Shown: one piece after another, positions 1 through 64,000 of the stretch
Position numbering within the stretch: position 1 is the stretch's first letter
Layout of the letters: every line of letters begins with the position of its first letter
Assembly: GCA_963753975.1 (NCBI GenBank)
Contig: CAVWEH010000001.1
Location: 354,323-418,322 of the forward strand
DNA from: an uncultured delta proteobacterium
GTDB lineage: Bacteria > Desulfobacterota > Syntrophia > Syntrophales > Smithellaceae
Reading direction: 5' to 3'
DNA length: 64,000 bases
The notes under the pieces: generated by a model
Told to the model about the DNA's origin: nothing
Seen by the model: only the letters and a program-made list of their open reading frames with translations
Databases searched by the model: none
Program-made: the position numbers and the translations under genes

Positions 1-1
1 C

Positions 2-1078
2 GGTCTTTGCCCCTATCAAGTTATATATCATGATCGGACAATACAGTTGCATTATTGTGATCTCGAAGACGGTAAATGTTATGCTTTTTGTCCGAGAACG
101 CCGACTGACCTCAGTGCCTTGCGCAAGCTTCTTTTCAATTCCAATGATCTAACACCGGAAATTGGTGCAGTGAAAAGCTATTTTTTTTCCCGGGCAGCCG
201 ATTACCGGTTGCGCGAAAGCACCCAGCATGGGGGAACAGTGACTGCATTGATGGAACTGGCGTTTGCTGAAGGGTTGATTGATTCCGCAATAGTCTCTTC
301 CCGTAATCAAGATTTTTTACAGAGTGGTACCTTGGTGAAAGATAAGACGATCCTGCGAAATAACACCGGCTCTAAATTTACCGTATCGCCGACAGTTGCC
401 GTTTTTAATCGATCGGTCAATGATAAGTCGGGCAAGATAGGTGTTGTGGCAACGCCATGTCAGGCGCTGGCGCTGGCTAAGATGAAATTAGAGCCGGTAA
501 AAAATGGCTCCAATAAAATTGATCAGCTAAAATTGATCATTGGTTTGTATTGCGGTTGGACGCTTTCAGCGGAAAAGTTTGCTAAATTGCTTGCTCAAAA
601 TAATATAGCACTGAATTCACTAAAAGGCATGGATATTCCCGCAGGCAAAAACATTTTGGAGCTTTACACTAATAACGATACAAAGACAGTTCCTTTTGAT
701 GATGTGCGGGCTTGTGTCCGGGAAGCCTGCCATTATTGTTTGGACAGCACAGCAGAATATGCCGATATCTCGGTAGGTTCGGCGCGCTTTGGCGATGACT
801 GGGAAAAAATGCGGCGCTGGAATCAATTGATTGTGCGAACGGAAAAAGGCAGGGAACTTACTGAGCTTGCCGTAAAACGCGGAGTGTTGGAAATCCGGGA
901 AGCTCCGGCGGATAGTCTAAGGGAATTGAAAAAGGCGGCTATGGAAAAAAAGAAAACAGCTCTGAGAAATATTATCAGAAAAAGCGGATCGGTAAAAAAT
1001 CTTTTATATCTGGATCGCCATGATCCCATGGTGCAAAAGTTTTTGAAAAATAAAGCTTCTGACAAAAAGAGCAGGTAG
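2..1078 (+). CDS. Coenzyme F420 hydrogenase/dehydrogenase beta subunit (FrhB/FdhB) family protein, 5'-truncated by the window
   Basis: Frame is open to the window edge (GLCPY...). Motifs GKCYAFCPR, QHGGTVTAL, VATPCQ, IGLYCGW, CHYCLD-AEYADISVG and IVRTEKG fit FrhB/FdhB N and C domains. Confidence 0.85.
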   Translation, partial: GLCPYQVIYHDRTIQLHYCDLEDGKCYAFCPRTPTDLSALRKLLFNSNDLTPEIGAVKSYFFSRAADYRLRESTQHGGTVTALMELAFAEGLIDSAIVSSRNQDFLQSGTLVKDKTILRNNTGSKFTVSPTVAVFNRSVNDKSGKIGVVATPCQALALAKMKLEPVKNGSNKIDQLKLIIGLYCGWTLSAEKFAKLLAQNNIALNSLKGMDIPAGKNILELYTNNDTKTVPFDDVRACVREACHYCLDSTAEYADISVGSARFGDDWEKMRRWNQLIVRTEKGRELTELAVKRGVLEIREAPADSLRELKKAAMEKKKTALRNIIRKSGSVKNLLYLDRHDPMVQKFLKNKASDKKSR

Positions 1079-1082
1079 AATC

Positions 1083-3026
1083 ATGTCCAAATTACTAAGT
1101 GCGGCCAAAACGGAAGTTTTATTCATGGGCAACGAAGCCATCGCTCGGGGCGCGCTTGAAGCCGGGCTTTCTGTTGCCACCGGTTACCCGGGGACACCTT
1201 CATCCGAAGTAATCGAAACCCTGGCCGCTGTTGCCAAAGAAAGAAAACTCTATGTAGAGTGGTCGACAAATGAAAAGGTGGCTCTGGAGGTAGCGGCAGC
1301 GGCTTCCTTCGCGGGTTTGCGGTCAATGTGCGTAATGAAACAAAACGGCGTCAATGTGGCCTCCGATTTTCTTTTGCATCTGGCTGCTTCGGGAACGCGC
1401 GGTGGGATGGTGCTGGTTAGCTGTGAGGATCCGGGTGCTCTTTCCAGCGTCAATGAAGGAGAGTCACGCTATTTCGCCCGGATGCTGGAAATCCCTTTGC
1501 TCGAGCCGGCCAATTTTCAGGAAGCCAAAGACCTGACCAAATGGGCATTCGAGTTATCGGAGAAAATTCACAATGTGGTTATGTTGCGTTCAGTTACACG
1601 CATGTCGCACGCCAGCGGCAATATTATCTGCGGCAGACTGCCCCATAAATTCAGAACTGCCTACTTTGTCTATAACGGCCCGGTGATGGATCCGTTAAAA
1701 GGGCCGATTATCAGCACCCCCGTTGTCGCCAAACACAATCTCCAGCAAGAGAAATTGGAGAAAGCCCGGGAGCTTTTTGAAAATAGCCCCTTCAATGAAT
1801 ATCTGGGCCCGCGCCGTCCGGAACTTCTTATAATCACCGGCAGTGTTTGTTTTCTCTATTGCCGGGAAGCGCTCAGTATACTGGGTTTGCAGAAACGCGT
1901 CGGGATTTTAAAGCTTGGTTGCACCTGGCCGCTGCCCACAAAGTTTCTGAAGAAATATTTGCGCTTAACGGACAAGATTATGATTGTGGAAGAAGTTCTG
2001 CCTTTTTTGGAAGAAAACGTCAAGGTTGCCACCGTTGATATGTTTAAAGAAATCGGCATTAAAACTTTTTACGGGAAAAAGGATGGAATTTTGCCTTCGG
2101 TGGGAGAGTTGAATCCTGATCTTGTCGTTGATGCTCTTGGTAAAATAATGAAGATCAAGTATAAATCTCTGGCTCGCGGCTATTCAAAAGAGATAAAGAA
2201 AATCGCGCCATTGATTCCCGAACGTGAGCTGACCTTCTGTCCGGGATGCCCGCACCGCGCTTCGTTTTGGAGTATCAATAATGCACTCAAGCTTGACTCC
2301 CGCGATGGTTTCGTCTGTGGCGATATCGGCTGTTACGCGATGGCAGCACTTTTCCCGGCGATCGGTTTTAATACGGTGCGGACCCTTCATTCCATGGGCT
2401 CGGGCACGGGTCTCGCCAGCGGATTTGCTAAACTCGCTGCTTTCGGTCTGGAAAAACCGGTTCTTGCGGTTTGCGGTGATTCTACGTTTTATCACGCGGT
2501 AATTCCCGCGCTCATTAACGCCCAGCATCACCGAGCGGACATAACTTTCATTGTTCTGGATAACGCCGGAACAGCAATGACCGGATTTCAGCCGCATCCT
2601 GGTCTCGCTGTCAGCGCCATAGGTGAAACTGTTCCCGCCGTCGAGATTGCCGGAATTTGCACGGCGATAGGGGCAAAAGTCGCCGTCAGCGATCCCTTCG
2701 ATTTAGATGGGACAAGTAGGATTCTCACTTCTTTTATGGCAGAAAGAGGATCATTGAAGGTACTAATTCTGAGACAGATATGCGCTTTGAGTCCCGAAAA
2801 GAAAGGAAAAAAGCAATATGACATCAGAGTGGATGAGGAATTATGCTTGGGAGATCAGTGCGGCTGCAATCGTTTATGCACAAGAATCTTTCGTTGCCCG
2901 GCGCTCACCTGGGATACGATGAAAAGGAAGTCGGTTGTGGATGAAGTAATTTGCGCCGGCTGCGGCGTTTGCTATTCGATTTGTCCGCAAAAGGCTATAG
3001 TGAAAACAGAGGCAGTGGGCTTATGA
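1083..3026 (+). CDS. iorA: Indolepyruvate:ferredoxin oxidoreductase alpha subunit
   Basis: MGNEAIARGA, GYPGTPSSE, NEKVALE, FCPGCPHR, GDIGCY, TPP motif GDSTF...LDN, C-terminal ferredoxin CAGCGVCYSICP. Confidence 0.95.
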   Translation: MSKLLSAAKTEVLFMGNEAIARGALEAGLSVATGYPGTPSSEVIETLAAVAKERKLYVEWSTNEKVALEVAAAASFAGLRSMCVMKQNGVNVASDFLLHLAASGTRGGMVLVSCEDPGALSSVNEGESRYFARMLEIPLLEPANFQEAKDLTKWAFELSEKIHNVVMLRSVTRMSHASGNIICGRLPHKFRTAYFVYNGPVMDPLKGPIISTPVVAKHNLQQEKLEKARELFENSPFNEYLGPRRPELLIITGSVCFLYCREALSILGLQKRVGILKLGCTWPLPTKFLKKYLRLTDKIMIVEEVLPFLEENVKVATVDMFKEIGIKTFYGKKDGILPSVGELNPDLVVDALGKIMKIKYKSLARGYSKEIKKIAPLIPERELTFCPGCPHRASFWSINNALKLDSRDGFVCGDIGCYAMAALFPAIGFNTVRTLHSMGSGTGLASGFAKLAAFGLEKPVLAVCGDSTFYHAVIPALINAQHHRADITFIVLDNAGTAMTGFQPHPGLAVSAIGETVPAVEIAGICTAIGAKVAVSDPFDLDGTSRILTSFMAERGSLKVLILRQICALSPEKKGKKQYDIRVDEELCLGDQCGCNRLCTRIFRCPALTWDTMKRKSVVDEVICAGCGVCYSICPQKAIVKTEAVGL

Positions 3027-3634
3027 AAAAATCTCTTATCCACGATCCGATGAACGTGATCATTACCGGAGTCGGCGGACAAGGCAACGTCATGGCTTCC
3101 CGCGTATTGGCTGGAATGCTCGTATCTGCGGGCTATTTTGTGACGATCGGTGAGACTTTCGGGATGTCGCAGCGCGGCGGATCGGTGATGAGCCATTTGC
3201 GCGTATCATCCCAAGGAACGTGGAGTCCGCAAATTCCGCAGGGGAAAGCAAACATAATTATTGCCTTAGAACCCGTGGAAGCACTCCGGGTCTTAGTCAA
3301 GTATGGCCATCCCGCTGTCGTGGTTTTGTCCAATTCCCGGGTGGTTTATCCCATCGGGGTCATAACCGGCGATTTTACTTATCCGTCTTTGAATGAAATT
3401 GAATCGGCCTTTAAAAAATTGACGGCACATAGTTGGCTAATTGATGCCACAGAAGCGGCAGTTGAACTGGGCAATCCTGTTTTGGGCAACATTGTCATGA
3501 TCGGCGCACTGGCTAATACGGCGATGTTACCGATTGACCGCCGTGTCTTTGAAAAAGAAATAACCAAAGACATGTCCGCGAATAAGCACAAGCTTAATCT
3601 TGCGGCCTTTGATGCCGGCGCTAAAATGATTTAA
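3023..3634 (+). CDS. iorB: Indolepyruvate:ferredoxin oxidoreductase beta subunit
   Basis: GVGGQG, ETFGMSQRGGSV, ALEPVEALR. ATG at 3023 overlaps the iorA stop (ATGA). Confidence 0.93.
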   Translation: MKKSLIHDPMNVIITGVGGQGNVMASRVLAGMLVSAGYFVTIGETFGMSQRGGSVMSHLRVSSQGTWSPQIPQGKANIIIALEPVEALRVLVKYGHPAVVVLSNSRVVYPIGVITGDFTYPSLNEIESAFKKLTAHSWLIDATEAAVELGNPVLGNIVMIGALANTAMLPIDRRVFEKEITKDMSANKHKLNLAAFDAGAKMI

Positions 3635-3700
3635 GTTATTATTGACTAGACCTGATTAGAAATTATATTAGGGTTTCAATACAAATCGCGGGGTAGGATA

Positions 3701-4912
3701 ATGAAGAATATTTATTCAGCAATAAAAGTAACCGATAATGTTTACTGGGTAGGCGCCATTGATTGGACAATTCGTGATTTCCATGGTTACACAACGCCCC
3801 ACGGCAGTACCTATAATGCATATCTGGTCATGGCCGATAAAATTACTCTTATTGATACGGTAAAAGCGCCTTTTCAGGATGAAATGCTTGCCCGCATTAA
3901 ATCCGTCGTTGATCCTGCTCAGATAAAATATATTGTTTCCAACCATTCTGAAATGGATCATTCCGGATGCCTGCCGGAAATAATCGACATGATCAAGCCG
4001 GAAAAAGTCTTCGCTTCGACAATCGGTGTAAAAACATTGAAGGAACTGTTTCATGACGAGCATGAAATTATATCGGTAAAAGACGGGGAAACACTGAGCT
4101 TAGGCAATATGGAGTTGACTTTTATGGAAACGCGCATGATTCATTGGCCGGACTCCATGTTCACTTATTTAGCCGCCGATCAGCTTTTGTTTTCGCAGGA
4201 CGCTTTCGGGATGCATTTGGCGACGCTCGCGCGTTTTGACGATGAGCTTCCGACGTCCACTTTGGAATTTGAAGCGGCAACGTATTATGCCAATATTGTT
4301 TTGCCTTATTCGCCGATAGTTCTGAAAACTCTGGACAAAGTAGCAGCATCAGGCTGGAAAATCAAAGTTATCGCTCCCGACCACGGACCGGTCTGGCGAA
4401 AAAACATAGGCAGGATCATCGAACTTTATAAAAAGTGGGCTCTGCAAAAATCCACAATCAAAGCTGTTGTTGTTTACGCGACGATGTGGCATTCCACGGA
4501 AAAAATGGCGAGAGCTATAAGCGAATCTCTGGCGCAGGCAGGCGTCAAGGTAAAACTCTTATCGATGAATGAATTTCATCGCAGTGAAGTCGTTTATGAA
4601 GTGCTTGACACCGGAGCGCTGATAGTCGGCTCATCAACACTGAACAATAATATTCTACCGCAAATGGCGGATGTGATGACTTATTTAAAAGGTTTGAAGC
4701 CGGCCAACCTTATCGGCACGGCTTTCGGCTCTTACGGCTGGAGCGGAGAATCCGTAAGAGATTTGGAAGCCATACTCAAAGAAATGAAGGTGGAAATCGC
4801 GGTGCCATCTATCTCTGTTAAAAATGTTCCCGATGGCGGTGCTTTGGAAAAATGTCACGAGTTGGGAAAAACTATCGCGGCGGAGTTGAAAAAGAAAGCA
4901 GCTGCTAATTAA
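3701..4912 (+). CDS. fprA: Flavodiiron protein (FprA/ROO; MBL plus flavodoxin domains)
   Basis: HSEMDH, HWPD, DAFG and PDHG diiron motifs. C-terminal flavodoxin TMWHSTEKMA...FGSYGWSGE. Confidence 0.95.
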   Translation: MKNIYSAIKVTDNVYWVGAIDWTIRDFHGYTTPHGSTYNAYLVMADKITLIDTVKAPFQDEMLARIKSVVDPAQIKYIVSNHSEMDHSGCLPEIIDMIKPEKVFASTIGVKTLKELFHDEHEIISVKDGETLSLGNMELTFMETRMIHWPDSMFTYLAADQLLFSQDAFGMHLATLARFDDELPTSTLEFEAATYYANIVLPYSPIVLKTLDKVAASGWKIKVIAPDHGPVWRKNIGRIIELYKKWALQKSTIKAVVVYATMWHSTEKMARAISESLAQAGVKVKLLSMNEFHRSEVVYEVLDTGALIVGSSTLNNNILPQMADVMTYLKGLKPANLIGTAFGSYGWSGESVRDLEAILKEMKVEIAVPSISVKNVPDGGALEKCHELGKTIAAELKKKAAAN

Positions 4913-4942
4913 AGGCGGAAGAAAAAAAATGAGGAGGACAAA

Positions 4943-5101
4943 ATGAAAAAGTATGTTTGCGGAGTATGTGGTTACGTTTACGATCCGGCTAAAGGCGATC
5001 CGGAAAACGGCGTTTCCCGAGGGACAGCTTTTGAGGATTTGCCCGCGGACTGGACTTGTCCTGTTTGCGGCGCCAGTAAGAGTGAATTCGCGCCGGAATA
5101 A
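4943..5101 (+). CDS. Rubredoxin (52 aa; absent from the ORF track)
   Basis: Manual translation [52 protein letters not shown], with RBS GAGGAGG upstream. Confidence 0.97.
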
Positions 5102-5103
5102 TT

Positions 5104-5268
5104 ATGACAACCTCGTAAAAAGACCGGATGCTGCGTTGCACTGCATCCCTCGTCGCTACGGCGTACGCAAAAAGTACGTCTCGCTCCTCGAGATTGGCGC
5201 GCCTTGCCTGCAGCCTTTTTACTAGGTCGTCTGAAAATTGATAGGTATGTGACTTTTTACGAGTTCAT
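5104..5268. repeat. Non-coding palindromic/MITE-like repeat, copy 1
   Basis: Inverted ends GACAACCTCGTAAAAAG (5106) and CTTTTTACTAGGTCGTC (5215), plus a third arm GACTTTTTACGAGTTCAT (5251). Interior aligns by eye with 59833-59957. Confidence 0.8.
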
Positions 5269-5298
5269 TAATTTCGACCAGACAAAAAGAGGTTATAT

Positions 5299-5796
5299 AT
5301 GGATAAAATTCAAGAAGCATTAAATCAAGCTTATGCCGGCGAAGCAAAAGCCGCACTACGGCTCAAGGTTTACGCACAAAAGGCTGAAGATGAAGGATAT
5401 AAACAGATGGCCCGTCTTTTCCGCGTCATTTCTTTCTCGGAAGAAATTCATGGTGCGAGAGCGCTGAGAGTACTGAGAGAAATTAAAAGTACGGAAGAAA
5501 ATCTGGCCGCGAGTTTTGAATCGGAAAAGAAAGTCGCCGAAGTTGCTTATGATCAGTTCGTAAAATTGGCGGAAGAAGAAGGCAACAAGGAAGCTTCTCT
5601 GCATTTCAGCCAGAGCCGTGATGTGGAAGAAACTCATGCCAAACTTTATAAACAGGCCATGTCGCACTTTATGGAAGAAAGAGAAACAACTTACTATGTC
5701 TGTAAAGTCTGCGGCTATGTGTCCGACGGTGCTTTGCCTGATGAATGTCCCATCTGCGGTGCGAAGAAAGAACAATTTGCTGCTTTTGACAAATAG
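5299..5796 (+). CDS. rbr: Rubrerythrin family protein
   Basis: AYAGEA, EEIH and EETH ferritin-like motifs. C-terminal CKVCGY...CPICG. Confidence 0.93.
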   Translation: MDKIQEALNQAYAGEAKAALRLKVYAQKAEDEGYKQMARLFRVISFSEEIHGARALRVLREIKSTEENLAASFESEKKVAEVAYDQFVKLAEEEGNKEASLHFSQSRDVEETHAKLYKQAMSHFMEERETTYYVCKVCGYVSDGALPDECPICGAKKEQFAAFDK

Positions 5797-5851
5797 TCCG
5801 CTGACTGTTTTTTTAACTCTAAGCTGTGCTATTAATTTATGAGGTGAGAAT

Positions 5852-6694
5852 ATGAAAGTTCGTCGCGCATTGCTGCTGATATTGTTGTTTGTAAGCATCG
5901 TCTTTCCCAGGGTAGCCATTAGTGACGAAAAACCACTTTGGGAGCTTGGTGTAGGTTTCGCTGCGCTACTTTTACCGGATTATCGGGGATCAGATGAATA
6001 TAGATTTTATCCATTGCCTTATCCGTATTTCGTCTACCATGGTGATGTGTTAAAAGTAGATGAGCATAATATTTCGGGACGGATTTTTCCGACTGACCGG
6101 ATTTTATTGGACATTTCCTTCTATGGTTCCGTGCCGGTTAAAGCCTCCAATAATACTGCTCGCGAAGGTATGCCTGATTTGGATCCGACCTTTGAAATTG
6201 GGCCTGCTATTATAATTAATCTTCTGGAAAATAAAGAGGATAAATATAAATTTAATTTGACTCTGCCGGTGCGCGCCGTTTTTTCCACGAATTTCTCATC
6301 CGTAAGCCGCGAAGGATGGGTGTTTGCTCCCCGACTCAATTTTGAAAAAAGCGATATTATTCCCCAGATCGGTTTGGATTTAGGAATTTCTACAGGGCCG
6401 ATGTTTGCCGATAGCGGTTATCATGCTTATTATTACACTGTGGAACCGGCTTATGCAACGGCAATTCGTCCTGCATATTCGGCTGGCGGCGGCTATAGCG
6501 GTTCGACGTTCACCATTGGTTTGAGTAAATCTTATAAGCAATTCATTTTTAATACTTTTGCCAGCGCTGATTTCCTCCAGGGATCGGCATTTGAAGATAG
6601 TCCGCTGGTAAAGAGGACCACGTCCTTCATGGGCGGATGCACTATAACCTGGGTTTTATTCAAATCGGAAAAAACTGTGGCAACAGACAAGTAA
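5852..6694 (+). CDS. MipA/OmpV family outer-membrane protein
   Basis: Signal peptide, PLWELGVG, PDYRGSD, R-GMPDLDPTFEIGP, SPLVK near the C-terminus. Confidence 0.8.
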   Translation: MKVRRALLLILLFVSIVFPRVAISDEKPLWELGVGFAALLLPDYRGSDEYRFYPLPYPYFVYHGDVLKVDEHNISGRIFPTDRILLDISFYGSVPVKASNNTAREGMPDLDPTFEIGPAIIINLLENKEDKYKFNLTLPVRAVFSTNFSSVSREGWVFAPRLNFEKSDIIPQIGLDLGISTGPMFADSGYHAYYYTVEPAYATAIRPAYSAGGGYSGSTFTIGLSKSYKQFIFNTFASADFLQGSAFEDSPLVKRTTSFMGGCTITWVLFKSEKTVATDK

Positions 6695-6746
6695 GCATGA
6701 CAAAAAATAAAGGTTGGGAACATCTTCAGGCATCAGGAGTGAACTA

Positions 6747-7157
6747 ATGATATTGATCGTGACGCGCTGGCTGGTAATAACGGTTGCGATACTGCTTTCT
6801 TCGAAGTTTATATCGGGCATCAGAGTTGATTCCCTCTTAACGGCACTCTTTGCTGCCGGCATTTTAGGGCTGATTAATGTTTTCATCAGACCGGTCTTGA
6901 TCATTCTTACGTTACCTTTAAGCATAATAACTCTGGGTATATTCTCTTTTTTCATCAATGCCTTTTTACTGGAGCTGGTCGCCTATATGATACCGGGATT
7001 TGAGGTTACAGGCTTCTGGGCAGCATTTCTGGGCGCTCTTGTTATCAGCATTGTCAGTTGGCTCGCTAATTTCTTTATCGGCAGGAACCATGCCGGCAGA
7101 CCGAAACGGCCGGATGTTATCGACATGGAAAAAGGGGACGATGGCAAATGGTGCTAG
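6747..7157 (+). CDS. YvlD/DUF360 4-TM membrane protein ('phage holin family')
   Basis: [30 protein letters not shown] and [21 protein letters not shown] precedes ATG 6747. Confidence 0.85.
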
Positions 7158-9778
7158 CTGCGACGCTTAGCTTAACACCGGCGATGAAACAGTATGTCGA
7201 AATAAAAGATAAATATCCCGACTGCATTTTGCTCTATCGTATGGGTGATTTTTATGAAATGTTTTTTGAAGATGCACTAACTGCCGCTCCGCTCTTGGAA
7301 ATCACACTCACCTCTCGTAATAAGGGGAAAGAAGATAGCGTGCCGCTTTGCGGCTTTCCCTATCATGCGGCTTCGACATACATTGCCAAGCTTGTGGAAA
7401 AAGGCCTTAAAGTGGCGATATGCGAACAAATCGAAGACCCGAAGAAGGCAAAAGGAATAGTCAAAAGAGAAGTTATTCGCGTCATTACTCCCGGACTCAT
7501 TCTGGATGAAGAAAATCTGGCCGCGGGCGAAAATAATTATCTGGCATGTCTTTCTGCCGAAAAAGGGATGCTTGGTCTTGCCTTTTTGGATATTTCCACA
7601 GGCGAGTTCCAAATAAGTGAATTTTCCGACCGTGATTCCTTTCTCTTGTCTATCGCCGGATTGGACTTCAAAGAACTAATCTTGGCCAGGTCTTTTTCCG
7701 ATAAAATATTAATTAAGATGCTGGAGTCGCAAACATCCGCGAACTTAATTAATTATCTGGATGAAGATTACTTTCAGACCGGGAAAACTGCCGCTATCTT
7801 GAACCAGAATTTTGCCGCCGAAGTTTTGGCTAAAATAAAGATCTCCGAACATGCAGCGGCAATGTCGGCTGCCGGTGCCATTTTGCGCTATGTTGATCAG
7901 ACACAGAAAATCCATCCTCAACACATAAGCGAAATCAGGTGGTACAACCCGGGAAACTATCTTATCCTTGATGATGCTGCCCGCCGGAATTTGGAGATAT
8001 TTACGACAATTCAGGATAATTCCAAGGCCGATTCTCTTTTTTCTCTCATTAATGAAACCCTGACTCCTATGGGCACACGGCGTCTGAGATGGTGGCTGAA
8101 TTACCCCCTGGTGGACGCGGAAAAAATCAAAGCGCGGTTGGCAGGAGTTGCCGAGATTAAAGAAAACCATATCTTCCGGTCGGATTTGCGTCAAGCTTTA
8201 TCGGGAATTTACGATTTGGAAAGGCTCTCCGCGAGGGTGGCTCTGCGTGTGGCTAATCCCCGCGATTTAGTTGCACTGAAGCTTTCTCTTTCGGTCATTC
8301 CTGAAGTGAAATCGAGGTTGATGGATTTTACCGCACCGGCAATTGCCGCAATCAGGACCGAGCTTGCAGAAATGCCTGTCGTCGTTGATTTGATTTCCCG
8401 GGCAATTGTGGATGATCCGCCGCCAAGAACGGAGGATGGCGGTTTTATCGCCGTAGGCTATGATGAAGAACTGGATAAACTAAGGTCGATCAGTCGCGAC
8501 GGGAAGAAATGGATTGCAGCGTTAGAAATGAAAGAACGGCAAAAAACCGGGATTAATTCCTTGAAAATCGGCTTCAATAACATTTTCGGTTACTACATCG
8601 AAGTGACCAAAGCCAATACAGCGATGGTCCCGGATTCATACGTGAGAAAACAGACATTGGTTAATGCGGAGAGATACATCAACCAGGAGTTGAAAGAATT
8701 TGAGCAGACCGTTTTAACCGCGGAAGAAAGAATCAGAGAAAGGGAAGGGGAATTATTCATTTCTTTGCGGGATAATCTTGCCCAATATATTTCCGGCATT
8801 CAAAGAAATTCGTTTCTCGTTGCCGAGCTTGACGCACTTGCCTCTCTGGCTGAAGTTGCCGAAAAGTATCACTATACCTGTCCGGAAATTGACACAGAAG
8901 ATATTATCGCGATCAAAGACGGACGCCATCCGGTGGTCGAGGCGGCCTTGAAGAAAGAAGGTTTTGTTCCCAATGACTGCTCGCTTGATCTGCTAAGCAA
9001 TCGATTGCTTATTATTACCGGTCCGAATATGGCTGGCAAATCCACTTATATCCGGCAGGTGGCTTTGATCGTTCTTTTAGCGCAAATGGGGAGTTTCGTT
9101 CCGGCGGCTAGCGCAAGAATAGGCGTTGTCGATAAAATATTCACCCGCATCGGCGCTTCCGATAGTCTAGTTAAGGGCCAAAGCACCTTTATGGTCGAGA
9201 TGACGGAGACAGCGGAAATATTAAAAAATGCGACTTCCCGCAGTCTGGTTATTATCGATGAAGTAGGCCGGGGAACTTCCACTTTTGACGGCCTGAGTAT
9301 AGCCTGGGCGGTTGCAGAATATATTCATGACTTGCAGGGCAAAGGCGTGCGCGCGTTGTTCGCCACTCATTATCACCAGTTGACGGATTTGGCAGCGACG
9401 AAAAACGGCGTTAAGAACTATAATATTGCGGTAAAAGAGTGGGGAGAAAAAATAATCTTTCTGCGCAAGATTATGGAGGGCGGCACCAGCCGCAGTTACG
9501 GCATAGAAGTGGCGCGCATTGCCGGTGTGCCCGAGGAAGTGATCAAGCGCGCCAAAGAAATATTGCACAATCTGGAAAAGGGAGAGTTTGATGAAATCGG
9601 AATGCCCCGCATTGCCCGCGGCACCGGTAATGGAAAAAATGTCAACCCGCAATTAAACCTATTTGTGGAAAAAGAAGATGAAATTGTGGCCGAGCTTAAT
9701 AATATCGATATTTCCTCAATGTCGCCGCTGGAAGCGCTCAATAAACTGAACGACTGGAAAAGAAAAATTTCAGACTAA
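7148..9778 (+). CDS. mutS: DNA mismatch repair protein MutS
   Basis: [16 protein letters not shown], Walker [33 protein letters not shown]. Confidence 0.98.
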
Positions 9779-9782
9779 CGAA

Positions 9783-10493
9783 TCATTTCTCTTGTTTTAC
9801 TTTATTTATATTCTGTAATTTAGGGAGGAAGTTGGCAGCCCAATCGTTGATTTTCTGCCAGCCGCGTAAATCTCCTTCCGGCGTACCAATAATGTGTTCA
9901 ACAACAAACGCGTCAACAAAATTTAATTTGGAATAATCAAGTTTTCCGGCAAACATACCCACATCTACGGGAGTTATTTCAGCGCACAGAGGATCAAGAT
10001 AGGAAGCGGCTGTTTTACGGGTTTCTTCATTATCTTTTCTCAGAATCATGCAAACGATAAAATAGGCAACGGGTATTTTCTCCAATTCTTCTTTGTGATT
10101 TCTAACGAAATTATCTGTCTCCGGCAAAACAGCACCGCGGCGAATGGCGCTGCCCAAAACCACACCCCGATAGCCGTCTATACTGTGCACTTTTTTTATG
10201 GGTTTAACATCCACCCTGATCCCGTCGGCAGCGAGTCTTTTTCCGACAGCATCGGCAACTTCAGCGGTAGACCCGGCGCGAGTGGCGTAGGCAACTAATA
10301 TTTGGACAGCCGCGGGTTTATTTTCTCCGTAGCTATTTTCAATTAGATTTATCTCCGAAGCTTCGCAATAATTGGGAAGGATGTATGGAAATAGAACCAA
10401 AAGAATGATTAGCGGAAAAAGTAATAAATTTTTTAATCTTTTCTTTTGATCGAATGCATAGATAGTATTGACTGTATGATTCTTCCTTTTCAT
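9783..10493 (-). CDS. Flavodoxin-domain protein (HemG/Flavodoxin_5-like) with hydrophobic N-terminal extension
   Basis: ILVAYATRAGSTAEVA, VVLGSAI, FAGKLDY, GDLRGW-I--WA. Start uncertain; the ORF-track start lies inside a terminator. Confidence 0.75.
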   Translation of the reverse strand: MKRKNHTVNTIYAFDQKKRLKNLLLFPLIILLVLFPYILPNYCEASEINLIENSYGENKPAAVQILVAYATRAGSTAEVADAVGKRLAADGIRVDVKPIKKVHSIDGYRGVVLGSAIRRGAVLPETDNFVRNHKEELEKIPVAYFIVCMILRKDNEETRKTAASYLDPLCAEITPVDVGMFAGKLDYSKLNFVDAFVVEHIIGTPEGDLRGWQKINDWAANFLPKLQNINKVKQEK

Positions 10494-10527
10494 GGTCCCG
10501 CAGTATAAATGTTTTCTGATTAAATGC

Positions 10528-10556
10528 AAAAAAAAAGGGGAGCATCAGCTCCCCTT
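10528..10556 (-). terminator. Intrinsic terminator after the ZraP-like gene
   Basis: AAGGGGAGC-ATCA-GCTCCCCTT hairpin with a long A run on + (U tract on -). Confidence 0.85.
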
Positions 10557-10575
10557 CACCGGAATAGACTTAATA

Positions 10576-11097
10576 TTAGTTGTACATTCCCATACCCGGA
10601 CCAAAGCCGTCATGGCCTCGCATACCGCCGCGGGGTCCAAAACCGGGACCTCTACCCCAGCGAGAATTTGCCAGTTTTTCATTTTGTTCGGGTGTCAATA
10701 CTTTGCGAATTTCCAGTTTTAATGCTGTATTTTTATCCTCGATGTTATCACGTAAAGCTCTCAATTCTTTCTGGGCCGCGTTAATCTTATCCTTACTCGG
10801 ATTAGCCTTTAACCACTCTCTACGCAATTCCACGGATTTATCAAACATTTTTTCTCGAAGCGGTCTTACTGCTTTATAATTGGCATCTTGCAGTGCTTCG
10901 ATTTTTGCATTTTGCTCAGTTGTTAGATCCAAATTCCACAATGCGGGGTTGCCGCAATAGCCGTAGCTTCTGCCGTCACCGTAGCCCGTATTTCCGCCGG
11001 GGCCTCTGCCATCACGAGGGCCGCCAAAAGCAAATGCCGATGCACCCAAAAGCAGGCCCAGCCCGACTACCGTCGATACAAGTATTAATTTTTTCAT
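10576..11097 (-). CDS. Spy/CpxP/ZraP family periplasmic protein
   Basis: Signal peptide MKKLILV...AFA, LTTEQ and LTPEQ (LTxxQ) motifs, Gly/Met-rich tails. RBS AAGGAG. Divergent from a ZraSR-like pair. Confidence 0.88.
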   Translation of the reverse strand: MKKLILVSTVVGLGLLLGASAFAFGGPRDGRGPGGNTGYGDGRSYGYCGNPALWNLDLTTEQNAKIEALQDANYKAVRPLREKMFDKSVELRREWLKANPSKDKINAAQKELRALRDNIEDKNTALKLEIRKVLTPEQNEKLANSRWGRGPGFGPRGGMRGHDGFGPGMGMYN

Positions 11098-11138
11098 AAT
11101 CAATCTCCTTTCGCGAGTGTTAAGTTAATTAATTGCGT

Positions 11139-11309
11139 CTAAGTGAGGTGTCTTATGACAGCCTCCATATTCATTAACTTACTGAAATTAAAAGATAAAC
11201 AGGCAACAACTATATATTCCATCATTAATCTTCGAGACGCAAATGGATAATATTTGTTGAGCAAAGAGGCGATTAAGCAGGCGATCAATGTCAATATTAG
11301 CTTTTTCAT
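11139..11309 (-). CDS. Small hydrophobic hypothetical protein (56 aa)
   Basis: AGGAGG RBS then MKKLILTLIACLIASLLNKYYPFASRRLMMEYIVVACLSFNFSKLMNMEAVIRHLT*. First ORF after a sigma-54 promoter. Confidence 0.55.
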   Translation of the reverse strand: MKKLILTLIACLIASLLNKYYPFASRRLMMEYIVVACLSFNFSKLMNMEAVIRHLT

Positions 11310-11357
11310 ATCAACCTCCTTGTTGCGCTATCTTTAGATTCAGTTAACGTGTTGTAG

Positions 11358-11374
11358 AGCAAGGCTTATGCCAA
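11358..11374 (-). promoter_or_regulatory. Sigma-54 (-24/-12) promoter
   Basis: Minus strand TTGGCAT-AAGCC-TTGCT matches TGGCAC-N5-TTGC. Confidence 0.85.
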
Positions 11375-11458
11375 TGATGCTCTCATTAGCCAACAGTCCG
11401 TAATCACGAGATTAATAACGAATGAGTCAATTCCTCATTGAAATATTTCGTCAATAAG

Positions 11459-11507
11459 TGGATAATATTTATCCAAGAAGAGTATCCATCTGGGTACATC
11501 GTATCCA
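11459..11507. promoter_or_regulatory. Paired palindromic enhancer (UAS) sites, likely for the ZraR-like activator
   Basis: TGGATAA-TAT-TTATCCA (11459-11475) and TGGGTAC-ATC-GTATCCA (11491-11507), 32 bp apart, upstream of the sigma-54 promoter. Confidence 0.6.
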
Positions 11508-11527
11508 GCAACTAATGGAGATTTGGA

Positions 11528-13246
11528 ATGACCACTAAAACCAAAAAAAGATTCTGGTTTGATTTTTCCGTTTGGGCGGTAATTGGCGCCATAGCCGTAA
11601 TGGCTATTGTGTCCGCGGTAATGGCTCTCGCGCATTTTCAGCGCCAGAAAGAACAAGCAGTCGAACTCCTGATAGAGAAGGGTGCGACACTCATTCGGTC
11701 GTTTGAAGCCGGTCTGCGCAATCCTTTAAGTATGAAGGAGGGGACATTTGGGCTGCAAAAATTATTAATAGAAACAGCCCAGCAGCCGGATATTGATTAC
11801 ATCATCGTAGCCGCGAGCAATGGCGATATAATCGCCGACAGTGATCCTTCTCACGTGGGTGATAAATATGGTTTGGATTTGGATCGTGCCCACATCGCTC
11901 TATCCAAAGAGATTCAGTGGCGACAGGTTACTAATCCCGGAGGCGCGGGCACTTTCGAAGTTTATCGCGGCTTTTTCCCGCTGGAAAAATATGCCGAAGA
12001 TAAAACCTCATCCCAAAGCAAAGAAATTAATAATTTGATTATCTATGTTGGCCTGAATATGGCGGCCATAGAAAAAGCGACTAAAGAAGACACGCGAAAT
12101 ACCATTATAATTGCGCTTATTCTTTTGTTAATAGGATCTTCGGCAATAGTCTCTCTTTTTCTGGCTCAGGCCTATCGTCTGACTCGTACTTCTCTTTCCC
12201 GCATTAAAGTATTTTCGGAAGCACTGGTAAAAAATATGCCTATCGGCCTTATTGCGCTGGATAACAACGATCAGATTGTTACTTGCAACGAAAAAGCGCA
12301 AGTGATTTTAAATGTTGCTTACAGTGATGCTTTGGGAAAAAAAGCTTCGGCGATTTTACCGGAACCCTTGAAAAATTTATTGGCGGAACTTCCCGAAGAA
12401 GGCGGCTTACTAGAGAGGGACATTAAATTAACTTCTCCGGAGGGGAAGGATCAAATCTGGGAAATCATTGCCGCCGGCCTCATGGATGAGGGAATTTCCG
12501 CGGGAAGGATATTGCTGGTGCACGATGCTACGGCAATCCGGGAACTGGAAAAAGAAGTAACGAAAAGTCGTCATTTGACTTCTATCGGATCTCTGGCTGC
12601 CGGTGTTGCCCATGAAATAAGAAATCCGCTCAGTTCAATTAAAGGGTTTGCGGTATATCTGAAAGAAAAGTTATCCGGCAATATCGAAGACAAAAAAACA
12701 GCGGAAATTATGATCCAAGAAGTCGAAAGGCTCAACCGCGTGATCAGTCAGCTTATAGAATTTGCCCGTCCTCTGGAATTAAAGAAAGAGAAAACGAGAT
12801 TTTCGGATTTGGTAAAACATACATTAAAATTAATTAACACTGAAGCACAAAAAAATAAAATCACTATTGATATGGAAATTGATGATGACGCACCGCTGAT
12901 CGAAGTTGATCCCGATAAAATTAAGCAAGTGCTTCTCAATATTTTTCTCAATGCACTGGCCGCTATGAAAAAAGGCGGTAAGCTTGTGATTATGCTTTTG
13001 CCGGGGAAAAGTTATCTTTCCGTTATAATTTCCGATACCGGCGTGGGAATAGAGAAAACGGATTTGCCTCGAATTTACGATCCTTATTTTACATCGAAAC
13101 CGGCGGGAACAGGCCTGGGTCTGGCCGTTGTGCAAAAAATAATGGAGGCGCACGGAGGTCATATTAAAGCGGAAAGCACGGCCGGACAAGGGACAAAGAT
13201 ATTCCTGATTTTTCCATTTTCTGATACCGGTAAAAAGGAAGCATAG
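11528..13246 (+). CDS. Sensor histidine kinase, ZraS/HydH-like (two TM segments, PAS, HisKA, HATPase)
   Basis: H-box AAGVAHEIRNPL, N-box NIFLNA, DTGVG, PYFTSK, GTGLGL. Confidence 0.92.
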   Translation: MTTKTKKRFWFDFSVWAVIGAIAVMAIVSAVMALAHFQRQKEQAVELLIEKGATLIRSFEAGLRNPLSMKEGTFGLQKLLIETAQQPDIDYIIVAASNGDIIADSDPSHVGDKYGLDLDRAHIALSKEIQWRQVTNPGGAGTFEVYRGFFPLEKYAEDKTSSQSKEINNLIIYVGLNMAAIEKATKEDTRNTIIIALILLLIGSSAIVSLFLAQAYRLTRTSLSRIKVFSEALVKNMPIGLIALDNNDQIVTCNEKAQVILNVAYSDALGKKASAILPEPLKNLLAELPEEGGLLERDIKLTSPEGKDQIWEIIAAGLMDEGISAGRILLVHDATAIRELEKEVTKSRHLTSIGSLAAGVAHEIRNPLSSIKGFAVYLKEKLSGNIEDKKTAEIMIQEVERLNRVISQLIEFARPLELKKEKTRFSDLVKHTLKLINTEAQKNKITIDMEIDDDAPLIEVDPDKIKQVLLNIFLNALAAMKKGGKLVIMLLPGKSYLSVIISDTGVGIEKTDLPRIYDPYFTSKPAGTGLGLAVVQKIMEAHGGHIKAESTAGQGTKIFLIFPFSDTGKKEA

Positions 13247-14611
13247 ATGAAATCTGATCAATCAATTTTGATCGTGGATGATGATCTTGCTCACCGCGTT
13301 ATGCTCAAAAAATTGTTGAGTGGCTGGGGTTATCAGGTTTACGAGGCCGATGACGGATCAGGCGCGATTGACAAAGTACGCCAAACATCTTTTGATTTGA
13401 TTTTAATGGACATCCGGATGCTCGATATTTCGGGAATTGAGGCTCTGGAACAAATTAAAATTATCAATCCGGCAATTCCCGTGATTATTATGACAGCCTA
13501 CGCTTCCGTGGAGACGGCGGTAACCGCCCTGAAAAAAGGCGCTTATGATTATCTTACCAAGCCCTTGGATTTTGACGAACTCAAAATCGTTATCAGTCGT
13601 GCTACGGAGCATAATCGGCTCAAAAAAGAAAACGAATACTTAAAAGTAAGGCTGGGCGAGCAGTTTGACCGGCAAAACTTGATTGGTCAGAGCCCATCAA
13701 TGATAAAGCTTTTGGATACAGTCGCGCAGGTGGCGGCGACGGAAGCCACCATTTTGATTACCGGTGAATCGGGGACGGGCAAGGAAGTAATTGCCAATGC
13801 TATTCATTACAACAGCTTCCGCAAAGATGCGCCGTTCATTAAGATTAATTGTGCGGCGTTGACAGAAACGCTTTTAGAATCCGAGCTATTCGGCCATGAA
13901 AAAGGCGCTTTTACCGGTGCGGACCGACGCCGGGAGGGAAAATTTCGTCAGGCGGAGGGCGGCAGTCTATTCTTAGATGAAGTGAGCGAAATGTCGCCGT
14001 CGATGCAGGTGAAGCTTTTAAGAGTTATACAGGAAAGGGAATTGACGCGCGTGGGCGGGGCGGAAGTCATCAAAGTCAATGTCCGGTTGATTGCCGCCTC
14101 GAATAAGGATTTAAAAAAGGAGATGGATAACGGCCGTTTCCGCGAGGATTTATTTTACCGGCTCAATGTTGTTGGCTTGAATGTGCCGCCGCTCCGGGAA
14201 AGAAAGGAAGACATACCGATACTGGCGCAGCATTTTCTGCAACAATTTGGGGCTCAGAATTCCAAAAAAATAAAAGGCTTTACTCCGCAAGCGATGGAGA
14301 AGCTCTTAAAATATAGTTGGCCGGGAAACATCCGGGAACTGATGAATGCGATAGAGAGGGCAGTGGTTCTGTCGGGCAATGAATATCTTGATGCCGAAGA
14401 GTTGGCACTAATGACGGCAGACAATTCTCGCGATGTTAAGTCTCTCGAAAATAAGCTGTCGGAGAATTTACAATTGGAAGAGGTGGAGAAAAGAACAATA
14501 ATAGATGCGCTGGCAGCGGCGCGCGGCAATAAAAGCGAAGCCGCCCGCAGGCTGGGCATAACCCGTAAGACGCTGCGTAAAAAATTGGAAAAATACAAAA
14601 ATATCGTTTGA
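13247..14611 (+). CDS. Sigma-54-dependent response regulator, ZraR/NtrC family
   Basis: REC domain, GESGTGKE, GAFTGA, WPGNIREL, Fis-type HTH. Confidence 0.95.
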   Translation: MKSDQSILIVDDDLAHRVMLKKLLSGWGYQVYEADDGSGAIDKVRQTSFDLILMDIRMLDISGIEALEQIKIINPAIPVIIMTAYASVETAVTALKKGAYDYLTKPLDFDELKIVISRATEHNRLKKENEYLKVRLGEQFDRQNLIGQSPSMIKLLDTVAQVAATEATILITGESGTGKEVIANAIHYNSFRKDAPFIKINCAALTETLLESELFGHEKGAFTGADRRREGKFRQAEGGSLFLDEVSEMSPSMQVKLLRVIQERELTRVGGAEVIKVNVRLIAASNKDLKKEMDNGRFREDLFYRLNVVGLNVPPLRERKEDIPILAQHFLQQFGAQNSKKIKGFTPQAMEKLLKYSWPGNIRELMNAIERAVVLSGNEYLDAEELALMTADNSRDVKSLENKLSENLQLEEVEKRTIIDALAAARGNKSEAARRLGITRKTLRKKLEKYKNIV

Positions 14612-14788
14612 TAACTGTTTCTTGCTGAAAGATGATTGAATTGATAACAAAATCGCCTATAAAGGAGAATTGTTTTCCTAAATATTTGCTTGTAATGAAA
14701 AGAAATATTAGTTAATAAACCAAGTCGATTAATTGGAGATTGTGACCTAATGCAATATCCTTTGTGTTGTTAGAAATTGGGGGGATAG

Positions 14789-15724
14789 ATGGGAGAAGGA
14801 ATCAACGATTACACAAAAAACATTGTAGATTTAAGACGGCATATGTGGATGGCCGGCGTGGAAGAGGAATTGCGGCGTCTTATCTGGCAAATTGCCGTTG
14901 TCGGCAAGTATATATCCGCGAAAATACATGAGGCCAACCGGAAACTGGTCGGATTCAAAAATATTTACGGTGAAGATCAACTTACCCTAGATCGCGCCGC
15001 GGATGAAATTTTGAAAAGTCAATTGCAATTTTCCGGGTTTGTGCGCGAGTATGCTTCTGAAGAGCAAGAAAAGATAATAAAGATTGGTTCCGGTAAAGAA
15101 AAATATATAGTTACTGCGGATCCGCTTGATGGTTCATCGCTTGTGGAAACCAATCTAGCCATTGGCACTATTATCGGCATCCACAAGGAATCCATTTTGG
15201 ATACCGGTAAAAATACGATGGTAGCGGCGCTCTATATTACTTATGGACCGCTGATTACAATGATTTATTCGGCGGGCAAAGGCGCTCACGAGTTCGTTCT
15301 CAATCGCGAAGGCGAGTATGTTCTCGCACAGGAAAAGATTAAAGTAAAAGAGAAAGGATCTATCTTCTCTCCCGGTGGATTGCGCTGTGATTGGATACCG
15401 GCACATCTTAAGTTTATCGACCAGTTGGAAAAAGAGGGCTACAAATTGCGTTACAGCGGCGGATTTGTTCCCGACATCAATCAATTATTAATAAAGAGGG
15501 GTGGCGTGTTTACTTATCCGGCGTTACAAAAATCTCCTCAGGGTAAGTTGCGGCTCCTGTTTGAATTGCAGCCCATGGCGTTTATTATGGAGCAAGCAGG
15601 AGGCCTTGCTACTGACGGCAAGGAAGATATTCTCACTTTGAAAGTGGAAAATGTTCATCAATGCTCGCCAGTTTATATCGGCAGTTCCGCAGAAGTGCAA
15701 ATGGCCGCGCAATTCCTGTCGTGA
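14789..15724 (+). CDS. fbp: Class 1 fructose-1,6-bisphosphatase
   Basis: SEE, DPLDGSS, LRYSGGFVPD, GKLRLLFELQPMA. Confidence 0.95.
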   Translation: MGEGINDYTKNIVDLRRHMWMAGVEEELRRLIWQIAVVGKYISAKIHEANRKLVGFKNIYGEDQLTLDRAADEILKSQLQFSGFVREYASEEQEKIIKIGSGKEKYIVTADPLDGSSLVETNLAIGTIIGIHKESILDTGKNTMVAALYITYGPLITMIYSAGKGAHEFVLNREGEYVLAQEKIKVKEKGSIFSPGGLRCDWIPAHLKFIDQLEKEGYKLRYSGGFVPDINQLLIKRGGVFTYPALQKSPQGKLRLLFELQPMAFIMEQAGGLATDGKEDILTLKVENVHQCSPVYIGSSAEVQMAAQFLS

Positions 15725-15850
15725 TAGTTACTAAAATATTCTATCTGTAAGGAATTGAATGAATTGCTGCAAACCTTATGACCTGATAGGGAAAATATAT
15801 TTGATGAATATTTTTATCAGTAATGTACCGTCAAAACAGGGTTATTGGTT

Positions 15851-16723
15851 ATGATATATGAAAGCAGACCGGCGAGTATTACAGATCACTTTTATTGCCT
15901 TGGGCCGGTTTCCGTTCCGTCATTTCTTCTGGACGGGGATCATCCAATAATGTTTGATGCGGGTATATATATTTTTGGAGAATACTATCTTCGAGAATTA
16001 CTTCGTATAATGGGTGACAGGAGGCCGGAATATCTGTTTCTAACCCATGTGCATTTTGATCACTGCGGCGCTGCCGGATTTCTCAAAAGAGTTATGCCGG
16101 AAATGAAGATAGGCGCTTCCCGTGAGGCGAGCGAGATAATAAAAAAGCCGTCTGCTGTTGGGCTGATTAAAAAGCTCAATACCTTCGCACAGGACGGCAA
16201 AGTTTATTTCGAACCATTTGCAATAGACTTTATACTTAATGATGGTGACGTGATACAAGTTGCGAATAATCTCAGCGTAAAAGTAATAAAGACCCCTGGC
16301 CATACCAGGGACATGCTGAGTTTCTACATACCTGAACAAAAAATATTGATACCATCTGAATCTATTGGTATGCCCGCGTTAGGTGAATATATTTTCAGCG
16401 AATTTTTGACCGACTATTATGTGTATTTGGATTCGCTAAAAAAGCTTGCAAATTATGATGTGGACATTTTGGTGCTCGCGCACGCCTTATATTACACAGG
16501 GGAGGATGCCAAATCCTATATGCCGCGGGCGATTGAACATACACAGAGATTTCGCGAAAAAATGGAAAAGCTCTTAAAGAAATATGATAATGATTTTGAA
16601 ACCATTGCTTCAATCATCAGAAAAGAGGAATATGATCCGCTCGTTGGCGACAAACAACCCGAGCAGGCCTATTTGCTTAATTTGTACGCCAAAATCAAGG
16701 CAATCAAAAGGATTATGAATTAA
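15851..16723 (+). CDS. Metallo-beta-lactamase fold hydrolase
   Basis: THVHFDHCG and TPGHT motifs. Confidence 0.85.
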   Translation: MIYESRPASITDHFYCLGPVSVPSFLLDGDHPIMFDAGIYIFGEYYLRELLRIMGDRRPEYLFLTHVHFDHCGAAGFLKRVMPEMKIGASREASEIIKKPSAVGLIKKLNTFAQDGKVYFEPFAIDFILNDGDVIQVANNLSVKVIKTPGHTRDMLSFYIPEQKILIPSESIGMPALGEYIFSEFLTDYYVYLDSLKKLANYDVDILVLAHALYYTGEDAKSYMPRAIEHTQRFREKMEKLLKKYDNDFETIASIIRKEEYDPLVGDKQPEQAYLLNLYAKIKAIKRIMN

Positions 16724-16765
16724 TTATTAATGGTGTGTATATAATATTATATTAAGGGAGTGCTT

Positions 16766-18160
16766 ATGATTTTTGAAAATAAAAACCAACTAAAAGATAA
16801 ATGCGCACCGATTATTAAATTGGATGGCAGCGATATCCACATTTTGGATGAGGCAAAGTTAAAAAACGAACTTATTGATGATTTGATTTATACAGCCGTA
16901 TTTAGTCCGGATCGGGCAACACAGGAAGCCGTCTGCTGGCTTATTCGGCGTGCGGCAGTTGCTCTGGGAATTATGCCTGCTTCCATTCAATCCTTCTATG
17001 AGGCAATGGGACGCGGAGAATTGAAGGGATTCACTGTTCCGGCGATTAATATCCGGGGGATAACTTACGATGTTGCCCAAGCGGTTTTTCGTGCGGTAAT
17101 AAAAGGGCAAGCAGGACCGGTTATTTTCGAAATTGCCCGTTCGGAAATTGGTTACACCTCGCAAAAACCTTTGGAATATGCCTGCGCTGTGCAGGCTGCT
17201 GCAATTAAAACAGGATATCGCGGCCCTATTTTTTTGCAGGGAGATCATTTTCAGGTGGACAACAGAAAATTTTCCGTTGATGCCGCTAAAGAAACACAAA
17301 CAATAAAAAATTTAATTTGGGAAGCAATTGATGCTGGTTTTTATAATATTGATATTGATACCTCTACGTTGGTTGATTTATCGAAAACAACCGTTAAAGA
17401 GCAGCAAAAGACAAATTACACACTGGCGGCAGAGCTCACAACGATGATCCGTGATTTGGAGCCGGAAGAAGTTACTATTTCCGTTGGTGGAGAGATCGGC
17501 GAGGTCGGCGGGAAAAACAGCACCGTGGAAGAACTGCGGGCTTTTATGGGTGGATACCTTGCAGAACTCAAAAAGCGAGGCTCAGCTCTTACAGGTATAA
17601 GCAAGATTAGCATTCAAACGGGCACAACACACGGCGGCGTTCCTCTGGCAGATGGGAGCGTAGCAAAAGTAAAAATAGATTTTGATGTCCTGAAAAAGTT
17701 ATCCGAATTGGCGCGGTCCCAATACGGTTTGGCCGGAGCTGTTCAGCATGGTGCGTCCACTCTTCCTGATGAAGCGTTTGATAAATTTCCGGCGGTCGGT
17801 GCCGCGGAAATTCATCTGGCTACCGGCTTCCAGAACATTATTTACGATAGCGACAGCTTCCCCAAAGACCTGCGGGAAAAAATATACAAATATTTAAAAA
17901 CGAAATTGAAAGACGAATGGAAAGAAAAAGATACCGAAGAACAGTTCATCTATAAAACCCGTAAAAAAGGCTTTGGACATTTCAAATTGGAAATGTGGCA
18001 TTTGCCGGAAAAAACGCGCGAAAAACTCGGTACTGAATTGGAAAAACAGTTTTCTTTCCTGTTCGAAAAACTAAAAGTGGCCAAAAAGCAAGAAATCGTA
18101 AAAAAATATATACAACCGGTAGATGTGCATTTAGAGATGCCTGCGGTCTTTAAAGGTTAA
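16766..18160 (+). CDS. Class II fructose-bisphosphate aldolase family protein
   Basis: VPAINIR, QGDH, GEIGEVGG, GTTHGG, VQHGAS. Clustered with fbp. Confidence 0.88.
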   Translation: MIFENKNQLKDKCAPIIKLDGSDIHILDEAKLKNELIDDLIYTAVFSPDRATQEAVCWLIRRAAVALGIMPASIQSFYEAMGRGELKGFTVPAINIRGITYDVAQAVFRAVIKGQAGPVIFEIARSEIGYTSQKPLEYACAVQAAAIKTGYRGPIFLQGDHFQVDNRKFSVDAAKETQTIKNLIWEAIDAGFYNIDIDTSTLVDLSKTTVKEQQKTNYTLAAELTTMIRDLEPEEVTISVGGEIGEVGGKNSTVEELRAFMGGYLAELKKRGSALTGISKISIQTGTTHGGVPLADGSVAKVKIDFDVLKKLSELARSQYGLAGAVQHGASTLPDEAFDKFPAVGAAEIHLATGFQNIIYDSDSFPKDLREKIYKYLKTKLKDEWKEKDTEEQFIYKTRKKGFGHFKLEMWHLPEKTREKLGTELEKQFSFLFEKLKVAKKQEIVKKYIQPVDVHLEMPAVFKG

Positions 18161-18182
18161 GTTTTTCCCGTGGTCTAAATGG

Positions 18183-19211
18183 ATGAAGGCGGTAATCTTA
18201 GAAAAAATAGCCAGTTTAAAAGAAGACAAAAAGCCGCTGAAGCAGGTTCAATGGCCTGAGCCTGTGATAGCGGACAAGGACATTTTGGTAAAAGTTTCCA
18301 CCTGCGGTGTTTGCCATACGGAATTAGATGAAATTGAAGGGAGAACGCCACCGCCTTGTTTCCCCATTATTTTAGGACATCAGATTGTCGGCATTGTTGT
18401 TGAACGCGGGAGGGGTGCAAGGAAATTTGGGCTTGGCGCAAGGGTCGGCATCGGCTGGATTAATTCTGCCTGCGGTAAATGTCGGGCGTGTCTTTCCGGA
18501 AACGAAAATCTCTGCGATGATTTCCAGGCAACCGGCCGGGATGTTGACGGCGGTTACGCCGAATATGTCAAGGTGAGCGAAGATTTCGCTTTTGCCATAC
18601 CCAAAATTTTTTCTGACACGCAAGCGGCGCCGCTTTTATGCGCCGGGGCTGTAGGATATCGGTCACTCTGTCTTACGAATCTTATTGACGGTCAGCGTCT
18701 CGGATTAACGGGATTTGGCGCTTCTGCTCATCTGGTTTTAAAATTGTCCAGCTATCTTTGCCCCCATTCTAAAATATTTGTTTTCGCCCGCAGTGAACGG
18801 GAGCGCAGTTTTGCTCGGGAATTGGGTGCTGTCTGGGCGGGAGATATTAGTGAGGAATCGCCGAAAAAACTTCATGCCATTATCGATACAACACCGGTGT
18901 GGGGACCGGTTGTGGAAGCTCTGAAAATTCTCACCCCTGGTGGACGGTTGGTTATAAACGCGATACGCAAAGAAGAAACGGACAAAGAGTATTTGTTGAA
19001 TTTGGACTATTCGCAACACATCTGGCAGGAAAAGGAAATAAAAAGTGTGGCCAACGTAACACGTAAAGACATCGAAGAGTTTTTAACTCTGGCGGCAAAA
19101 ATTCCGATAATACCGGAAGTCGAAGAGTATCCTCTGACGGAAGCCAACCGCGCTCTGATGGAATTGAAAGAGGGGAAGATCAAAGGTGCTAAAGTGCTGA
19201 GGCTTACCTAG
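18183..19211 (+). CDS. Zinc-dependent alcohol dehydrogenase family protein
   Basis: CGVCHTE, GHQ, CGKCRAC...C structural Zn site, APLLCAG, GFGASA. Confidence 0.92.
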   Translation: MKAVILEKIASLKEDKKPLKQVQWPEPVIADKDILVKVSTCGVCHTELDEIEGRTPPPCFPIILGHQIVGIVVERGRGARKFGLGARVGIGWINSACGKCRACLSGNENLCDDFQATGRDVDGGYAEYVKVSEDFAFAIPKIFSDTQAAPLLCAGAVGYRSLCLTNLIDGQRLGLTGFGASAHLVLKLSSYLCPHSKIFVFARSERERSFARELGAVWAGDISEESPKKLHAIIDTTPVWGPVVEALKILTPGGRLVINAIRKEETDKEYLLNLDYSQHIWQEKEIKSVANVTRKDIEEFLTLAAKIPIIPEVEEYPLTEANRALMELKEGKIKGAKVLRLT

Positions 19212-19248
19212 TATAGAGCGTCTAACACTTCCTTACATAAGGCACATT

Positions 19249-19429
19249 CTGAAAAACGGCTCTCTCGTGCTCAGAATCTTTTTACGACCACGCAGCCTCT
19301 CGCTACACTGCCAAAGCAAAACTCGTCCGGCTGAAGCGGACTCAAACATTTGCTTTGGCGGTCATTGCGCTACGAGGGCATGGTGCCCGTAAAAAGCTTA
19401 ATTCGCACTCCATGAGCCATATTTTTCAG
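19249..19429. repeat. Long nested imperfect palindrome (REP/REPIN-like) between convergent genes
   Basis: Paired arms CTGAAAAA/TTTTTCAG, GGCTC/GAGCC, CTTTTTACG/CGTAAAAAG, GCCAAAGCAAA/TTTGCTTTGGC, with apical GTCCG...CGGAC. Confidence 0.75.
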
Positions 19430-19472
19430 CTAATTCACCATTCCTCGGACAAGTAATTTATCAAACACCGCA

Positions 19473-20318
19473 CTAACTTTTCTCCTGCCAGCTGACTATA
19501 TAATCAAGCGACGTTTCTCTCGGAGCATTAGGGTCAACTTGCCAAATTCCTGCGAGTCCTTGTTCGCGCGCGGTTATTTCAAAGTGGCTCATCGCGATGC
19601 CCATGTCAATATCTTGCAGGGAAACTCCACGCAGCAAATTATAGCCGAAAGTGCGTGAAAGATAGAAATGGAAAGTATTTTTATCGGTATTCAGCAAAAT
19701 CCTCCAGGGCTGCTTGTTGGAGGCGGAAGGTGCCAGACGCAGATTCTCCAGTGCTTCGCAATATTTTCCCGCCTGCTCTTGAGTCAAAGACATTGCAATA
19801 TCATTGGCAAAGAAAATATCCGGCCAGGGTTTTCTGTTGTCCGATCCAGCAATACGGCGCATAATTTTTTCCGTGAACGATCTTTCTTCAGCCGGATAAC
19901 CTATCGGACTTACGGTGGGCAACATTTGATCTTCCTGCAAATTAACTGCTTGGGCAAAGCCGCTGGCTTTAAAAGTTCCGCCCAGCCAACACGTCCCCAA
20001 TCCCAAGGCAGTCGCTTTGAGGATTAATGTTTCCTTACAGTAGCCGTAATCTTCCATCGCCAAAGGACTTTTTCTCGTGGTCCCTACCAGAAAATAGCGG
20101 GCGTTCTTAATGACGCTATATGTGCCCAGCGTTTTCCATTCCCGCGGCGTTAAATTGTCCGTATGGATTAATTTAAATGTTGATTGATTGCCGAATGGTC
20201 CTGTATGGGCGGCACTGATTTGCAAAGAGAGCTCATGCAGCACTTTATCTTCAAGAAGTCTGTCCGAATATGATCTACAAGATATACGTTTTTTGATAAC
20301 TTCACTTAATGCGGCCAT
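19473..20318 (-). CDS. Nitroreductase family protein (two-domain)
   Basis: RISCRSY, LGLGTCWLGG, LAPSASNKQPWR, IDMGIAMSHF. Confidence 0.9.
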   Translation of the reverse strand: MAALSEVIKKRISCRSYSDRLLEDKVLHELSLQISAAHTGPFGNQSTFKLIHTDNLTPREWKTLGTYSVIKNARYFLVGTTRKSPLAMEDYGYCKETLILKATALGLGTCWLGGTFKASGFAQAVNLQEDQMLPTVSPIGYPAEERSFTEKIMRRIAGSDNRKPWPDIFFANDIAMSLTQEQAGKYCEALENLRLAPSASNKQPWRILLNTDKNTFHFYLSRTFGYNLLRGVSLQDIDMGIAMSHFEITAREQGLAGIWQVDPNAPRETSLDYIVSWQEKS

Positions 20319-20421
20319 AGATTCTCCATCAAAATTGTTGTTGGCAAATCGCTTTTGTAAAGGTAATATAAGTATATATAAAATATTTGCATAAAGATAG
20401 GTTGGCGTTTTGGGGAGTACT

Positions 20422-21990
20422 ATGAAGTTAACCAGTGTAGAAGAAATGCGTTTAATGGATCGCTATGCCATTGAAAAACTGGGCATTGCCGAGGAAATAC
20501 TCATGGAGAATGCGGGCCTTGCCGCTATAAATGTGCTGCAAAATAAAATCGGTATTAAAGGCAGGAAGTTTGTCATCTTCTGCGGTACGGGCAATAACGG
20601 CGGCGACGGCTTAGTAGTCGCGCGCCTTATCCATTCCGGCGGCGGGAAAGTAAAAGTATTTTTGCTGGGAGATAAAAATAAATTTCACGGTGCTGCCCAA
20701 ACCAACATGCCCATAATTGATAAACTGCCCATAGAAGTCTTGAAACTGGAAAACTCAACGGCGGCAAAAAAGGATACAGCCCACAGCGATATGATTATTG
20801 ACGCTATTTTCGGCACCGGGCTTGACCGCGCTGTGGCGGGGTTAGCCGCGGATGTAATTGCACTCGTAAACAAAAGCAAAAAGAAGGTTTTATCTTTGGA
20901 TATTCCTTCCGGTGTTAACGGCAATACCGGCCAAATTTTGGGTGTGGCAGTCAAAGCCGACTATACTGCAACCTTTGGTCTTCCCAAAATCGGTAACATG
21001 CTTTATCCGGGGTATGAACTTTGTGGGGAATTATTTGTCAGCCACATTTCCTTTCCGCCCTCCCTTACTGAAAGAAACGATCTCCCCATTGCCACCAATG
21101 ATTATGTGCCCCTGCCCAAAAGGCCTCCCCAAGCCTACAAAGGTTCAGTGGGTGACGTCCTTTTCATTGCCGGAGCCGTGGGTTATTATGGAGCGCCTTA
21201 TTTTGCGGCCATCTCCTTTATGAAGGCAGGCGGCGGATATGCAAGGCTTGCCGCTCCTAAGTCAATGATCGGCAAGCTGGCGGTAAAGGGAAGAGAGATT
21301 GTTTATCTGCCACAGGAAGAAACAACGGCGGGAAGCATTGCCGTGAAGTGCAAAAATAAATTGCTGGAAGCGTCAGCAAAAGTGGATATGGTGGTGATTG
21401 GCCCCGGCCTTTCCTTGGAGAAAGAAACGATGAGGCTGGTCAAAGAGCTGGCAGCAGCAATCAAAGTACCACTCCTCATTGACGGCGACGGTCTTACAGC
21501 AATTGCGGAAAATCCGGAAATATTACTGACCCGGAAAGCGGCGACAATCTTAACGCCGCACCTGGGTGAAATGGCGCGGCTGACGGGGAAATTTGCCGAG
21601 GAAATTAACAGCAATAAAATAAGTGTTTTGCGGGAAGCGACAGAAAAACTCAAAGCCACAATTGTTTTGAAAGGCGCGCATTCACTGATCGGCACGCAGA
21701 ATGGCAGCGTCTATATTAATCTGAGCGGTAACGCTGGTATGGCAACAGCAGGTTCCGGTGATGTGCTTACCGGCTGCATTGCGGCAATGTACGGGTTGAG
21801 ATTAAAGCCGGAAGAAGCAACACGGAAGGGTGTATTTCTGCACGGCTATGCCGGAGATCTGGCTGCGGCAAAAAAAGGAGCCGATGGAATCATTGCAAGG
21901 GACATTATGGAATTCCTGCCGCAAGCACTCAAAAACGATCGCGAATGTGTAATCGATGAGAAATATTACGCCCCACCGATAATTTTTTGA
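20422..21990 (+). CDS. nnr: Bifunctional NAD(P)HX epimerase/dehydratase (YjeF/Nnr)
   Basis: LMENAG, GNNGGDG, DAIFGTG, DIPSG, TPHLGEM, ATAGSGDVLTG. Confidence 0.95.
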   Translation: MKLTSVEEMRLMDRYAIEKLGIAEEILMENAGLAAINVLQNKIGIKGRKFVIFCGTGNNGGDGLVVARLIHSGGGKVKVFLLGDKNKFHGAAQTNMPIIDKLPIEVLKLENSTAAKKDTAHSDMIIDAIFGTGLDRAVAGLAADVIALVNKSKKKVLSLDIPSGVNGNTGQILGVAVKADYTATFGLPKIGNMLYPGYELCGELFVSHISFPPSLTERNDLPIATNDYVPLPKRPPQAYKGSVGDVLFIAGAVGYYGAPYFAAISFMKAGGGYARLAAPKSMIGKLAVKGREIVYLPQEETTAGSIAVKCKNKLLEASAKVDMVVIGPGLSLEKETMRLVKELAAAIKVPLLIDGDGLTAIAENPEILLTRKAATILTPHLGEMARLTGKFAEEINSNKISVLREATEKLKATIVLKGAHSLIGTQNGSVYINLSGNAGMATAGSGDVLTGCIAAMYGLRLKPEEATRKGVFLHGYAGDLAAAKKGADGIIARDIMEFLPQALKNDRECVIDEKYYAPPIIF

Positions 21991-22003
21991 GGCGAAAAGG
22001 TTA

Positions 22004-22460
22004 GTGCCTCTGAGAAGTAAAAATAAGGAAAAACAAAAATCTGTTTCAAAAAAGACAAAGACAGATCATCCAGAAAGCCACGAAGCTTTTCATGAAGAAA
22101 GGTTATGCGCAAACCACGATGCGTGAAATATCCAAGGCAACCGGAATCGATATCCGCAATTTGTATTATTTTATTAAGAGCAAAGATGAAATTATTTTTC
22201 TGGTTTGCCAGATGATTCACACACCAATGATGGAGATTATTAATAATCAGAACATCATGTATATTGACGACCCTGTTGAACAGCTTCATCTAGGAGAGCC
22301 TTTTAGTTTCGCGTATCGAAGAAATTCTGAAGAAGGGAAAGGAAAGAAAGGTATTTCAATTTAAAGACTCTTCTTTTACCGCAAATTTCATCGTTTACGG
22401 ATTCTCTCTTAACCCGCTGCGACATTGGAACATGAAAAAATATTCCAAAAAAGAACTTTT
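22004..22460 (+). pseudogene. TetR family regulator, disrupted (frameshift plus apparent internal deletion)
   Basis: HTH LFMKKGYAQTTMREISKATGIDIRNLYYFIKSKDEI. A C-terminal piece ESLLVSRIEEILKKGKERKVFQFKD...PLRHWNMK lies in another frame after about 22290. Confidence 0.7.
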
Positions 22461-22618
22461 GTTTCTGCTCGAGAGGGAACTCATGAGAACGGTCATAATT
22501 TGATTGTGTCGGGCAGTAGTGGCAAGAAACGGTCAGCTTGCCCAGCGTATGCTGGGCGACCATTTTCTGTAAACCGTCTCAATATCATCTCAGATTTAGA
22601 ATTAGTGTAAGTTGAAAC

Positions 22619-22653
22619 AAAAAAGCCGGGAGTGGATAACTCCCGGCTTTTTT
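22619..22653. terminator. Bidirectional intrinsic terminator
   Basis: AAAAAGCCGGGAGT-GGATA-ACTCCCGGCTTTTT. Confidence 0.9.
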
Positions 22654-22669
22654 GTTTTTGATTACTGTC

Positions 22670-23785
22670 TTAAGCAAGATATTTTTTCTGAACACCGCGA
22701 AGGATATCTTCCGCTTCCTTGACCATAGTTTGTACCAGGTCAGCCACTTTAGGCATATCATTGATACGCTGGGCGGCCTCGCCGGCTGCCATCATGGCTT
22801 TTCCCTGATCCCCTTCGCATACAGCTTTGATGGATTCTTTCTCATACTCGATCAGGCTTTGCGCTTCCGGGCTCGCATAATCATCAGGGAATCCCAAAAA
22901 AATACCGGGGGATTTCTTCAGGGTATTGACAGCATGCTCCGAGCTGCGCGGGTTTTTAATCCACCGTGCAGGACCGACAAAACCGCGGGCCACCAGCGTT
23001 GCCCTGTCGCCTGCCGCCACAACTCCCTCTTTCCAGATCTGATGGAAATCACTCTCCTGTGTGGCCAAAAAGCGTGTGCCCATTTGAGCACCGTCGGCAC
23101 CCAGAACCAGGGCCGCGGCAAGGGTCTTGCCGTCGCAGAATCCGCCGGCTCCACAGACAAGAGTCTTTTCATCGGACACCGCCTCAACTACGGCGGGGAG
23201 CAGGATCATGGAATGGACCGGTTCCCATGAGGTATGGAATCCACCTTCATGGCCCGAGGCGACGATCACATCTACACCTGCTTTTTTGCAGCGCAACGCG
23301 CCTTTTACGGACGGGACAACATGCATCCAGGTAAATCCGGCGCCCTTGATCTTGTCTTTCCATCCTACCGGATCACCGGCGGAGGTGAAAATGACTTTGA
23401 AGTTTTTCTTCATTTCGGGATTTTCTTTACGGACCCTGATGGCCGTATCGACGATAATGTTTGCCTGGGTCATAAGTTCTGCTGAAACCATAACATTGAT
23501 GCCAAAGATGCCGCCCTTGTCTTTGGTCAGACGGTAAGTGCGCTTCAGGAGCTTTTCCATCACTGTCGCCATATCGTCGTCCATGGTCGAATCCGCCGTT
23601 TGAATAAAGGCGTTATAAATCCATGGTTGAGCCGTTTTGTCAAAAAGGCCGCTGGTGGAAAGCAGTCCCAAAACACCGGCATTGGCTGCTGCCACGGCAA
23701 GGTTATTGTTGGAAAACGGACCCATGCCCGCCTGAATGATAGGATACTTGATCCCGATCATCTCACAAAGTCTTGATTTAATCAT
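22670..23785 (-). CDS. Nitronate monooxygenase / FabK-like FMN-dependent oxidoreductase
   Basis: IKYPIIQAGMG, GHEGGFH, AGGFCDG, GADGAQMGTRFLATQES. Confidence 0.88.
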   Translation of the reverse strand: MIKSRLCEMIGIKYPIIQAGMGPFSNNNLAVAAANAGVLGLLSTSGLFDKTAQPWIYNAFIQTADSTMDDDMATVMEKLLKRTYRLTKDKGGIFGINVMVSAELMTQANIIVDTAIRVRKENPEMKKNFKVIFTSAGDPVGWKDKIKGAGFTWMHVVPSVKGALRCKKAGVDVIVASGHEGGFHTSWEPVHSMILLPAVVEAVSDEKTLVCGAGGFCDGKTLAAALVLGADGAQMGTRFLATQESDFHQIWKEGVVAAGDRATLVARGFVGPARWIKNPRSSEHAVNTLKKSPGIFLGFPDDYASPEAQSLIEYEKESIKAVCEGDQGKAMMAAGEAAQRINDMPKVADLVQTMVKEAEDILRGVQKKYLA

Positions 23786-23825
23786 AAAACATCTCCTCTA
23801 TTCCGATTTTCGTGCGTCTTGAAGT

Positions 23826-23966
23826 AAATTAATTCATACAACGATCGTTGGTTGTATGAATTAATTTAGCCGATGTTATTTTGTCAAGTGTTATTTTTAA
23901 TTGCAAATTTTAAAAAAGCTTGACAAAATAATTAGAGGTGACTACTAGAGCCAACGATCGTTGTAT
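23826..23966. promoter_or_regulatory. Divergent promoter region with two copies of a palindromic operator (CAACGATCGTTG)
   Basis: ATACAACGATCGTTGG at 23836-23851 and its inverse at 23951-23966. TTGACA on both strands (23882-23887 on -, 23920-23925 on +). Confidence 0.7.
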
Positions 23967-23994
23967 TATTTATCCATAGATTAAAGGAGCTGTT

Positions 23995-24861
23995 ATGACC
24001 ATGAAAACAAGCAAGATCAACGTTTCTCGAGGGATATTTAGTGTTCGGGATCGGAGAAACAAAGATGGATTTCCCGTAATAATGCTGCATGGATGGCCGG
24101 AAAGCTCTTATTGCTGGGAGGGGGTCACAGATTTTCTTAAACCGGAACTGCGTGTCATTGCTCCTGATCTGCGTGGCCTTGGCGAGAGCGTTCGCACCTT
24201 GGACGTAAAGGCCTATCAGAAATTGGAACTCGCCAAAGATGTTGTTGCGATTATTGATGCCCTTAAGATCGATTCCTTCTTTCTCGTTGGTCATGACTGG
24301 GGCGGCATTGTGGCTCAGGAAGTGGCTTTTCTGATTACCGAACGAGTGAAAAAATTTGTCATTATGAACATTCCTGTCGTCACCAACACCGCTGGGGCAC
24401 AAGAAGTGGTGAAGGTTATGACCGCCATGAGGTTTATTCCCTACTGGTATCAGTATTTCCAACAGCAGCCGGGTTTGGCGGAAGCCATGATCAAAGGTAA
24501 CGAAGACGTCTGGGTTCGCTATTTCTTCGGGAAGGCGGGCAACGATGGTATCATTCCTCCTGCAGCCATTGCTGAATATATTCGCTGCTACAGTATTGAA
24601 AATACGCCTGCTACCGCCGCGTCTTATTATCGCGCCATGCGCTATGACGTCAAACGCTGGGCGACTCTCAGAGGTAAGAAGTTTTCCATGCCTACACTCT
24701 ATATTTACGGATACGAAGATCCAGTGATTATCCCGGAAAACTTAAATCACATTGAAGATTGTTTTGATTCGATTAAAGTGGAAAAACTCAAGGCCGGGCA
24801 TTTTGTCCAGGAAGAGAAACCCCAAGAGGTTGCCATGTTGATGAACGGCTTTTTAAAATAA
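23995..24861 (+). CDS. Alpha/beta hydrolase (epoxide hydrolase/dehalogenase-like)
   Basis: HGWPES, PDLRGLGES, Asp nucleophile GHDWGG, GHFVQEEKP. Confidence 0.9.
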   Translation: MTMKTSKINVSRGIFSVRDRRNKDGFPVIMLHGWPESSYCWEGVTDFLKPELRVIAPDLRGLGESVRTLDVKAYQKLELAKDVVAIIDALKIDSFFLVGHDWGGIVAQEVAFLITERVKKFVIMNIPVVTNTAGAQEVVKVMTAMRFIPYWYQYFQQQPGLAEAMIKGNEDVWVRYFFGKAGNDGIIPPAAIAEYIRCYSIENTPATAASYYRAMRYDVKRWATLRGKKFSMPTLYIYGYEDPVIIPENLNHIEDCFDSIKVEKLKAGHFVQEEKPQEVAMLMNGFLK

Positions 24862-24863
24862 TC

Positions 24864-25389
24864 ATGAAATCCGGAAAGCAAGGAAAACTGGATTCCATTC
24901 GTAAAAATATTCTGCGATTATTCTGGTGTGCCATTGGTGCCGCAATCGGCATTGGTTTGGCCCTGTGGGTCGTGGGAGCAACTTCCTCCCCTTTTATTCT
25001 TGCTTCTCTGGGCGGTTCAACAGTGTTCCTTTTCGGTTTGACAAGCGCGGCCGCAGCACAACCTCGCGCTCTATTCGGCGGCCATCTGGGCAGCACGCTG
25101 ATTGGCGTACTCTGTTTTCAGGCATTTGGTGATGCGCTTTTGGGTTTGCACGCTGGCAGTCGTTTTGTCACTAGTTTTCAGACTATCCACCAAAGCAGTA
25201 CACCCATCGGCAGGAGCTAACCCGTTGATTATGGTTAATGGCCATGCCGGATTTAACGCGCTGTGGCAACCGGTTGGTCTGGGTATTCTCATCCTGGCTA
25301 TTGTAACCGCTTTGTGGAGCCGTGTAATACCGGGAATGATTTCTTACCCTGTAAACTGGATTGAAAAATCACCACATTCGATTTTTTAA
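24864..25389 (+). pseudogene. HPP family membrane protein, frameshifted near 25140 (possibly a sequencing error)
   Basis: ASLGGSTVFLFG, AAQPRALFGGH, then HPSAGANPL in the next frame. One extra T in CTTTTGG. Confidence 0.8.
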
Positions 25390-25403
25390 AGGAGAAAAAC
25401 ATT

Positions 25404-25784
25404 ATGTCGAGTCTCGAAAGCAATGAAGATCAATTTCAGGCGTTAGCCGCCAGTAAAAACGAAGAACCATTTGTTATGCTCAACCTGCTGAAGTTTAAAA
25501 AGGAAGGCGGTCGGGAGGCCTATTTCCGTTATATCAAGGAATCGGGTCCCTTTGTCGAAAGCGTCGGTGCCAAGGTGCTTTATTTCGGCAAGGCAAAAGA
25601 GTTACTCAATGGAAGCCAGACGTGGGATGTCGTCATGCTCGTCCAATATCCTTCACGCAAGGCGTTCCTCAAAATGGCCAATAACCCCGACTATCTCAAG
25701 GTTCATCATTCCCGTGAAGAAGCCTTGGAACGGGCGGTTCTCTATGTGACAGATCCTGTTAAGTTCAGGGATATCATTTCTTAG
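25404..25784 (+). CDS. DUF1330-like domain protein
   Basis: PFVMLNLLKF, WDVVMLVQYPSRKAF, HHSREEAL. RBS AAGGAG. Confidence 0.8.
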   Translation: MSSLESNEDQFQALAASKNEEPFVMLNLLKFKKEGGREAYFRYIKESGPFVESVGAKVLYFGKAKELLNGSQTWDVVMLVQYPSRKAFLKMANNPDYLKVHHSREEALERAVLYVTDPVKFRDIIS

Positions 25785-25924
25785 TTAGTGACGCCCAAGT
25801 GACATCGCCTCGATTTTTTATGAGTTTTTTTACAATAGCTTTTGAAAGAAGAAATTATAATCAGAATCAATGAAGTTATGGCAGCATTATACCATTTCGA
25901 TTTCAAAGGATCACGGGTAATACC

Positions 25925-26110
25925 CCCCGCTTTGCGGGATTGTTCAACTTACCAATTCCGCCGCGCTCCGCTTTCAGAATTGGAGTTTCAACAATAACGC
26001 GGCGGCAAGGAGGAGGCGAGGCGTATAACCTGAAGGTCACGCGTTGCACATGCGTTGAGGATGCTGACGATCCAGCATACGCCGGACAGGCTCCGCCAAC
26101 AAAGTTAGCC
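25925..26110. repeat. Composite palindromic intergenic element
   Basis: CCCGCTTTGCGGG; TTGTTCAACT-TACCAATTC...GAATTGGAGTTTCAACAA; GCAAGGAGGAGGCGAGGCGTA; embedded TCCAGCATACGCCGGACAGG. Confidence 0.55.
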
Positions 26111-26210
26111 AAAGACCGGGAGCGCATCCTGTAAGGGAGCGCCTTATAAATAAACCTTACTCTACCGGTAATTATCACCTGAAAGATGGTAACTTACATG
26201 CGACTTGGTA

Positions 26211-27185
26211 TTATATATTTCGGGAGAGGATATATTCGGCGACGGCATTAAGTTGATTTATCTCCACACAGTCGGGAAACAGATTCAGCCGCGCTTTAGC
26301 GTCACTGATGAAGTTTTCTGCGCATTTTAAAGAATAATCAATTCCCTTGTATTTTTGAATCAAACCTAAAATTTCCTGTGCCATTTTTTGCGAAAGTTTT
26401 TTCTTGAATATCAATTCTTTGGTTTTTCCCCTTTCTTCTTTTGAGCACTGCTTTAACGTGTAAATAAGCGGCAGAGTTATTTTGCCTTCTTCCAAATCCT
26501 TGCCGATGGATTTGCCGAATTCTTTTTCCTTGGCCATGTAATCCAAAGTGTCATCCGTCATTTGAAAAGCCATACCGATATTTCTACCGAATTGCGTCAG
26601 CGCGCTAATCTGTTCTTCTGACGCCGAACCGAGAATCGCTCCGCAGGCGCAGGCCGCGGAAATTAAAACCGCTGTTTTCTTCTCGATGATCGTTAAGTAT
26701 TCTTCTTCGGTCATTTTGACGTCGCCGCATTTCATGAGTTGAAAAACTTCGCCCTCAGACATAACGTTTGTGACTTCGGACATCATTTTTAAAATGGCAA
26801 TATTTTCGATTTCAGTCATTAAAGTGAAAGACTTGGAATAAAGAAAATCGCCGACGAGAACACTCGCGGCATTGCCCCAGATATTGTTGGCGGAAGTTTT
26901 GCCGCGGCGGATGATTGCCTGATCGATAACGTCATCGTGCAGTAAGGTGGCGGTATGGATAAATTCCATAACTGCGGCCATCGGGAAACGATTGTTTCCC
27001 TTATATCCGCAAAGTCCGGCGCATATTAAAAGCAAAAGCGGACGGAATCTTTTTCCGCCGCTGCCAATCAAGTGGTGCGAGACTTCGGGAATCAATTTAA
27101 CTTCGGAAGTAATGTGTTTATTGAGGTAATCTTCTACCTCTAACAGGTCTTCTTTATATGCGGAAAATACATCTTGAATTTGCAT
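26211..27185 (-). CDS. Polyprenyl diphosphate synthase (IspB-like)
   Basis: GGKRFRP, LLHDDVID...RRG, FQMTDDTLD, GKDLEEGKITLP. Confidence 0.93.
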   Translation of the reverse strand: MQIQDVFSAYKEDLLEVEDYLNKHITSEVKLIPEVSHHLIGSGGKRFRPLLLLICAGLCGYKGNNRFPMAAVMEFIHTATLLHDDVIDQAIIRRGKTSANNIWGNAASVLVGDFLYSKSFTLMTEIENIAILKMMSEVTNVMSEGEVFQLMKCGDVKMTEEEYLTIIEKKTAVLISAACACGAILGSASEEQISALTQFGRNIGMAFQMTDDTLDYMAKEKEFGKSIGKDLEEGKITLPLIYTLKQCSKEERGKTKELIFKKKLSQKMAQEILGLIQKYKGIDYSLKCAENFISDAKARLNLFPDCVEINQLNAVAEYILSRNI

Positions 27186-27234
27186 AAAATATTACCTTAT
27201 CCGAATAGAGACGTATATATATTTTAATATCCCG

Positions 27235-28629
27235 TTAATTGTCAAACTGGATTTTGGATGGAGAAAGAATCTAAAGTTCTTTGCGCTAAGGATAACTTCT
27301 CCAAATAGATCGTAATCATCGGCGGTAATGATTTTACATTTTACGATCTAGCCGATTTTGGTGTCGCTTGCCTTTAACATAGGTTACACCGTCAATTTCC
27401 GGGGCTTGCCGGCGGCATCTGCCCATGAAGTCATAATCCGGCCTGTCGCTTTTTTCTTCGATAAGTACTTCCTGCATGGCACCGATTAAATTCTTATTGC
27501 TGGCGTTGGATATAGCTGCCTGCTCATTCATAATCAAATCCCTGCGGCGCTCTTTTTCTTTTTCTGATATCTGTGCTTTTAACTTTGCCGCGTTTGTTCC
27601 TTCTTCCCGCGAATAGGTAAAAACACCTAGATGGTCAAATTTTGTTTCACGCACAAAGTCGAGCAATTTTTCAAATCTTTTTTTTGTTTCGCCCGGAAAG
27701 CCGACGATGAGCGATGTCCTCAGCGCGACATCGGGAATTATTTCCCTTGCCTTAACGATAATTTCTTTAATTTTTGTGCCGGTCACTTTACGGTTCATGG
27801 CTGAAAGAATTGTATCGTCAATATGCTGAATCGGCAAATCAATATAGCGGCAAATTTTTTCATTCGCTGCTATAACGTCCATCAACTCATTGGTAATATG
27901 CGCCGGATGAGCATAAAGAAGCCTAATCCATTTGATCCTTTTGATTTGCGCCATGTCGTTTAACAGGTCGGATAACCGCGGCCGGTCTTTTAAATCCCTG
28001 CCGTAGGCTGTCGTATCTTGAGCAGTGATAATGACTTCCTTTATTCCTTGGGCAGCCAGGATTTTCGACTTCTCTCAAGATATCATTGGCTTTCGGCTGC
28101 GGGCTTTACCGCGAATAGTCGGTATCACGCAGTAAGAACAACAATTGGAACAACCGTCAGAAATTTTTATATAGGCGGTGGTTGTTTTCGCCGGCAGTAT
28201 TCTGGGATGGTGGCAGTTCATTAAAAAATTAGGTTTGGTAATTACATCGGCGCGCCGAAAATTAGTTTTATCCAGTTTATTTATGTGCCGGACAATGTTG
28301 CCGATTTCGCCGGTACCGATAAATAAATCCACTTCGGGAATTTGGGCGGAGAGTTCCTTGCCGTAGCGTTGAGCAAGGCATCCGGCGACAACCAGCTTAA
28401 ATTGGCTGTCGCCTTTTTTCTTCGCTTCCGCCAGAGTTAAAATTTCTTCTAGGGATTCTTCCTTGGCCGGATTGATAAAGGCGCAAGTATTGACAATGAT
28501 GATGTCGGCTGAATCGTTGCGATCAACTGTTTGCAGGCCGGACTTATTTAAGAGGCCGCCCATTACTTCTGAGTCAATGAGATTTTTGGGACAACCCAAA
28601 CTGACGATATGTACCTTCTGCTGTTTTAT
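27235..28629 (-). pseudogene. rimO: Ribosomal protein S12 methylthiotransferase RimO, interrupted in this assembly
   Basis: SLGCPKNLIDSE, NTCAFI, GCLAQRY, CSNCCSYC, AQDTTAYG, APEIDG. Lesions near 28060-28090 and about 27350-27370. Ends approximate. Confidence 0.88.
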
Positions 28630-30883
28630 TGTTCTTCAACGCGGGAGCTTTCGAACTAAGGACTTTTCTGGGTTTGGCGCCGTCAGATGGGCCGACAATG
28701 CCTTCGCGCTCCATTTGCTCAATGATGCGCGCCGCGCGGTTATAACCGATTTTCATATAACGCTGAATCAACGATATGGAAGCCTGTCCCAGTTCACCAA
28801 TCAAAGCCACGGCTTCGTCGTATTTTTCGTCATAATTATCATCTTCGTGCTGAGCCTGAGCAGCGGCCAACTCGAATTTTTCGATGGAAGAATCATATGC
28901 GGGTTGTGCCTGCATTTTGATGAAATCGACAATGCGGGAAATTTCCTTGTCCGAAACATAAGCTCCGTGGATGCGCGAAAGCTTGGATGTGCCCGGCGGA
29001 ATAAAAAGCATATCTCCGGCGCCGAGAAGCTGTTCTGCGCCCTGCTGGTCGATAATTGTGCGGGAATCGATTTTAGAAGACACCTGAAACGAAATACGTG
29101 TGGGGAAATTCGCTTTAATCAAACCGGTAATAACATCCACCGACGGCCGCTGAGTCGCAATAATAAGATGAATGCCGGCCGCCCGAGCCATCTGCGCCAG
29201 ACGTGTCAGCGATTCTTCCACATCGCGCGGCGCGATCATCATTAAATCAGCCAGCTCGTCGATAACAACGACAATGTAAGGAAGTTTTGTATGATTAATC
29301 GGCGCTTCGCTTTCCGCGGTGCCGGTTGAAGGATACGCGAATTCGGGTTTATGCCATGATTCGGACTGCTGCTCTTTTGCCTCACGAAATGCCTTGCTCT
29401 TTATGCCTTTGGCGAGCAATTCGTTGTAAAAGTCGATGCTTTTCGCGCCGATATCGCTGATCACGCGATAGCGCCTTTCCATCTCTTCCACCGTCCAGCG
29501 TAAAACCTGCGAAGCTTTTTTGGGATCAACAACAACAGGGTGAATTAAATGCGGGATGCCGCCGTAAGATGATAGCTCCAGCCTTTTCGGATCAATCATG
29601 AGGAATTTGACATCATCGGGCTTTGCTTTAAAAAGAATACTGCAGATCATCGCGTTCAGCGCTACACTTTTGCCGGAGCCGGTCGTACCGGCAATGAGAA
29701 GGTGTGGCATTTTCGTTAAATCCGCAATAACCGGCGCGCCCACGAAATTGACGCCCAGGGCAATGGGGAGCCTCGAAGACGACTCCAGAAATGCTTCGTT
29801 ATCCAATACGTCCTTGAGAAAAACCTGTTCTCTTTTGAGGTTGGGTATTTCGATGCCGATGACCGATTTGCCGGGAATAGGCGCGATAATGCGGATACTC
29901 GGCGCCATCAAAGCCAGGGCCAGATCGTCGGCCAGATTGGTGATTCGGTTAATCTTGACACCGGGGGCCGGTTCCAACTCATACATGGTGATGACCGGGC
30001 CGGGCATGACTTCCACAACACGTGCCTCGACGCCGAAATCGGATAATTTTTTTTCCAGAATGCGGGAATTGGTAATCAAATTATCCCGCTTGACACGGGC
30101 ATCCTTGTGTTGAGCTTCCTCTAACAAAGTAAAGGGAGGCAGTTGGAACTTGCCGTCCGTTGTTGTTTTAGTAAAATTGAAATGAGTCTGCTCGATTTTT
30201 TTGAGGTTTGTCTTTTTTAACGCTGATGGATTTTCTTCAAATACAGGCTGAGGTTGCCTCTCCACTTTTATATTTTTAAATACAAGATTAACAAAATCAA
30301 AAAGGCGTTTGTTGCCAAAGGTGATTATTTTCAATGCGGATTGAGAAACTCTTTGAGCTACGGATACCAGTGAGAATTCGACTAAAGAAATCAGTGTTAC
30401 AATAAAAATAAGAATTAAAATAATATAAGTTCCAGCCACATTAAAGCAATATAAAAGCAGCCGGACAATTAATGCGCCGATTATGCCGCCGGCCTTCAGT
30501 GTTTCTCCGTAAATTATTATATCACCATTCAAAATTATTGCCATAAGTCCGGAAAAAGCCAGGACAAAAAAGAAAAATCCTAAAAGCCTGCCGGATTTGA
30601 TAGCGAAAGAAGGCCTTAAAAAATATTTAAAAGAGCACAAAAACAAAATTAAAGGCAAAAGAAAAGAACCGAATCCTAAAAGACGGATTAATGAATCGGC
30701 GGTGTAGGAACCGATATAGCCGGTGAAGTTGTGAGTAGCTTTGTCGTCAACGACGAAACGGGTAAAGGAAGGATCTTGCGGCTGGTAAGAAATAAGACAC
30801 AAAAGCGTAAATACAGCCAGGGCCAAACATACTACGCCTTTAATTTCCCGATTTCTCTTATTGTCCGTATTTTTTTCTTCCAT
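28574..30883 (-). CDS. ftsK: DNA translocase FtsK
   Basis: N-terminal TM region, GTTGSGKS, IDELADLM, ATQRPSVDV, gamma domain IGYNRAARIIE. True stop is probably at about 28636 (VLVRKLPR*) if one extra base is removed. Confidence 0.97.
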   Translation of the reverse strand: MEEKNTDNKRNREIKGVVCLALAVFTLLCLISYQPQDPSFTRFVVDDKATHNFTGYIGSYTADSLIRLLGFGSFLLPLILFLCSFKYFLRPSFAIKSGRLLGFFFFVLAFSGLMAIILNGDIIIYGETLKAGGIIGALIVRLLLYCFNVAGTYIILILIFIVTLISLVEFSLVSVAQRVSQSALKIITFGNKRLFDFVNLVFKNIKVERQPQPVFEENPSALKKTNLKKIEQTHFNFTKTTTDGKFQLPPFTLLEEAQHKDARVKRDNLITNSRILEKKLSDFGVEARVVEVMPGPVITMYELEPAPGVKINRITNLADDLALALMAPSIRIIAPIPGKSVIGIEIPNLKREQVFLKDVLDNEAFLESSSRLPIALGVNFVGAPVIADLTKMPHLLIAGTTGSGKSVALNAMICSILFKAKPDDVKFLMIDPKRLELSSYGGIPHLIHPVVVDPKKASQVLRWTVEEMERRYRVISDIGAKSIDFYNELLAKGIKSKAFREAKEQQSESWHKPEFAYPSTGTAESEAPINHTKLPYIVVVIDELADLMMIAPRDVEESLTRLAQMARAAGIHLIIATQRPSVDVITGLIKANFPTRISFQVSSKIDSRTIIDQQGAEQLLGAGDMLFIPPGTSKLSRIHGAYVSDKEISRIVDFIKMQAQPAYDSSIEKFELAAAQAQHEDDNYDEKYDEAVALIGELGQASISLIQRYMKIGYNRAARIIEQMEREGIVGPSDGAKPRKVLSSKAPALKNNKTAEGTYRQFGLSQKSH

Positions 30884-30926
30884 TATTGCCGCACATTAAA
30901 AAAAATTGTTAATGATGGTGATTATT

Positions 30927-31445
30927 TCAGAAAAAAGGCGATTTGACAAGTAGGGTAAAAAAATCGAATAGCGAGCAATAGTAAACAAAGAATTTCCAGC
31001 GCAGTTCGCGGACAACCGGAAAAAAGAGTTTAAGGGATAATAGTCCTGCAAAGGCGGCACAGATAAAACCGATAAAGTAGAGCGATATTCGCCCAGAGGG
31101 AATATTCTTGAAATATCTCGATTCTAAAATAACAGCGCCTGATATCGCCGGAAGAAAAAGCAAGAAAGAAAACCGCACTGAGGCTGGTTCGATTCGGTTT
31201 GCGGAAATTATCTGTGGTTATTGTAGCGCCGGAGCGGGAAACGCGGGGCAAAAGAGCTACAATGCGAAAATAAAAAAACCGGCAACAAGCGTGCCCAGAT
31301 GTAGCACGGCATCAAAAGCAACTACCGGTTGGTGAAAATCCGGTAAAAAACTTTGAAGGATAACCGGATGAGCGGAATTGCTTAGAGGAAATAGTTCGGT
31401 TAATCCTTGAACGATTCCCGAAACTACGGCGGTAGAAAGATTCAA
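30927..31445 (-). pseudogene. uppP: Undecaprenyl-diphosphatase (UppP/BacA) remnant
   Basis: Fragments in three ORFs: GIVQGLTELFPLSNSAH...HLGTL, PRVSRSGATI, RFSFLL. Only about 520 nt long. Confidence 0.85.
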
Positions 31446-32194
31446 TTAGCTTCCCTCTCCATATCTTTGATGCCGGCAGTATCGGCTTCCCGCCAGTAGT
31501 CGTAATTCTTAATAATTATATTTCTGACTTTTTGAATGAGTTCCTGTCGTTTTTCAATATCATAGTCTTTTACGTCTATTTCTTTATCGATGACCAGTTT
31601 TACTCTGCCGGGCCGTACTTTCAAGGATCTTTTAGGCATAATTTGACCACTGCCGATGATAGAAACGGGAACAATAGGTACGCCCGATTTAATGGCCAGA
31701 TAAAAGGTCCCCTGTTTGAAAGATTTGATTTCTCCGTCGCGACTTCTTGTGCCTTCCGGGAAGGTCATTATTGACTTTCCTTCCCTGATGCGCAACGCCG
31801 CTTCATCGAGGCTTTGCAATGCCCTTTCTCGATTATGCCGGTCTATCTCAATATATCCGGCGCTTTTCATTGCCGTGCCGAAGACAGGTATGTTGAATAG
31901 CTCTTTTTTGACAAGCCACCGGAATTGGCCGGGAATATACGCTAAGGCAATTAATATATCAAAGTCGCTTTGATGGTTGGCCATGAAAACATGTGGTTTC
32001 CCGGGCTGGAGATTTTCTTTGCCGATTACTTCCACCTTCGTATTGCATATTAAAAGTAAGATCTTGCCCCAAAGGTTAGCTATTTTATGAACTTTGTTGT
32101 GGGCATTGGGAAAGATCGAAAATACCACAGCCCAAAAAGACATAAAAGCCGTTATAGCAACACCTAGCGTAACTAAAAGCGCGGAGCGAATCAT
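31442..32194 (-). CDS. plsC: 1-acyl-sn-glycerol-3-phosphate acyltransferase
   Basis: NHQSDFD, IDR, FPEGTRS, FKQG, VPIVPV. Confidence 0.92.
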   Translation of the reverse strand: MIRSALLVTLGVAITAFMSFWAVVFSIFPNAHNKVHKIANLWGKILLLICNTKVEVIGKENLQPGKPHVFMANHQSDFDILIALAYIPGQFRWLVKKELFNIPVFGTAMKSAGYIEIDRHNRERALQSLDEAALRIREGKSIMTFPEGTRSRDGEIKSFKQGTFYLAIKSGVPIVPVSIIGSGQIMPKRSLKVRPGRVKLVIDKEIDVKDYDIEKRQELIQKVRNIIIKNYDYWREADTAGIKDMEREAN

Positions 32195-32396
32195 AATAGT
32201 TTTTCCTTCAAGACTATTGACTGTGTAATTTTTTACTTGATAATGCTCCCTAAGTCAATGATGAATTGTATATAAAAACCCGTTCATGTTTCTGTTCCTG
32301 TTGTAAAATTGCAAGGTATTGTAGGCATTAATGATTTTTAAGCAGCTTTTGTTTCGCGAATAAAAGAACCGGCACCTGACTATTTTTTGTCAAGAT

Positions 32397-32876
32397 TCAG
32401 GGGTGCTTGTCGGAAGAAGTCTTTTCTAAAAATTGCAGTATTTCTTGCACATCCGGCAATTCCTTTATCGGATAGACTTTAACAAATATGACTCTTTTCT
32501 GCTCGTTAATAATTATATTGGCCCGTTCGGAAAAACCAAACTTGTCGATAAAAATTCCGAGTTGGGAAGCAATTTCTCCATGCGGCCAGAAATCGGACAA
32601 CAAGTCCAATTTCTCTAACCCAAGACTCTGTGCCCATGCTTTCTTGCAGGGCACAGAATCAATTGATAATCCCAAAGGCACTGTATTTAATTCGCTAAAG
32701 ATTACGTAATTTTCTTCCAGCGACTGCATCTGCTTGGCGCAGATGTTAGTCCAAGCCAGCGGGTGGAAAGATAATAATATTTTTTTACCGTTCAGACTGC
32801 CGGTGCTGATAAGGATATCTTTGTGGTTTTTTAAAGTAAAATCGGCAAATTTTTCTCCGGTTTTTATCCTGGCCAT
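32397..32876 (-). CDS. Peroxiredoxin (AhpE-like redoxin)
   Basis: PxxxTxxC (PLAWTNIC), LLSDFWPHG, SERA. RBS AGGAGG before ATG 32876. Confidence 0.88.
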   Translation of the reverse strand: MARIKTGEKFADFTLKNHKDILISTGSLNGKKILLSFHPLAWTNICAKQMQSLEENYVIFSELNTVPLGLSIDSVPCKKAWAQSLGLEKLDLLSDFWPHGEIASQLGIFIDKFGFSERANIIINEQKRVIFVKVYPIKELPDVQEILQFLEKTSSDKHP

Positions 32877-32985
32877 TTTCTCCTCCTTTTCTCCATCCCC
32901 AATGAAGCTGATTGTCCATGATTTATCCATCTATATTTAACATCTAACCCTTCTATTGTTTTTTGCCGCTCTTTATAGAGAAGAT

Positions 32986-34083
32986 TTATCCGGAAAGACG
33001 GGGATAATCCGTATAGCCTTTCGGCCCAGGCGTATAAAATGTCTTATCATCCCATCTGGCCCAGCTAGCTCCGCTCGCAATACGCTCCACGAGATCGGGA
33101 TTGGAAATAAACGGTTTGCCGAAAGCGACGGCATCGGCATAACCTTCTTCAATGACACGAGAGCCGCTGTCGCCTTTGAATCGAGAATTAATAATCATAG
33201 TTCCTTTATATTGCGAGCGGAAGTGCTTGGCAATTTCCTTCACCGCATAGGGGACATTATCTACCGGGCTGAATGGTTCGGTGAAATGAGCGTAAGCTAA
33301 ATCATGATAATCGTTTAACCTGCGGGCAATATATTCAAATGTCGGTATGGTATCCTTATCTATGGTTATGCCGAAAAAACCATGACAGGAAGGATTCAGC
33401 CGGACGCCAACCCTATCGAAGCCGACAGCAGTGCCAATGGCCGACAATGTTTCGAAAAAGAAACGCGCTTTGTTTTCAGGAGAACCGCCATATTCGTCCA
33501 TACGATTATTGGAGCAATTGGTAAAGAACTGATGAAAAAGATACCCATTGGCGGAATGAATCTCCACCCCGTCAAATCCGGCGGCGACGGCGTTCTCGGC
33601 AGCACGGCGAAAATCCTGCGTGATGGCGTGTATCTCTGTTGTGGTAAGGGCACGCGGCGTCACGGTGTCTTTAAAACCCTCCGGCGTGAACGACTTATCC
33701 ATAGGATTTATTGCCGAGGGGGCTACAGGAAGCTTGCCACCGTGAAAATCCGGATGGGATATGCGGCCACAGTGCCAGAGTTGGCAGAATATATGCCCAT
33801 TTTTGCTATGGACGGCTCGAGTGACCAACTTCCAGCCTTCAACCTGTGCCGGAGAGTAAATTCCCGGTGTGTTAATATAGCCCACTGCTTGTAGGGAGAC
33901 TTGCGATCCTTCGGTAATGATCAGCCCGGCAGAGGCTCGCTGGGCATAATATTCGGCAATGAGCGGTGTCGCCGCGTTATCGCGATTGTCGGCACGGCTA
34001 CGGGTCATGGGGGCCATAAATATCCGGTTGGGGAGTTCGTATCGCCCCAGCTTTATCGGTTTTAAAAGAACATTGTCATTCAT
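32986..34083 (-). CDS. Old Yellow Enzyme family alkene reductase (NemA-like)
   Basis: NRIFMAPMTRSRA, YYAQRASAGLIITEG, DGVEIHSANGYL, FISNPDLV. Confidence 0.93.
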   Translation of the reverse strand: MNDNVLLKPIKLGRYELPNRIFMAPMTRSRADNRDNAATPLIAEYYAQRASAGLIITEGSQVSLQAVGYINTPGIYSPAQVEGWKLVTRAVHSKNGHIFCQLWHCGRISHPDFHGGKLPVAPSAINPMDKSFTPEGFKDTVTPRALTTTEIHAITQDFRRAAENAVAAGFDGVEIHSANGYLFHQFFTNCSNNRMDEYGGSPENKARFFFETLSAIGTAVGFDRVGVRLNPSCHGFFGITIDKDTIPTFEYIARRLNDYHDLAYAHFTEPFSPVDNVPYAVKEIAKHFRSQYKGTMIINSRFKGDSGSRVIEEGYADAVAFGKPFISNPDLVERIASGASWARWDDKTFYTPGPKGYTDYPRLSG

Positions 34084-34203
34084 TTGTTTACTCCTTGGAA
34101 ATTATTTTAAAATGTATTGCACCGGAGCAGATTACACAAAAGGTCATTTTTATTAAATATCTAGTAGTTTATTTTAAAGCCAAATATAATGAAAATTTTT
34201 TAT

Positions 34204-34905
34204 TTATTCAATGGACATTAACGAATGCCAACGTTCCGGCTCTGTAGCATGAGGAAGATTGTTTTCTTTGAGCAGATTCACAATAGGTTTTTCATTGAAT
34301 CTCAAATAAGGATTAATCCGACGCTCATCGGCCATAGTCGAATAAACATGATGAGGGTCGTAGAATTCCCAGAAGCGATCGATATCTTTGTTATACGGTT
34401 CCAGATGTCTGGCAAAGGCCAGGGAATCTTTAACGTAATCGTGACCGGCGTAAATTATGGTATCATCCGGCAAGCTCATCAGACGCTTGATGGACAGATA
34501 AAAATTTTTCAGGTTACCGGAAAAACAATTGCCCACCGTTCCATTAAACAAGGTGTCCCCCGCGATTAATGCCTGCCCTGTGTAGAAGCACACCGAGTCA
34601 TCGGTATGTCCGGGAGTCCGGTAAACAACAATTGTTTCTCCGTCAATTATGATTATGTGATTATCGGGAAATGAGGCAGAATTCAAAAATTGCGCGCGGG
34701 TCGCTTTGAGTAGATGATCGTTGCCCGGCAGATGATCATGGTGTTGATGGGTATTCGTAACAAACGCCAGCGATAGGTTATTGCTTTCCAAAAAAGACAG
34801 TATTTCCCGCCAGGCACCGCCGTCAATAGCCATTGCCTCAGTTGTGCCGTAAATCAGGTAGGCCAGATTATCGGCGCCGTAGCGAAATTGTTCAACAGTC
34901 AACAT
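34204..34905 (-). CDS. gloB: Hydroxyacylglutathione hydrolase (glyoxalase II) family
   Basis: DNLAYL, THQHHDH, TPGHT, GDTLF, GHDY, ST-ADER-INPYLR. Confidence 0.85.
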   Translation of the reverse strand: MLTVEQFRYGADNLAYLIYGTTEAMAIDGGAWREILSFLESNNLSLAFVTNTHQHHDHLPGNDHLLKATRAQFLNSASFPDNHIIIIDGETIVVYRTPGHTDDSVCFYTGQALIAGDTLFNGTVGNCFSGNLKNFYLSIKRLMSLPDDTIIYAGHDYVKDSLAFARHLEPYNKDIDRFWEFYDPHHVYSTMADERRINPYLRFNEKPIVNLLKENNLPHATEPERWHSLMSIE

Positions 34906-35194
34906 GAAAAATCACTTCGCTTTCTCTTCAAAGCAGAACATTTTCTAAAATTATATTTAATAACAATTTATTTTCGGGGAAAGGAGTATAATGAAGACAG
35001 CGCTTGCGTGTCAAGATAATCGTAAAAGCCCATTACTTGCCGGGCGATCAGCTTCTTGTCGACAATTTATATTTTTAAAAAAGATTTGACAAATTCAGGC
35101 CTTAGTAATAATATAATGCCGCTTTTTCGTAAGGTAAGCGCTCTAAGCGCTTTTTTATTTTAGAGTAAATTATTCCAGGAGATGTTTTTCCAGA

Positions 35195-36184
35195 GTGCAA
35201 AAAATTTTAACAAAAAGAAGAGCATTGGAAATTATCGCTAATTTCCGCCAAGCCGGTGTTCTGGTTATCGGTGATGTAATGGTTGACCATTTCATCTGGG
35301 GGAAGGTTTCTCGCATTTCCCCGGAAGCTCCGGTACCGGTAGTTGATGTTCAAAAAGACGGCATCTTACTGGGTGGTTGTGCGAATGTCCTCAACAGTAT
35401 CTATACTATGGGAGGTAAGGTTTATGTAGCCGGAGTTATCGGTGCGGACAATGTTGGGAAAAGGCTGATTACGGAGCTGCGGCAAAGGAAAATCGAAACA
35501 CGTGGTATCATTGTGGATAAAGGCAGACCGACTACTCTGAAAACAAGGATTGTCGCGCATGGCCAGCAGGTTGTGCGCTTTGATAAAGAAAGCAAGAAAG
35601 CGATCGCTAGAGCAAACACTAATAAAATTCTGGAATATGCGAAATCTCTGCAAAAGAAAATTGGGGCAATTGTTATTTCCGATTACAATAAGGGAGTTAT
35701 ATCTAGAGAACTTATCGAAGGAATAAAAAAAATAGCAAAGAATTCGGGGATATTTATCTGTCTTGATCCTAAACAGAACAATTTTTCCATATACGAAGGG
35801 GCGCATGTGATAACTCCCAACCATCATGAAGCCCAGCGCGCCGCCGGCATGGAGATAACAAACGGCGATGACCTGCGAAGATTAAGCAGCGCCCTTTTAA
35901 AAAAATTTGACTTTCAGGCAATACTCATCACACGGGGAGAAGAAGGCATGAGCCTTTTTGAAAAAGGTCGGAAAATTGTTCATACTTATTTTCCAGCGCA
36001 AGCCAAAGAAGTTTACGATGTAACCGGTGCCGGCGATACAGTTATCGGCGTGCTTGCCCTTGGTCTGGCCGCGCAGGCCCAAATGAAGGAAGCAACATGC
36101 TTGGCTAATCTAGCCGCCGGTATCGTCGTTGGTAAAATTGGCACGGCCACTGTTTCCAGGGAAGAGCTAATAAAAGTAATATGA
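35195..36184 (+). CDS. rfaE1: D-glycero-beta-D-manno-heptose-7-phosphate kinase
   Basis: RISPEAPVPVV, SDYNKG, TPNHHE, DVTGAGDTV, VVGKIGTA. Confidence 0.93.
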   Translation: MQKILTKRRALEIIANFRQAGVLVIGDVMVDHFIWGKVSRISPEAPVPVVDVQKDGILLGGCANVLNSIYTMGGKVYVAGVIGADNVGKRLITELRQRKIETRGIIVDKGRPTTLKTRIVAHGQQVVRFDKESKKAIARANTNKILEYAKSLQKKIGAIVISDYNKGVISRELIEGIKKIAKNSGIFICLDPKQNNFSIYEGAHVITPNHHEAQRAAGMEITNGDDLRRLSSALLKKFDFQAILITRGEEGMSLFEKGRKIVHTYFPAQAKEVYDVTGAGDTVIGVLALGLAAQAQMKEATCLANLAAGIVVGKIGTATVSREELIKVI

Positions 36185-36717
36185 GCAAACCGACTGCGGC
36201 TGAACCGGTAAAATTGCTATTTAGTGTATTGGCAACAAAAGTTGATTTGCTAAATAAAGCGATAACGATTTTATCAGCTGCATACGGCCAGCCCGATTTT
36301 GTAAGTGTTGTAATGCCATTTGATTATACGGATTATTACTGCGCGGAAATGGGCGATAATCTTGTCCGGCAGTTTATGTCTATGGAGATACTAATCAAGC
36401 CGGAGATGTTGCCGGACATTAAGCTCGCTACGAATGATATCGAAGATATGTCGGCCTCGGACAAGCGACGGCAAATTAATATTGACCCCGGATATATATC
36501 CAAAGCGCATTTAATTTTAGCCACCGGAAAGGGTTATGCGCACCGGCCTTATTTACGTGATGGGATTTATGCCGATCTGACGTTGATTTACCAAGGCAAA
36601 AAGTTTTGTCCCCTTCGCTGGACATATCCCGACTATGCTGAGGGGAAACAAATTTCAATGTTTAGCAAAATCAGGGCTAAATACATATCACAGTTAAAAA
36701 TGGCGCATCCAGTATAA
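36181..36717 (+). CDS. DUF4416 family protein
   Basis: FDYTDYY--EMG, R--NIDPGY, LATGK--AHR-YL, WTYPDY. Confidence 0.85.
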   Translation: MSKPTAAEPVKLLFSVLATKVDLLNKAITILSAAYGQPDFVSVVMPFDYTDYYCAEMGDNLVRQFMSMEILIKPEMLPDIKLATNDIEDMSASDKRRQINIDPGYISKAHLILATGKGYAHRPYLRDGIYADLTLIYQGKKFCPLRWTYPDYAEGKQISMFSKIRAKYISQLKMAHPV

Positions 36718-36745
36718 AATTTTCTATAATCAAACGGGTGGATAA

Positions 36746-37624
36746 ATGATCAAAAGTATGACCGGCTATGGGCGGGCTGAGGAAGTTTTCCAGGGCAGGC
36801 ATATTGTTGTAGAAGCAAAATCCGTGAATCATCGGTTTTTGGAGATATCGTTGCGTTTACCTTCATCGTTTTTATCTCTGGAGCTCGAGTATAAAAAGAA
36901 AATTGGTGAAAAATTCAAGCGCGGTAGAATAGAAGTATTTATAAGGCTGGAAGAAGAAGATGGTGATGCTTCAGAAACCGATTTAAATTTGGATGTTGCT
37001 CACAATTATTTTAATCTTTTAAACCGGCTTAAAAAGGAATTCGGTTTTAAAGAAGCTGTTAACTTAAAGATGTTGACCGGCTTTCGCGATATTTTTTCTG
37101 CGCAGACAGAATCGCAGCCAAGTCCTGATTTTTTAAAGCAAGTTGAAATTTCCCTGCAAGACGCTATGAGAATGCTGATGAAAATGAGGCAGGAGGAGGG
37201 GTTTGCCATTTGCCGGGATATGGAGGGAAGGTTGGAATCGGTCAAAAATATTTTGCAGGCAATAAATCTACGCGCGCCACAAGTTGTTCTTGAATATCAG
37301 AAGCGCTTAACGGAAAGGATCAGAGATTTGACAAAAGGGTATGAACTGGACGATATACGATTGGCCCAGGAAGTAGCCTTGATGGCGGAGAAAAGCGATA
37401 TCACCGAAGAAATAGTCCGGCTGCAAAGTCATATTGGTCAGTTTACGGTGTTGCTGCAAAGCGACGAAGCTGAAGGCAAAAAGATTGATTTTCTCTTACA
37501 GGAAATGAATCGTGAAATTAATACGATTGGTTCAAAAAGTAATGACGCTGAAATAACTCGTCAGGTTATTGAAGCAAAAAGTGAACTGGGCAAGTTACGC
37601 GAACAGGCGCAAAACATTGAGTAA
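36746..37624 (+). CDS. yicC: YicC/YloC family endoribonuclease
   Basis: MIKSMTGYG, SVNHRF, DITEEIVRL-SH, DFLLQEMNREINTIGSK, REQAQNIE. Confidence 0.95.
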   Translation: MIKSMTGYGRAEEVFQGRHIVVEAKSVNHRFLEISLRLPSSFLSLELEYKKKIGEKFKRGRIEVFIRLEEEDGDASETDLNLDVAHNYFNLLNRLKKEFGFKEAVNLKMLTGFRDIFSAQTESQPSPDFLKQVEISLQDAMRMLMKMRQEEGFAICRDMEGRLESVKNILQAINLRAPQVVLEYQKRLTERIRDLTKGYELDDIRLAQEVALMAEKSDITEEIVRLQSHIGQFTVLLQSDEAEGKKIDFLLQEMNREINTIGSKSNDAEITRQVIEAKSELGKLREQAQNIE

Positions 37625-37631
37625 CTACTTT

Positions 37632-38249
37632 ATGGCCAAAGGATTATTTATTGTTGTTTCGGGGCCATCGGGAACCGGAAAAAGCAGCATTTGCCGGCAG
37701 CTGCTCAAGTCTTGTCCCGAAATAAAATTTTCCGTCTCCTGCACCTCCAGGCCGCCGCGGCCTAAAGAGGTAAATGGTAAAGATTATTATTTTATTTCCC
37801 GTGAGGATTTTGAAGGCCGTATTAAGAGAGGTGAATTTGTCGAATGGGTAGAAAATTACGGTCACTTGTATGGGACATCATGGAAAACTATGGAAGAGTT
37901 TCTGCAAAAAGGCAATGACTTATTGCTGGATATCGAACTTTGCGGCGCTAAAAATATCAAGCAAAAGTTTAAAGGTGGTGTTTTTGTTTTTGTGCTTCCA
38001 CCATCTCTTACAGAGCTTTTAAAGCGGCTGAAAAAACGCGGTCACGCGACCGATGACGTTATTCGAACCAGACTTGTTCAAGCGGAGAATGAATTAAAAG
38101 AGATTTCGCAGTATAATTATATAATTTTTAACGACGATTTGGAAAAAGCAACCGATCAATTGCGTTCTATCTATATTGCGCAAAAATGTAAAAGGAGTAG
38201 TTTGCGTGATAAGATTAAACAATTTATGAAAAATAATGATATATTTTAG
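37632..38249 (+). CDS. gmk: Guanylate kinase
   Basis: SGPSGTGKSS, TSRPPRPKE-NGKDYYF, YGT. Confidence 0.95.
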   Translation: MAKGLFIVVSGPSGTGKSSICRQLLKSCPEIKFSVSCTSRPPRPKEVNGKDYYFISREDFEGRIKRGEFVEWVENYGHLYGTSWKTMEEFLQKGNDLLLDIELCGAKNIKQKFKGGVFVFVLPPSLTELLKRLKKRGHATDDVIRTRLVQAENELKEISQYNYIIFNDDLEKATDQLRSIYIAQKCKRSSLRDKIKQFMKNNDIF

Positions 38250-38264
38250 GAGGTCGAAATAGAA

Positions 38265-38534
38265 ATGGCAAGAATTACAGTAGAAGATTCCTTGAGCGTT
38301 GCCAAAACCAGATTCGGTCTGGTATCACTGGCATCCAAGCGTGCGCGACAGTTACTTAAAGGATCGGCACCGTTAATAGAAAGCAAGAATAGGGAAATTG
38401 TATTGGCGCTGCGTGAAATTGCCGCCGGAAAGGTTGTATATGCTCATCCGGAATATTTAAACGGTACAAAAGAAGATTTCAAGCCAATTCCGGACAATAC
38501 TGAGTTCATCGGCGATGAAGAATATCTCGAATAA
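38265..38534 (+). CDS. rpoZ: RNA polymerase omega subunit
   Basis: [29 protein letters not shown]. Follows gmk. Confidence 0.95.
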
Positions 38535-39264
38535 AACAGCAGTCAATAAATTAATCTTTGCCCTTGATACCGGCAATTATAAGGAAGCTTTATCATGGGT
38601 AGAGCTTCTTTCGGGGCATGTGGGCATGTTTAAAGTGGGCAAGGAATTGTTTACTGCAGTCGGACCGAAAATAATCGAGAGTATCAAACAAAAAGGTCAG
38701 AGGGTTTTCTTGGATCTTAAATTCCACGATATTCCTAACACAGTTGCCCGGGCGGCGGAAGCCGCTGTAAGAATGGACGTGGATATGTTTAATGTTCATG
38801 CGGCGGGCGGCAGCAGGATGATTAAAGAAACGGTTTCCGCTGCCGAGGCTTGCGCCGATAAACTGGGCAAAGATAAACCGATTATTCTGGCTGTAACAGT
38901 ACTGACCAGTTTGGACAACACCGATTTGGCAGAAGTCGGATATGAAAAAAGCACTAATGAGTTAGTTCTTCTTTTGGCTGAGGCAGCGCATGCTGCGGGC
39001 GCCTCAGGTGTAGTGGCTTCGGCACAAGATATAGCCGCACTGCGTACTAATTTAGGCGATAAATTTATCATCGTAGCTCCGGGCATTCGTAATGCTAATG
39101 AAACGGCAAAGGACGACCAAAAAAGGACAATGAGCGCTTTTGAAGCCTTAAAAACTGGCGCTGATTATATTGTAATGGGGAGGCCGATTCGCCAGGCTAA
39201 AGATCCTTTGGAAGCGTGCCGTCAAATTGTTTGTGAAATTGCTGCCGGATTAGCGGCAAAATGA
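38515..39264 (+). CDS. pyrF: Orotidine-5'-phosphate decarboxylase
   Basis: [33 protein letters not shown]. Confidence 0.96.
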
Positions 39265-39294
39265 TTTTTTACTTGAGCAGGCGGAAATCAACGC

Positions 39295-40047
39295 ATGGCG
39301 GTAATTTACGGCATAAATCCGGTTAAAGTATTCCTCCGAGAGCAAGAAGGCGGATGGGAAAAGATTATCATTGCTTCCGGCCGCCGCGGTTCTTCGATAA
39401 AAGAAATAGTCGAGATTGCCCGGCAAAAAAAAATTCCGGTTGAGTTTCAGCGAAGGCAATATTTGGATGAGCTGGCAGGAAATTTCAATCATCAAGGAGT
39501 TGTCGGTATACAGCAAGCCTATGTTTACGAAGATTTGGATGTATTACTAAAAAACCGCAGCAAATTTTTTAATTTTGATCTAATTTTGGTACTCGACGGC
39601 ATTATGGATCCTCAAAATCTGGGGTCAATTATTCGCAGTGCCCATTGTTTGGGAGCAAACGGCGTGGTAATTCCGGAAGATCGGGCTGCGCCAGTCAGCG
39701 GGGCAGCTGTCAAGGCCTCGGCCGGCAGCGCCGGGCAAATCCCCGTTACCAGAGTAGTTAATTTAGTGCAAACCATTGAATATTTGAAGAATAAAGGATT
39801 TTGGGTTTTTGGCGCAGATGCGCACGACGGCGATAATTTAAGAGAAATAGATTTTAATTGTTCTGTAGTTTTGATATTAGGCGGAGAGGCGAAAGGTATC
39901 AGACCATTAGTGAAGAAGAAATGCGATTTTTTGCTAACTATTCCCGTGATGGGAAACTTTGATTCTTTGAATGTTTCTGTCGCTGCGGGAATCATTCTAT
40001 ATGAAATATTGTCTCAACGCAGACAAACGAGAGTAGCTAAGAAATAA
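39295..40047 (+). CDS. rlmB: 23S rRNA Gm2251 methyltransferase
   Basis: NHQGV, DPQNLGSIIRSA, KASAG, G-E-KG, DSLNVSVAAG. Confidence 0.93.
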   Translation: MAVIYGINPVKVFLREQEGGWEKIIIASGRRGSSIKEIVEIARQKKIPVEFQRRQYLDELAGNFNHQGVVGIQQAYVYEDLDVLLKNRSKFFNFDLILVLDGIMDPQNLGSIIRSAHCLGANGVVIPEDRAAPVSGAAVKASAGSAGQIPVTRVVNLVQTIEYLKNKGFWVFGADAHDGDNLREIDFNCSVVLILGGEAKGIRPLVKKKCDFLLTIPVMGNFDSLNVSVAAGIILYEILSQRRQTRVAKK

Positions 40048-40157
40048 AAAAATAGCGGGCATCCATTAAACTGAATATTTAACTTGTTGAGTTCACACGG
40101 AAGATAGCTTATAATAAATTAAAAAATTTTATCCCATAAAAGAAAGGGTTCTAAAAT

Positions 40158-41366
40158 ATGCCGGTTTATATTTGGGAGGGCACAACAAGGAAAGACGAAG
40201 TAAAAAAAGGGGAGATGGAAGCAGTGGATGAACTTGCCGTTCGCGGTCTTTTGCGGCGGCAGGGATTTAAGTCCATCGAAATAAGAAAAAAGCCCAAAGC
40301 CCTCGCTGAATATCTGCCTTTTTTGTTGGGAGGAGTTAAAGAAAAAAATATCGTTGTTTTTTGTCGAATATTTTCGACTATGATTAATGCCGGCCTTCCA
40401 CTTATTCAATGTCTCGACCTTTTGGCTCAACAGGAAGATAATAAAGTTTTTGCCAAAATTATTCGGACAATGAAGGAAGATATTGAAGGCGGCACCAGTT
40501 TGACCGATGCTTTAAAAAAATATCCCAAGATATTTGATGACCTTTTTGTCAATTTAATTGCAGCCGGTGAGGCTGGAGGCATTTTGGATGTCGTTTTAGC
40601 ACGCCTTTCCAATTACATGGAAAAAGCAATGAAATTAAAAAGCCGTGTCAAGGGAGCCATGACTTATCCCATAGCCGTTTTGGTTATCTCGTTTGGTGTA
40701 GTCGCTTTATTGCTCCTCAAGGTTATTCCTATATTTAAAAAAATGTTCGAAGGCATGGGTGGACAACTTCCCGGTCCAACTGCGATGTTAATTGCCGCTA
40801 GCGAATTTGCCCAAAGTTATTGGTGGTTTATCTTTGGTATTTTGATTGCAATTTTTATTGCTTTCAACAGGTTTTACAAAACGAAAAATGGACGTTGGAC
40901 TGTTGATTCATTGTTGCTTAAAATGCCCGTTTTCGGCCAGCTTTTGACCAAGGTCGCCGTAGCCAAATTTTCGCGTACTCTTTCGACAATGCTGAGTTCC
41001 GGTGTGCCTATTCTGGAGGGATTGACTATTGTCAGCAAAACATCCGGCAATGTAGTTGTTGAAGACGCATTAATGAAAACACGCCAGAGCATCAGTGAAG
41101 GCGAATCTATAGCAGGTCCGCTGGAGGCATCAAAGATATTCCCGCCCATGGTTGTGCAAATGATTGCTGTGGGTGAAGCGACCGGCGCCCTTGACGCAAT
41201 GCTTAGTAAGATCGCTGATTTTTACGATGATGAAGTCGATGCCGCGGTTGATGCCATGACAACGCTTTTGGAACCGGTTATGATGGTTTTCTTAGGCACT
41301 ATTGTCGGGGGAATGATAATCGCCATGTACTTACCCATCTTTAAACTTGCCTCCATTGTTGGTTGA
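40158..41366 (+). CDS. pilC: Type IV pilus / T2SS F-family platform protein PilC
   Basis: Two GspF repeats; AGEAGG-LD, AMTYP, GEATGALD-ML, IAMYLPIF. Confidence 0.93.
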   Translation: MPVYIWEGTTRKDEVKKGEMEAVDELAVRGLLRRQGFKSIEIRKKPKALAEYLPFLLGGVKEKNIVVFCRIFSTMINAGLPLIQCLDLLAQQEDNKVFAKIIRTMKEDIEGGTSLTDALKKYPKIFDDLFVNLIAAGEAGGILDVVLARLSNYMEKAMKLKSRVKGAMTYPIAVLVISFGVVALLLLKVIPIFKKMFEGMGGQLPGPTAMLIAASEFAQSYWWFIFGILIAIFIAFNRFYKTKNGRWTVDSLLLKMPVFGQLLTKVAVAKFSRTLSTMLSSGVPILEGLTIVSKTSGNVVVEDALMKTRQSISEGESIAGPLEASKIFPPMVVQMIAVGEATGALDAMLSKIADFYDDEVDAAVDAMTTLLEPVMMVFLGTIVGGMIIAMYLPIFKLASIVG

Positions 41367-41400
41367 TAGAATCAATCTGGAGCGAAGTTATAAATAGAAA

Positions 41401-41477
41401 TGGTCGGGATGGCGCGATTTGAACGCGCGACTCCTGCGTCCCGAACGCAGTGCCCTACCAAGCTGGGCCACATCCCG
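41401..41477 (-). tRNA. tRNA-Pro (anticodon CGG)
   Basis: Minus strand CGGGATGTGGCCCAGCTTGGTAGGGCACTGCGTT-CGG-GACGCAGGAGTCGCGCGTTCAAATCGCGCCATCCCGACCA folds as a cloverleaf with encoded CCA. Confidence 0.97.
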
Positions 41478-41671
41478 ACACGGCAGGGACGATATAAAAT
41501 TTATTCTTAATTGTCCACTTTTTTTATTCAAACAAAATTTTTCATTAAGTGATAAATATAATTTATGGCTTATTATTTTAGCGTTGATTCAATTTATATA
41601 TTGATAATTGTTTTTTATTTAGCGGCGTGTTAAAATGTAATAAATTAGTATGGAAAGGGATCATAAAGCCG

Positions 41672-42088
41672 GTGATTATTTACGATTTAAAATGTGAAAA
41701 AGGACATACTTTCGAGGGCTGGTTTCATGACCAGCAGGCCTGGAATTCGCAAAAATCGCAAAAGTTAGTTTCTTGTCCAGTGTGTAACAGCTCGAATATT
41801 GAGATAATCCCTTCTTCGATTACGATTATGGGGAAGGATTCACGGGCGGCAAACAAGCTTCAAGAGAAAGAAATTTCTCCAATTAAAGCTTTGCAAGTAT
41901 TACATCAGTATATTGATAAGAATTTCGAAGATGTGGGGAAAAAATTTGCCGAAGTTGCCTTAAAGATACATTGCGGGGAGGAAGAAAAGCGCAATATTAA
42001 AGGGACTACGACCCCCCAAGAAGAAAACAGCTTAAAGGAAGAAGGCGTTCAGTTCATTAAAATCCCCATGTTGAAGATGGATAGTTAG
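41672..42088 (+). CDS. DUF1178 family protein
   Basis: I-YDLKC-KGH-FEGWF, CPVC, FEDVG-KFAE-A-KIH, I-G-TT--E---L-EEG. Confidence 0.88.
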   Translation: MIIYDLKCEKGHTFEGWFHDQQAWNSQKSQKLVSCPVCNSSNIEIIPSSITIMGKDSRAANKLQEKEISPIKALQVLHQYIDKNFEDVGKKFAEVALKIHCGEEEKRNIKGTTTPQEENSLKEEGVQFIKIPMLKMDS

Positions 42089-42180
42089 TCCGTTTTTAGT
42101 TCGTATGATTTTTAACCGATAAATTAAATATTCCTCCCCCGGCTTAATCTGGATCACCATTATTTTGCAGGCATTAGTTT

Positions 42181-44496
42181 ATGCACAAATTATATAAAAA
42201 CATAATTGAGGGTATTGGCAATACCCCCTTAGTGGAAATCTGCCGGCTTAATACCAATAAAAAGGTAAAGATTTATGCCAAGCTGGAAAGCGCCAATCCC
42301 GGTGGTTCCATCAAAGACCGTACCGCATTATTTATGATTGAAAACGCCGAAAAAAGGGAAGAATTAACTTCCGGCAAAATCATTTTGGAAGCAACCAGCG
42401 GCAATACGGGCATAGGTTTGGCAATGATTGCTGCGGCCAAAGGATATAAGTTATGTTTGACGATGCCGGAATCGGCCAGTGAAGAAAGGAAAAAGATTTT
42501 GCGGGCGCTGGGGGCGGAATTGCATTTTACCCCGGCCGCACAAGGTACCGACGGCGCTATTGAACTGGCCTATAAAATGCTGCGTGAAAATCCGGACAGA
42601 TATTTTGGTACTGACCAGTTCAATAATGAAGACAACATTGCCGCCCACTATTACGGAACCGCTCAGGAAATCTGGGACCAAACTGCAGGAAAAGTTACAG
42701 CGGTTGTAGCCAGTCTCGGCACCACCGGCACGGCTATGGGTATTTACAGGCGACTTAAGGAATTAAATCCCAAAGTTACAATTATCGGAGTTGAACCTTA
42801 TTTGCAGCATAAAATTCAAGGGTTGAAAAATATGCGCGAGTCCTATCGGCCGGGCATATTTGATAGAAAGTGTCTTGATGAAAAAGTGAATATCTTGGAT
42901 GAAGACGCGTTCGAAATGTCTCGAAAACTTGCCCGGGAAGAAGGAATACTTGCGGGGATGAGTTCCGGTGCAGCCATGTTTGTCGCCGTACAGAAAGTCC
43001 GCGAGATGAAAAAAGGCTTGATCGTAGTAATTTTGCCGGATAGCGGCGAGCGATATCTAAGTACCGAATTATTTGCCGTGAAAGAAGATCTGTCCACCCT
43101 GAATCTCTACAATATATTGAAGCATCGCAAGACTCTCTTTAAGCCGGTTACGAACGAAGAAGTGCGACTGCATACCTGCGGGCCAACCGTTCATGACGCG
43201 CCTCATCTGGGAAATTACCGGCGTCTTGTTGTCGCCGATTTAATTTGCCGCTATCTGATTTATAAAGGCTACAAAGTAAAACATGTTTTGGATATCGTCG
43301 ATCTGACCGATAAGTCGATTAAAGGATCGGAAAAAGCCCTGATGGAGTTGGCCGACTATTCCAATAAGTATTTACAGGTATTTCTGAAAGATACAAAATT
43401 TTTGAATATTCGCGAAGATAATATTTATGTCAAGGCTTCCGAAAATCTTGAAGAAATGTTCAAGATTGTCGAGAAACTGATCGATAAGAATTATGCGTAC
43501 GAAAAATTGCATTCCGTATATTTTGATATCTCCAAAATGCCTGATTATGGACATCTTTCTAATGTTGATCTGAGCAAGACAAGGTCAGACAGATCCGTTG
43601 ATCTTGATGATTACGAAAAAGACAGCCCGGCCGATTTTGCCCTCCTGAAAAGGGCGAATCTGAAGGAATTGAAGCGGGGTATTTATCATAAGACCAAGTG
43701 GGGTAATGTGCGGCCCGGCTGGCATTTGGAATGTGCAGCCATTTCTCAGAAGTATCTGGGCTCAGTTTATGATATTCACATAAGCGGAGTTGATGAGACG
43801 TTTCCCCACTGCGAAAATATTTTGGCTATAAACAAGGCATTCTCCGGCCACAGTGGGGCCAATTATTGGATTAGCGCTGAATTGGTACTGGTCGACGGAC
43901 GAAAGATGTCTCGCTCTTTAAATAATTCTCTGTCCCTGGCTGAATTAAGGCAAAATGGCTATAGCGGCAGAGATATACGATTTTTCCTAATGGGAATGCA
44001 TTATCGCAAGCCGATCAATTATTCCGCGACAGCGTTAAAGATGGCCAAGAATACGGTTGATAAAATCGATACTTTTATTTCCCGGCTGGATTCTATTAAT
44101 ACGGATGCTGCTGATCTTTCCGACGTAGATCAGTTGATTTACGATCTGAACAACGGATTTCAGGTTTCTTTGGATGACGATTTGAATATCGCGGGTGCAC
44201 TGGCGGCTCTTTTCGATTTCATTGGCGAGTTAAATTCGCCGTTGGTTCGGGGAATGATCGGCAGAGGGGATGCCCGAAAAATTATAACAGCGCTTAAGAG
44301 TATCAATAATATCCTGGGCGTAATGGATTTTAATCAGCAATCCGCCGGCAGAGAAATAACCGAGCTCATTCATAAAAGAGAAAAAGCAAGAGCTGCCCGT
44401 AATTGGCGGGAAGCGGATTTCATGCGACAACAACTTATTGACCTGGGGATTGATGTTTTAGACACGCCTCAGGGAGCGATCTGGCGATTTAAGTGA
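42181..44496 (+). CDS. Cysteine synthase (CysK/CysM-type) fused to a cysteinyl-tRNA synthetase-like domain
   Basis: N-half: NPGGSIKDR, EATSGNTG, LPDSGERYLST. C-half: CGPTVHD-PHLGN, RPGWHLEC, FPHCEN, KMSRS, DDDLN, R--AR--RNW--AD--R. Confidence 0.92.
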   Translation: MHKLYKNIIEGIGNTPLVEICRLNTNKKVKIYAKLESANPGGSIKDRTALFMIENAEKREELTSGKIILEATSGNTGIGLAMIAAAKGYKLCLTMPESASEERKKILRALGAELHFTPAAQGTDGAIELAYKMLRENPDRYFGTDQFNNEDNIAAHYYGTAQEIWDQTAGKVTAVVASLGTTGTAMGIYRRLKELNPKVTIIGVEPYLQHKIQGLKNMRESYRPGIFDRKCLDEKVNILDEDAFEMSRKLAREEGILAGMSSGAAMFVAVQKVREMKKGLIVVILPDSGERYLSTELFAVKEDLSTLNLYNILKHRKTLFKPVTNEEVRLHTCGPTVHDAPHLGNYRRLVVADLICRYLIYKGYKVKHVLDIVDLTDKSIKGSEKALMELADYSNKYLQVFLKDTKFLNIREDNIYVKASENLEEMFKIVEKLIDKNYAYEKLHSVYFDISKMPDYGHLSNVDLSKTRSDRSVDLDDYEKDSPADFALLKRANLKELKRGIYHKTKWGNVRPGWHLECAAISQKYLGSVYDIHISGVDETFPHCENILAINKAFSGHSGANYWISAELVLVDGRKMSRSLNNSLSLAELRQNGYSGRDIRFFLMGMHYRKPINYSATALKMAKNTVDKIDTFISRLDSINTDAADLSDVDQLIYDLNNGFQVSLDDDLNIAGALAALFDFIGELNSPLVRGMIGRGDARKIITALKSINNILGVMDFNQQSAGREITELIHKREKARAARNWREADFMRQQLIDLGIDVLDTPQGAIWRFK

Positions 44497-44506
44497 TAAT
44501 CTATAT

Positions 44507-45328
44507 ATGGATTCTATAAGAAAATCTGCAATAGCCGGATCGTGGTATCCGGGAGATGCTTCTGTTTTGAGGAAAGACATTATGGGCTACTTTAAAGCAG
44601 TGCCGGATCTGGCATTGACAGGTGAAATAGTGGCTTTAATAGCGCCGCATGCCGGCTACATATATTCGGGACAAATTGCTGCCTATGCTTATAAACTTAT
44701 CTGCGGGAAAAAATATGATGCGGCCTTCGTCGTCGGTCCGAGTCATCGCGTCGCTTTCCCCGGCGTATCGATCTACGGCGGAGGCGGTTATGAGACGCCC
44801 TTGGGCGTCATTCCCGTGAATAAATCCCTGGCGCAAGCAATTAAGAATGTGAGCGAAATAATTAACGAGATACCGGCAGCTCATTTGCAGGAGCATTCTT
44901 TGGAAATTCAACTTCCTTTTATGCAGGTGGCGCTGGGTGACTTTTCGTTCGTACCTTTGGTGATGGGCGATCAGAGCGAAAGCACCTGTCGTAAGCTTGC
45001 CGCGGCGATTCACGAGGCGGCGGGCGACAAAAAAATATTAATTGTAGCAAGCTCAGATTTATCTCATTTTCATAATTACGGCGCGGCAAAAAAGCTGGAC
45101 GAAATTATTTTGCGGCATTTGAGAGAAAGTAATGCCACAGCCCTTATGGAAACCCTCGCCCACGGGAATGCGGAGGCATGCGGAGGCGGCCCGATGGCGG
45201 TGGCTATATTGACAGCGCAGATGTTTGGCGCCAATAAAGCGCATCTTCTAAAATATGCAAATTCCGGAGACGTAACCGGCGATAAAAGTTCGGTTGTCGG
45301 ATATGCATCGGCAGTTTACTGTGAATAA
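44507..45328 (+). CDS. amrB: AmmeMemoRadiSam system protein B (MEMO1 family)
   Basis: R--AIAGSWYP, PHAGYIYSG, GPSH, EHSLEIQLPF, SSDLSH, ACG, Y-NSGD, VVGY. Confidence 0.95.
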   Translation: MDSIRKSAIAGSWYPGDASVLRKDIMGYFKAVPDLALTGEIVALIAPHAGYIYSGQIAAYAYKLICGKKYDAAFVVGPSHRVAFPGVSIYGGGGYETPLGVIPVNKSLAQAIKNVSEIINEIPAAHLQEHSLEIQLPFMQVALGDFSFVPLVMGDQSESTCRKLAAAIHEAAGDKKILIVASSDLSHFHNYGAAKKLDEIILRHLRESNATALMETLAHGNAEACGGGPMAVAILTAQMFGANKAHLLKYANSGDVTGDKSSVVGYASAVYCE

Positions 45329-45450
45329 TGATCAGTTGTTTTGACCAGTTGTCTTTGCTTTTGACTGTTTGCTTTTTCAAGATGTTGAGCAGCTTAAGGG
45401 AACTTAAGTATTATTCGAAAGACTATTTAGTGAAATAAAATGGAGCCTAT

Positions 45451-45999
45451 ATGGAACTGACTCAAAAAGAAAAAAGTGCTCTTTTGGATATTGTGAAAAA
45501 AGCAATTACGGCTAAATTCACTGATAAAGAAATGCCGAAATTAACTCTGGAGTCCAAAACACTTAAGGAGAAAAGAGGAGCGTTCGTTACTTTGAAAAAA
45601 CACGGCCATTTACGCGGCTGTATCGGATACATAAAAGCAGTTAAGCCGCTTTGGGAGACCGTGCAGGAAATGGCTGTAGCTGCGGCTTTTCATGATCCCC
45701 GTTTTCCCTCATTGAGGGCTGAAGAAATTCAGGATTTAACCTTGGAAGTGTCGGTCCTCAGTCCCCTGAAGTGTATTCAAAATATTGATGAAATTGAAGT
45801 GGGGAAGCATGGCTTATACATTGTGCGCGGCTATAATTGCGGCTTATTGTTGCCCCAAGTGGCCGTGGAATACGGATGGGACAGGGAATATTTTTTACAG
45901 GAAACTTGTTGCAAGGCCGGATTGCCTCCACATGCTTGGAAAGATAAAGAAACTGAAGTTTATATATTTTCAGCGGATTATTTTGGCGACAAAACTTAG
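45451..45999 (+). CDS. amrA: AmmeMemoRadiSam system protein A (AMMECR1 family)
   Basis: GAFVTL, LRGCIG, DPRF, EVSVLS, GLLLPQVA, KAGL. Confidence 0.95.
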   Translation: MELTQKEKSALLDIVKKAITAKFTDKEMPKLTLESKTLKEKRGAFVTLKKHGHLRGCIGYIKAVKPLWETVQEMAVAAAFHDPRFPSLRAEEIQDLTLEVSVLSPLKCIQNIDEIEVGKHGLYIVRGYNCGLLLPQVAVEYGWDREYFLQETCCKAGLPPHAWKDKETEVYIFSADYFGDKT

Positions 46000-46164
46000 A
46001 AGTTGCTAAGACTAATTTTTTTAGTGTCCGATAAATAAAGAGAATTTATAATCAAACCAAAGCATAAAGTAGACTAAAATATTTATTAATGGCGTTGGCT
46101 TAAATCGCTATAATTTTAAAGCACTTTCAGTGTCATATTGTATTAATATTTTGCGAATTTAGTC

Positions 46165-48498
46165 TTATTTTATGCAAACTCGTCTTACCTGTTTTAGGTC
46201 GGTATGACCTTGAATAGCTTTAAGAATACCATCTTGCAGCAGGGTGGTCATACCTTCCGCAATCGCCGTATTGCGAATTTGTTCGGCATGCTCATGTTTT
46301 TGAATCATTCTTTTAATGTTATCTGAGGCAATAAGAAGCTCATGGATACTCATCCGTCCAAGATAGCCTGTCCCCTCGCAAGCATCGCAACCTTTCGGGC
46401 GATAGAGAGATAAATCGTTGTTATAAGGAATATTTAACTTGTCAAAATATTCTTTTCCATAGGTTTCGGCGATTTCTTCATATTCTTCTTTGCTGGGGTG
46501 ATAAGATTCCTTACATTTTTTGCATAATGTTCGAACAAGCCGCTGCGCCAGTATACCCAGCAGAGCATCAGCGAAGTTTAGTGGATCGATGCCCATATCC
46601 AATAGCCGGACAATCGTTTCCGGTGCGCTATTGGTGTGCAAGGTGCTCAAAACAAGATGTCCGGTAAGCGATGCTTCCACACCAATTTTAGCCGTTTCAA
46701 AATCACGCATTTCGCCGACCATGATAATGTCCGGATCAGCGCGTAAAAAGGAACGCATTGCTGCGGCAAAGTCGAATCCTATTTTCGGCTGTACTTGCAC
46801 TTGTCGTAGCCCATGTTGGGTGATTTCGACAGGATCTTCGGCCGTCCATATTTTTCTGCCCGGCGTATTGATATGTTTGAGACCCGCATGCAGGGTTGTC
46901 GTTTTACCGGAACCTGTAGGACCAACACATAAAATCATTCCATAGGGCTGTTCCATTATCCTCAATATTTCCGAGTAGTTTCGTTTGGATAGTGCCATCT
47001 CCTCCAGAGGCATTGTTTTTCCTTTGGCCAAAATGCGCATAACTATGTCTTCCGCTCCACCGCCACCTTGAGTAGGTATTGTAGCGACGCGTAATTCGAT
47101 TTCTTCATCACCCGCCCGCTTGTATTTGATTTTTCCGTCCTGCGGCAATCTTTTTACTGTGATATCGAGGTTAGACATTATTTTAATACGCGAGACAACC
47201 GCGGCACGATAATTATATGGTAGCGTCTGATAGAGCGAACATTCTCCGTCAATTCGGTAACGCACCTCGACGTTTTTAGTATCGGTATTAGGCTCAATAT
47301 GAATGTCCGACGCACGACGGCTATACGCCTCACTTATAATTTTATTGACTAATTGCATGATGACACTGTGCGATTCTGTGATAACTTCTCCATCTTCTTC
47401 GACAACCTCTTCATCTTGATCCAGTTTCCCTAGTATTTCGTCTATCGATGAAGTATCCTGAGGCGATGCGTAAAAACGATCAATATATTTCAAAATGTCA
47501 TCAGATAGAGAAACATCATATTTGACTGATTTTGTTTTTAAGAGGCCTTCAATGGTATCTCTTTTAATGATATTTGTGGGGTCATCGACAAGAACACGGA
47601 TTCTGCCGTCAACTCTTTCCAAAGGAACCCATAGTTCGCGCTTTAAATAGGGCTTTTTAAGATTTCTCAGCAAATCGCCCGGTATAGGTAGTTTATCGTT
47701 GAAAGTTACGAATTGGCAATTATAATATTCGGCCAGAGACATGCCAATATCATCTTTCGAGACCCTATATTTATTAATGAGAACATTTTCAATCGGTTCT
47801 TTTTGCTCGCGTGATTCTTCTGTGGCTTTATCTATGTATGCTTGGGTTATATGTCCATGTCTGATTAAGTAATCGAATTTCGAATGTCGGCGCTGTTTGC
47901 TGAACTTCTCCTGATTATAAAAAGCAATTCCCAACACATTGCATATTTCATCGAGAAAGATTTGGCGGTAATCGTCAATTTTATCCCCGCCTTTTTGAGT
48001 CGTCACTTCCATTACGCCCATGATATTACGTTCATACAGAATTGGAATTGCTAAAACTTGACCCGATAATACCCCCAACTTCTTGTCCAAGCTACGATCG
48101 AACTTCAACTGTTCATTAATGCTTTTTAACTCCCGTTCATTGTAAACATCGGCAATCAGGACCATTCTTTTATTATTTGCCACATAACCGACGATGGATG
48201 AGTTATTAACAGGCAAGCGGACTTCTTTAGTCACAGAATCTTCTAAATGCATCGAGTAAATTTCTTTTTTGACCTTATCGAACACATAAATTGTTAGGAC
48301 ATGAATGTTAAAGAGATTACGGATATCCTCTTTAATTTCAAGAATTATTTCTTTTATACTTTCGGCGCTATTTATTCGATTATTTATACTCTGGATAGAT
48401 TTGTGAAATTCAAGGTTCTTTAAAAGTTCCTCTACCTGAGGTGCATTGGATATAGCGTCTTTTTGCGGTCCCGTGGTAAAAGAAGTTGGTTTACGCAT
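46165..48498 (-). CDS. GspE/PilB family ATPase with N-terminal GAF domain
   Basis: GAF-like N-terminus (SIVGYVA...DVY...FDRSLDKKLG...LAIPI), ASDIHIEP, PQDGKI, GPTGSGKTT, EDPVE, LRADPD, TGHLVLSTLHTN, tetracysteine Zn motif. Confidence 0.92.
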   Translation of the reverse strand: MRKPTSFTTGPQKDAISNAPQVEELLKNLEFHKSIQSINNRINSAESIKEIILEIKEDIRNLFNIHVLTIYVFDKVKKEIYSMHLEDSVTKEVRLPVNNSSIVGYVANNKRMVLIADVYNERELKSINEQLKFDRSLDKKLGVLSGQVLAIPILYERNIMGVMEVTTQKGGDKIDDYRQIFLDEICNVLGIAFYNQEKFSKQRRHSKFDYLIRHGHITQAYIDKATEESREQKEPIENVLINKYRVSKDDIGMSLAEYYNCQFVTFNDKLPIPGDLLRNLKKPYLKRELWVPLERVDGRIRVLVDDPTNIIKRDTIEGLLKTKSVKYDVSLSDDILKYIDRFYASPQDTSSIDEILGKLDQDEEVVEEDGEVITESHSVIMQLVNKIISEAYSRRASDIHIEPNTDTKNVEVRYRIDGECSLYQTLPYNYRAAVVSRIKIMSNLDITVKRLPQDGKIKYKRAGDEEIELRVATIPTQGGGGAEDIVMRILAKGKTMPLEEMALSKRNYSEILRIMEQPYGMILCVGPTGSGKTTTLHAGLKHINTPGRKIWTAEDPVEITQHGLRQVQVQPKIGFDFAAAMRSFLRADPDIIMVGEMRDFETAKIGVEASLTGHLVLSTLHTNSAPETIVRLLDMGIDPLNFADALLGILAQRLVRTLCKKCKESYHPSKEEYEEIAETYGKEYFDKLNIPYNNDLSLYRPKGCDACEGTGYLGRMSIHELLIASDNIKRMIQKHEHAEQIRNTAIAEGMTTLLQDGILKAIQGHTDLKQVRRVCIK

Positions 48499-48608
48499 CT
48501 TTATTCTCCCTGGATGAACTCACTGTCAAAATATGTTACATTTACCATCTTCAATTGCCGAGTTTTCAAGACAGCGGGTAAATAGTTATTTAAGAAAACC
48601 GCTTCAGC

Positions 48609-48977
48609 CTAAGAAACTGCCTCAGCAAAAGCATCAATCGCCGCAGGAATTTCAATATTCAGCAAAAGTCCCATTTGCGTTTTGGAACTGTCCAGAAGTA
48701 TTCCCCATATGTATTCTCCTAATGGCAATACAACCAGTACCCGGTCTTGCTGCAAATCGAAAGTAGCATATTTTCCGATCTGAGGCAAACCGCCTATTTT
48801 TGCGGCATCGTTGATAACATTGATTGCTTTCACAATGAGTGCTGCAAATTTAGGACTGGAGTTGAAACCGGCTATTGATTGTCCATCAACATTCATGGCA
48901 ATGGCCGTGGAAAGCAAGCTTTCTCCTAAATTGCTTTTAAGAACTTCAATAGCTGCATTTAATTTTCCTACATTCAT
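48609..48977 (-). CDS. Roadblock/LC7-like small protein (putative)
   Basis: 122 aa; N-terminal helix, DGQSIAG, helix, beta strands and terminal QMGLLLN follow the roadblock/profilin-like pattern. Confidence 0.55.
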   Translation of the reverse strand: MNVGKLNAAIEVLKSNLGESLLSTAIAMNVDGQSIAGFNSSPKFAALIVKAINVINDAAKIGGLPQIGKYATFDLQQDRVLVVLPLGEYIWGILLDSSKTQMGLLLNIEIPAAIDAFAEAVS

Positions 48978-49025
48978 AATTTAACTGCTCACCATTAGAT
49001 TTCAGTTTATTCAATTATCGATTCT

Positions 49026-50387
49026 CTAACTCTTTTTCCACGCGCTTAACTTCTGTTTTGTTTCCGTTCTTAGATCCTTTTGTGATTTATCTTTCAACTG
49101 GGTTTGAGCTTCTTGAGCTTTTAGTTCAGCTTCTTGTTTAGCTCTTTCTTCCACTTCGGCTTTTACCTTTTTTGCTGCTTCTTCCCTAGCCAGCGCTTCC
49201 TGTCTTGCTTTTTCTTCTGCTTCATTTTTGGCTTTAACTTCGGCCTCGGCTTTTGCCTTTTTAGCCGCTTCTTCCCTGGCTAGAGCTTCTTGTCTCATTT
49301 TTTCTTCCGCTTCAGTTTTAGCCTTGGTTGCGGCTGTTGCTCTGACTTCTGCGTCTTTCCTGGCCAACGCTTCCTGTCTTGCTCTTTCTTCCGCTTCCGC
49401 TTTAGCTTTGGTTGCGGCTTTTGCTCTAATTTCCGCGTCTTCTCTGGCTAACGCCTCCTGTTTTGCTTTTTCTTCCGCTTCTTTAGCTTTACGTTGCGCT
49501 TCTTCGCGGGCAAATCTCTCAACCTCGGCCTTGGCCTTGGCCTCTAATATTGCTCGCTTTTCAGTTATTTCTAAAGCCTTCTTTTCCGCGTCTTCAGAAG
49601 AAGATTTTTTTCCTGCATCATCCTTAGCTTTACCTTCTAATTTCATGCGCGCTTCTTCTCGCATTTTTCCCAACTCAGCAATAGAAAGACTGGTGCGCGA
49701 ACCAAAAGTTGCTATTGATTTGGATTTGCCTGCCATTTCAGCTTTGGATTGATCTTCGAGTTTTGCTTTGTTTTTTTCTTCATCGGAGGCTTTTTTTGCT
49801 GCCGCAATTTTAGTTTGCGCATCGGTTACAGAACCACTGGTGCGCTCACCAAAAGGTGACGACGAAATAGATGGCATTTCTGTTTTCGGTCTTTGTCCGG
49901 ACACCTGTGTTTTTGATTCCAGCGGTGAAGTTTTAATTCCCAGCGCGTCAAAAATATTATCGGCGATCGCATTAATATCCAAAGGCTTTTCTAAATAACG
50001 AAAAATACCCATGTTGCTGACAATTTCTTCAATTTTAGGAGTACCGTAAGCCGTCATCAAGATGACAGGGATTTTAGGGTAGTTCCGGTTCATATAGGCT
50101 AGAAGTTCAAAGCCGTCCATTTTAGGCATGCTCAAGTCGGTAATAACCAGATCAATAGGGGATAATTTTAAGATTTTGACGGCTTCGGCTCCATTCGGAG
50201 CTGTTCGTAAATTGAAGTATTTTCTATAAGCGCTCAACCCGTCAGCAAGACTTAGAACAAAGCCTTCTTCATCATCGACGATTAGTACTTCCCCTACACG
50301 GGGTTGGCGTCCTTTCAGAAAATCGTCTTTGGGTAAAGTAGATATTTTTTGTTTGAGAACTTCAAAATTGCTTAATCCGTTTGTCAT
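49026..50387 (-). CDS. Receiver-domain protein with long Ala/Lys/Glu-rich repetitive helical tail
   Basis: REC motifs LIVDDE, TDLSMPKMDG, MTAYG, LEKP, followed by EAEEKARQEALARE repeats. Confidence 0.85.
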   Translation of the reverse strand: MTNGLSNFEVLKQKISTLPKDDFLKGRQPRVGEVLIVDDEEGFVLSLADGLSAYRKYFNLRTAPNGAEAVKILKLSPIDLVITDLSMPKMDGFELLAYMNRNYPKIPVILMTAYGTPKIEEIVSNMGIFRYLEKPLDINAIADNIFDALGIKTSPLESKTQVSGQRPKTEMPSISSSPFGERTSGSVTDAQTKIAAAKKASDEEKNKAKLEDQSKAEMAGKSKSIATFGSRTSLSIAELGKMREEARMKLEGKAKDDAGKKSSSEDAEKKALEITEKRAILEAKAKAEVERFAREEAQRKAKEAEEKAKQEALAREDAEIRAKAATKAKAEAEERARQEALARKDAEVRATAATKAKTEAEEKMRQEALAREEAAKKAKAEAEVKAKNEAEEKARQEALAREEAAKKVKAEVEERAKQEAELKAQEAQTQLKDKSQKDLRTETKQKLSAWKKS

Positions 50388-50461
50388 AAATACTCTCCAA
50401 TAATTTTCATTGGTTTATGTTTTACCGTAATAATGATCAATAAATAACTGATGATACAAAA

Positions 50462-50478
50462 AGCAATTGCTATGCCAG
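50462..50478 (-). promoter_or_regulatory. Sigma-54 (-24/-12) promoter
   Basis: Minus strand CTGGCAT-AGCAA-TTGCT, about 75 nt upstream of ATG 50387 and directly downstream of a GAFTGA activator gene. Confidence 0.85.
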
Positions 50479-50573
50479 ATTGAGCCACTTTGCGGATAGC
50501 TTATTTATTTCAAGCAATTACAATGGGAAAATATTTTTTTGGAGGAAACAATTGGTTCAAAATGGATAGTCTA

Positions 50574-51962
50574 TTATGGCTTAGTTCGCATATGTTGAAC
50601 CGATATATCTGAGCCGTAGAATTTAATTTTTCGCTTTAAAGTAGATAGGGAAACGCCCAGGGCTCTTGCTGTTTGTGAGTAATTACCGCTGTGTTTTTCT
50701 AGCGCTTGTTCGATACACTTTTTCACCATAGCTTCCAGCGTAAGCACTTCGGTTTCTTTATTCTCGTAATTATTAATGACGGAGGGGGACAAATTATAAC
50801 CACTTCTAAGCATTTGTGTGGGCTTGAGATAACGTCCATGTTGAATAATCAAGGCTCTTTCGATTACATTTTTTAACTCCCGGACATTTCCCGGCCACTC
50901 ATACTCTATTAATTTGTTAAGTTCCGAATCGGCAAGCCGGGTATTGGTATCTCTAGCCATTTTAGCAACAAAGTATTCACATAGCTTGGGAATATCTTGC
51001 TTTCTTTCTCTCAGCGGAGGAATGTGAATGCGTATAACGCTGAGCCGGTAGTAAAGGTCATCACGAAAAAGCTTATTTTTTATTGCCTCTTCGAGATCAC
51101 TATTAGAAATGGCAATAACCCGGACATTAATGGGTTTAAATAACTCTCCACCCACACGACGAATTCGTTTTTCTTCCAGAACACCCAGCAATTTCGATTG
51201 TAAATGAATGGGCATGGAACTGATCTCATCCAAAACAAGAGTTCCCCCGTCAGCTAATTCAAAAATTCCCCGGCGTAAAGATGTTGCGCCGGTAAATGCA
51301 CCTTTTTCCGAGCCGAATAATTCTGCCTCGATAAGGCTTTCCGGAAACGCGGCGCAATTTGTTGTTAAAAACAGTTTTTTGGGCAGATTGCTTTTATAAT
51401 GAATGGCGCGGGCGACAACATTTTTGCCGGTGCCGGTTTCTCCCGTAATCAAGACAGGCGCATCGCTGGCTGCGGCTAAATCGATCATTTTGTGAATTTC
51501 ATCAAAAACTCCTTGATCGGAGATAAGATTAATTTCTTCGCTTTCTTTTTTATCATGGTAGTTTTGGATTTGTTCGGTTTTTTCCAATTCTTGTGTGCGA
51601 AAAGCCTGTCTTACCGTAAGTTCCAACTCAGCCATTTCAAAAGGCTTGGAAAGATAATCATGCGCGCCTACTTTTATCGCTTCTACGGCATTGCTGAAAC
51701 TGGGATAGGCCGTGACAAAAATTATTTTTGTCTGGTCGTTTTGTTGCAGTATGGAAGGACAGAGGGCGACGCCTTCCGTATCGGGCAGCTTTTGATCCAA
51801 GATTACGATATCAATTTTTGCTTCCGTGCATATTTTTAGTCCGCTTTTGCCCGTATTGGCAATTAGAACCTCCGTTGATTCATCACTCAGGACGTCTCTT
51901 ACCGATTCGCAAAAGATATCGTTATCATCAATGATAAGAATTTTTCTTTTAGTTTTGTTCAT
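50574..51962 (-). CDS. Sigma-54-dependent response regulator (NtrC family)
   Basis: REC, GETGTGKN, GAFTGA, WPGNVREL, HTH. Confidence 0.95.
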   Translation of the reverse strand: MNKTKRKILIIDDNDIFCESVRDVLSDESTEVLIANTGKSGLKICTEAKIDIVILDQKLPDTEGVALCPSILQQNDQTKIIFVTAYPSFSNAVEAIKVGAHDYLSKPFEMAELELTVRQAFRTQELEKTEQIQNYHDKKESEEINLISDQGVFDEIHKMIDLAAASDAPVLITGETGTGKNVVARAIHYKSNLPKKLFLTTNCAAFPESLIEAELFGSEKGAFTGATSLRRGIFELADGGTLVLDEISSMPIHLQSKLLGVLEEKRIRRVGGELFKPINVRVIAISNSDLEEAIKNKLFRDDLYYRLSVIRIHIPPLRERKQDIPKLCEYFVAKMARDTNTRLADSELNKLIEYEWPGNVRELKNVIERALIIQHGRYLKPTQMLRSGYNLSPSVINNYENKETEVLTLEAMVKKCIEQALEKHSGNYSQTARALGVSLSTLKRKIKFYGSDISVQHMRTKP

Positions 51963-53022
51963 CTTTCTTGCCTTCGGGAATGAAGACGGTTACTTTTGTT
52001 CCTACATCTTTAAAACTTTTTATTTCCATGTTGCCCTTCATCAGCGTTACCATTTTCAAAGTAATCATCAAGCCTAGGCCGGTGCCTTGCGGCTTAGTCG
52101 TATAAAATGGCTTGAATAGATTAGTTTGTTCTTCCTCGGACATGCCGACGCCATTATCTTCAACGGTAATAGTTACATGCCCTTCTTTTTTTTCCGCTCT
52201 GATAAAAATATTCGGATTTTCACAGTTATTTAAAGCATCCGAAGCATTGGTGATCAAATTGAGCATGACTTGGTGTAAAAGACGCGGGTCAGCGCTTATT
52301 TTTTCCACCGGTGGTACAATTAAATTACTGATTTTAATTCCCGATCGACTCAAATCGCTGGAAACAAGCGAGATAAAACGGATTAAAAACTCTCCTAATG
52401 CTATGTTTTGAATATTAGGATTTTCAAATATGCTAAAACTTTTTAGTGCCTGTAAAAGAAATTCGACACGGGAAATTTCAGTCATAGCGCGATCAACAAA
52501 TTTTTCTACTGCATTTTTTGAGTAATCATTAAGATTCTTTTTAAGAACGCTCAAAGTCATTTTAATGGAGTTAATGGGATTTCCCAACTCATGCCGAATA
52601 CCGGAAAAAATGTAGCTGATATTTTCCATTGAATTGACAGCTTCGGCAATTGATTCCAAACGTCTTCTTTCCGTAATGTCTCTAATGATGACCCAGATAA
52701 AGCGGTCGGAGATCATATAAGGCGTGTAACCTAAAAGGCGATTTTTATACCACAAGTTATAAGCTTTACCTATAACCTCGCTTACTGGAACCTTTCCATA
52801 CTCGGATAAAAGCAATGTCAGAAGAGCTTTATATCCCAGATTATCATCATTGTCTTGAAACAGGTCGGAGGCAAATTTATTTTTGAAAACAATTTCCTTC
52901 TCTTTTACACCCAGAATAACAATACCTAAATCTATGGTTTCCATAATATAGGCATAAAGGCAATTGCCAGGGCTTTTTCTATTTATTACAGGACAGTTGC
53001 TTTCAATCAAAAATTTATTCAT
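51949..53022 (-). CDS. Cytoplasmic sensor histidine kinase
   Basis: PAS-like N-terminus ending RDITERRRLE, RHELGNP, NLITNA, DNGVG, PFYTTK-GTGLGL. No obvious TM helix. Confidence 0.9.
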   Translation of the reverse strand: MNKFLIESNCPVINRKSPGNCLYAYIMETIDLGIVILGVKEKEIVFKNKFASDLFQDNDDNLGYKALLTLLLSEYGKVPVSEVIGKAYNLWYKNRLLGYTPYMISDRFIWVIIRDITERRRLESIAEAVNSMENISYIFSGIRHELGNPINSIKMTLSVLKKNLNDYSKNAVEKFVDRAMTEISRVEFLLQALKSFSIFENPNIQNIALGEFLIRFISLVSSDLSRSGIKISNLIVPPVEKISADPRLLHQVMLNLITNASDALNNCENPNIFIRAEKKEGHVTITVEDNGVGMSEEEQTNLFKPFYTTKPQGTGLGLMITLKMVTLMKGNMEIKSFKDVGTKVTVFIPEGKKDEQN

Positions 53023-53081
53023 AGTAGTTATAAACTCTTTACAATTTATTTAAGTTTATATAACACATTATATCATAGAAT

Positions 53082-53180
53082 AAAAAAACCGCCCAGATAA
53101 CTTGACTTACCATTGGCGGTATTGCTGCTTATTACGAGCCGTAGCTTTCCGGTCGATTTCTCAATTAGGGACAAAACTCT
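53082..53180 (-). ncRNA. Candidate c-di-GMP-I (GEMM)-like riboswitch with downstream terminator
   Basis: Minus strand CCCTAA-TTGA-GAAA-TCGA-CCGGAAAGCTACGGCTC, then ACCGCC...GGCGGTTTTTTT. TTGACA lies upstream at 53221-53226. Stems are shorter than canonical. Confidence 0.4.
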
Positions 53181-53236
53181 ATTTGAAGCTTATGTATTTG
53201 ATATAAATAATTACCTGTAATGTCAAGGACATTTTT

Positions 53237-53842
53237 ATGATAAAATTCAATAAATGCATTGCCTTTTGTATTATAATATTGGTTATATTGGGAGGGTTTA
53301 TTTTGTATGCACCGAGGTTTTTGCTTTACTCTTCAAAATATGAGAAAGCAGACTCAATCATTCTTCTCTTAGGACCGGATTTTAATGCCCGTAAAAAAGA
53401 AGCTTATCAATTAATGAATGAAAAAATGGCCGATTACCTGATTATCCCGGCCTATTACAAAGCCTATAGAATTTTTGAAAAAGGACAAATGGAAGGCATG
53501 CCGACGAATTTATTCCTGAATAGAAGCGAGAAGAAAGATAATAATGATCAGACTCGCTTTTACGAAGATACACATTGGGAAATTATCGAGGCGCAAAAAA
53601 TAATGTCTAATTGTAAGTTAACTTCTGCAATATTAGTGAGTTCTCCTTATCATATGAGAAGAATCAAGTTGATCATTTCAAAAGTATTTGGCACGAATAA
53701 AGGTAATTTTTATTTTGTTCCTACACGTTACGAAAAAGCCCCAGCAGATTACCGGGATCTGTCATTAGCAGATTGGAAAAAAGTTTCCCTGGAATACGCT
53801 AAAATACTATGGTTTATTCTTTATAGTACATGGTCAAAGTAA
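53237..53842 (+). CDS. YdcF/DUF218-like membrane-anchored protein
   Basis: N-terminal TM, KADSIILL-G, DT--E, LVSSPYHMRR, EYAKILW. Confidence 0.75.
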   Translation: MIKFNKCIAFCIIILVILGGFILYAPRFLLYSSKYEKADSIILLLGPDFNARKKEAYQLMNEKMADYLIIPAYYKAYRIFEKGQMEGMPTNLFLNRSEKKDNNDQTRFYEDTHWEIIEAQKIMSNCKLTSAILVSSPYHMRRIKLIISKVFGTNKGNFYFVPTRYEKAPADYRDLSLADWKKVSLEYAKILWFILYSTWSK

Positions 53843-53873
53843 ATAAATCATACATTAATTGAAAAAAATCATA

Positions 53874-53908
53874 AAAAACCCCCTTAAGGCCTTGGTCTTA
53901 AGGGGGGG
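53874..53908. terminator. Intrinsic terminator between convergent genes
   Basis: AAAAAA-CCCCCTTAAGGCC-TT-GGTCTTAAGGGGG. Confidence 0.8.
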
Positions 53909-53948
53909 TATATATTAGCAGATCATGATTTAATGTTAGTATTGAAGG

Positions 53949-54188
53949 CTAAACATCTTTTCTTTTTTTCCAGGCTTCCTGATAGAGCCTCATTACACTG
54001 AGGAAAATAGCGAGGAAGAAGAGGCCCAGCATGAAGTTAGGCGCAGTGCCGAAAATACCGTCCAGTAAATGTCCAATGTAGAGGAACAGGAAAGAAGCAA
54101 TCACCATCGCGAATCCCCAGGCCGAAAGCATCAAAATCGAACCGAAACCCATGTATTGCTCCCATTGTGTTTTGTGCGCTGCCTGCAT
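53949..54188 (-). CDS. AtpZ/AtpI (ATPase gene 1) family small membrane protein
   Basis: G--LD--FGT-P-F---GLF pattern (IGHLLDGIFGTAPNFMLGLFFLAI). GGAGGA before ATG 54188. Confidence 0.75.
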   Translation of the reverse strand: MQAAHKTQWEQYMGFGSILMLSAWGFAMVIASFLFLYIGHLLDGIFGTAPNFMLGLFFLAIFLSVMRLYQEAWKKRKDV

Positions 54189-54255
54189 TATCCGTTCCTC
54201 CTTCCCTGGCCGGGCTACCTTCATTGAGTAGCCCGATACCGATACTTTTTTCCTC

Positions 54256-54510
54256 TTAGCTGACGATGGTCTTCACTGCTTCGATCACCGGATTGGTGAA
54301 CAGCGCCATCAAGATGGTATAAAGAGCGAAGACACCGACTGCTTCCGTAGTATACATCTTGTCATATTTGCGTTTTAAAGAAACCACAATCAAACCGCCG
54401 ACGATTAAGCAGCCCAGCTGGAAATAGGGGAAAGCACCCGTTTCACCTGCCGCGTATTCGGCAAAAGAGAAAGTTGCGGTTAAAAGGACAACCACTGCCG
54501 CCACCATCAT
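54256..54510 (-). CDS. Small hypothetical membrane protein
   Basis: Signal-like MMVAAVVVLLTATFSFA followed by two hydrophobic helices. Start uncertain. Confidence 0.6.
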   Translation of the reverse strand: MMVAAVVVLLTATFSFAEYAAGETGAFPYFQLGCLIVGGLIVVSLKRKYDKMYTTEAVGVFALYTILMALFTNPVIEAVKTIVS

Positions 54511-54550
54511 TGTTCCTATTATTAATTTATAATATGGTCCGTAAAAAAAA

Positions 54551-56623
54551 TCAGCCCGCAGTAACAATTTTCGAAAAGTCGGCAATTTTATGAAAAAGTA
54601 ACGATATTTCTGCGAGAAGCGATAACCGGTTAAACCGTATTTTTCGGTTTTTATCCATAACCATAACGCTGTCAAAGAAAGCGTCTACAGGCGGGCGCAA
54701 ACCGGCGAGTTGCGTCAGAGCGAAATCAAAATCGTTCTTCTTAATTCCGGTGTCAACTTGGGTTCTGACTGTTCTAAAAGAAGAGAACAAATTTTTCTCG
54801 GCTGCCGAAGAAAAAAGCGCAATATCCACTTGTGGATCGTGGAAATCTTTTAAAATGTTATCTACGCGTTTGAAAGCAATGGAAATTGGTTCAAATTCGG
54901 GATTCGCGCGGAAAGCCTGCAACGCTATGATTTTGTCCAGTGCCAAAACAATATCTGTCGAGTCAACAGCCAATACAGCCTCTATCGTATCATAAGCGTA
55001 TCCCTGCGTGATGAGATGATTTTGCAGACGCCCCCGGAGAAAATCCAAAACATCTTTTTTGATTTCTGCTGGCGATTTTTTTAATGTACCCTTGAACAAG
55101 TTGATACTTTCGCCGACAAGAAAGTCGAGTGTTATTGGATATCGCTTTGCCAAAATAATATTGATTATGCCCAAAGCCTGACGGCGAAGCGCGTAAGGAT
55201 CGGCTGTGCCGGTGGGAGGCAAGCCCACACCGAAAAAGCCGACAATCGTATCGATCTTATCGGCAATGCCGACAATGGCTCCTTCGTCTGTTTCCGGCAA
55301 TTCACCTCCGGCGACGATAGGCAGATAATGTTCATAAATAGCCTGAGCTACCACCTTTTTTTCTCCTGCTAAAAGAGCATATTCCCGGCCCATAACGCCC
55401 TGTAGTTCGGAAAATTCACCGACCATCAGCGATTCTAAATCGGCCTTGGCCAGGAGTGCCGCCCGGTCAACATTCTTTTTGATTGCCGGATTTATTTTTT
55501 GAGCGATCTTTAACGCCAGTTTACGGAAGCGCGTAACTTTTTCATAAGAAGTACCCAGAAGAGTATGAAAAACAACTTTTTTCAGTGATTCGACACGGCG
55601 CTCCAAAGGAATCCTGCTGTCTTCTTCGAAGAAGAATTGAGCGTCAGCAAGTCTGGCCCGGAGGACTTTTTCATTGCCGCGTGCCACAACTTCCAGGTCA
55701 CGTGCCTTTGTATTGCTTACCGCAATAAAGTAAGGCAGAAGTTTTCCCTCATTATCAATAATGGGGAGGTATTTCTGGTGGGCGATCATTGTGGTGGTGA
55801 GAACTTCTTTAGGTATTTTTAAATAATCTTTATCGAAACTGCCACGGACGATCACCGGATATTCGACAATAAAAGTCAGAGTGTCGAGGAGATCATTGGT
55901 ATAAAATATTTTTCCGCCGATCCCCTCTGCCGCTTTTTGCGCCTGGGCCAGGATTGTTTTTTTCCTTTCCGCCGGATCGGCAATAACATAGTTTTGCCCG
56001 GCTTTAGTCAGATAATCCGCAAAATTAGAAACAGCAAAAGGAGCAGGGCTCATAAACCGGTGACCGCAGGAAGTATGGCCGCTTTCGATATCTTCAATTT
56101 TAAGCGGTATAACAGAGCCGCCATACAGAGCTAAAAGCCAGTGAATCGGCCGGGCGAAACGCAAATCATAGTTAGACCAGCGCATGGATTTTTTGAAAGG
56201 TATAGCCAGAAGAAAATTAGTCAGAATTTCGGGTAATAGGACTTCCGTGGATTGCCCGGTGATTGTTTTACGGGCGCCCAGATATTCACCTTTTTCAGTA
56301 ACGATTGTTTCCAATGCGGAGACTTCCAGCCCCTGGCCCTTCGCAAAGCCCAACGCTGCTTTTGTCGGATTACCGTTTTCGTCAAAGGCAGCTTTTTTGG
56401 CCGGCCCCATTTTTTCTATGGTCTGGTCTTCCTGCTTTTCCTCGACATCGGCAATATAGAGTACCAAACGTCGTGGCGTGGCCATGCATTCTACTCCGTC
56501 AAAAGCAATCCTCTTTTCCGTAAGGGATTTACTGATAATTCCTTTCATGTCAGTCATAGCTTTGGGTAAAAATCCGGCGGGAATTTCCTCGGTGCCGATT
56601 TCAAAAAGCAGTTCCTTACTCAT
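54551..56623 (-). CDS. glyS: Glycine--tRNA ligase beta subunit
   Basis: [47 protein letters not shown]. Confidence 0.97.
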
Positions 56624-57510
56624 TTTTTCTCCAGATCATTAGTTGTTCTTAGGAGTGGGTATCCCATTTCTTCCCTTTGCTTTAAATAAAGTTCGGCGCT
56701 GATGCGCGCCAGATTCCTGACCCGACCGATATAACTGGTTCGTTCGGCAACGCTGATTGCGCCGCGGGCATTGAGTAAATTGAATGTATGAGAACATTTT
56801 AAACAGTAATCATAGGCTGGCAGTACCAAATTTTTTTCGGCAGTGCGCAGAGCCTCCTGCTCGTATATGTCAAAAAGTTTTCGCAGCATGCGTATGTCGG
56901 CGATTTCGAAGTTATAAGTGGAAAATTCCACTTCGCCCCGATGATGTACATCACCGTATTTGACTTTATCGTTCCATTGCAAATCATAGACATTATTGAT
57001 TCCCTGAATATACATGGCGATGCGTTCGATTCCGTAAGTCAATTCCGCACAAACCGGACGGAGGTCGAAACCGCCGATCTGTTGGAAATAAGTGAATTGG
57101 GTGATTTCCATGCCGTCGAGCCACACTTCCCAGCCCAGGCCCCAAGCGCCCAATGTCGGAGATTCCCAGTCATCTTCGACGAAGCGTATATCATGATCCA
57201 GGGGATCAATGCCGAAACTTTTGAGTGAATCCAGATAAAGCTCTTGAATGTTAACTGGCGATGGTTTCATGATTACCTGATATTGATAGTAATGCTGGAG
57301 ACGGTTGGGATTTTCGCCATAGCGGCCGTCGGTCGGACGACGTGAAGGCTGAACATAAGCAACTTTCCAGGGTTCCGGTCCCAGCGCGCGCAGGCAGGTG
57401 GCGGGGTGGAATGTGCCGGCGCCGACTTCCATATCGTAGGGCTGTTGAATTATGCAGCCTTGAGAGTGCCAGTATTTTTCGAGGGCAAAAATTAATTCCT
57501 GAAAAGTCAC
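56620..57510 (-). CDS. glyQ: Glycine--tRNA ligase alpha subunit
   Basis: [39 protein letters not shown] start with GGAGG RBS. Confidence 0.98.
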
Positions 57511-57936
57511 AAATTCCTCCTTGCCGATTTCAACCAAGAATAGCAGGTATTATTAACCTTAATCTTTAATTATTACAGCGACTAACTAACATGTCCAAGG
57601 GGATAGTGTCAATATGAAAGGGTTAAAGAAGAAATTATTATAGCGAGCTTCCGGCAAATTTCTCTTTTACTTGTTACGCGCTCTGCGCTTATTATACCGG
57701 CATATGGGGTTTTATATATTGACAAAAAGGCTGAGCTTTTATACTTGTTGTGCGAGCGTTTTAGGGACGGAAAGTAAAAGCTGTCATGTTTTTTGTAAGG
57801 CATTAAAAATATTATGGATAGATTACCAGTGGCGCTGTTGAAATCTAAGCAATTAGTTTCTGGTAATTGTTATAATATTGCTGTAATAATCACGTATGAT
57901 ACTTAATCATTAAAAAATCTGAGGGGGGTATTTTTT

Positions 57937-58938
57937 ATGAAAAAGATCACGAGAGTTTTTATTGTCGTTGCCTTATTGGTTTTTAGCACAACCGCGTTCG
58001 CTCAAATTAAACCAGGCGCTTTTAATGTTGGACCTTTATTGGGGGTAGCTACGTTTGAAGGCAATCAGGACCTAAAGAATCCTGCTCTTGTTTTGGGTCT
58101 GCGTGGCGGTTACGATTTCACCAAGAATTGGGGAGTAGAAGCGACGTTTAATTGGGTGCCGACCAGATACAGTTTCCTTACTTTTGAACCTCGGTTAAAG
58201 CGAGACGTGGAAGACGATGTATACACCAATGTTTACAACTACCGCATTGAAGCTATCTATAATTTTGATTTTACGCCGGCACCGCGCTTTGTGCCTTTTG
58301 TTGCCGTGGGTATAGGGGGCCAGTCCATCGACTATAGAGGTAGCGATAAACAGAATATGACGCGTTTTGCCCCTGATTATGGTGTCGGTCTGAAGTACTT
58401 TTTAACCGAAAATCTTGCGCTAAGGGCAGATGTTAGACATGTGCTGGCAATCGGTAGCCTTTATAATGACCTGGAGGCTACTGTGGGTATGGCCTTCTAT
58501 TTTGGCGGAAAGAAGGAAGCCCCTGCTCCACCTCCACCTCCGCCTGTCGCGGCAGTTCCTGAGGTTGAAAAAAAGATGTTGAGTGAAGGGCGTGCCAGAA
58601 TAAACGTCGAGTTTGATTTCGACAAGTCGGACATCAGGCCGCAGTACTATGATGAAATAAAACAGGTTGCCGATTTCATGGTAAAATATCCTGATACAAA
58701 AGTTGCCATTGAAGGACATACCGATAACATCGGAACCGAAGAATACAACCAGAAGCTTTCCCAGAGGCGCGCGGACAGCGTGAAAAATTATATTGTCGAT
58801 AAGTTCAATATCGACGGAAAACGTCTGAAGTCAGAAGGCTTCGGGGAGACTAGGCCCATCGCTGATAATAAAACGGCGGAAGGCAGACAACAAAACCGCA
58901 GAGTGGAATCTGTGCTTATCAAAGAAGACAAGAAGTAA
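57937..58938 (+). CDS. OmpA family outer-membrane protein
   Basis: Signal peptide, beta-barrel, Pro-rich linker, FDFDKS, EGHTD-IG---YNQKLS-RRA, NRRVE. Confidence 0.93.
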   Translation: MKKITRVFIVVALLVFSTTAFAQIKPGAFNVGPLLGVATFEGNQDLKNPALVLGLRGGYDFTKNWGVEATFNWVPTRYSFLTFEPRLKRDVEDDVYTNVYNYRIEAIYNFDFTPAPRFVPFVAVGIGGQSIDYRGSDKQNMTRFAPDYGVGLKYFLTENLALRADVRHVLAIGSLYNDLEATVGMAFYFGGKKEAPAPPPPPPVAAVPEVEKKMLSEGRARINVEFDFDKSDIRPQYYDEIKQVADFMVKYPDTKVAIEGHTDNIGTEEYNQKLSQRRADSVKNYIVDKFNIDGKRLKSEGFGETRPIADNKTAEGRQQNRRVESVLIKEDKK

Positions 58939-58967
58939 AAATTAAAGCGCACATATGAATCAGTAAA

Positions 58968-59008
58968 GAAGAGGGGTCGCTTGTACAGGTATGGGCGACT
59001 CCTCTTCC
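58968..59008. terminator. Hairpin / probable terminator between the OmpA gene and recO
   Basis: GAAGAGGGGTCGC...GCGACTCCTCTTC inverted repeat. Confidence 0.6.
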
Positions 59009-59051
59009 TATTTTGCACATTACCAATATTTCGTGTTGGATAAATTTTATT

Positions 59052-59825
59052 TCATGCGTACAGCTTTTGGACTTGCTCCATAACTTTAAGTGATTTTACT
59101 TCCCGGCCCAGTACATGAGAAATAAAGCCGATAAGGATGTTGCGGGATTCCATTGCCAAACTATCGGATAAAGCTATCAGCTTAATTTTATCAATGTCCA
59201 TGTCCTTGCCTAAAAGCAATGTCCGCACGGTACCCGCAGAAATGGACTGATCGTATCTTTCAGGCTGAGCGCAAGCCGCGCATTTGATTCCACCATCCAG
59301 CGGATAAAAGTAATATGAACTGCCGTTGGCAACAGGAGTTTTACATCTGATGCAGTGGTCAAGCGCCGGTTCAAAACCGGCCAATTTCAGCAGGCGCATT
59401 TCAAAAAAACGCACGGTAACAATAGACGCCTTTTCATCGTCCAGCAATGCCAGAAAGTTTTGTAAAAGTTCGAATATTTTTTCATTCTTTTTTCCTTCGG
59501 GACTGAAGTGATCTGTAAGATCGATAAAGTAAGAGGCGATCAGCGTTTTTTCCAAATCCTGACGGATGTCATGGTAGTGTTCGACAATTTCGCAGGATTC
59601 AATAAATGCCAGCACATCACGATTTTTGCGGGAAAAGATTATATTCGTCAAAGAAAAAGGCTCAAAAACATTGACAAACCGCTTTTTACTTCTTTTAGCA
59701 CCTTTGGCAATTCCTGTAAGCTTGCCAAAATCATTGCTGTAAAAAGTGACAATCAAGTCCGATTCCCCGTAGTTGAGGCAACGTAAAACAAACCCTGTAG
59801 TCTTGAAGTTTTCTCTGGCACTCAT
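59052..59825 (-). CDS. recO: DNA repair protein RecO
   Basis: YGESDLIV, AKGAKRSKKRF, FEMRLL-LAGF-P, CIRC...CAAC Zn finger. Lies near glyQS. Confidence 0.95.
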   Translation of the reverse strand: MSARENFKTTGFVLRCLNYGESDLIVTFYSNDFGKLTGIAKGAKRSKKRFVNVFEPFSLTNIIFSRKNRDVLAFIESCEIVEHYHDIRQDLEKTLIASYFIDLTDHFSPEGKKNEKIFELLQNFLALLDDEKASIVTVRFFEMRLLKLAGFEPALDHCIRCKTPVANGSSYYFYPLDGGIKCAACAQPERYDQSISAGTVRTLLLGKDMDIDKIKLIALSDSLAMESRNILIGFISHVLGREVKSLKVMEQVQKLYA

Positions 59826-59832
59826 ATTTATT

Positions 59833-59957
59833 ACAACTTCATAAAATGGCTATATGTTGCGTTGCGCTTCATATCTCGTCGTTGCAGCGTATGTCTAAAA
59901 TACGCCTCACTCCTCAATATTCGCGCGCCTTGTCTTTGGCTAATTTTATGAAGTTGT
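59833..59957. repeat. Non-coding palindromic/MITE-like repeat, copy 2
   Basis: Perfect 15-bp inverted ends ACAACTTCATAAAAT/ATTTTATGAAGTTGT. Interior TGTTGCGTTGC...CTCGTCG...TACGCCTCACTCCTC...GCGCGCCTTG matches copy 1. Confidence 0.8.
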
Positions 59958-59986
59958 CTCCTGACTTTCTTAAATTTGTTTCTTCT

Positions 59987-61282
59987 TCAGCGACCGTCGA
60001 ATTTTATATCTCCACCAACGATAGTAAAAATGGCTTTGCCCTGCATTTTCCGGCCATGAAAGGGAGAGTTCTTGCCGCGGGAGCGAAATGATTTTACATC
60101 AACAGTCCATTTAAACTGCGGATCAATAACGGTAATGTCGGCATCGGCACCTGTCCGGAGTGTCCCTTTCGGCAAGCGCAGGATGCGCGCCGGATTAGCG
60201 CTCATCTTCGCGATGAGCTCCGGCCATGAAATCACCTTGTCCTGGATGAGTCTTAAACTTAAAGCCAGCGAAGTTTCCAAACCGCTGATACCTTTTTCGG
60301 CATATTCAAACTCCAACTCTTTATCCGTACGCCCATGGGGGGCATGGTCACAGGCGATCACATCGAGCGTTCCATCAGCAAGACCTTCTTTAATTGCAGC
60401 AACATCCTGAACGCTTCTCAAAGGCGGATTGACTTTTAAATTTGTATCATATCCCTGCAGTACTTCATCGGTTAGAGTGAAATAGTGGGGGGCGGTTTCC
60501 GCCGTTACACTCAGACCTCTTTTTTTGGCATCGCGAATCAGACGCACCGAGCCGGCCGTACTGACATGCGCGATGTGGATGCAAGTTTTGGTGAATTCGG
60601 CGATCAAAATATCGCGTGCTACCATTGCTTCCTCCGCGATGCCGGGAATGCCGCTGAGTCCCAGAATCGTTGAATAATAGCCTTCATTTATCAAACCGCC
60701 GCCGGAGAGATTTATGTCTTCGCAATGCGAAATAATCGGCAATTCCAGTGAATGGGCGTATTCCATCGCGTGACGCATCAAAGCAGCATCCATTACCGGT
60801 TTTCCGTCATCGGAAAGAGCAACCACACCTGCATCTTTCAAATCCCAAAATTCAGTCAATTGAGAACCGGAAGAATCCTTGCTGATTGCGCCGACCGGAT
60901 AAACGTTGGCCAGATCGGCTTCCGCAGCTTTCCTTCTGATAAATTCTGTAATCGAGCGGTTATCATTTACAGGCAATGTATTGGGCATGCAGGCAATCGA
61001 GGTGAAACCTCCGGCTACTGCCGCTGCGGCCCCTGAGGCAACCGTTTCTTTGTATTCAAACCCCGGTTCACGCAAATGGGTATGCATGTCGATTAAACCG
61101 GGTGTAAGGATCATGTCGGTGAGCTCGATAATTTTTACTTTTTCCGATTCTTTGGATTTGACCGATTTTAAAAGGTCAGAGCCGATTTTGGCAATCTTTC
61201 CATTTTCCAGGAAAACATCCATAGCGGCATCCAATTTTTGGGTGGGATCAATTACTCTCGCGCCGGTTAATAATATCTTCAT
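59987..61282 (-). CDS. pyrC: Dihydroorotase
   Basis: [46 protein letters not shown]. Confidence 0.96.
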
Positions 61283-62206
61283 TCATTACCTCCGGTCAGC
61301 AGGTAAAGCAGGGCCATTCTTACTGCAACACCTTTATTTACCTGATCGAGAATCACCGAGTAGGATGGATCGTCGGCAATGTCCGGCGATATCTCCACTC
61401 CGCGGTTTATAGGCCCTGGGTGCATGACAATGACATCTTTTTTGGCCAGCTTAATGTTCGTGCGATTCAGGCAGTAATGCTGGGAATATTCGCGAAGCGT
61501 TGGAAAGATACTTTGTTTTTGCCTTTCCAGTTGAATGCGCAGCATCATTACTACATCCGCACCGGCAATAGCATCCTCCAGCTTGGTGTAAACTTTTACG
61601 CCCATCTGTTCGATATCTCGGGGAAGCATGGTTGCCGGACCGGCCAGAAAAACTTCCGCACCCATTTTGGATAAACCGTAAACATTCGATCGCGCGACGC
61701 GACTATGAGCTATGTCACCGACAATTGCTATTTTCAGTCCGGCGATTTTGCCTTTTTTTTCTTTAATCGTCATCATGTCCAAAAGAGCCTGTGAGGGGTG
61801 TTCATGTGCACCATCCCCGGCATTGATAATAGATTGCTTAACTAATGATGCGAGCAACTGCGGAGCTCCGGCAGCGCTGTGGCGAAGGACAATTACATCG
61901 GGATTCATCGCCTCCAAATTGCGTGCCGTATCAATGAGGGTTTCTCCTTTGACAACGGAACTTGTCGATGCAGAAATGTTGACCGTGTCGGCGCTAAGCC
62001 TCTTGGCGGCGATTTCAAAAGATGTTCGCGTTCGAGTGCTGGCTTCGAAAAACAAGTTAATAATCGTCTTGCCGCGCAGTGTCGGCACTTTCTTAATTTC
62101 GCGGGTGGAAATTTCCAGAAAAGATTCGGCAGTTTCCAGGATGAGATTAATCTCCTCTATCTGCCAGATCTTTCATTCCCAGGATATCTTTTTTCTTTAA
62201 TTTCAT
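61279..62206 (-). CDS. pyrB: Aspartate carbamoyltransferase catalytic subunit (one extra base near 62161 in this assembly)
   Basis: [46 protein letters not shown]. The N-terminus [10 protein letters not shown] is out of frame by +1. Confidence 0.95.
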
Positions 62207-62229
62207 AATCAGGTTCTAAAATTTAATGT

Positions 62230-62793
<564 letters not shown>

Positions 62794-62870
62794 TTATGCC
62801 TAGGCGCTTTTTTAGAGATTGTCATTTCTTGAAGCATTTTTAAACTTCCTTTGTAATTTCGCAATCACGG

Positions 62871-63046
62871 ATATGAACCTCAAAGCAAACTTTGGAGTTC
62901 ATATCCTCCGCCTATGGCTGGATTAATCCCGACTTTTGCGGGATCAATTCAACTGGCAAATTTCAATGCACCACGTTTTTGAAATTCGCGTTTCATGATT
63001 CCACTTACGCCTCAAACTTCATTTCATTCGTTTTCGGCGAGGCTCA
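62871..63046. repeat. Cluster of short palindromes inside the pyrR leader
   Basis: ATATGAACCTCAAAG...CTTTGGAGTTCATAT; ATCCCG-ACTTTTG-CGGGAT; CGCCTCAAAC-TTCATTTCATTC-GTTTTCGGCG. Confidence 0.55.
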
Positions 63047-63051
63047 TTAAT

Positions 63052-63152
63052 AAAAAAGCCTTCCCCCCTTACGAAGAAAGGCTTTATAAGCTTAGGATGT
63101 TTTACTTTCATTGCTAGTTCCTTTTTCAATCTCGCTGGATTAAATTAAAAGG
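63052..63152 (-). promoter_or_regulatory. PyrR-binding loop and attenuator terminator
   Basis: Minus strand CCTTTTAATTT-AATCCAGCGAGATT-GAAAAAGG (PyrR motif ARUCCNGNGAGGYU variant), then AAAGCCTTTC...GGAAGGCTTTTTT. Confidence 0.85.
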
Positions 63153-63166
63153 TCTAATTTTTTGTT

Positions 63167-63195
63167 CTTATACAACTAAGAAACTTATGTGTCAA
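63167..63195 (-). promoter_or_regulatory. Sigma-70 promoter for the pyr operon
   Basis: TTGACA-N17-TATAAG immediately upstream of the PyrR loop. Confidence 0.7.
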
Positions 63196-63295
63196 GACGA
63201 AAAATTATTCAAAATGCCTTTTGTTTAAAAAAAATAAATGATATAAGGAGCAAGCCTGGAGGGGAAAAATATGGCAATAAATCACGAACCTCATT

Positions 63296-63860
63296 TCTCG
63301 GCGGGCTTGCAGGTCCAGGTTGGAGGCCACGAAGTCCGAGAAGCCGCCCCGGATGGTCGATGTTGGCGACGATGATCTGCAGCTCGTCCGTCAGGTTGGG
63401 CACGAGCTTCACGATGGACTGGAACTGGTGCTGCACCGTGCGCACCAGCGCCTGTATGGCCATGGACTGCGGGTCGTAGTGCTCCTCCAGCCGGTGCACC
63501 ACCGCACGCAGGTAGGGCTGGGTCTGCACGATGCGGCCGAGGCGCAGGCGCGCCACGCCCTGCACGATGAGGCGGGCAGACCCGTCCGGCATGCGCCACA
63601 GCCGGTGAATGCGGGCCACGCTGCCGCCGGGTGCAGGCCGTCCTCGGCGGGCTCCTCGGCCTCAGAGTCGGTCTGGGCGAACACACCGACGAGGTGGTCC
63701 CCTCCATGGCCACTTCGGTGGCGCGGATGGTAGCCTGGCGCGTGGCCGTCAGCTGCTGCGGCATGTAGGGATAGACGACGCTGCCGCGCAGCGGCAGGAC
63801 GGCCATCTCCGTGCCGTCGCTCGGTGAGGCTTGGTCCTCGGGGGCGGGCTCCTCGCTCAC
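63296..63860 (-). pseudogene. lon: Lon protease N-terminal fragment in high-GC DNA (frameshifted, truncated at the junction)
   Basis: AGGAGG-GTG start; VLPLRGSVVYP, VFAQ, MPDGSARLIVQG--R, PYL-A, NIDHPGRL-DFVASNL spread over several frames. Confidence 0.8.
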
Positions 63861-64000
63861 TGTGCTCCTCCTGGTCCTCCGCCCGCGGCGCGCGGGGTGC
63901 GGCACAGGCACGACGTTGCCGTGCCCGGCGGGTGTGTCCCTACAGTACAGGACACACCCCCGCGCCCACCAGTGCCGCAGGTGAGGATGGATCAGGTAGC

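Follow-up and report, generated by a model that had tools for sequence, protein, structure and literature searches.

Aminoacyl-tRNA synthetase paralogues are found joined to, or in complex with, an enzyme from the pathway of their own amino acid, as in HisZ–HisG and the HisRS-like domain of GCN2, and in many lineages paralogues of this type have lost their charging motifs. Among the relatives of cysteinyl-tRNA synthetase (CysRS), the mycothiol cysteine ligase MshC has dispensed with the C-terminal tRNA anticodon-binding domain. MshC (PDB 3C8Z, 8HFM; TIGR03447) is a CysRS paralogue in which cysteine activation serves a purpose other than housekeeping; it has about 410 residues, with solved chains of 413-414. 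A second diverged CysRS, designated CysRS*, comes from Desulfobacterales; in the sections of the source paper that deal with it, it is presented as an enzyme without an anticodon-binding domain, whose gene adjoins selC* and selB* and is not joined to one for cysteine synthase (Mukai et al. 2017, PMC5389517). Just these two CysRS paralogues, CysRS* and MshC, are listed where reviews tabulate duplicated synthetases (Table 1, PMC9437257). Cysteine synthesis and tRNA-Cys meet again in the SepRS–SepCysS system, which the relevant passages of two papers describe as making cysteine from a phosphoserine-type donor linked to tRNA-Cys in organisms without CysE and CysK (PMC5424206, PMC8762117).

Here we describe a bacterial gene family in which a CysM-type cysteine synthase and a diverged CysRS form a single polypeptide. 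Full-text literature searches, covering article bodies as opposed to supplements, returned no prior description of such a fusion, and the family appears unstudied.

One reading frame joins a cysteine synthase to a CysRS-like module

In the window, the 64,000-nucleotide stretch of DNA analyzed here, positions 42181..44496 of the plus strand make up one 771-aa ORF, stop codon included, with an ATG start and zero internal stops. A sequence-only reading of this DNA had proposed an uninterrupted fusion of an intact cysteine synthase with a full-length CysRS-like half, joined near position 43090. Both statements were borne out, the junction coinciding with an eight-residue linker. The parts of the protein are as follows.

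42181..44496, plus strand: whole fusion ORF, 771 aa
42181..43074, plus strand: CysM-type PLP cysteine synthase half, residues 1-298 (PALP, PF00291, at residues 10-287, 249 bits, cut-off 35; TIGR01136)
42313..42315, plus strand: PLP-binding lysine K45 in GGSIKDR, kept in 19/19 order-level fusions and in all fused representatives examined
42394..42411, plus strand: TSGNTG loop, residues 72-77, which we take to be the substrate carboxylate-binding loop of CysK/CysM; present in 19/19 order-level fusions and most other fused forms, SSGNTG in some
42802..42852, plus strand: conserved loop LQHKIQGLKNMRESYRP, residues 208-224, strongly conserved, low model confidence
43075..43098, plus strand: inter-domain linker, residues 299-306 (AF2 pLDDT <50 over residues 293-303)
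43099..44049, plus strand: CysRS-like catalytic half, Rossmann fold and CP domain, residues 307-623 (tRNA-synt_1e, PF01406, at residues 320-623, 268-270 bits; TIGR00435)
43177..43179, plus strand: Cys333, aligned with zinc ligand C28 of the E. coli enzyme (1LI5)
43204..43215, plus strand: HLGN, residues 342-345, HIGH-motif equivalent (canonical CysRS representatives often have HIGN)
43297..43299, plus strand: Val373, which aligns with T68 of E. coli; members of the order-level clade have V or I here
43633..43680, plus strand: CP-domain signature DFALLKRANLKELKRG, which includes an insertion of 4 residues and is common to the whole paralogue superclade
43732..43734, plus strand: Cys518 of WHLECA, aligned with zinc ligand C209 of the E. 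coli enzyme (1LI5)
43807..43821, plus strand: HCENI, residues 543-547, with H234 kept, H235C and E238I (1LI5 alignment)
43903..43917, plus strand: KMSRS, residues 575-579, KMSKS equivalent with K269R
44050..44493, plus strand: helical stem-contact/DALR region and C-terminal anticodon-binding domain, residues 624-771 (DALR_2, PF09190, at 660-714; CysS_C, PF23493, at 725-769; C-terminal alignment)

No stop, which would have argued against a genuine fusion, lies between the halves, and unbroken fused frames of about 770-850 aa recur in 123/151 sampled genomes of the order and in about 160/401 genomes of the phylum, which excludes chance or an assembly error. The fusion is thus old and widespread in syntrophic and sulfate-reducer-type anaerobes. 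One apparently longer fusion of 1354 aa (L086) was set aside, its extra N-terminus being a GC-rich, low-complexity open frame with no domain.

An AlphaFold2 model of the fusion (pTM 0.63) has low confidence in the linker and predicts neither a fixed orientation of the halves nor a confident inter-domain interface. When the two halves were docked, ipSAE was 0.41 (highest of 3 controls, 0.00), with contact agreement between runs of at least 84% and partner pLDDT of at least 90. The ipSAE mark was reached by 116/157 solved complexes and 2/215 mismatched pairs; at values up to 0.60, where the present score lies, only 18 of the 157 solved complexes passed and both passing mismatches fall there too. 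Docking thus lends weak support to a predicted contact between the two halves. The substrate channelling that the sequence-only reading offered as one option may occur between them.

The fusion is flanked by genes for DUF1178, Memo and AMMECR1 proteins. DUF1178 was considered as a partner and rejected: it lies directly upstream in 15/18 loci of the order and in 0/20 loci of other families of the phylum, so that its adjacency is order-level synteny only. Pfam searches of 118 flanking proteins revealed no recurrent neighbour outside the order. A search of the window for riboswitches and T-boxes with Rfam at the gathering threshold gave only a tRNA-Pro, and promoter-like and terminator-like sites were no more frequent than in shuffled sequence. 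No RNA data set was listed as carrying this stretch, and the DNA data sets that carry it all did so at small shares.

The CysM half and its serine donor

The N-terminal half scored 369 bits against TIGR01136 (cysKM, NCBIfam; cut-off 344.15), and its best solved relatives are the cysteine synthase 9NLD and CysM 2JC3/2BHS. Compared to CysM, the O-acetylserine sulfhydrylase B of Salmonella/E. coli (PDB 2JC3, 2BHS, 2V03; TIGR01136/TIGR01138), to which it scored 259-261 bits (2JC3 and 2BHS), the PLP lysine, the TSGNTG and SSGAA motifs and the GTTGT phosphate loop are intact; K45 and these three motifs are invariant in 19/19 order-level fusions. Unlike CysM, however, the fusion falls under the cysM equivalog cut-off (TIGR01138, 364.8 bits against 394.2), occurs in genomes without detectable CysE and bears a C-terminal CysRS-like module of about 470 residues.

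We surveyed CysE, CysK and the fusion in 52 hand-picked genomes, scoring CysE with one HMM at E <=1e-15; the counts that follow are for 40 hand-picked, high-quality fusion-bearing genomes. A cysE-like gene was found in 17/40, all 17 of which also encode a separate CysK of 404-465 bits. The other 23 have no cysE at this threshold and no CysK of the 404-465-bit kind, and in 21 of them (21/40) the fusion is the sole cysKM match (E <=1e-30). The source genome itself encodes, besides the fusion, a canonical cysS, cysK and a cysE-like gene, the last at 167.6 bits, below the cut-off of 210. Since CysE was sought with one HMM and diverged serine acetyltransferases exist, as passages of one report indicate (PMC7311316), CysE absence is a search outcome rather than proof.

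Judged by co-occurrence only, then, the CysM half appears not to depend on CysE, which suggests that its donor is probably O-phosphoserine or another non-acetylated serine, used with sulfide. SepRS is absent from the source genome (best TIGR00470 match 25 bits, cut-off 380). In contrast to the SepCysS system, the PLP half of the fusion is a CysM of fold-type II whose TSGNTG loop is intact, and if the loop has the role we ascribe to it, the substrate would be a free amino acid rather than a tRNA-bound one.

The CysRS half retains catalytic motifs around a remodelled pocket

The C-terminal half scored 364.5 bits against TIGR00435 (cysS, NCBIfam) over residues 307-769, above the cut-off of 340, and its Rossmann-fold, CP, DALR/stem-contact and anticodon-binding layout is that of canonical CysRS (E. 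coli CysS, PDB 1LI5/1U0B; TIGR00435). The closest solved chain is 8QHP (291 bits), with 248 bits to 1LI5. Motifs were compared on an alignment to E. coli CysRS 1LI5, on which E. coli residue numbers were counted. Every motif departure quoted in the sequence-only reading was present: TVHD where the canonical enzyme has TVYD, LDIVDLTDKSIK in place of RNITDIDDKIIK, DIHISG..FPHCENI in place of DIHGGG..FPHHENE, and KMSRS in place of KMSKS.

The HLGN form of the HIGH motif is ordinary, since many canonical CysRS representatives read H-I/L-G-N. HxGx, KMS.S, C28, C209, H234 and WH.EC are shared with the canonical enzyme, HxGx and KMSRS being kept in 19/19 order-level members. E. coli CysRS binds zinc through C28, C209, H234 and E238. 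The fused half retains three of these ligands; the fourth, E238, is replaced by Ile (V or I clade-wide), and H235 by Cys. Unlike canonical CysRS, the fused half is a second copy outside the canonical clade, has a 4-residue CP insertion, is joined to cysteine synthase, and is altered at 17/62 invariant positions including the zinc ligand E238.

These 62 positions are at least 93% invariant across 76 canonical-type CysRS representatives. The order-level clade keeps 45 and has changed 17; at 11 of these a different residue has become fixed, and the other 6 vary. The changes cluster in the zinc/amino-acid pocket (E238V/I, H235C, T68V/I, Q241I, Y33H, S210A, G226S) and also include K269R, found in 19/19 clade members at a position where Lys is at least 93% invariant among the 76 canonical representatives. 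Over 21 pairs of 7 genomes, mean identity was 60.0% for the fused CysRS half, 62.5% for the canonical CysRS of the same genomes and 74.2% for the CysM half. Judged from these identities, the CysRS half is constrained like a housekeeping enzyme and yet has a remodelled pocket, and both halves are under enzyme-grade constraint.

The fused half is an old paralogue that decays in sister lineages

A second, canonical cysS had been sought as a sign that the fused half is a repurposed paralogue. The source genome has one, so the fusion is not its only cysS: it scored 450 bits to PF01406, compared to about 270 for the fusion, and the two share 30% identity. In a FastTree phylogeny (111 rows, midpoint root), the fused half branches apart from the canonical CysRS group (support 97-98) as a clade of its own (support 100), and a repurposed paralogue is thereby supported. 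Canonical CysRS accompanies the fusion in nearly all 123 genomes of the order, the three exceptions being genomes 68-87% complete, and was present in 10/10 genomes checked outside it. The fused half is therefore never seen taking over the housekeeping role. As had been anticipated, such proteins are already annotated in relatives, simply as 'cysteine--tRNA ligase' or 'cysteine synthase'.

In sister lineages the CysRS half has lost HIGH, KMSKS and the zinc cysteines, with the CysM half intact and invariant. The decayed modules, of about 460 residues, persist with the shared CP-domain insertion and often the C-terminal domain. Since the fusion is kept after the charging site is lost, aminoacylation cannot be what maintains the family. 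One group (L083, L087, L089, L090) is without HIGH and KMSKS and keeps all four zinc-site residues. The C-terminal anticodon-binding part is lost or shortened in several lineages (L075, L079, L093, L080, L082, L088, P0122), so that tRNA reading is not universal in the family. A separate case is a Nanoarchaeota MAG (P0123), in which a cysteine synthase is joined to a CysRS whose motifs are all canonical; this CysRS nests within the canonical clade and is free of the paralogue CP insertion. This independent fusion indicates that joining of the two activities was selected more than once.

The fusion differs from both described CysRS paralogues. Like CysRS*, as the published account presents it in the part concerned (PMC5389517), it is a second diverged CysRS from the same broad bacterial group with changes in the CP region; unlike CysRS*, it keeps the anticodon domain, has neither selC* nor selB* beside it, and its distribution does not follow that of selC*-like tRNAs. 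It is likewise a CysRS paralogue as MshC is, but scored only 110 bits to MshC chains and 174.7 bits to TIGR03447 against a cut-off of 485.1. The comparison with HisZ–HisG and GCN2 is one of possible working only: the fusion clade keeps the catalytic motifs and is a covalent fusion, not a complex.

Discussion

We favor, at a probability of roughly 0.4, the reading that the protein is a CysE-independent cysteine synthase with a CysRS-derived module that may still load tRNA-Cys. The N-terminal half (298 residues) would be a working CysM-type PLP-dependent enzyme with no dependence on serine acetyltransferase. The C-terminal half (465 residues), a diverged second CysRS with HLGN, KMSRS, three of four zinc ligands, WH.EC and the full tRNA-binding apparatus, would activate cysteine and load tRNA-Cys, drawing on cysteine made on the same polypeptide. 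We infer both catalytic activities and the coupling between them; together they would provide a 'make-and-load' side route, parallel to the free pool served by CysE/CysK and the housekeeping CysRS, with the remodelled pocket perhaps altering affinity or kinetics. Against this stand the 17/62 pocket changes, for which an enzyme with the same substrate has no obvious reason, and the fact that the fused half is never the sole CysRS. Loss of the catalytic site in sister lineages that keep the fusion also counts against it, as do the lack of a fixed orientation in the AlphaFold2 model and the weak docking support.

A close rival, possible although somewhat doubtful, is a sensing role by analogy with HisZ–HisG and the GCN2 HisRS-like domain: the CysRS-derived module would bind tRNA-Cys and/or cysteine plus ATP and tune the CysM half to cysteine sufficiency, any residual charging being part of sensing, not supply. 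This would explain why canonical CysRS is never replaced, and why the module of about 460 residues, with its CP insertion and often its C-terminal domain, outlasts its motifs in other lineages of the phylum beside an invariant CysM half. The group with all zinc-site residues and neither HIGH nor KMSKS fits a cysteine-binding, non-adenylating domain, a remodelled pocket fits tuned affinity, and without CysE the synthase, sole cysKM match in 21/40 genomes, would be the committed step and need its own control. A pure binding module, however, has no obvious need of HxGx and KMSRS, which are kept in 19/19 members of a clade diverging as slowly as an essential synthetase; several lineages lack the full anticodon-binding part, and no confident inter-domain interface is predicted. 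The pocket changes, 11 positions re-fixed and 6 variable, would find an explanation in a changed substrate, since change under strong constraint is the pattern of altered specificity. CysM-type enzymes accept nucleophiles besides sulfide, and the CysM half might make cysteine persulfide from polysulfide, selenocysteine from selenide or S-sulfocysteine from thiosulfate, for activation by the remodelled pocket and transfer to tRNA-Cys or another acceptor. The three remaining zinc ligands still imply a thiol or selenol substrate. We regard such a change as unlikely: no evidence singles out a compound, and the genome already encodes SelA, the ordinary means of making selenocysteine. Persulfide chemistry by the CysRS half, which the sequence-only reading had entertained, became less likely, since the lysines that E. 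coli CysRS is reported to need for persulfide synthase activity are replaced by Arg in most clade members (K269 in 19/19, K73 and K76 in most families).

An elaborate combination of these ideas is rather improbable: in the CysM half a phosphoserine-type donor would react with persulfide/polysulfide or selenide, the re-frozen pocket (E238V/I, H235C, T68V/I, Q241I) would pick the product for tRNA-Cys, and the modified cysteine would enter proteins co-translationally, the decayed modules having become a tRNA-Cys/cysteine sensor of the cell's only cysteine synthase. Nor do we expect plain redundancy to be the answer, i.e. an ordinary second cysteine synthase and second CysRS fused by happenstance and merely co-expressed. 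Both halves do exceed their family thresholds and the modelled linker is flexible; yet the fusion is retained across the phylum, the pocket changes are fixed and not drifting, canonical CysRS is never lost and decayed CysRS halves are not deleted. Least probable by far is a dedicated synthetase for a selC*-type tRNA-Cys(UCA), as CysRS* is in Desulfobacterales. A second tRNA-Sec-like gene, whose anticodon is UCA and whose discriminator is U (U73), does occur in the source genome, and the CP region, the acceptor-end reader, differs from canonical CysRS. That gene, however, lies about 320 kb from the fusion with no selB* adjoining, and the fused half retains the anticodon-binding domain which the pertinent section of PMC5389517 gives as absent from CysRS*. 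Because second tRNA-Sec-like matches (47-64 bits) are sporadic, in about 25-30 of 151 genomes, and the fusion is near-universal in the order (123), a selC* link is rejected; this explanation is largely refuted by distribution.

The fused form would constitute a third CysRS paralogue, phylum-wide and covalently tied to an enzyme that makes the same amino acid. Annotation pipelines name it by its better-scoring half, which hides the second function and possibly misleads pathway reconstruction. The family bears on how anaerobes without serine acetyltransferase make cysteine and control its synthesis, and on whether cells channel a reactive amino acid directly to its own tRNA. It offers a natural series from near-canonical through remodelled to catalytically decayed modules, and so bears on how synthetase paralogues become sensors; it may reveal a new way to couple the synthesis of an amino acid with its use.

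A single reading frame joins a cysteine synthase to a CysRS-like domain

The sequence-only reading had described one uninterrupted reading frame for this protein, and we recovered it as such: positions 42181..44496 on the forward strand encode 771 amino acids in one frame. Pfam assigned the following domains to the fusion, all on the forward strand:

Residues 10-287, +, PLP-enzyme domain
Residues 320-623, +, CysRS catalytic domain
Residues 660-714, +, DALR_2
Residues 725-769, +, CysRS C-terminal anticodon-binding domain

The N-terminal half scored above the NCBIfam cysKM cut-off (369 bits, cut-off 344) and below that of the cysM equivalog (364.8 bits, cut-off 394.2), and the C-terminal half scored above that of cysS (364.5 bits, cut-off 340). 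An AF2 model built from a 29-row alignment had a mean pLDDT of 84.5 and a pTM of 0.63, and its pLDDT was below 50 in three stretches: the conserved HKIQGLKNM loop at residues 208-224, the linker at 293-303, and residues 468-482. Docking of the halves (304-771 against 1-298) scored 0.41 compared with 0.00 for the best of three controls, with at least 84% contact agreement between runs and partner pLDDT of at least 90. This is weak support. Of 157 solved complexes 116 reach the docking mark, as against 2 of 215 mismatched pairs; with scores up to 0.60, it is passed by only 18 of the 157 complexes, and by both of those mismatches. Given this score and the low-confidence linker, a fixed interface between the halves is possible, not established.

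The fusion is ancient and phylum-wide

The fusion is real, ancient and spread across the phylum Desulfobacterota. More than 120 protein clusters from Smithellaceae, Smithella or Syntrophaceae, of 755-783 aa and 74-90% identity, have the same domains and are labelled 'cysteine--tRNA ligase'. When 151 genomes of the order Syntrophales were searched with the CysRS half, 123 gave fusion-type matches at 47-86% identity, most of them in open frames of 770-850 aa, one gave a partial match at a contig end and 27 were without. A sample of 401 genomes of the phylum gave about 160 full-length matches at E <1e-130, with 44-57% identity beyond the order, and the ESM Atlas contains clusters of fused proteins with 113, 64 and 65 members, most of them from Thermodesulfobacteriota.

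The CysRS-derived half is a second copy

A second, canonical cysS, whose possible presence the sequence-only reading had raised, lies on another contig of the genome from which the window comes, a 95% complete assembly of 2.43 Mb in 6 contigs. Its product scores 450 bits against PF01406, compared with 270 for the fusion, has HIGH, KMSKS and FPHHENE all intact, and shares only 30% identity with the fused half. Canonical cysS (34-37% identity) is also present in nearly all fusion genomes of the order, and outside the order a canonical CysRS separate from the fusion (319-476 bits, frames of 469-588 aa) is encoded in all 10 fusion genomes checked, which are 91-100% complete. The CysRS-derived half is always a second copy; the order has three fusion genomes with a single match (87, 75 and 68% complete).

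The window's genome also encodes a CysK apart from the fusion, scoring 443 bits where the fusion scores 371, together with SelA and a cysE-like gene (167.6 bits, under the 210 cut-off); a search of this genome for SepRS found none. ARAGORN reported one tRNA-Cys(GCA) and one tRNA-Sec, and missed a second tRNA-Sec-like gene outside the window:

G000:C1:76180-76275 (= L013:1501-1596), −, second tRNA-Sec-like gene, RF01852, 59.3 bits, above gathering

It has a UCA anticodon, a U rather than G discriminator and a bulged acceptor/T arm of the 8/4 type, is followed by a terminator-like hairpin, and is consistent with the selC* tRNA-Cys described by Mukai et al. 2017 (PMC5389517). A genome of the same genus (G111) has a second gene with the same score, and second matches are sporadic in other genomes of the order. 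No selB* was found next to the gene.

The pocket of the CysRS half has been remodelled and then frozen

Aligned to E. coli CysRS (1LI5), with residue numbers counted on the alignment, the fusion has every departure quoted in the sequence-only reading: TVHD for TVYD, LDIVDLTDKSIK for RNITDIDDKIIK, DIHISG..FPHCENI for DIHGGG..FPHHENE and KMSRS for KMSKS. The zinc-site claim held as well. Of C28, C209, H234 and E238, the zinc ligands of the E. coli enzyme, the first three are retained and E238 is Ile, and H235 is Cys. The HIGH equivalent, HLGN, is no departure, because HIGN or HLGN is read in many canonical representatives.

We defined 62 alignment columns at least 93% invariant among 76 canonical-type representatives, after setting aside paralogue rows and five rows of uncertain class (P0128, P0138, P0148, P0145, P0168). 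In the 19 aligned order-level fusions, 45 of these columns are retained, 11 are fixed for another residue (Y331H, Y338H, W489L, G510V, G513S, S519A, G535S, H544C, E547V/I, Q550I, K578R) and six are variable. The latter include T373, which is V or I in order-level fusions and corresponds to E. coli T68. Across seven genomes (21 pairs), the fused CysRS half has a mean identity of 60.0%, compared with 62.5% for the canonical enzyme and 74.2% for the CysM half. Within the order the CysRS half is strongly constrained, its pocket remodelled and then frozen, in contrast to its decay in other lineages.

According to a 2026 review quoting Akaike 2017 (PMC12926118), the lysines of 73-KIIK-76 and 266-KMSK-269 of E. 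coli CysRS are required for its persulfide-synthase side activity and dispensable for aminoacylation. K269 is Arg in all 19 clade members; most families of the clade have Arg in place of K73 and K76 as well, though both lysines are present in the window's fusion.

Graded decay in other lineages

For a comparison suggested by the sequence-only reading, we built a FastTree from 111 CysRS halves, rooted at the midpoint and with SH-like values as the only support. The order-level fusions form one clade (100). They lie outside a large canonical clade (97-98), which includes the window genome's own CysRS. Degenerate fused proteins also fall outside it: P0125, P0127 and P0131 (the P0127/P0131 join being flagged as a long-branch risk), P0122 with P0132, and P0135. 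These and the order-level fusions have in common a four-residue insertion in the CP domain and the motif DF(T/A)LLKR..L.ELK.G...WGNVRPSW, which canonical enzymes are without. Motif tables graded fused loci (L) and representative proteins (P) as follows:

Near-canonical CysRS half: L074, L081, L086, P0121
HIGH and KMSKS lost, all four zinc-site residues present: L083, L087, L089, L090
E238T with KLSS: L084, L091
Fully degenerate CysRS half: L085, P0125 (from Desulfovibrio ferrophilus, annotated 'cysteine synthase'), P0127, P0131
C-terminus altered or truncated: L075, L079, L093, L080, L082, L088, P0122

All fused forms examined have intact catalytic motifs in the CysM half, some with SSGNTG instead of TSGNTG, the loop that binds the substrate carboxylate in CysK/CysM. 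A Nanoarchaeota MAG protein, P0123, also fuses cysteine synthase to CysRS. It appears to stem from a fusion event of its own, since its CysRS motifs are fully canonical, it is without the CP insertion and it nests inside the canonical clade, in addition to its archaeal source.

The CysM half appears to work without CysE

We searched 52 hand-picked genomes (few contigs, high completeness) with cysE and cysKM models; 40 carry the fusion, in frames no shorter than 704 aa, and 12 were taken as without.

Co-occurrence of the fusion, cysE and CysK
Fusion with cysE: 17 genomes, 13 families; cysE 150-171 bits; CysK in 17 of 17, 404-465 bits; fusion the sole cysKM match in 0
Fusion, cysE-less: 23 genomes, 14 families; no cysE at E <=1e-15; no standalone CysK of at least 400 bits; fusion the sole cysKM match (E <=1e-30) in 21
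Picked as fusion-less: 12 genomes; cysE in 11; standalone CysK of at least 400 bits in 11

In the first group CysK often adjoins cysE. In the cysE-less group, G045 has only a 77-bit hexapeptide-type match, and G076 and G400 each have one extra CysM-like match of about 300 aa. The fusion-less G494 has neither cysE nor CysK, and its sole cysKM match is a 318-aa CysM-like protein. These genomes are related and hand-chosen, so the co-occurrence pattern is descriptive and carries no statistic. It indicates that cysE and standalone CysK go together and that the CysM half of the fusion functions without CysE. This half is always intact in the fused forms examined and often the sole cysteine-synthase-family protein. 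O-phosphoserine-dependent enzymes are known, and by analogy O-phosphoserine would be the donor. Diverged serine acetyltransferases exist (PMC7311316), and the cysE search could have passed over such forms.

In G225, picked as fusion-less, a 357-bit cysKM match (G225:C2:267368-268246) lies in an 871-aa open frame, which may be a degenerate fusion scored low by the full-length query. Standalone CysM-like proteins of about 300 aa occur at G076:C3:119950-120813, G074:C1:2066705-2067568, G013:C8:531322-532185 and G494:C1:1573691-1574569; at 355-375 bits they are comparable to the fusion's CysM half and may represent the same CysE-independent subfamily in unfused form.

Gene neighbourhood

In the order, the fusion lies in a conserved same-strand run of DUF4416, YicC, Gmk, RpoZ, PyrF, SpoU methyltransferase, PilC, (tRNA-Pro), DUF1178, fusion, Memo and AMMECR1. 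Its neighbours in the window are:

41627-42088, +, DUF1178 zinc-ribbon protein, directly 5' of the fusion on the same strand
44507-45999, +, Memo-like gene and AMMECR1 gene, directly 3' of the fusion
46165-48498, −, 777-aa type II/IV secretion ATPase (T2SSE) with N-terminal GAF and MshEN domains

DUF1178 is immediately 5' in 15 of the 18 order loci with the fusion in the ORF set (of 20 fetched). The true start is probably downstream of the listed GTG, since the Pfam match begins only at residue 17 and related proteins have a length of about 138 aa. The Memo-like and AMMECR1 arrangement is kept in 10 of the 18, a gene of about 335 aa coming next in some relatives, and only the same-genus locus has a counterpart of the ATPase. 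Across 20 loci representing other families of the phylum, order-type neighbours did not recur (0 of 20), and Pfam revealed no recurrent partner among 118 flanking proteins. Within the window, Rfam found only the tRNA-Pro family, and promoter-like and terminator-like sites were not above shuffles.

In several unrelated lineages of the phylum, tRNA-modification genes lie at most three genes from the fusion, which may be chance:

L074, MiaA, directly 5' of the fusion
L083 and L089, MiaB-like methylthiotransferase and TtuA-like PP-loop ATPase, near the fusion
L092, TrmA-like methyltransferase, near the fusion
L085, pseudouridine synthase, near the fusion

Discussion

Full-text searches of open literature turned up no account of a fusion between cysteine synthase and CysRS, nor did keyword passages of PMC2922099, PMC5389517, PMC5424206, PMC8762117, PMC9437257, PMC12926118 and PMC7311316. 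The table of CysRS paralogues in PMC9437257 has CysRS* and MshC only.

We infer that the primary role of the protein is cysteine synthesis independent of CysE. What its CysRS-derived module adds is more tentative. A role specific to the putative selC* tRNA-Cys is very improbable, second tRNA-Sec-like genes being sporadic in the order and the fusion present in 123 of its 151 genomes. Plain redundancy is unlikely, and a changed amino-acid substrate is only slightly less so. In a close rival reading, doubtful but to be taken seriously, the module would act mainly as a sensor of tRNA-Cys or cysteine that tunes the synthase, by the logic of HisZ with HisG or of the HisRS-like domain of GCN2. The reading that we prefer, with a probability of about 0.4, is that in the Syntrophales clade the module would still bind ATP, a zinc-bound thiolate and tRNA-Cys, and would load tRNA-Cys with locally made cysteine. 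Loading and sensing could be one mechanism if charging itself reads out cysteine sufficiency.
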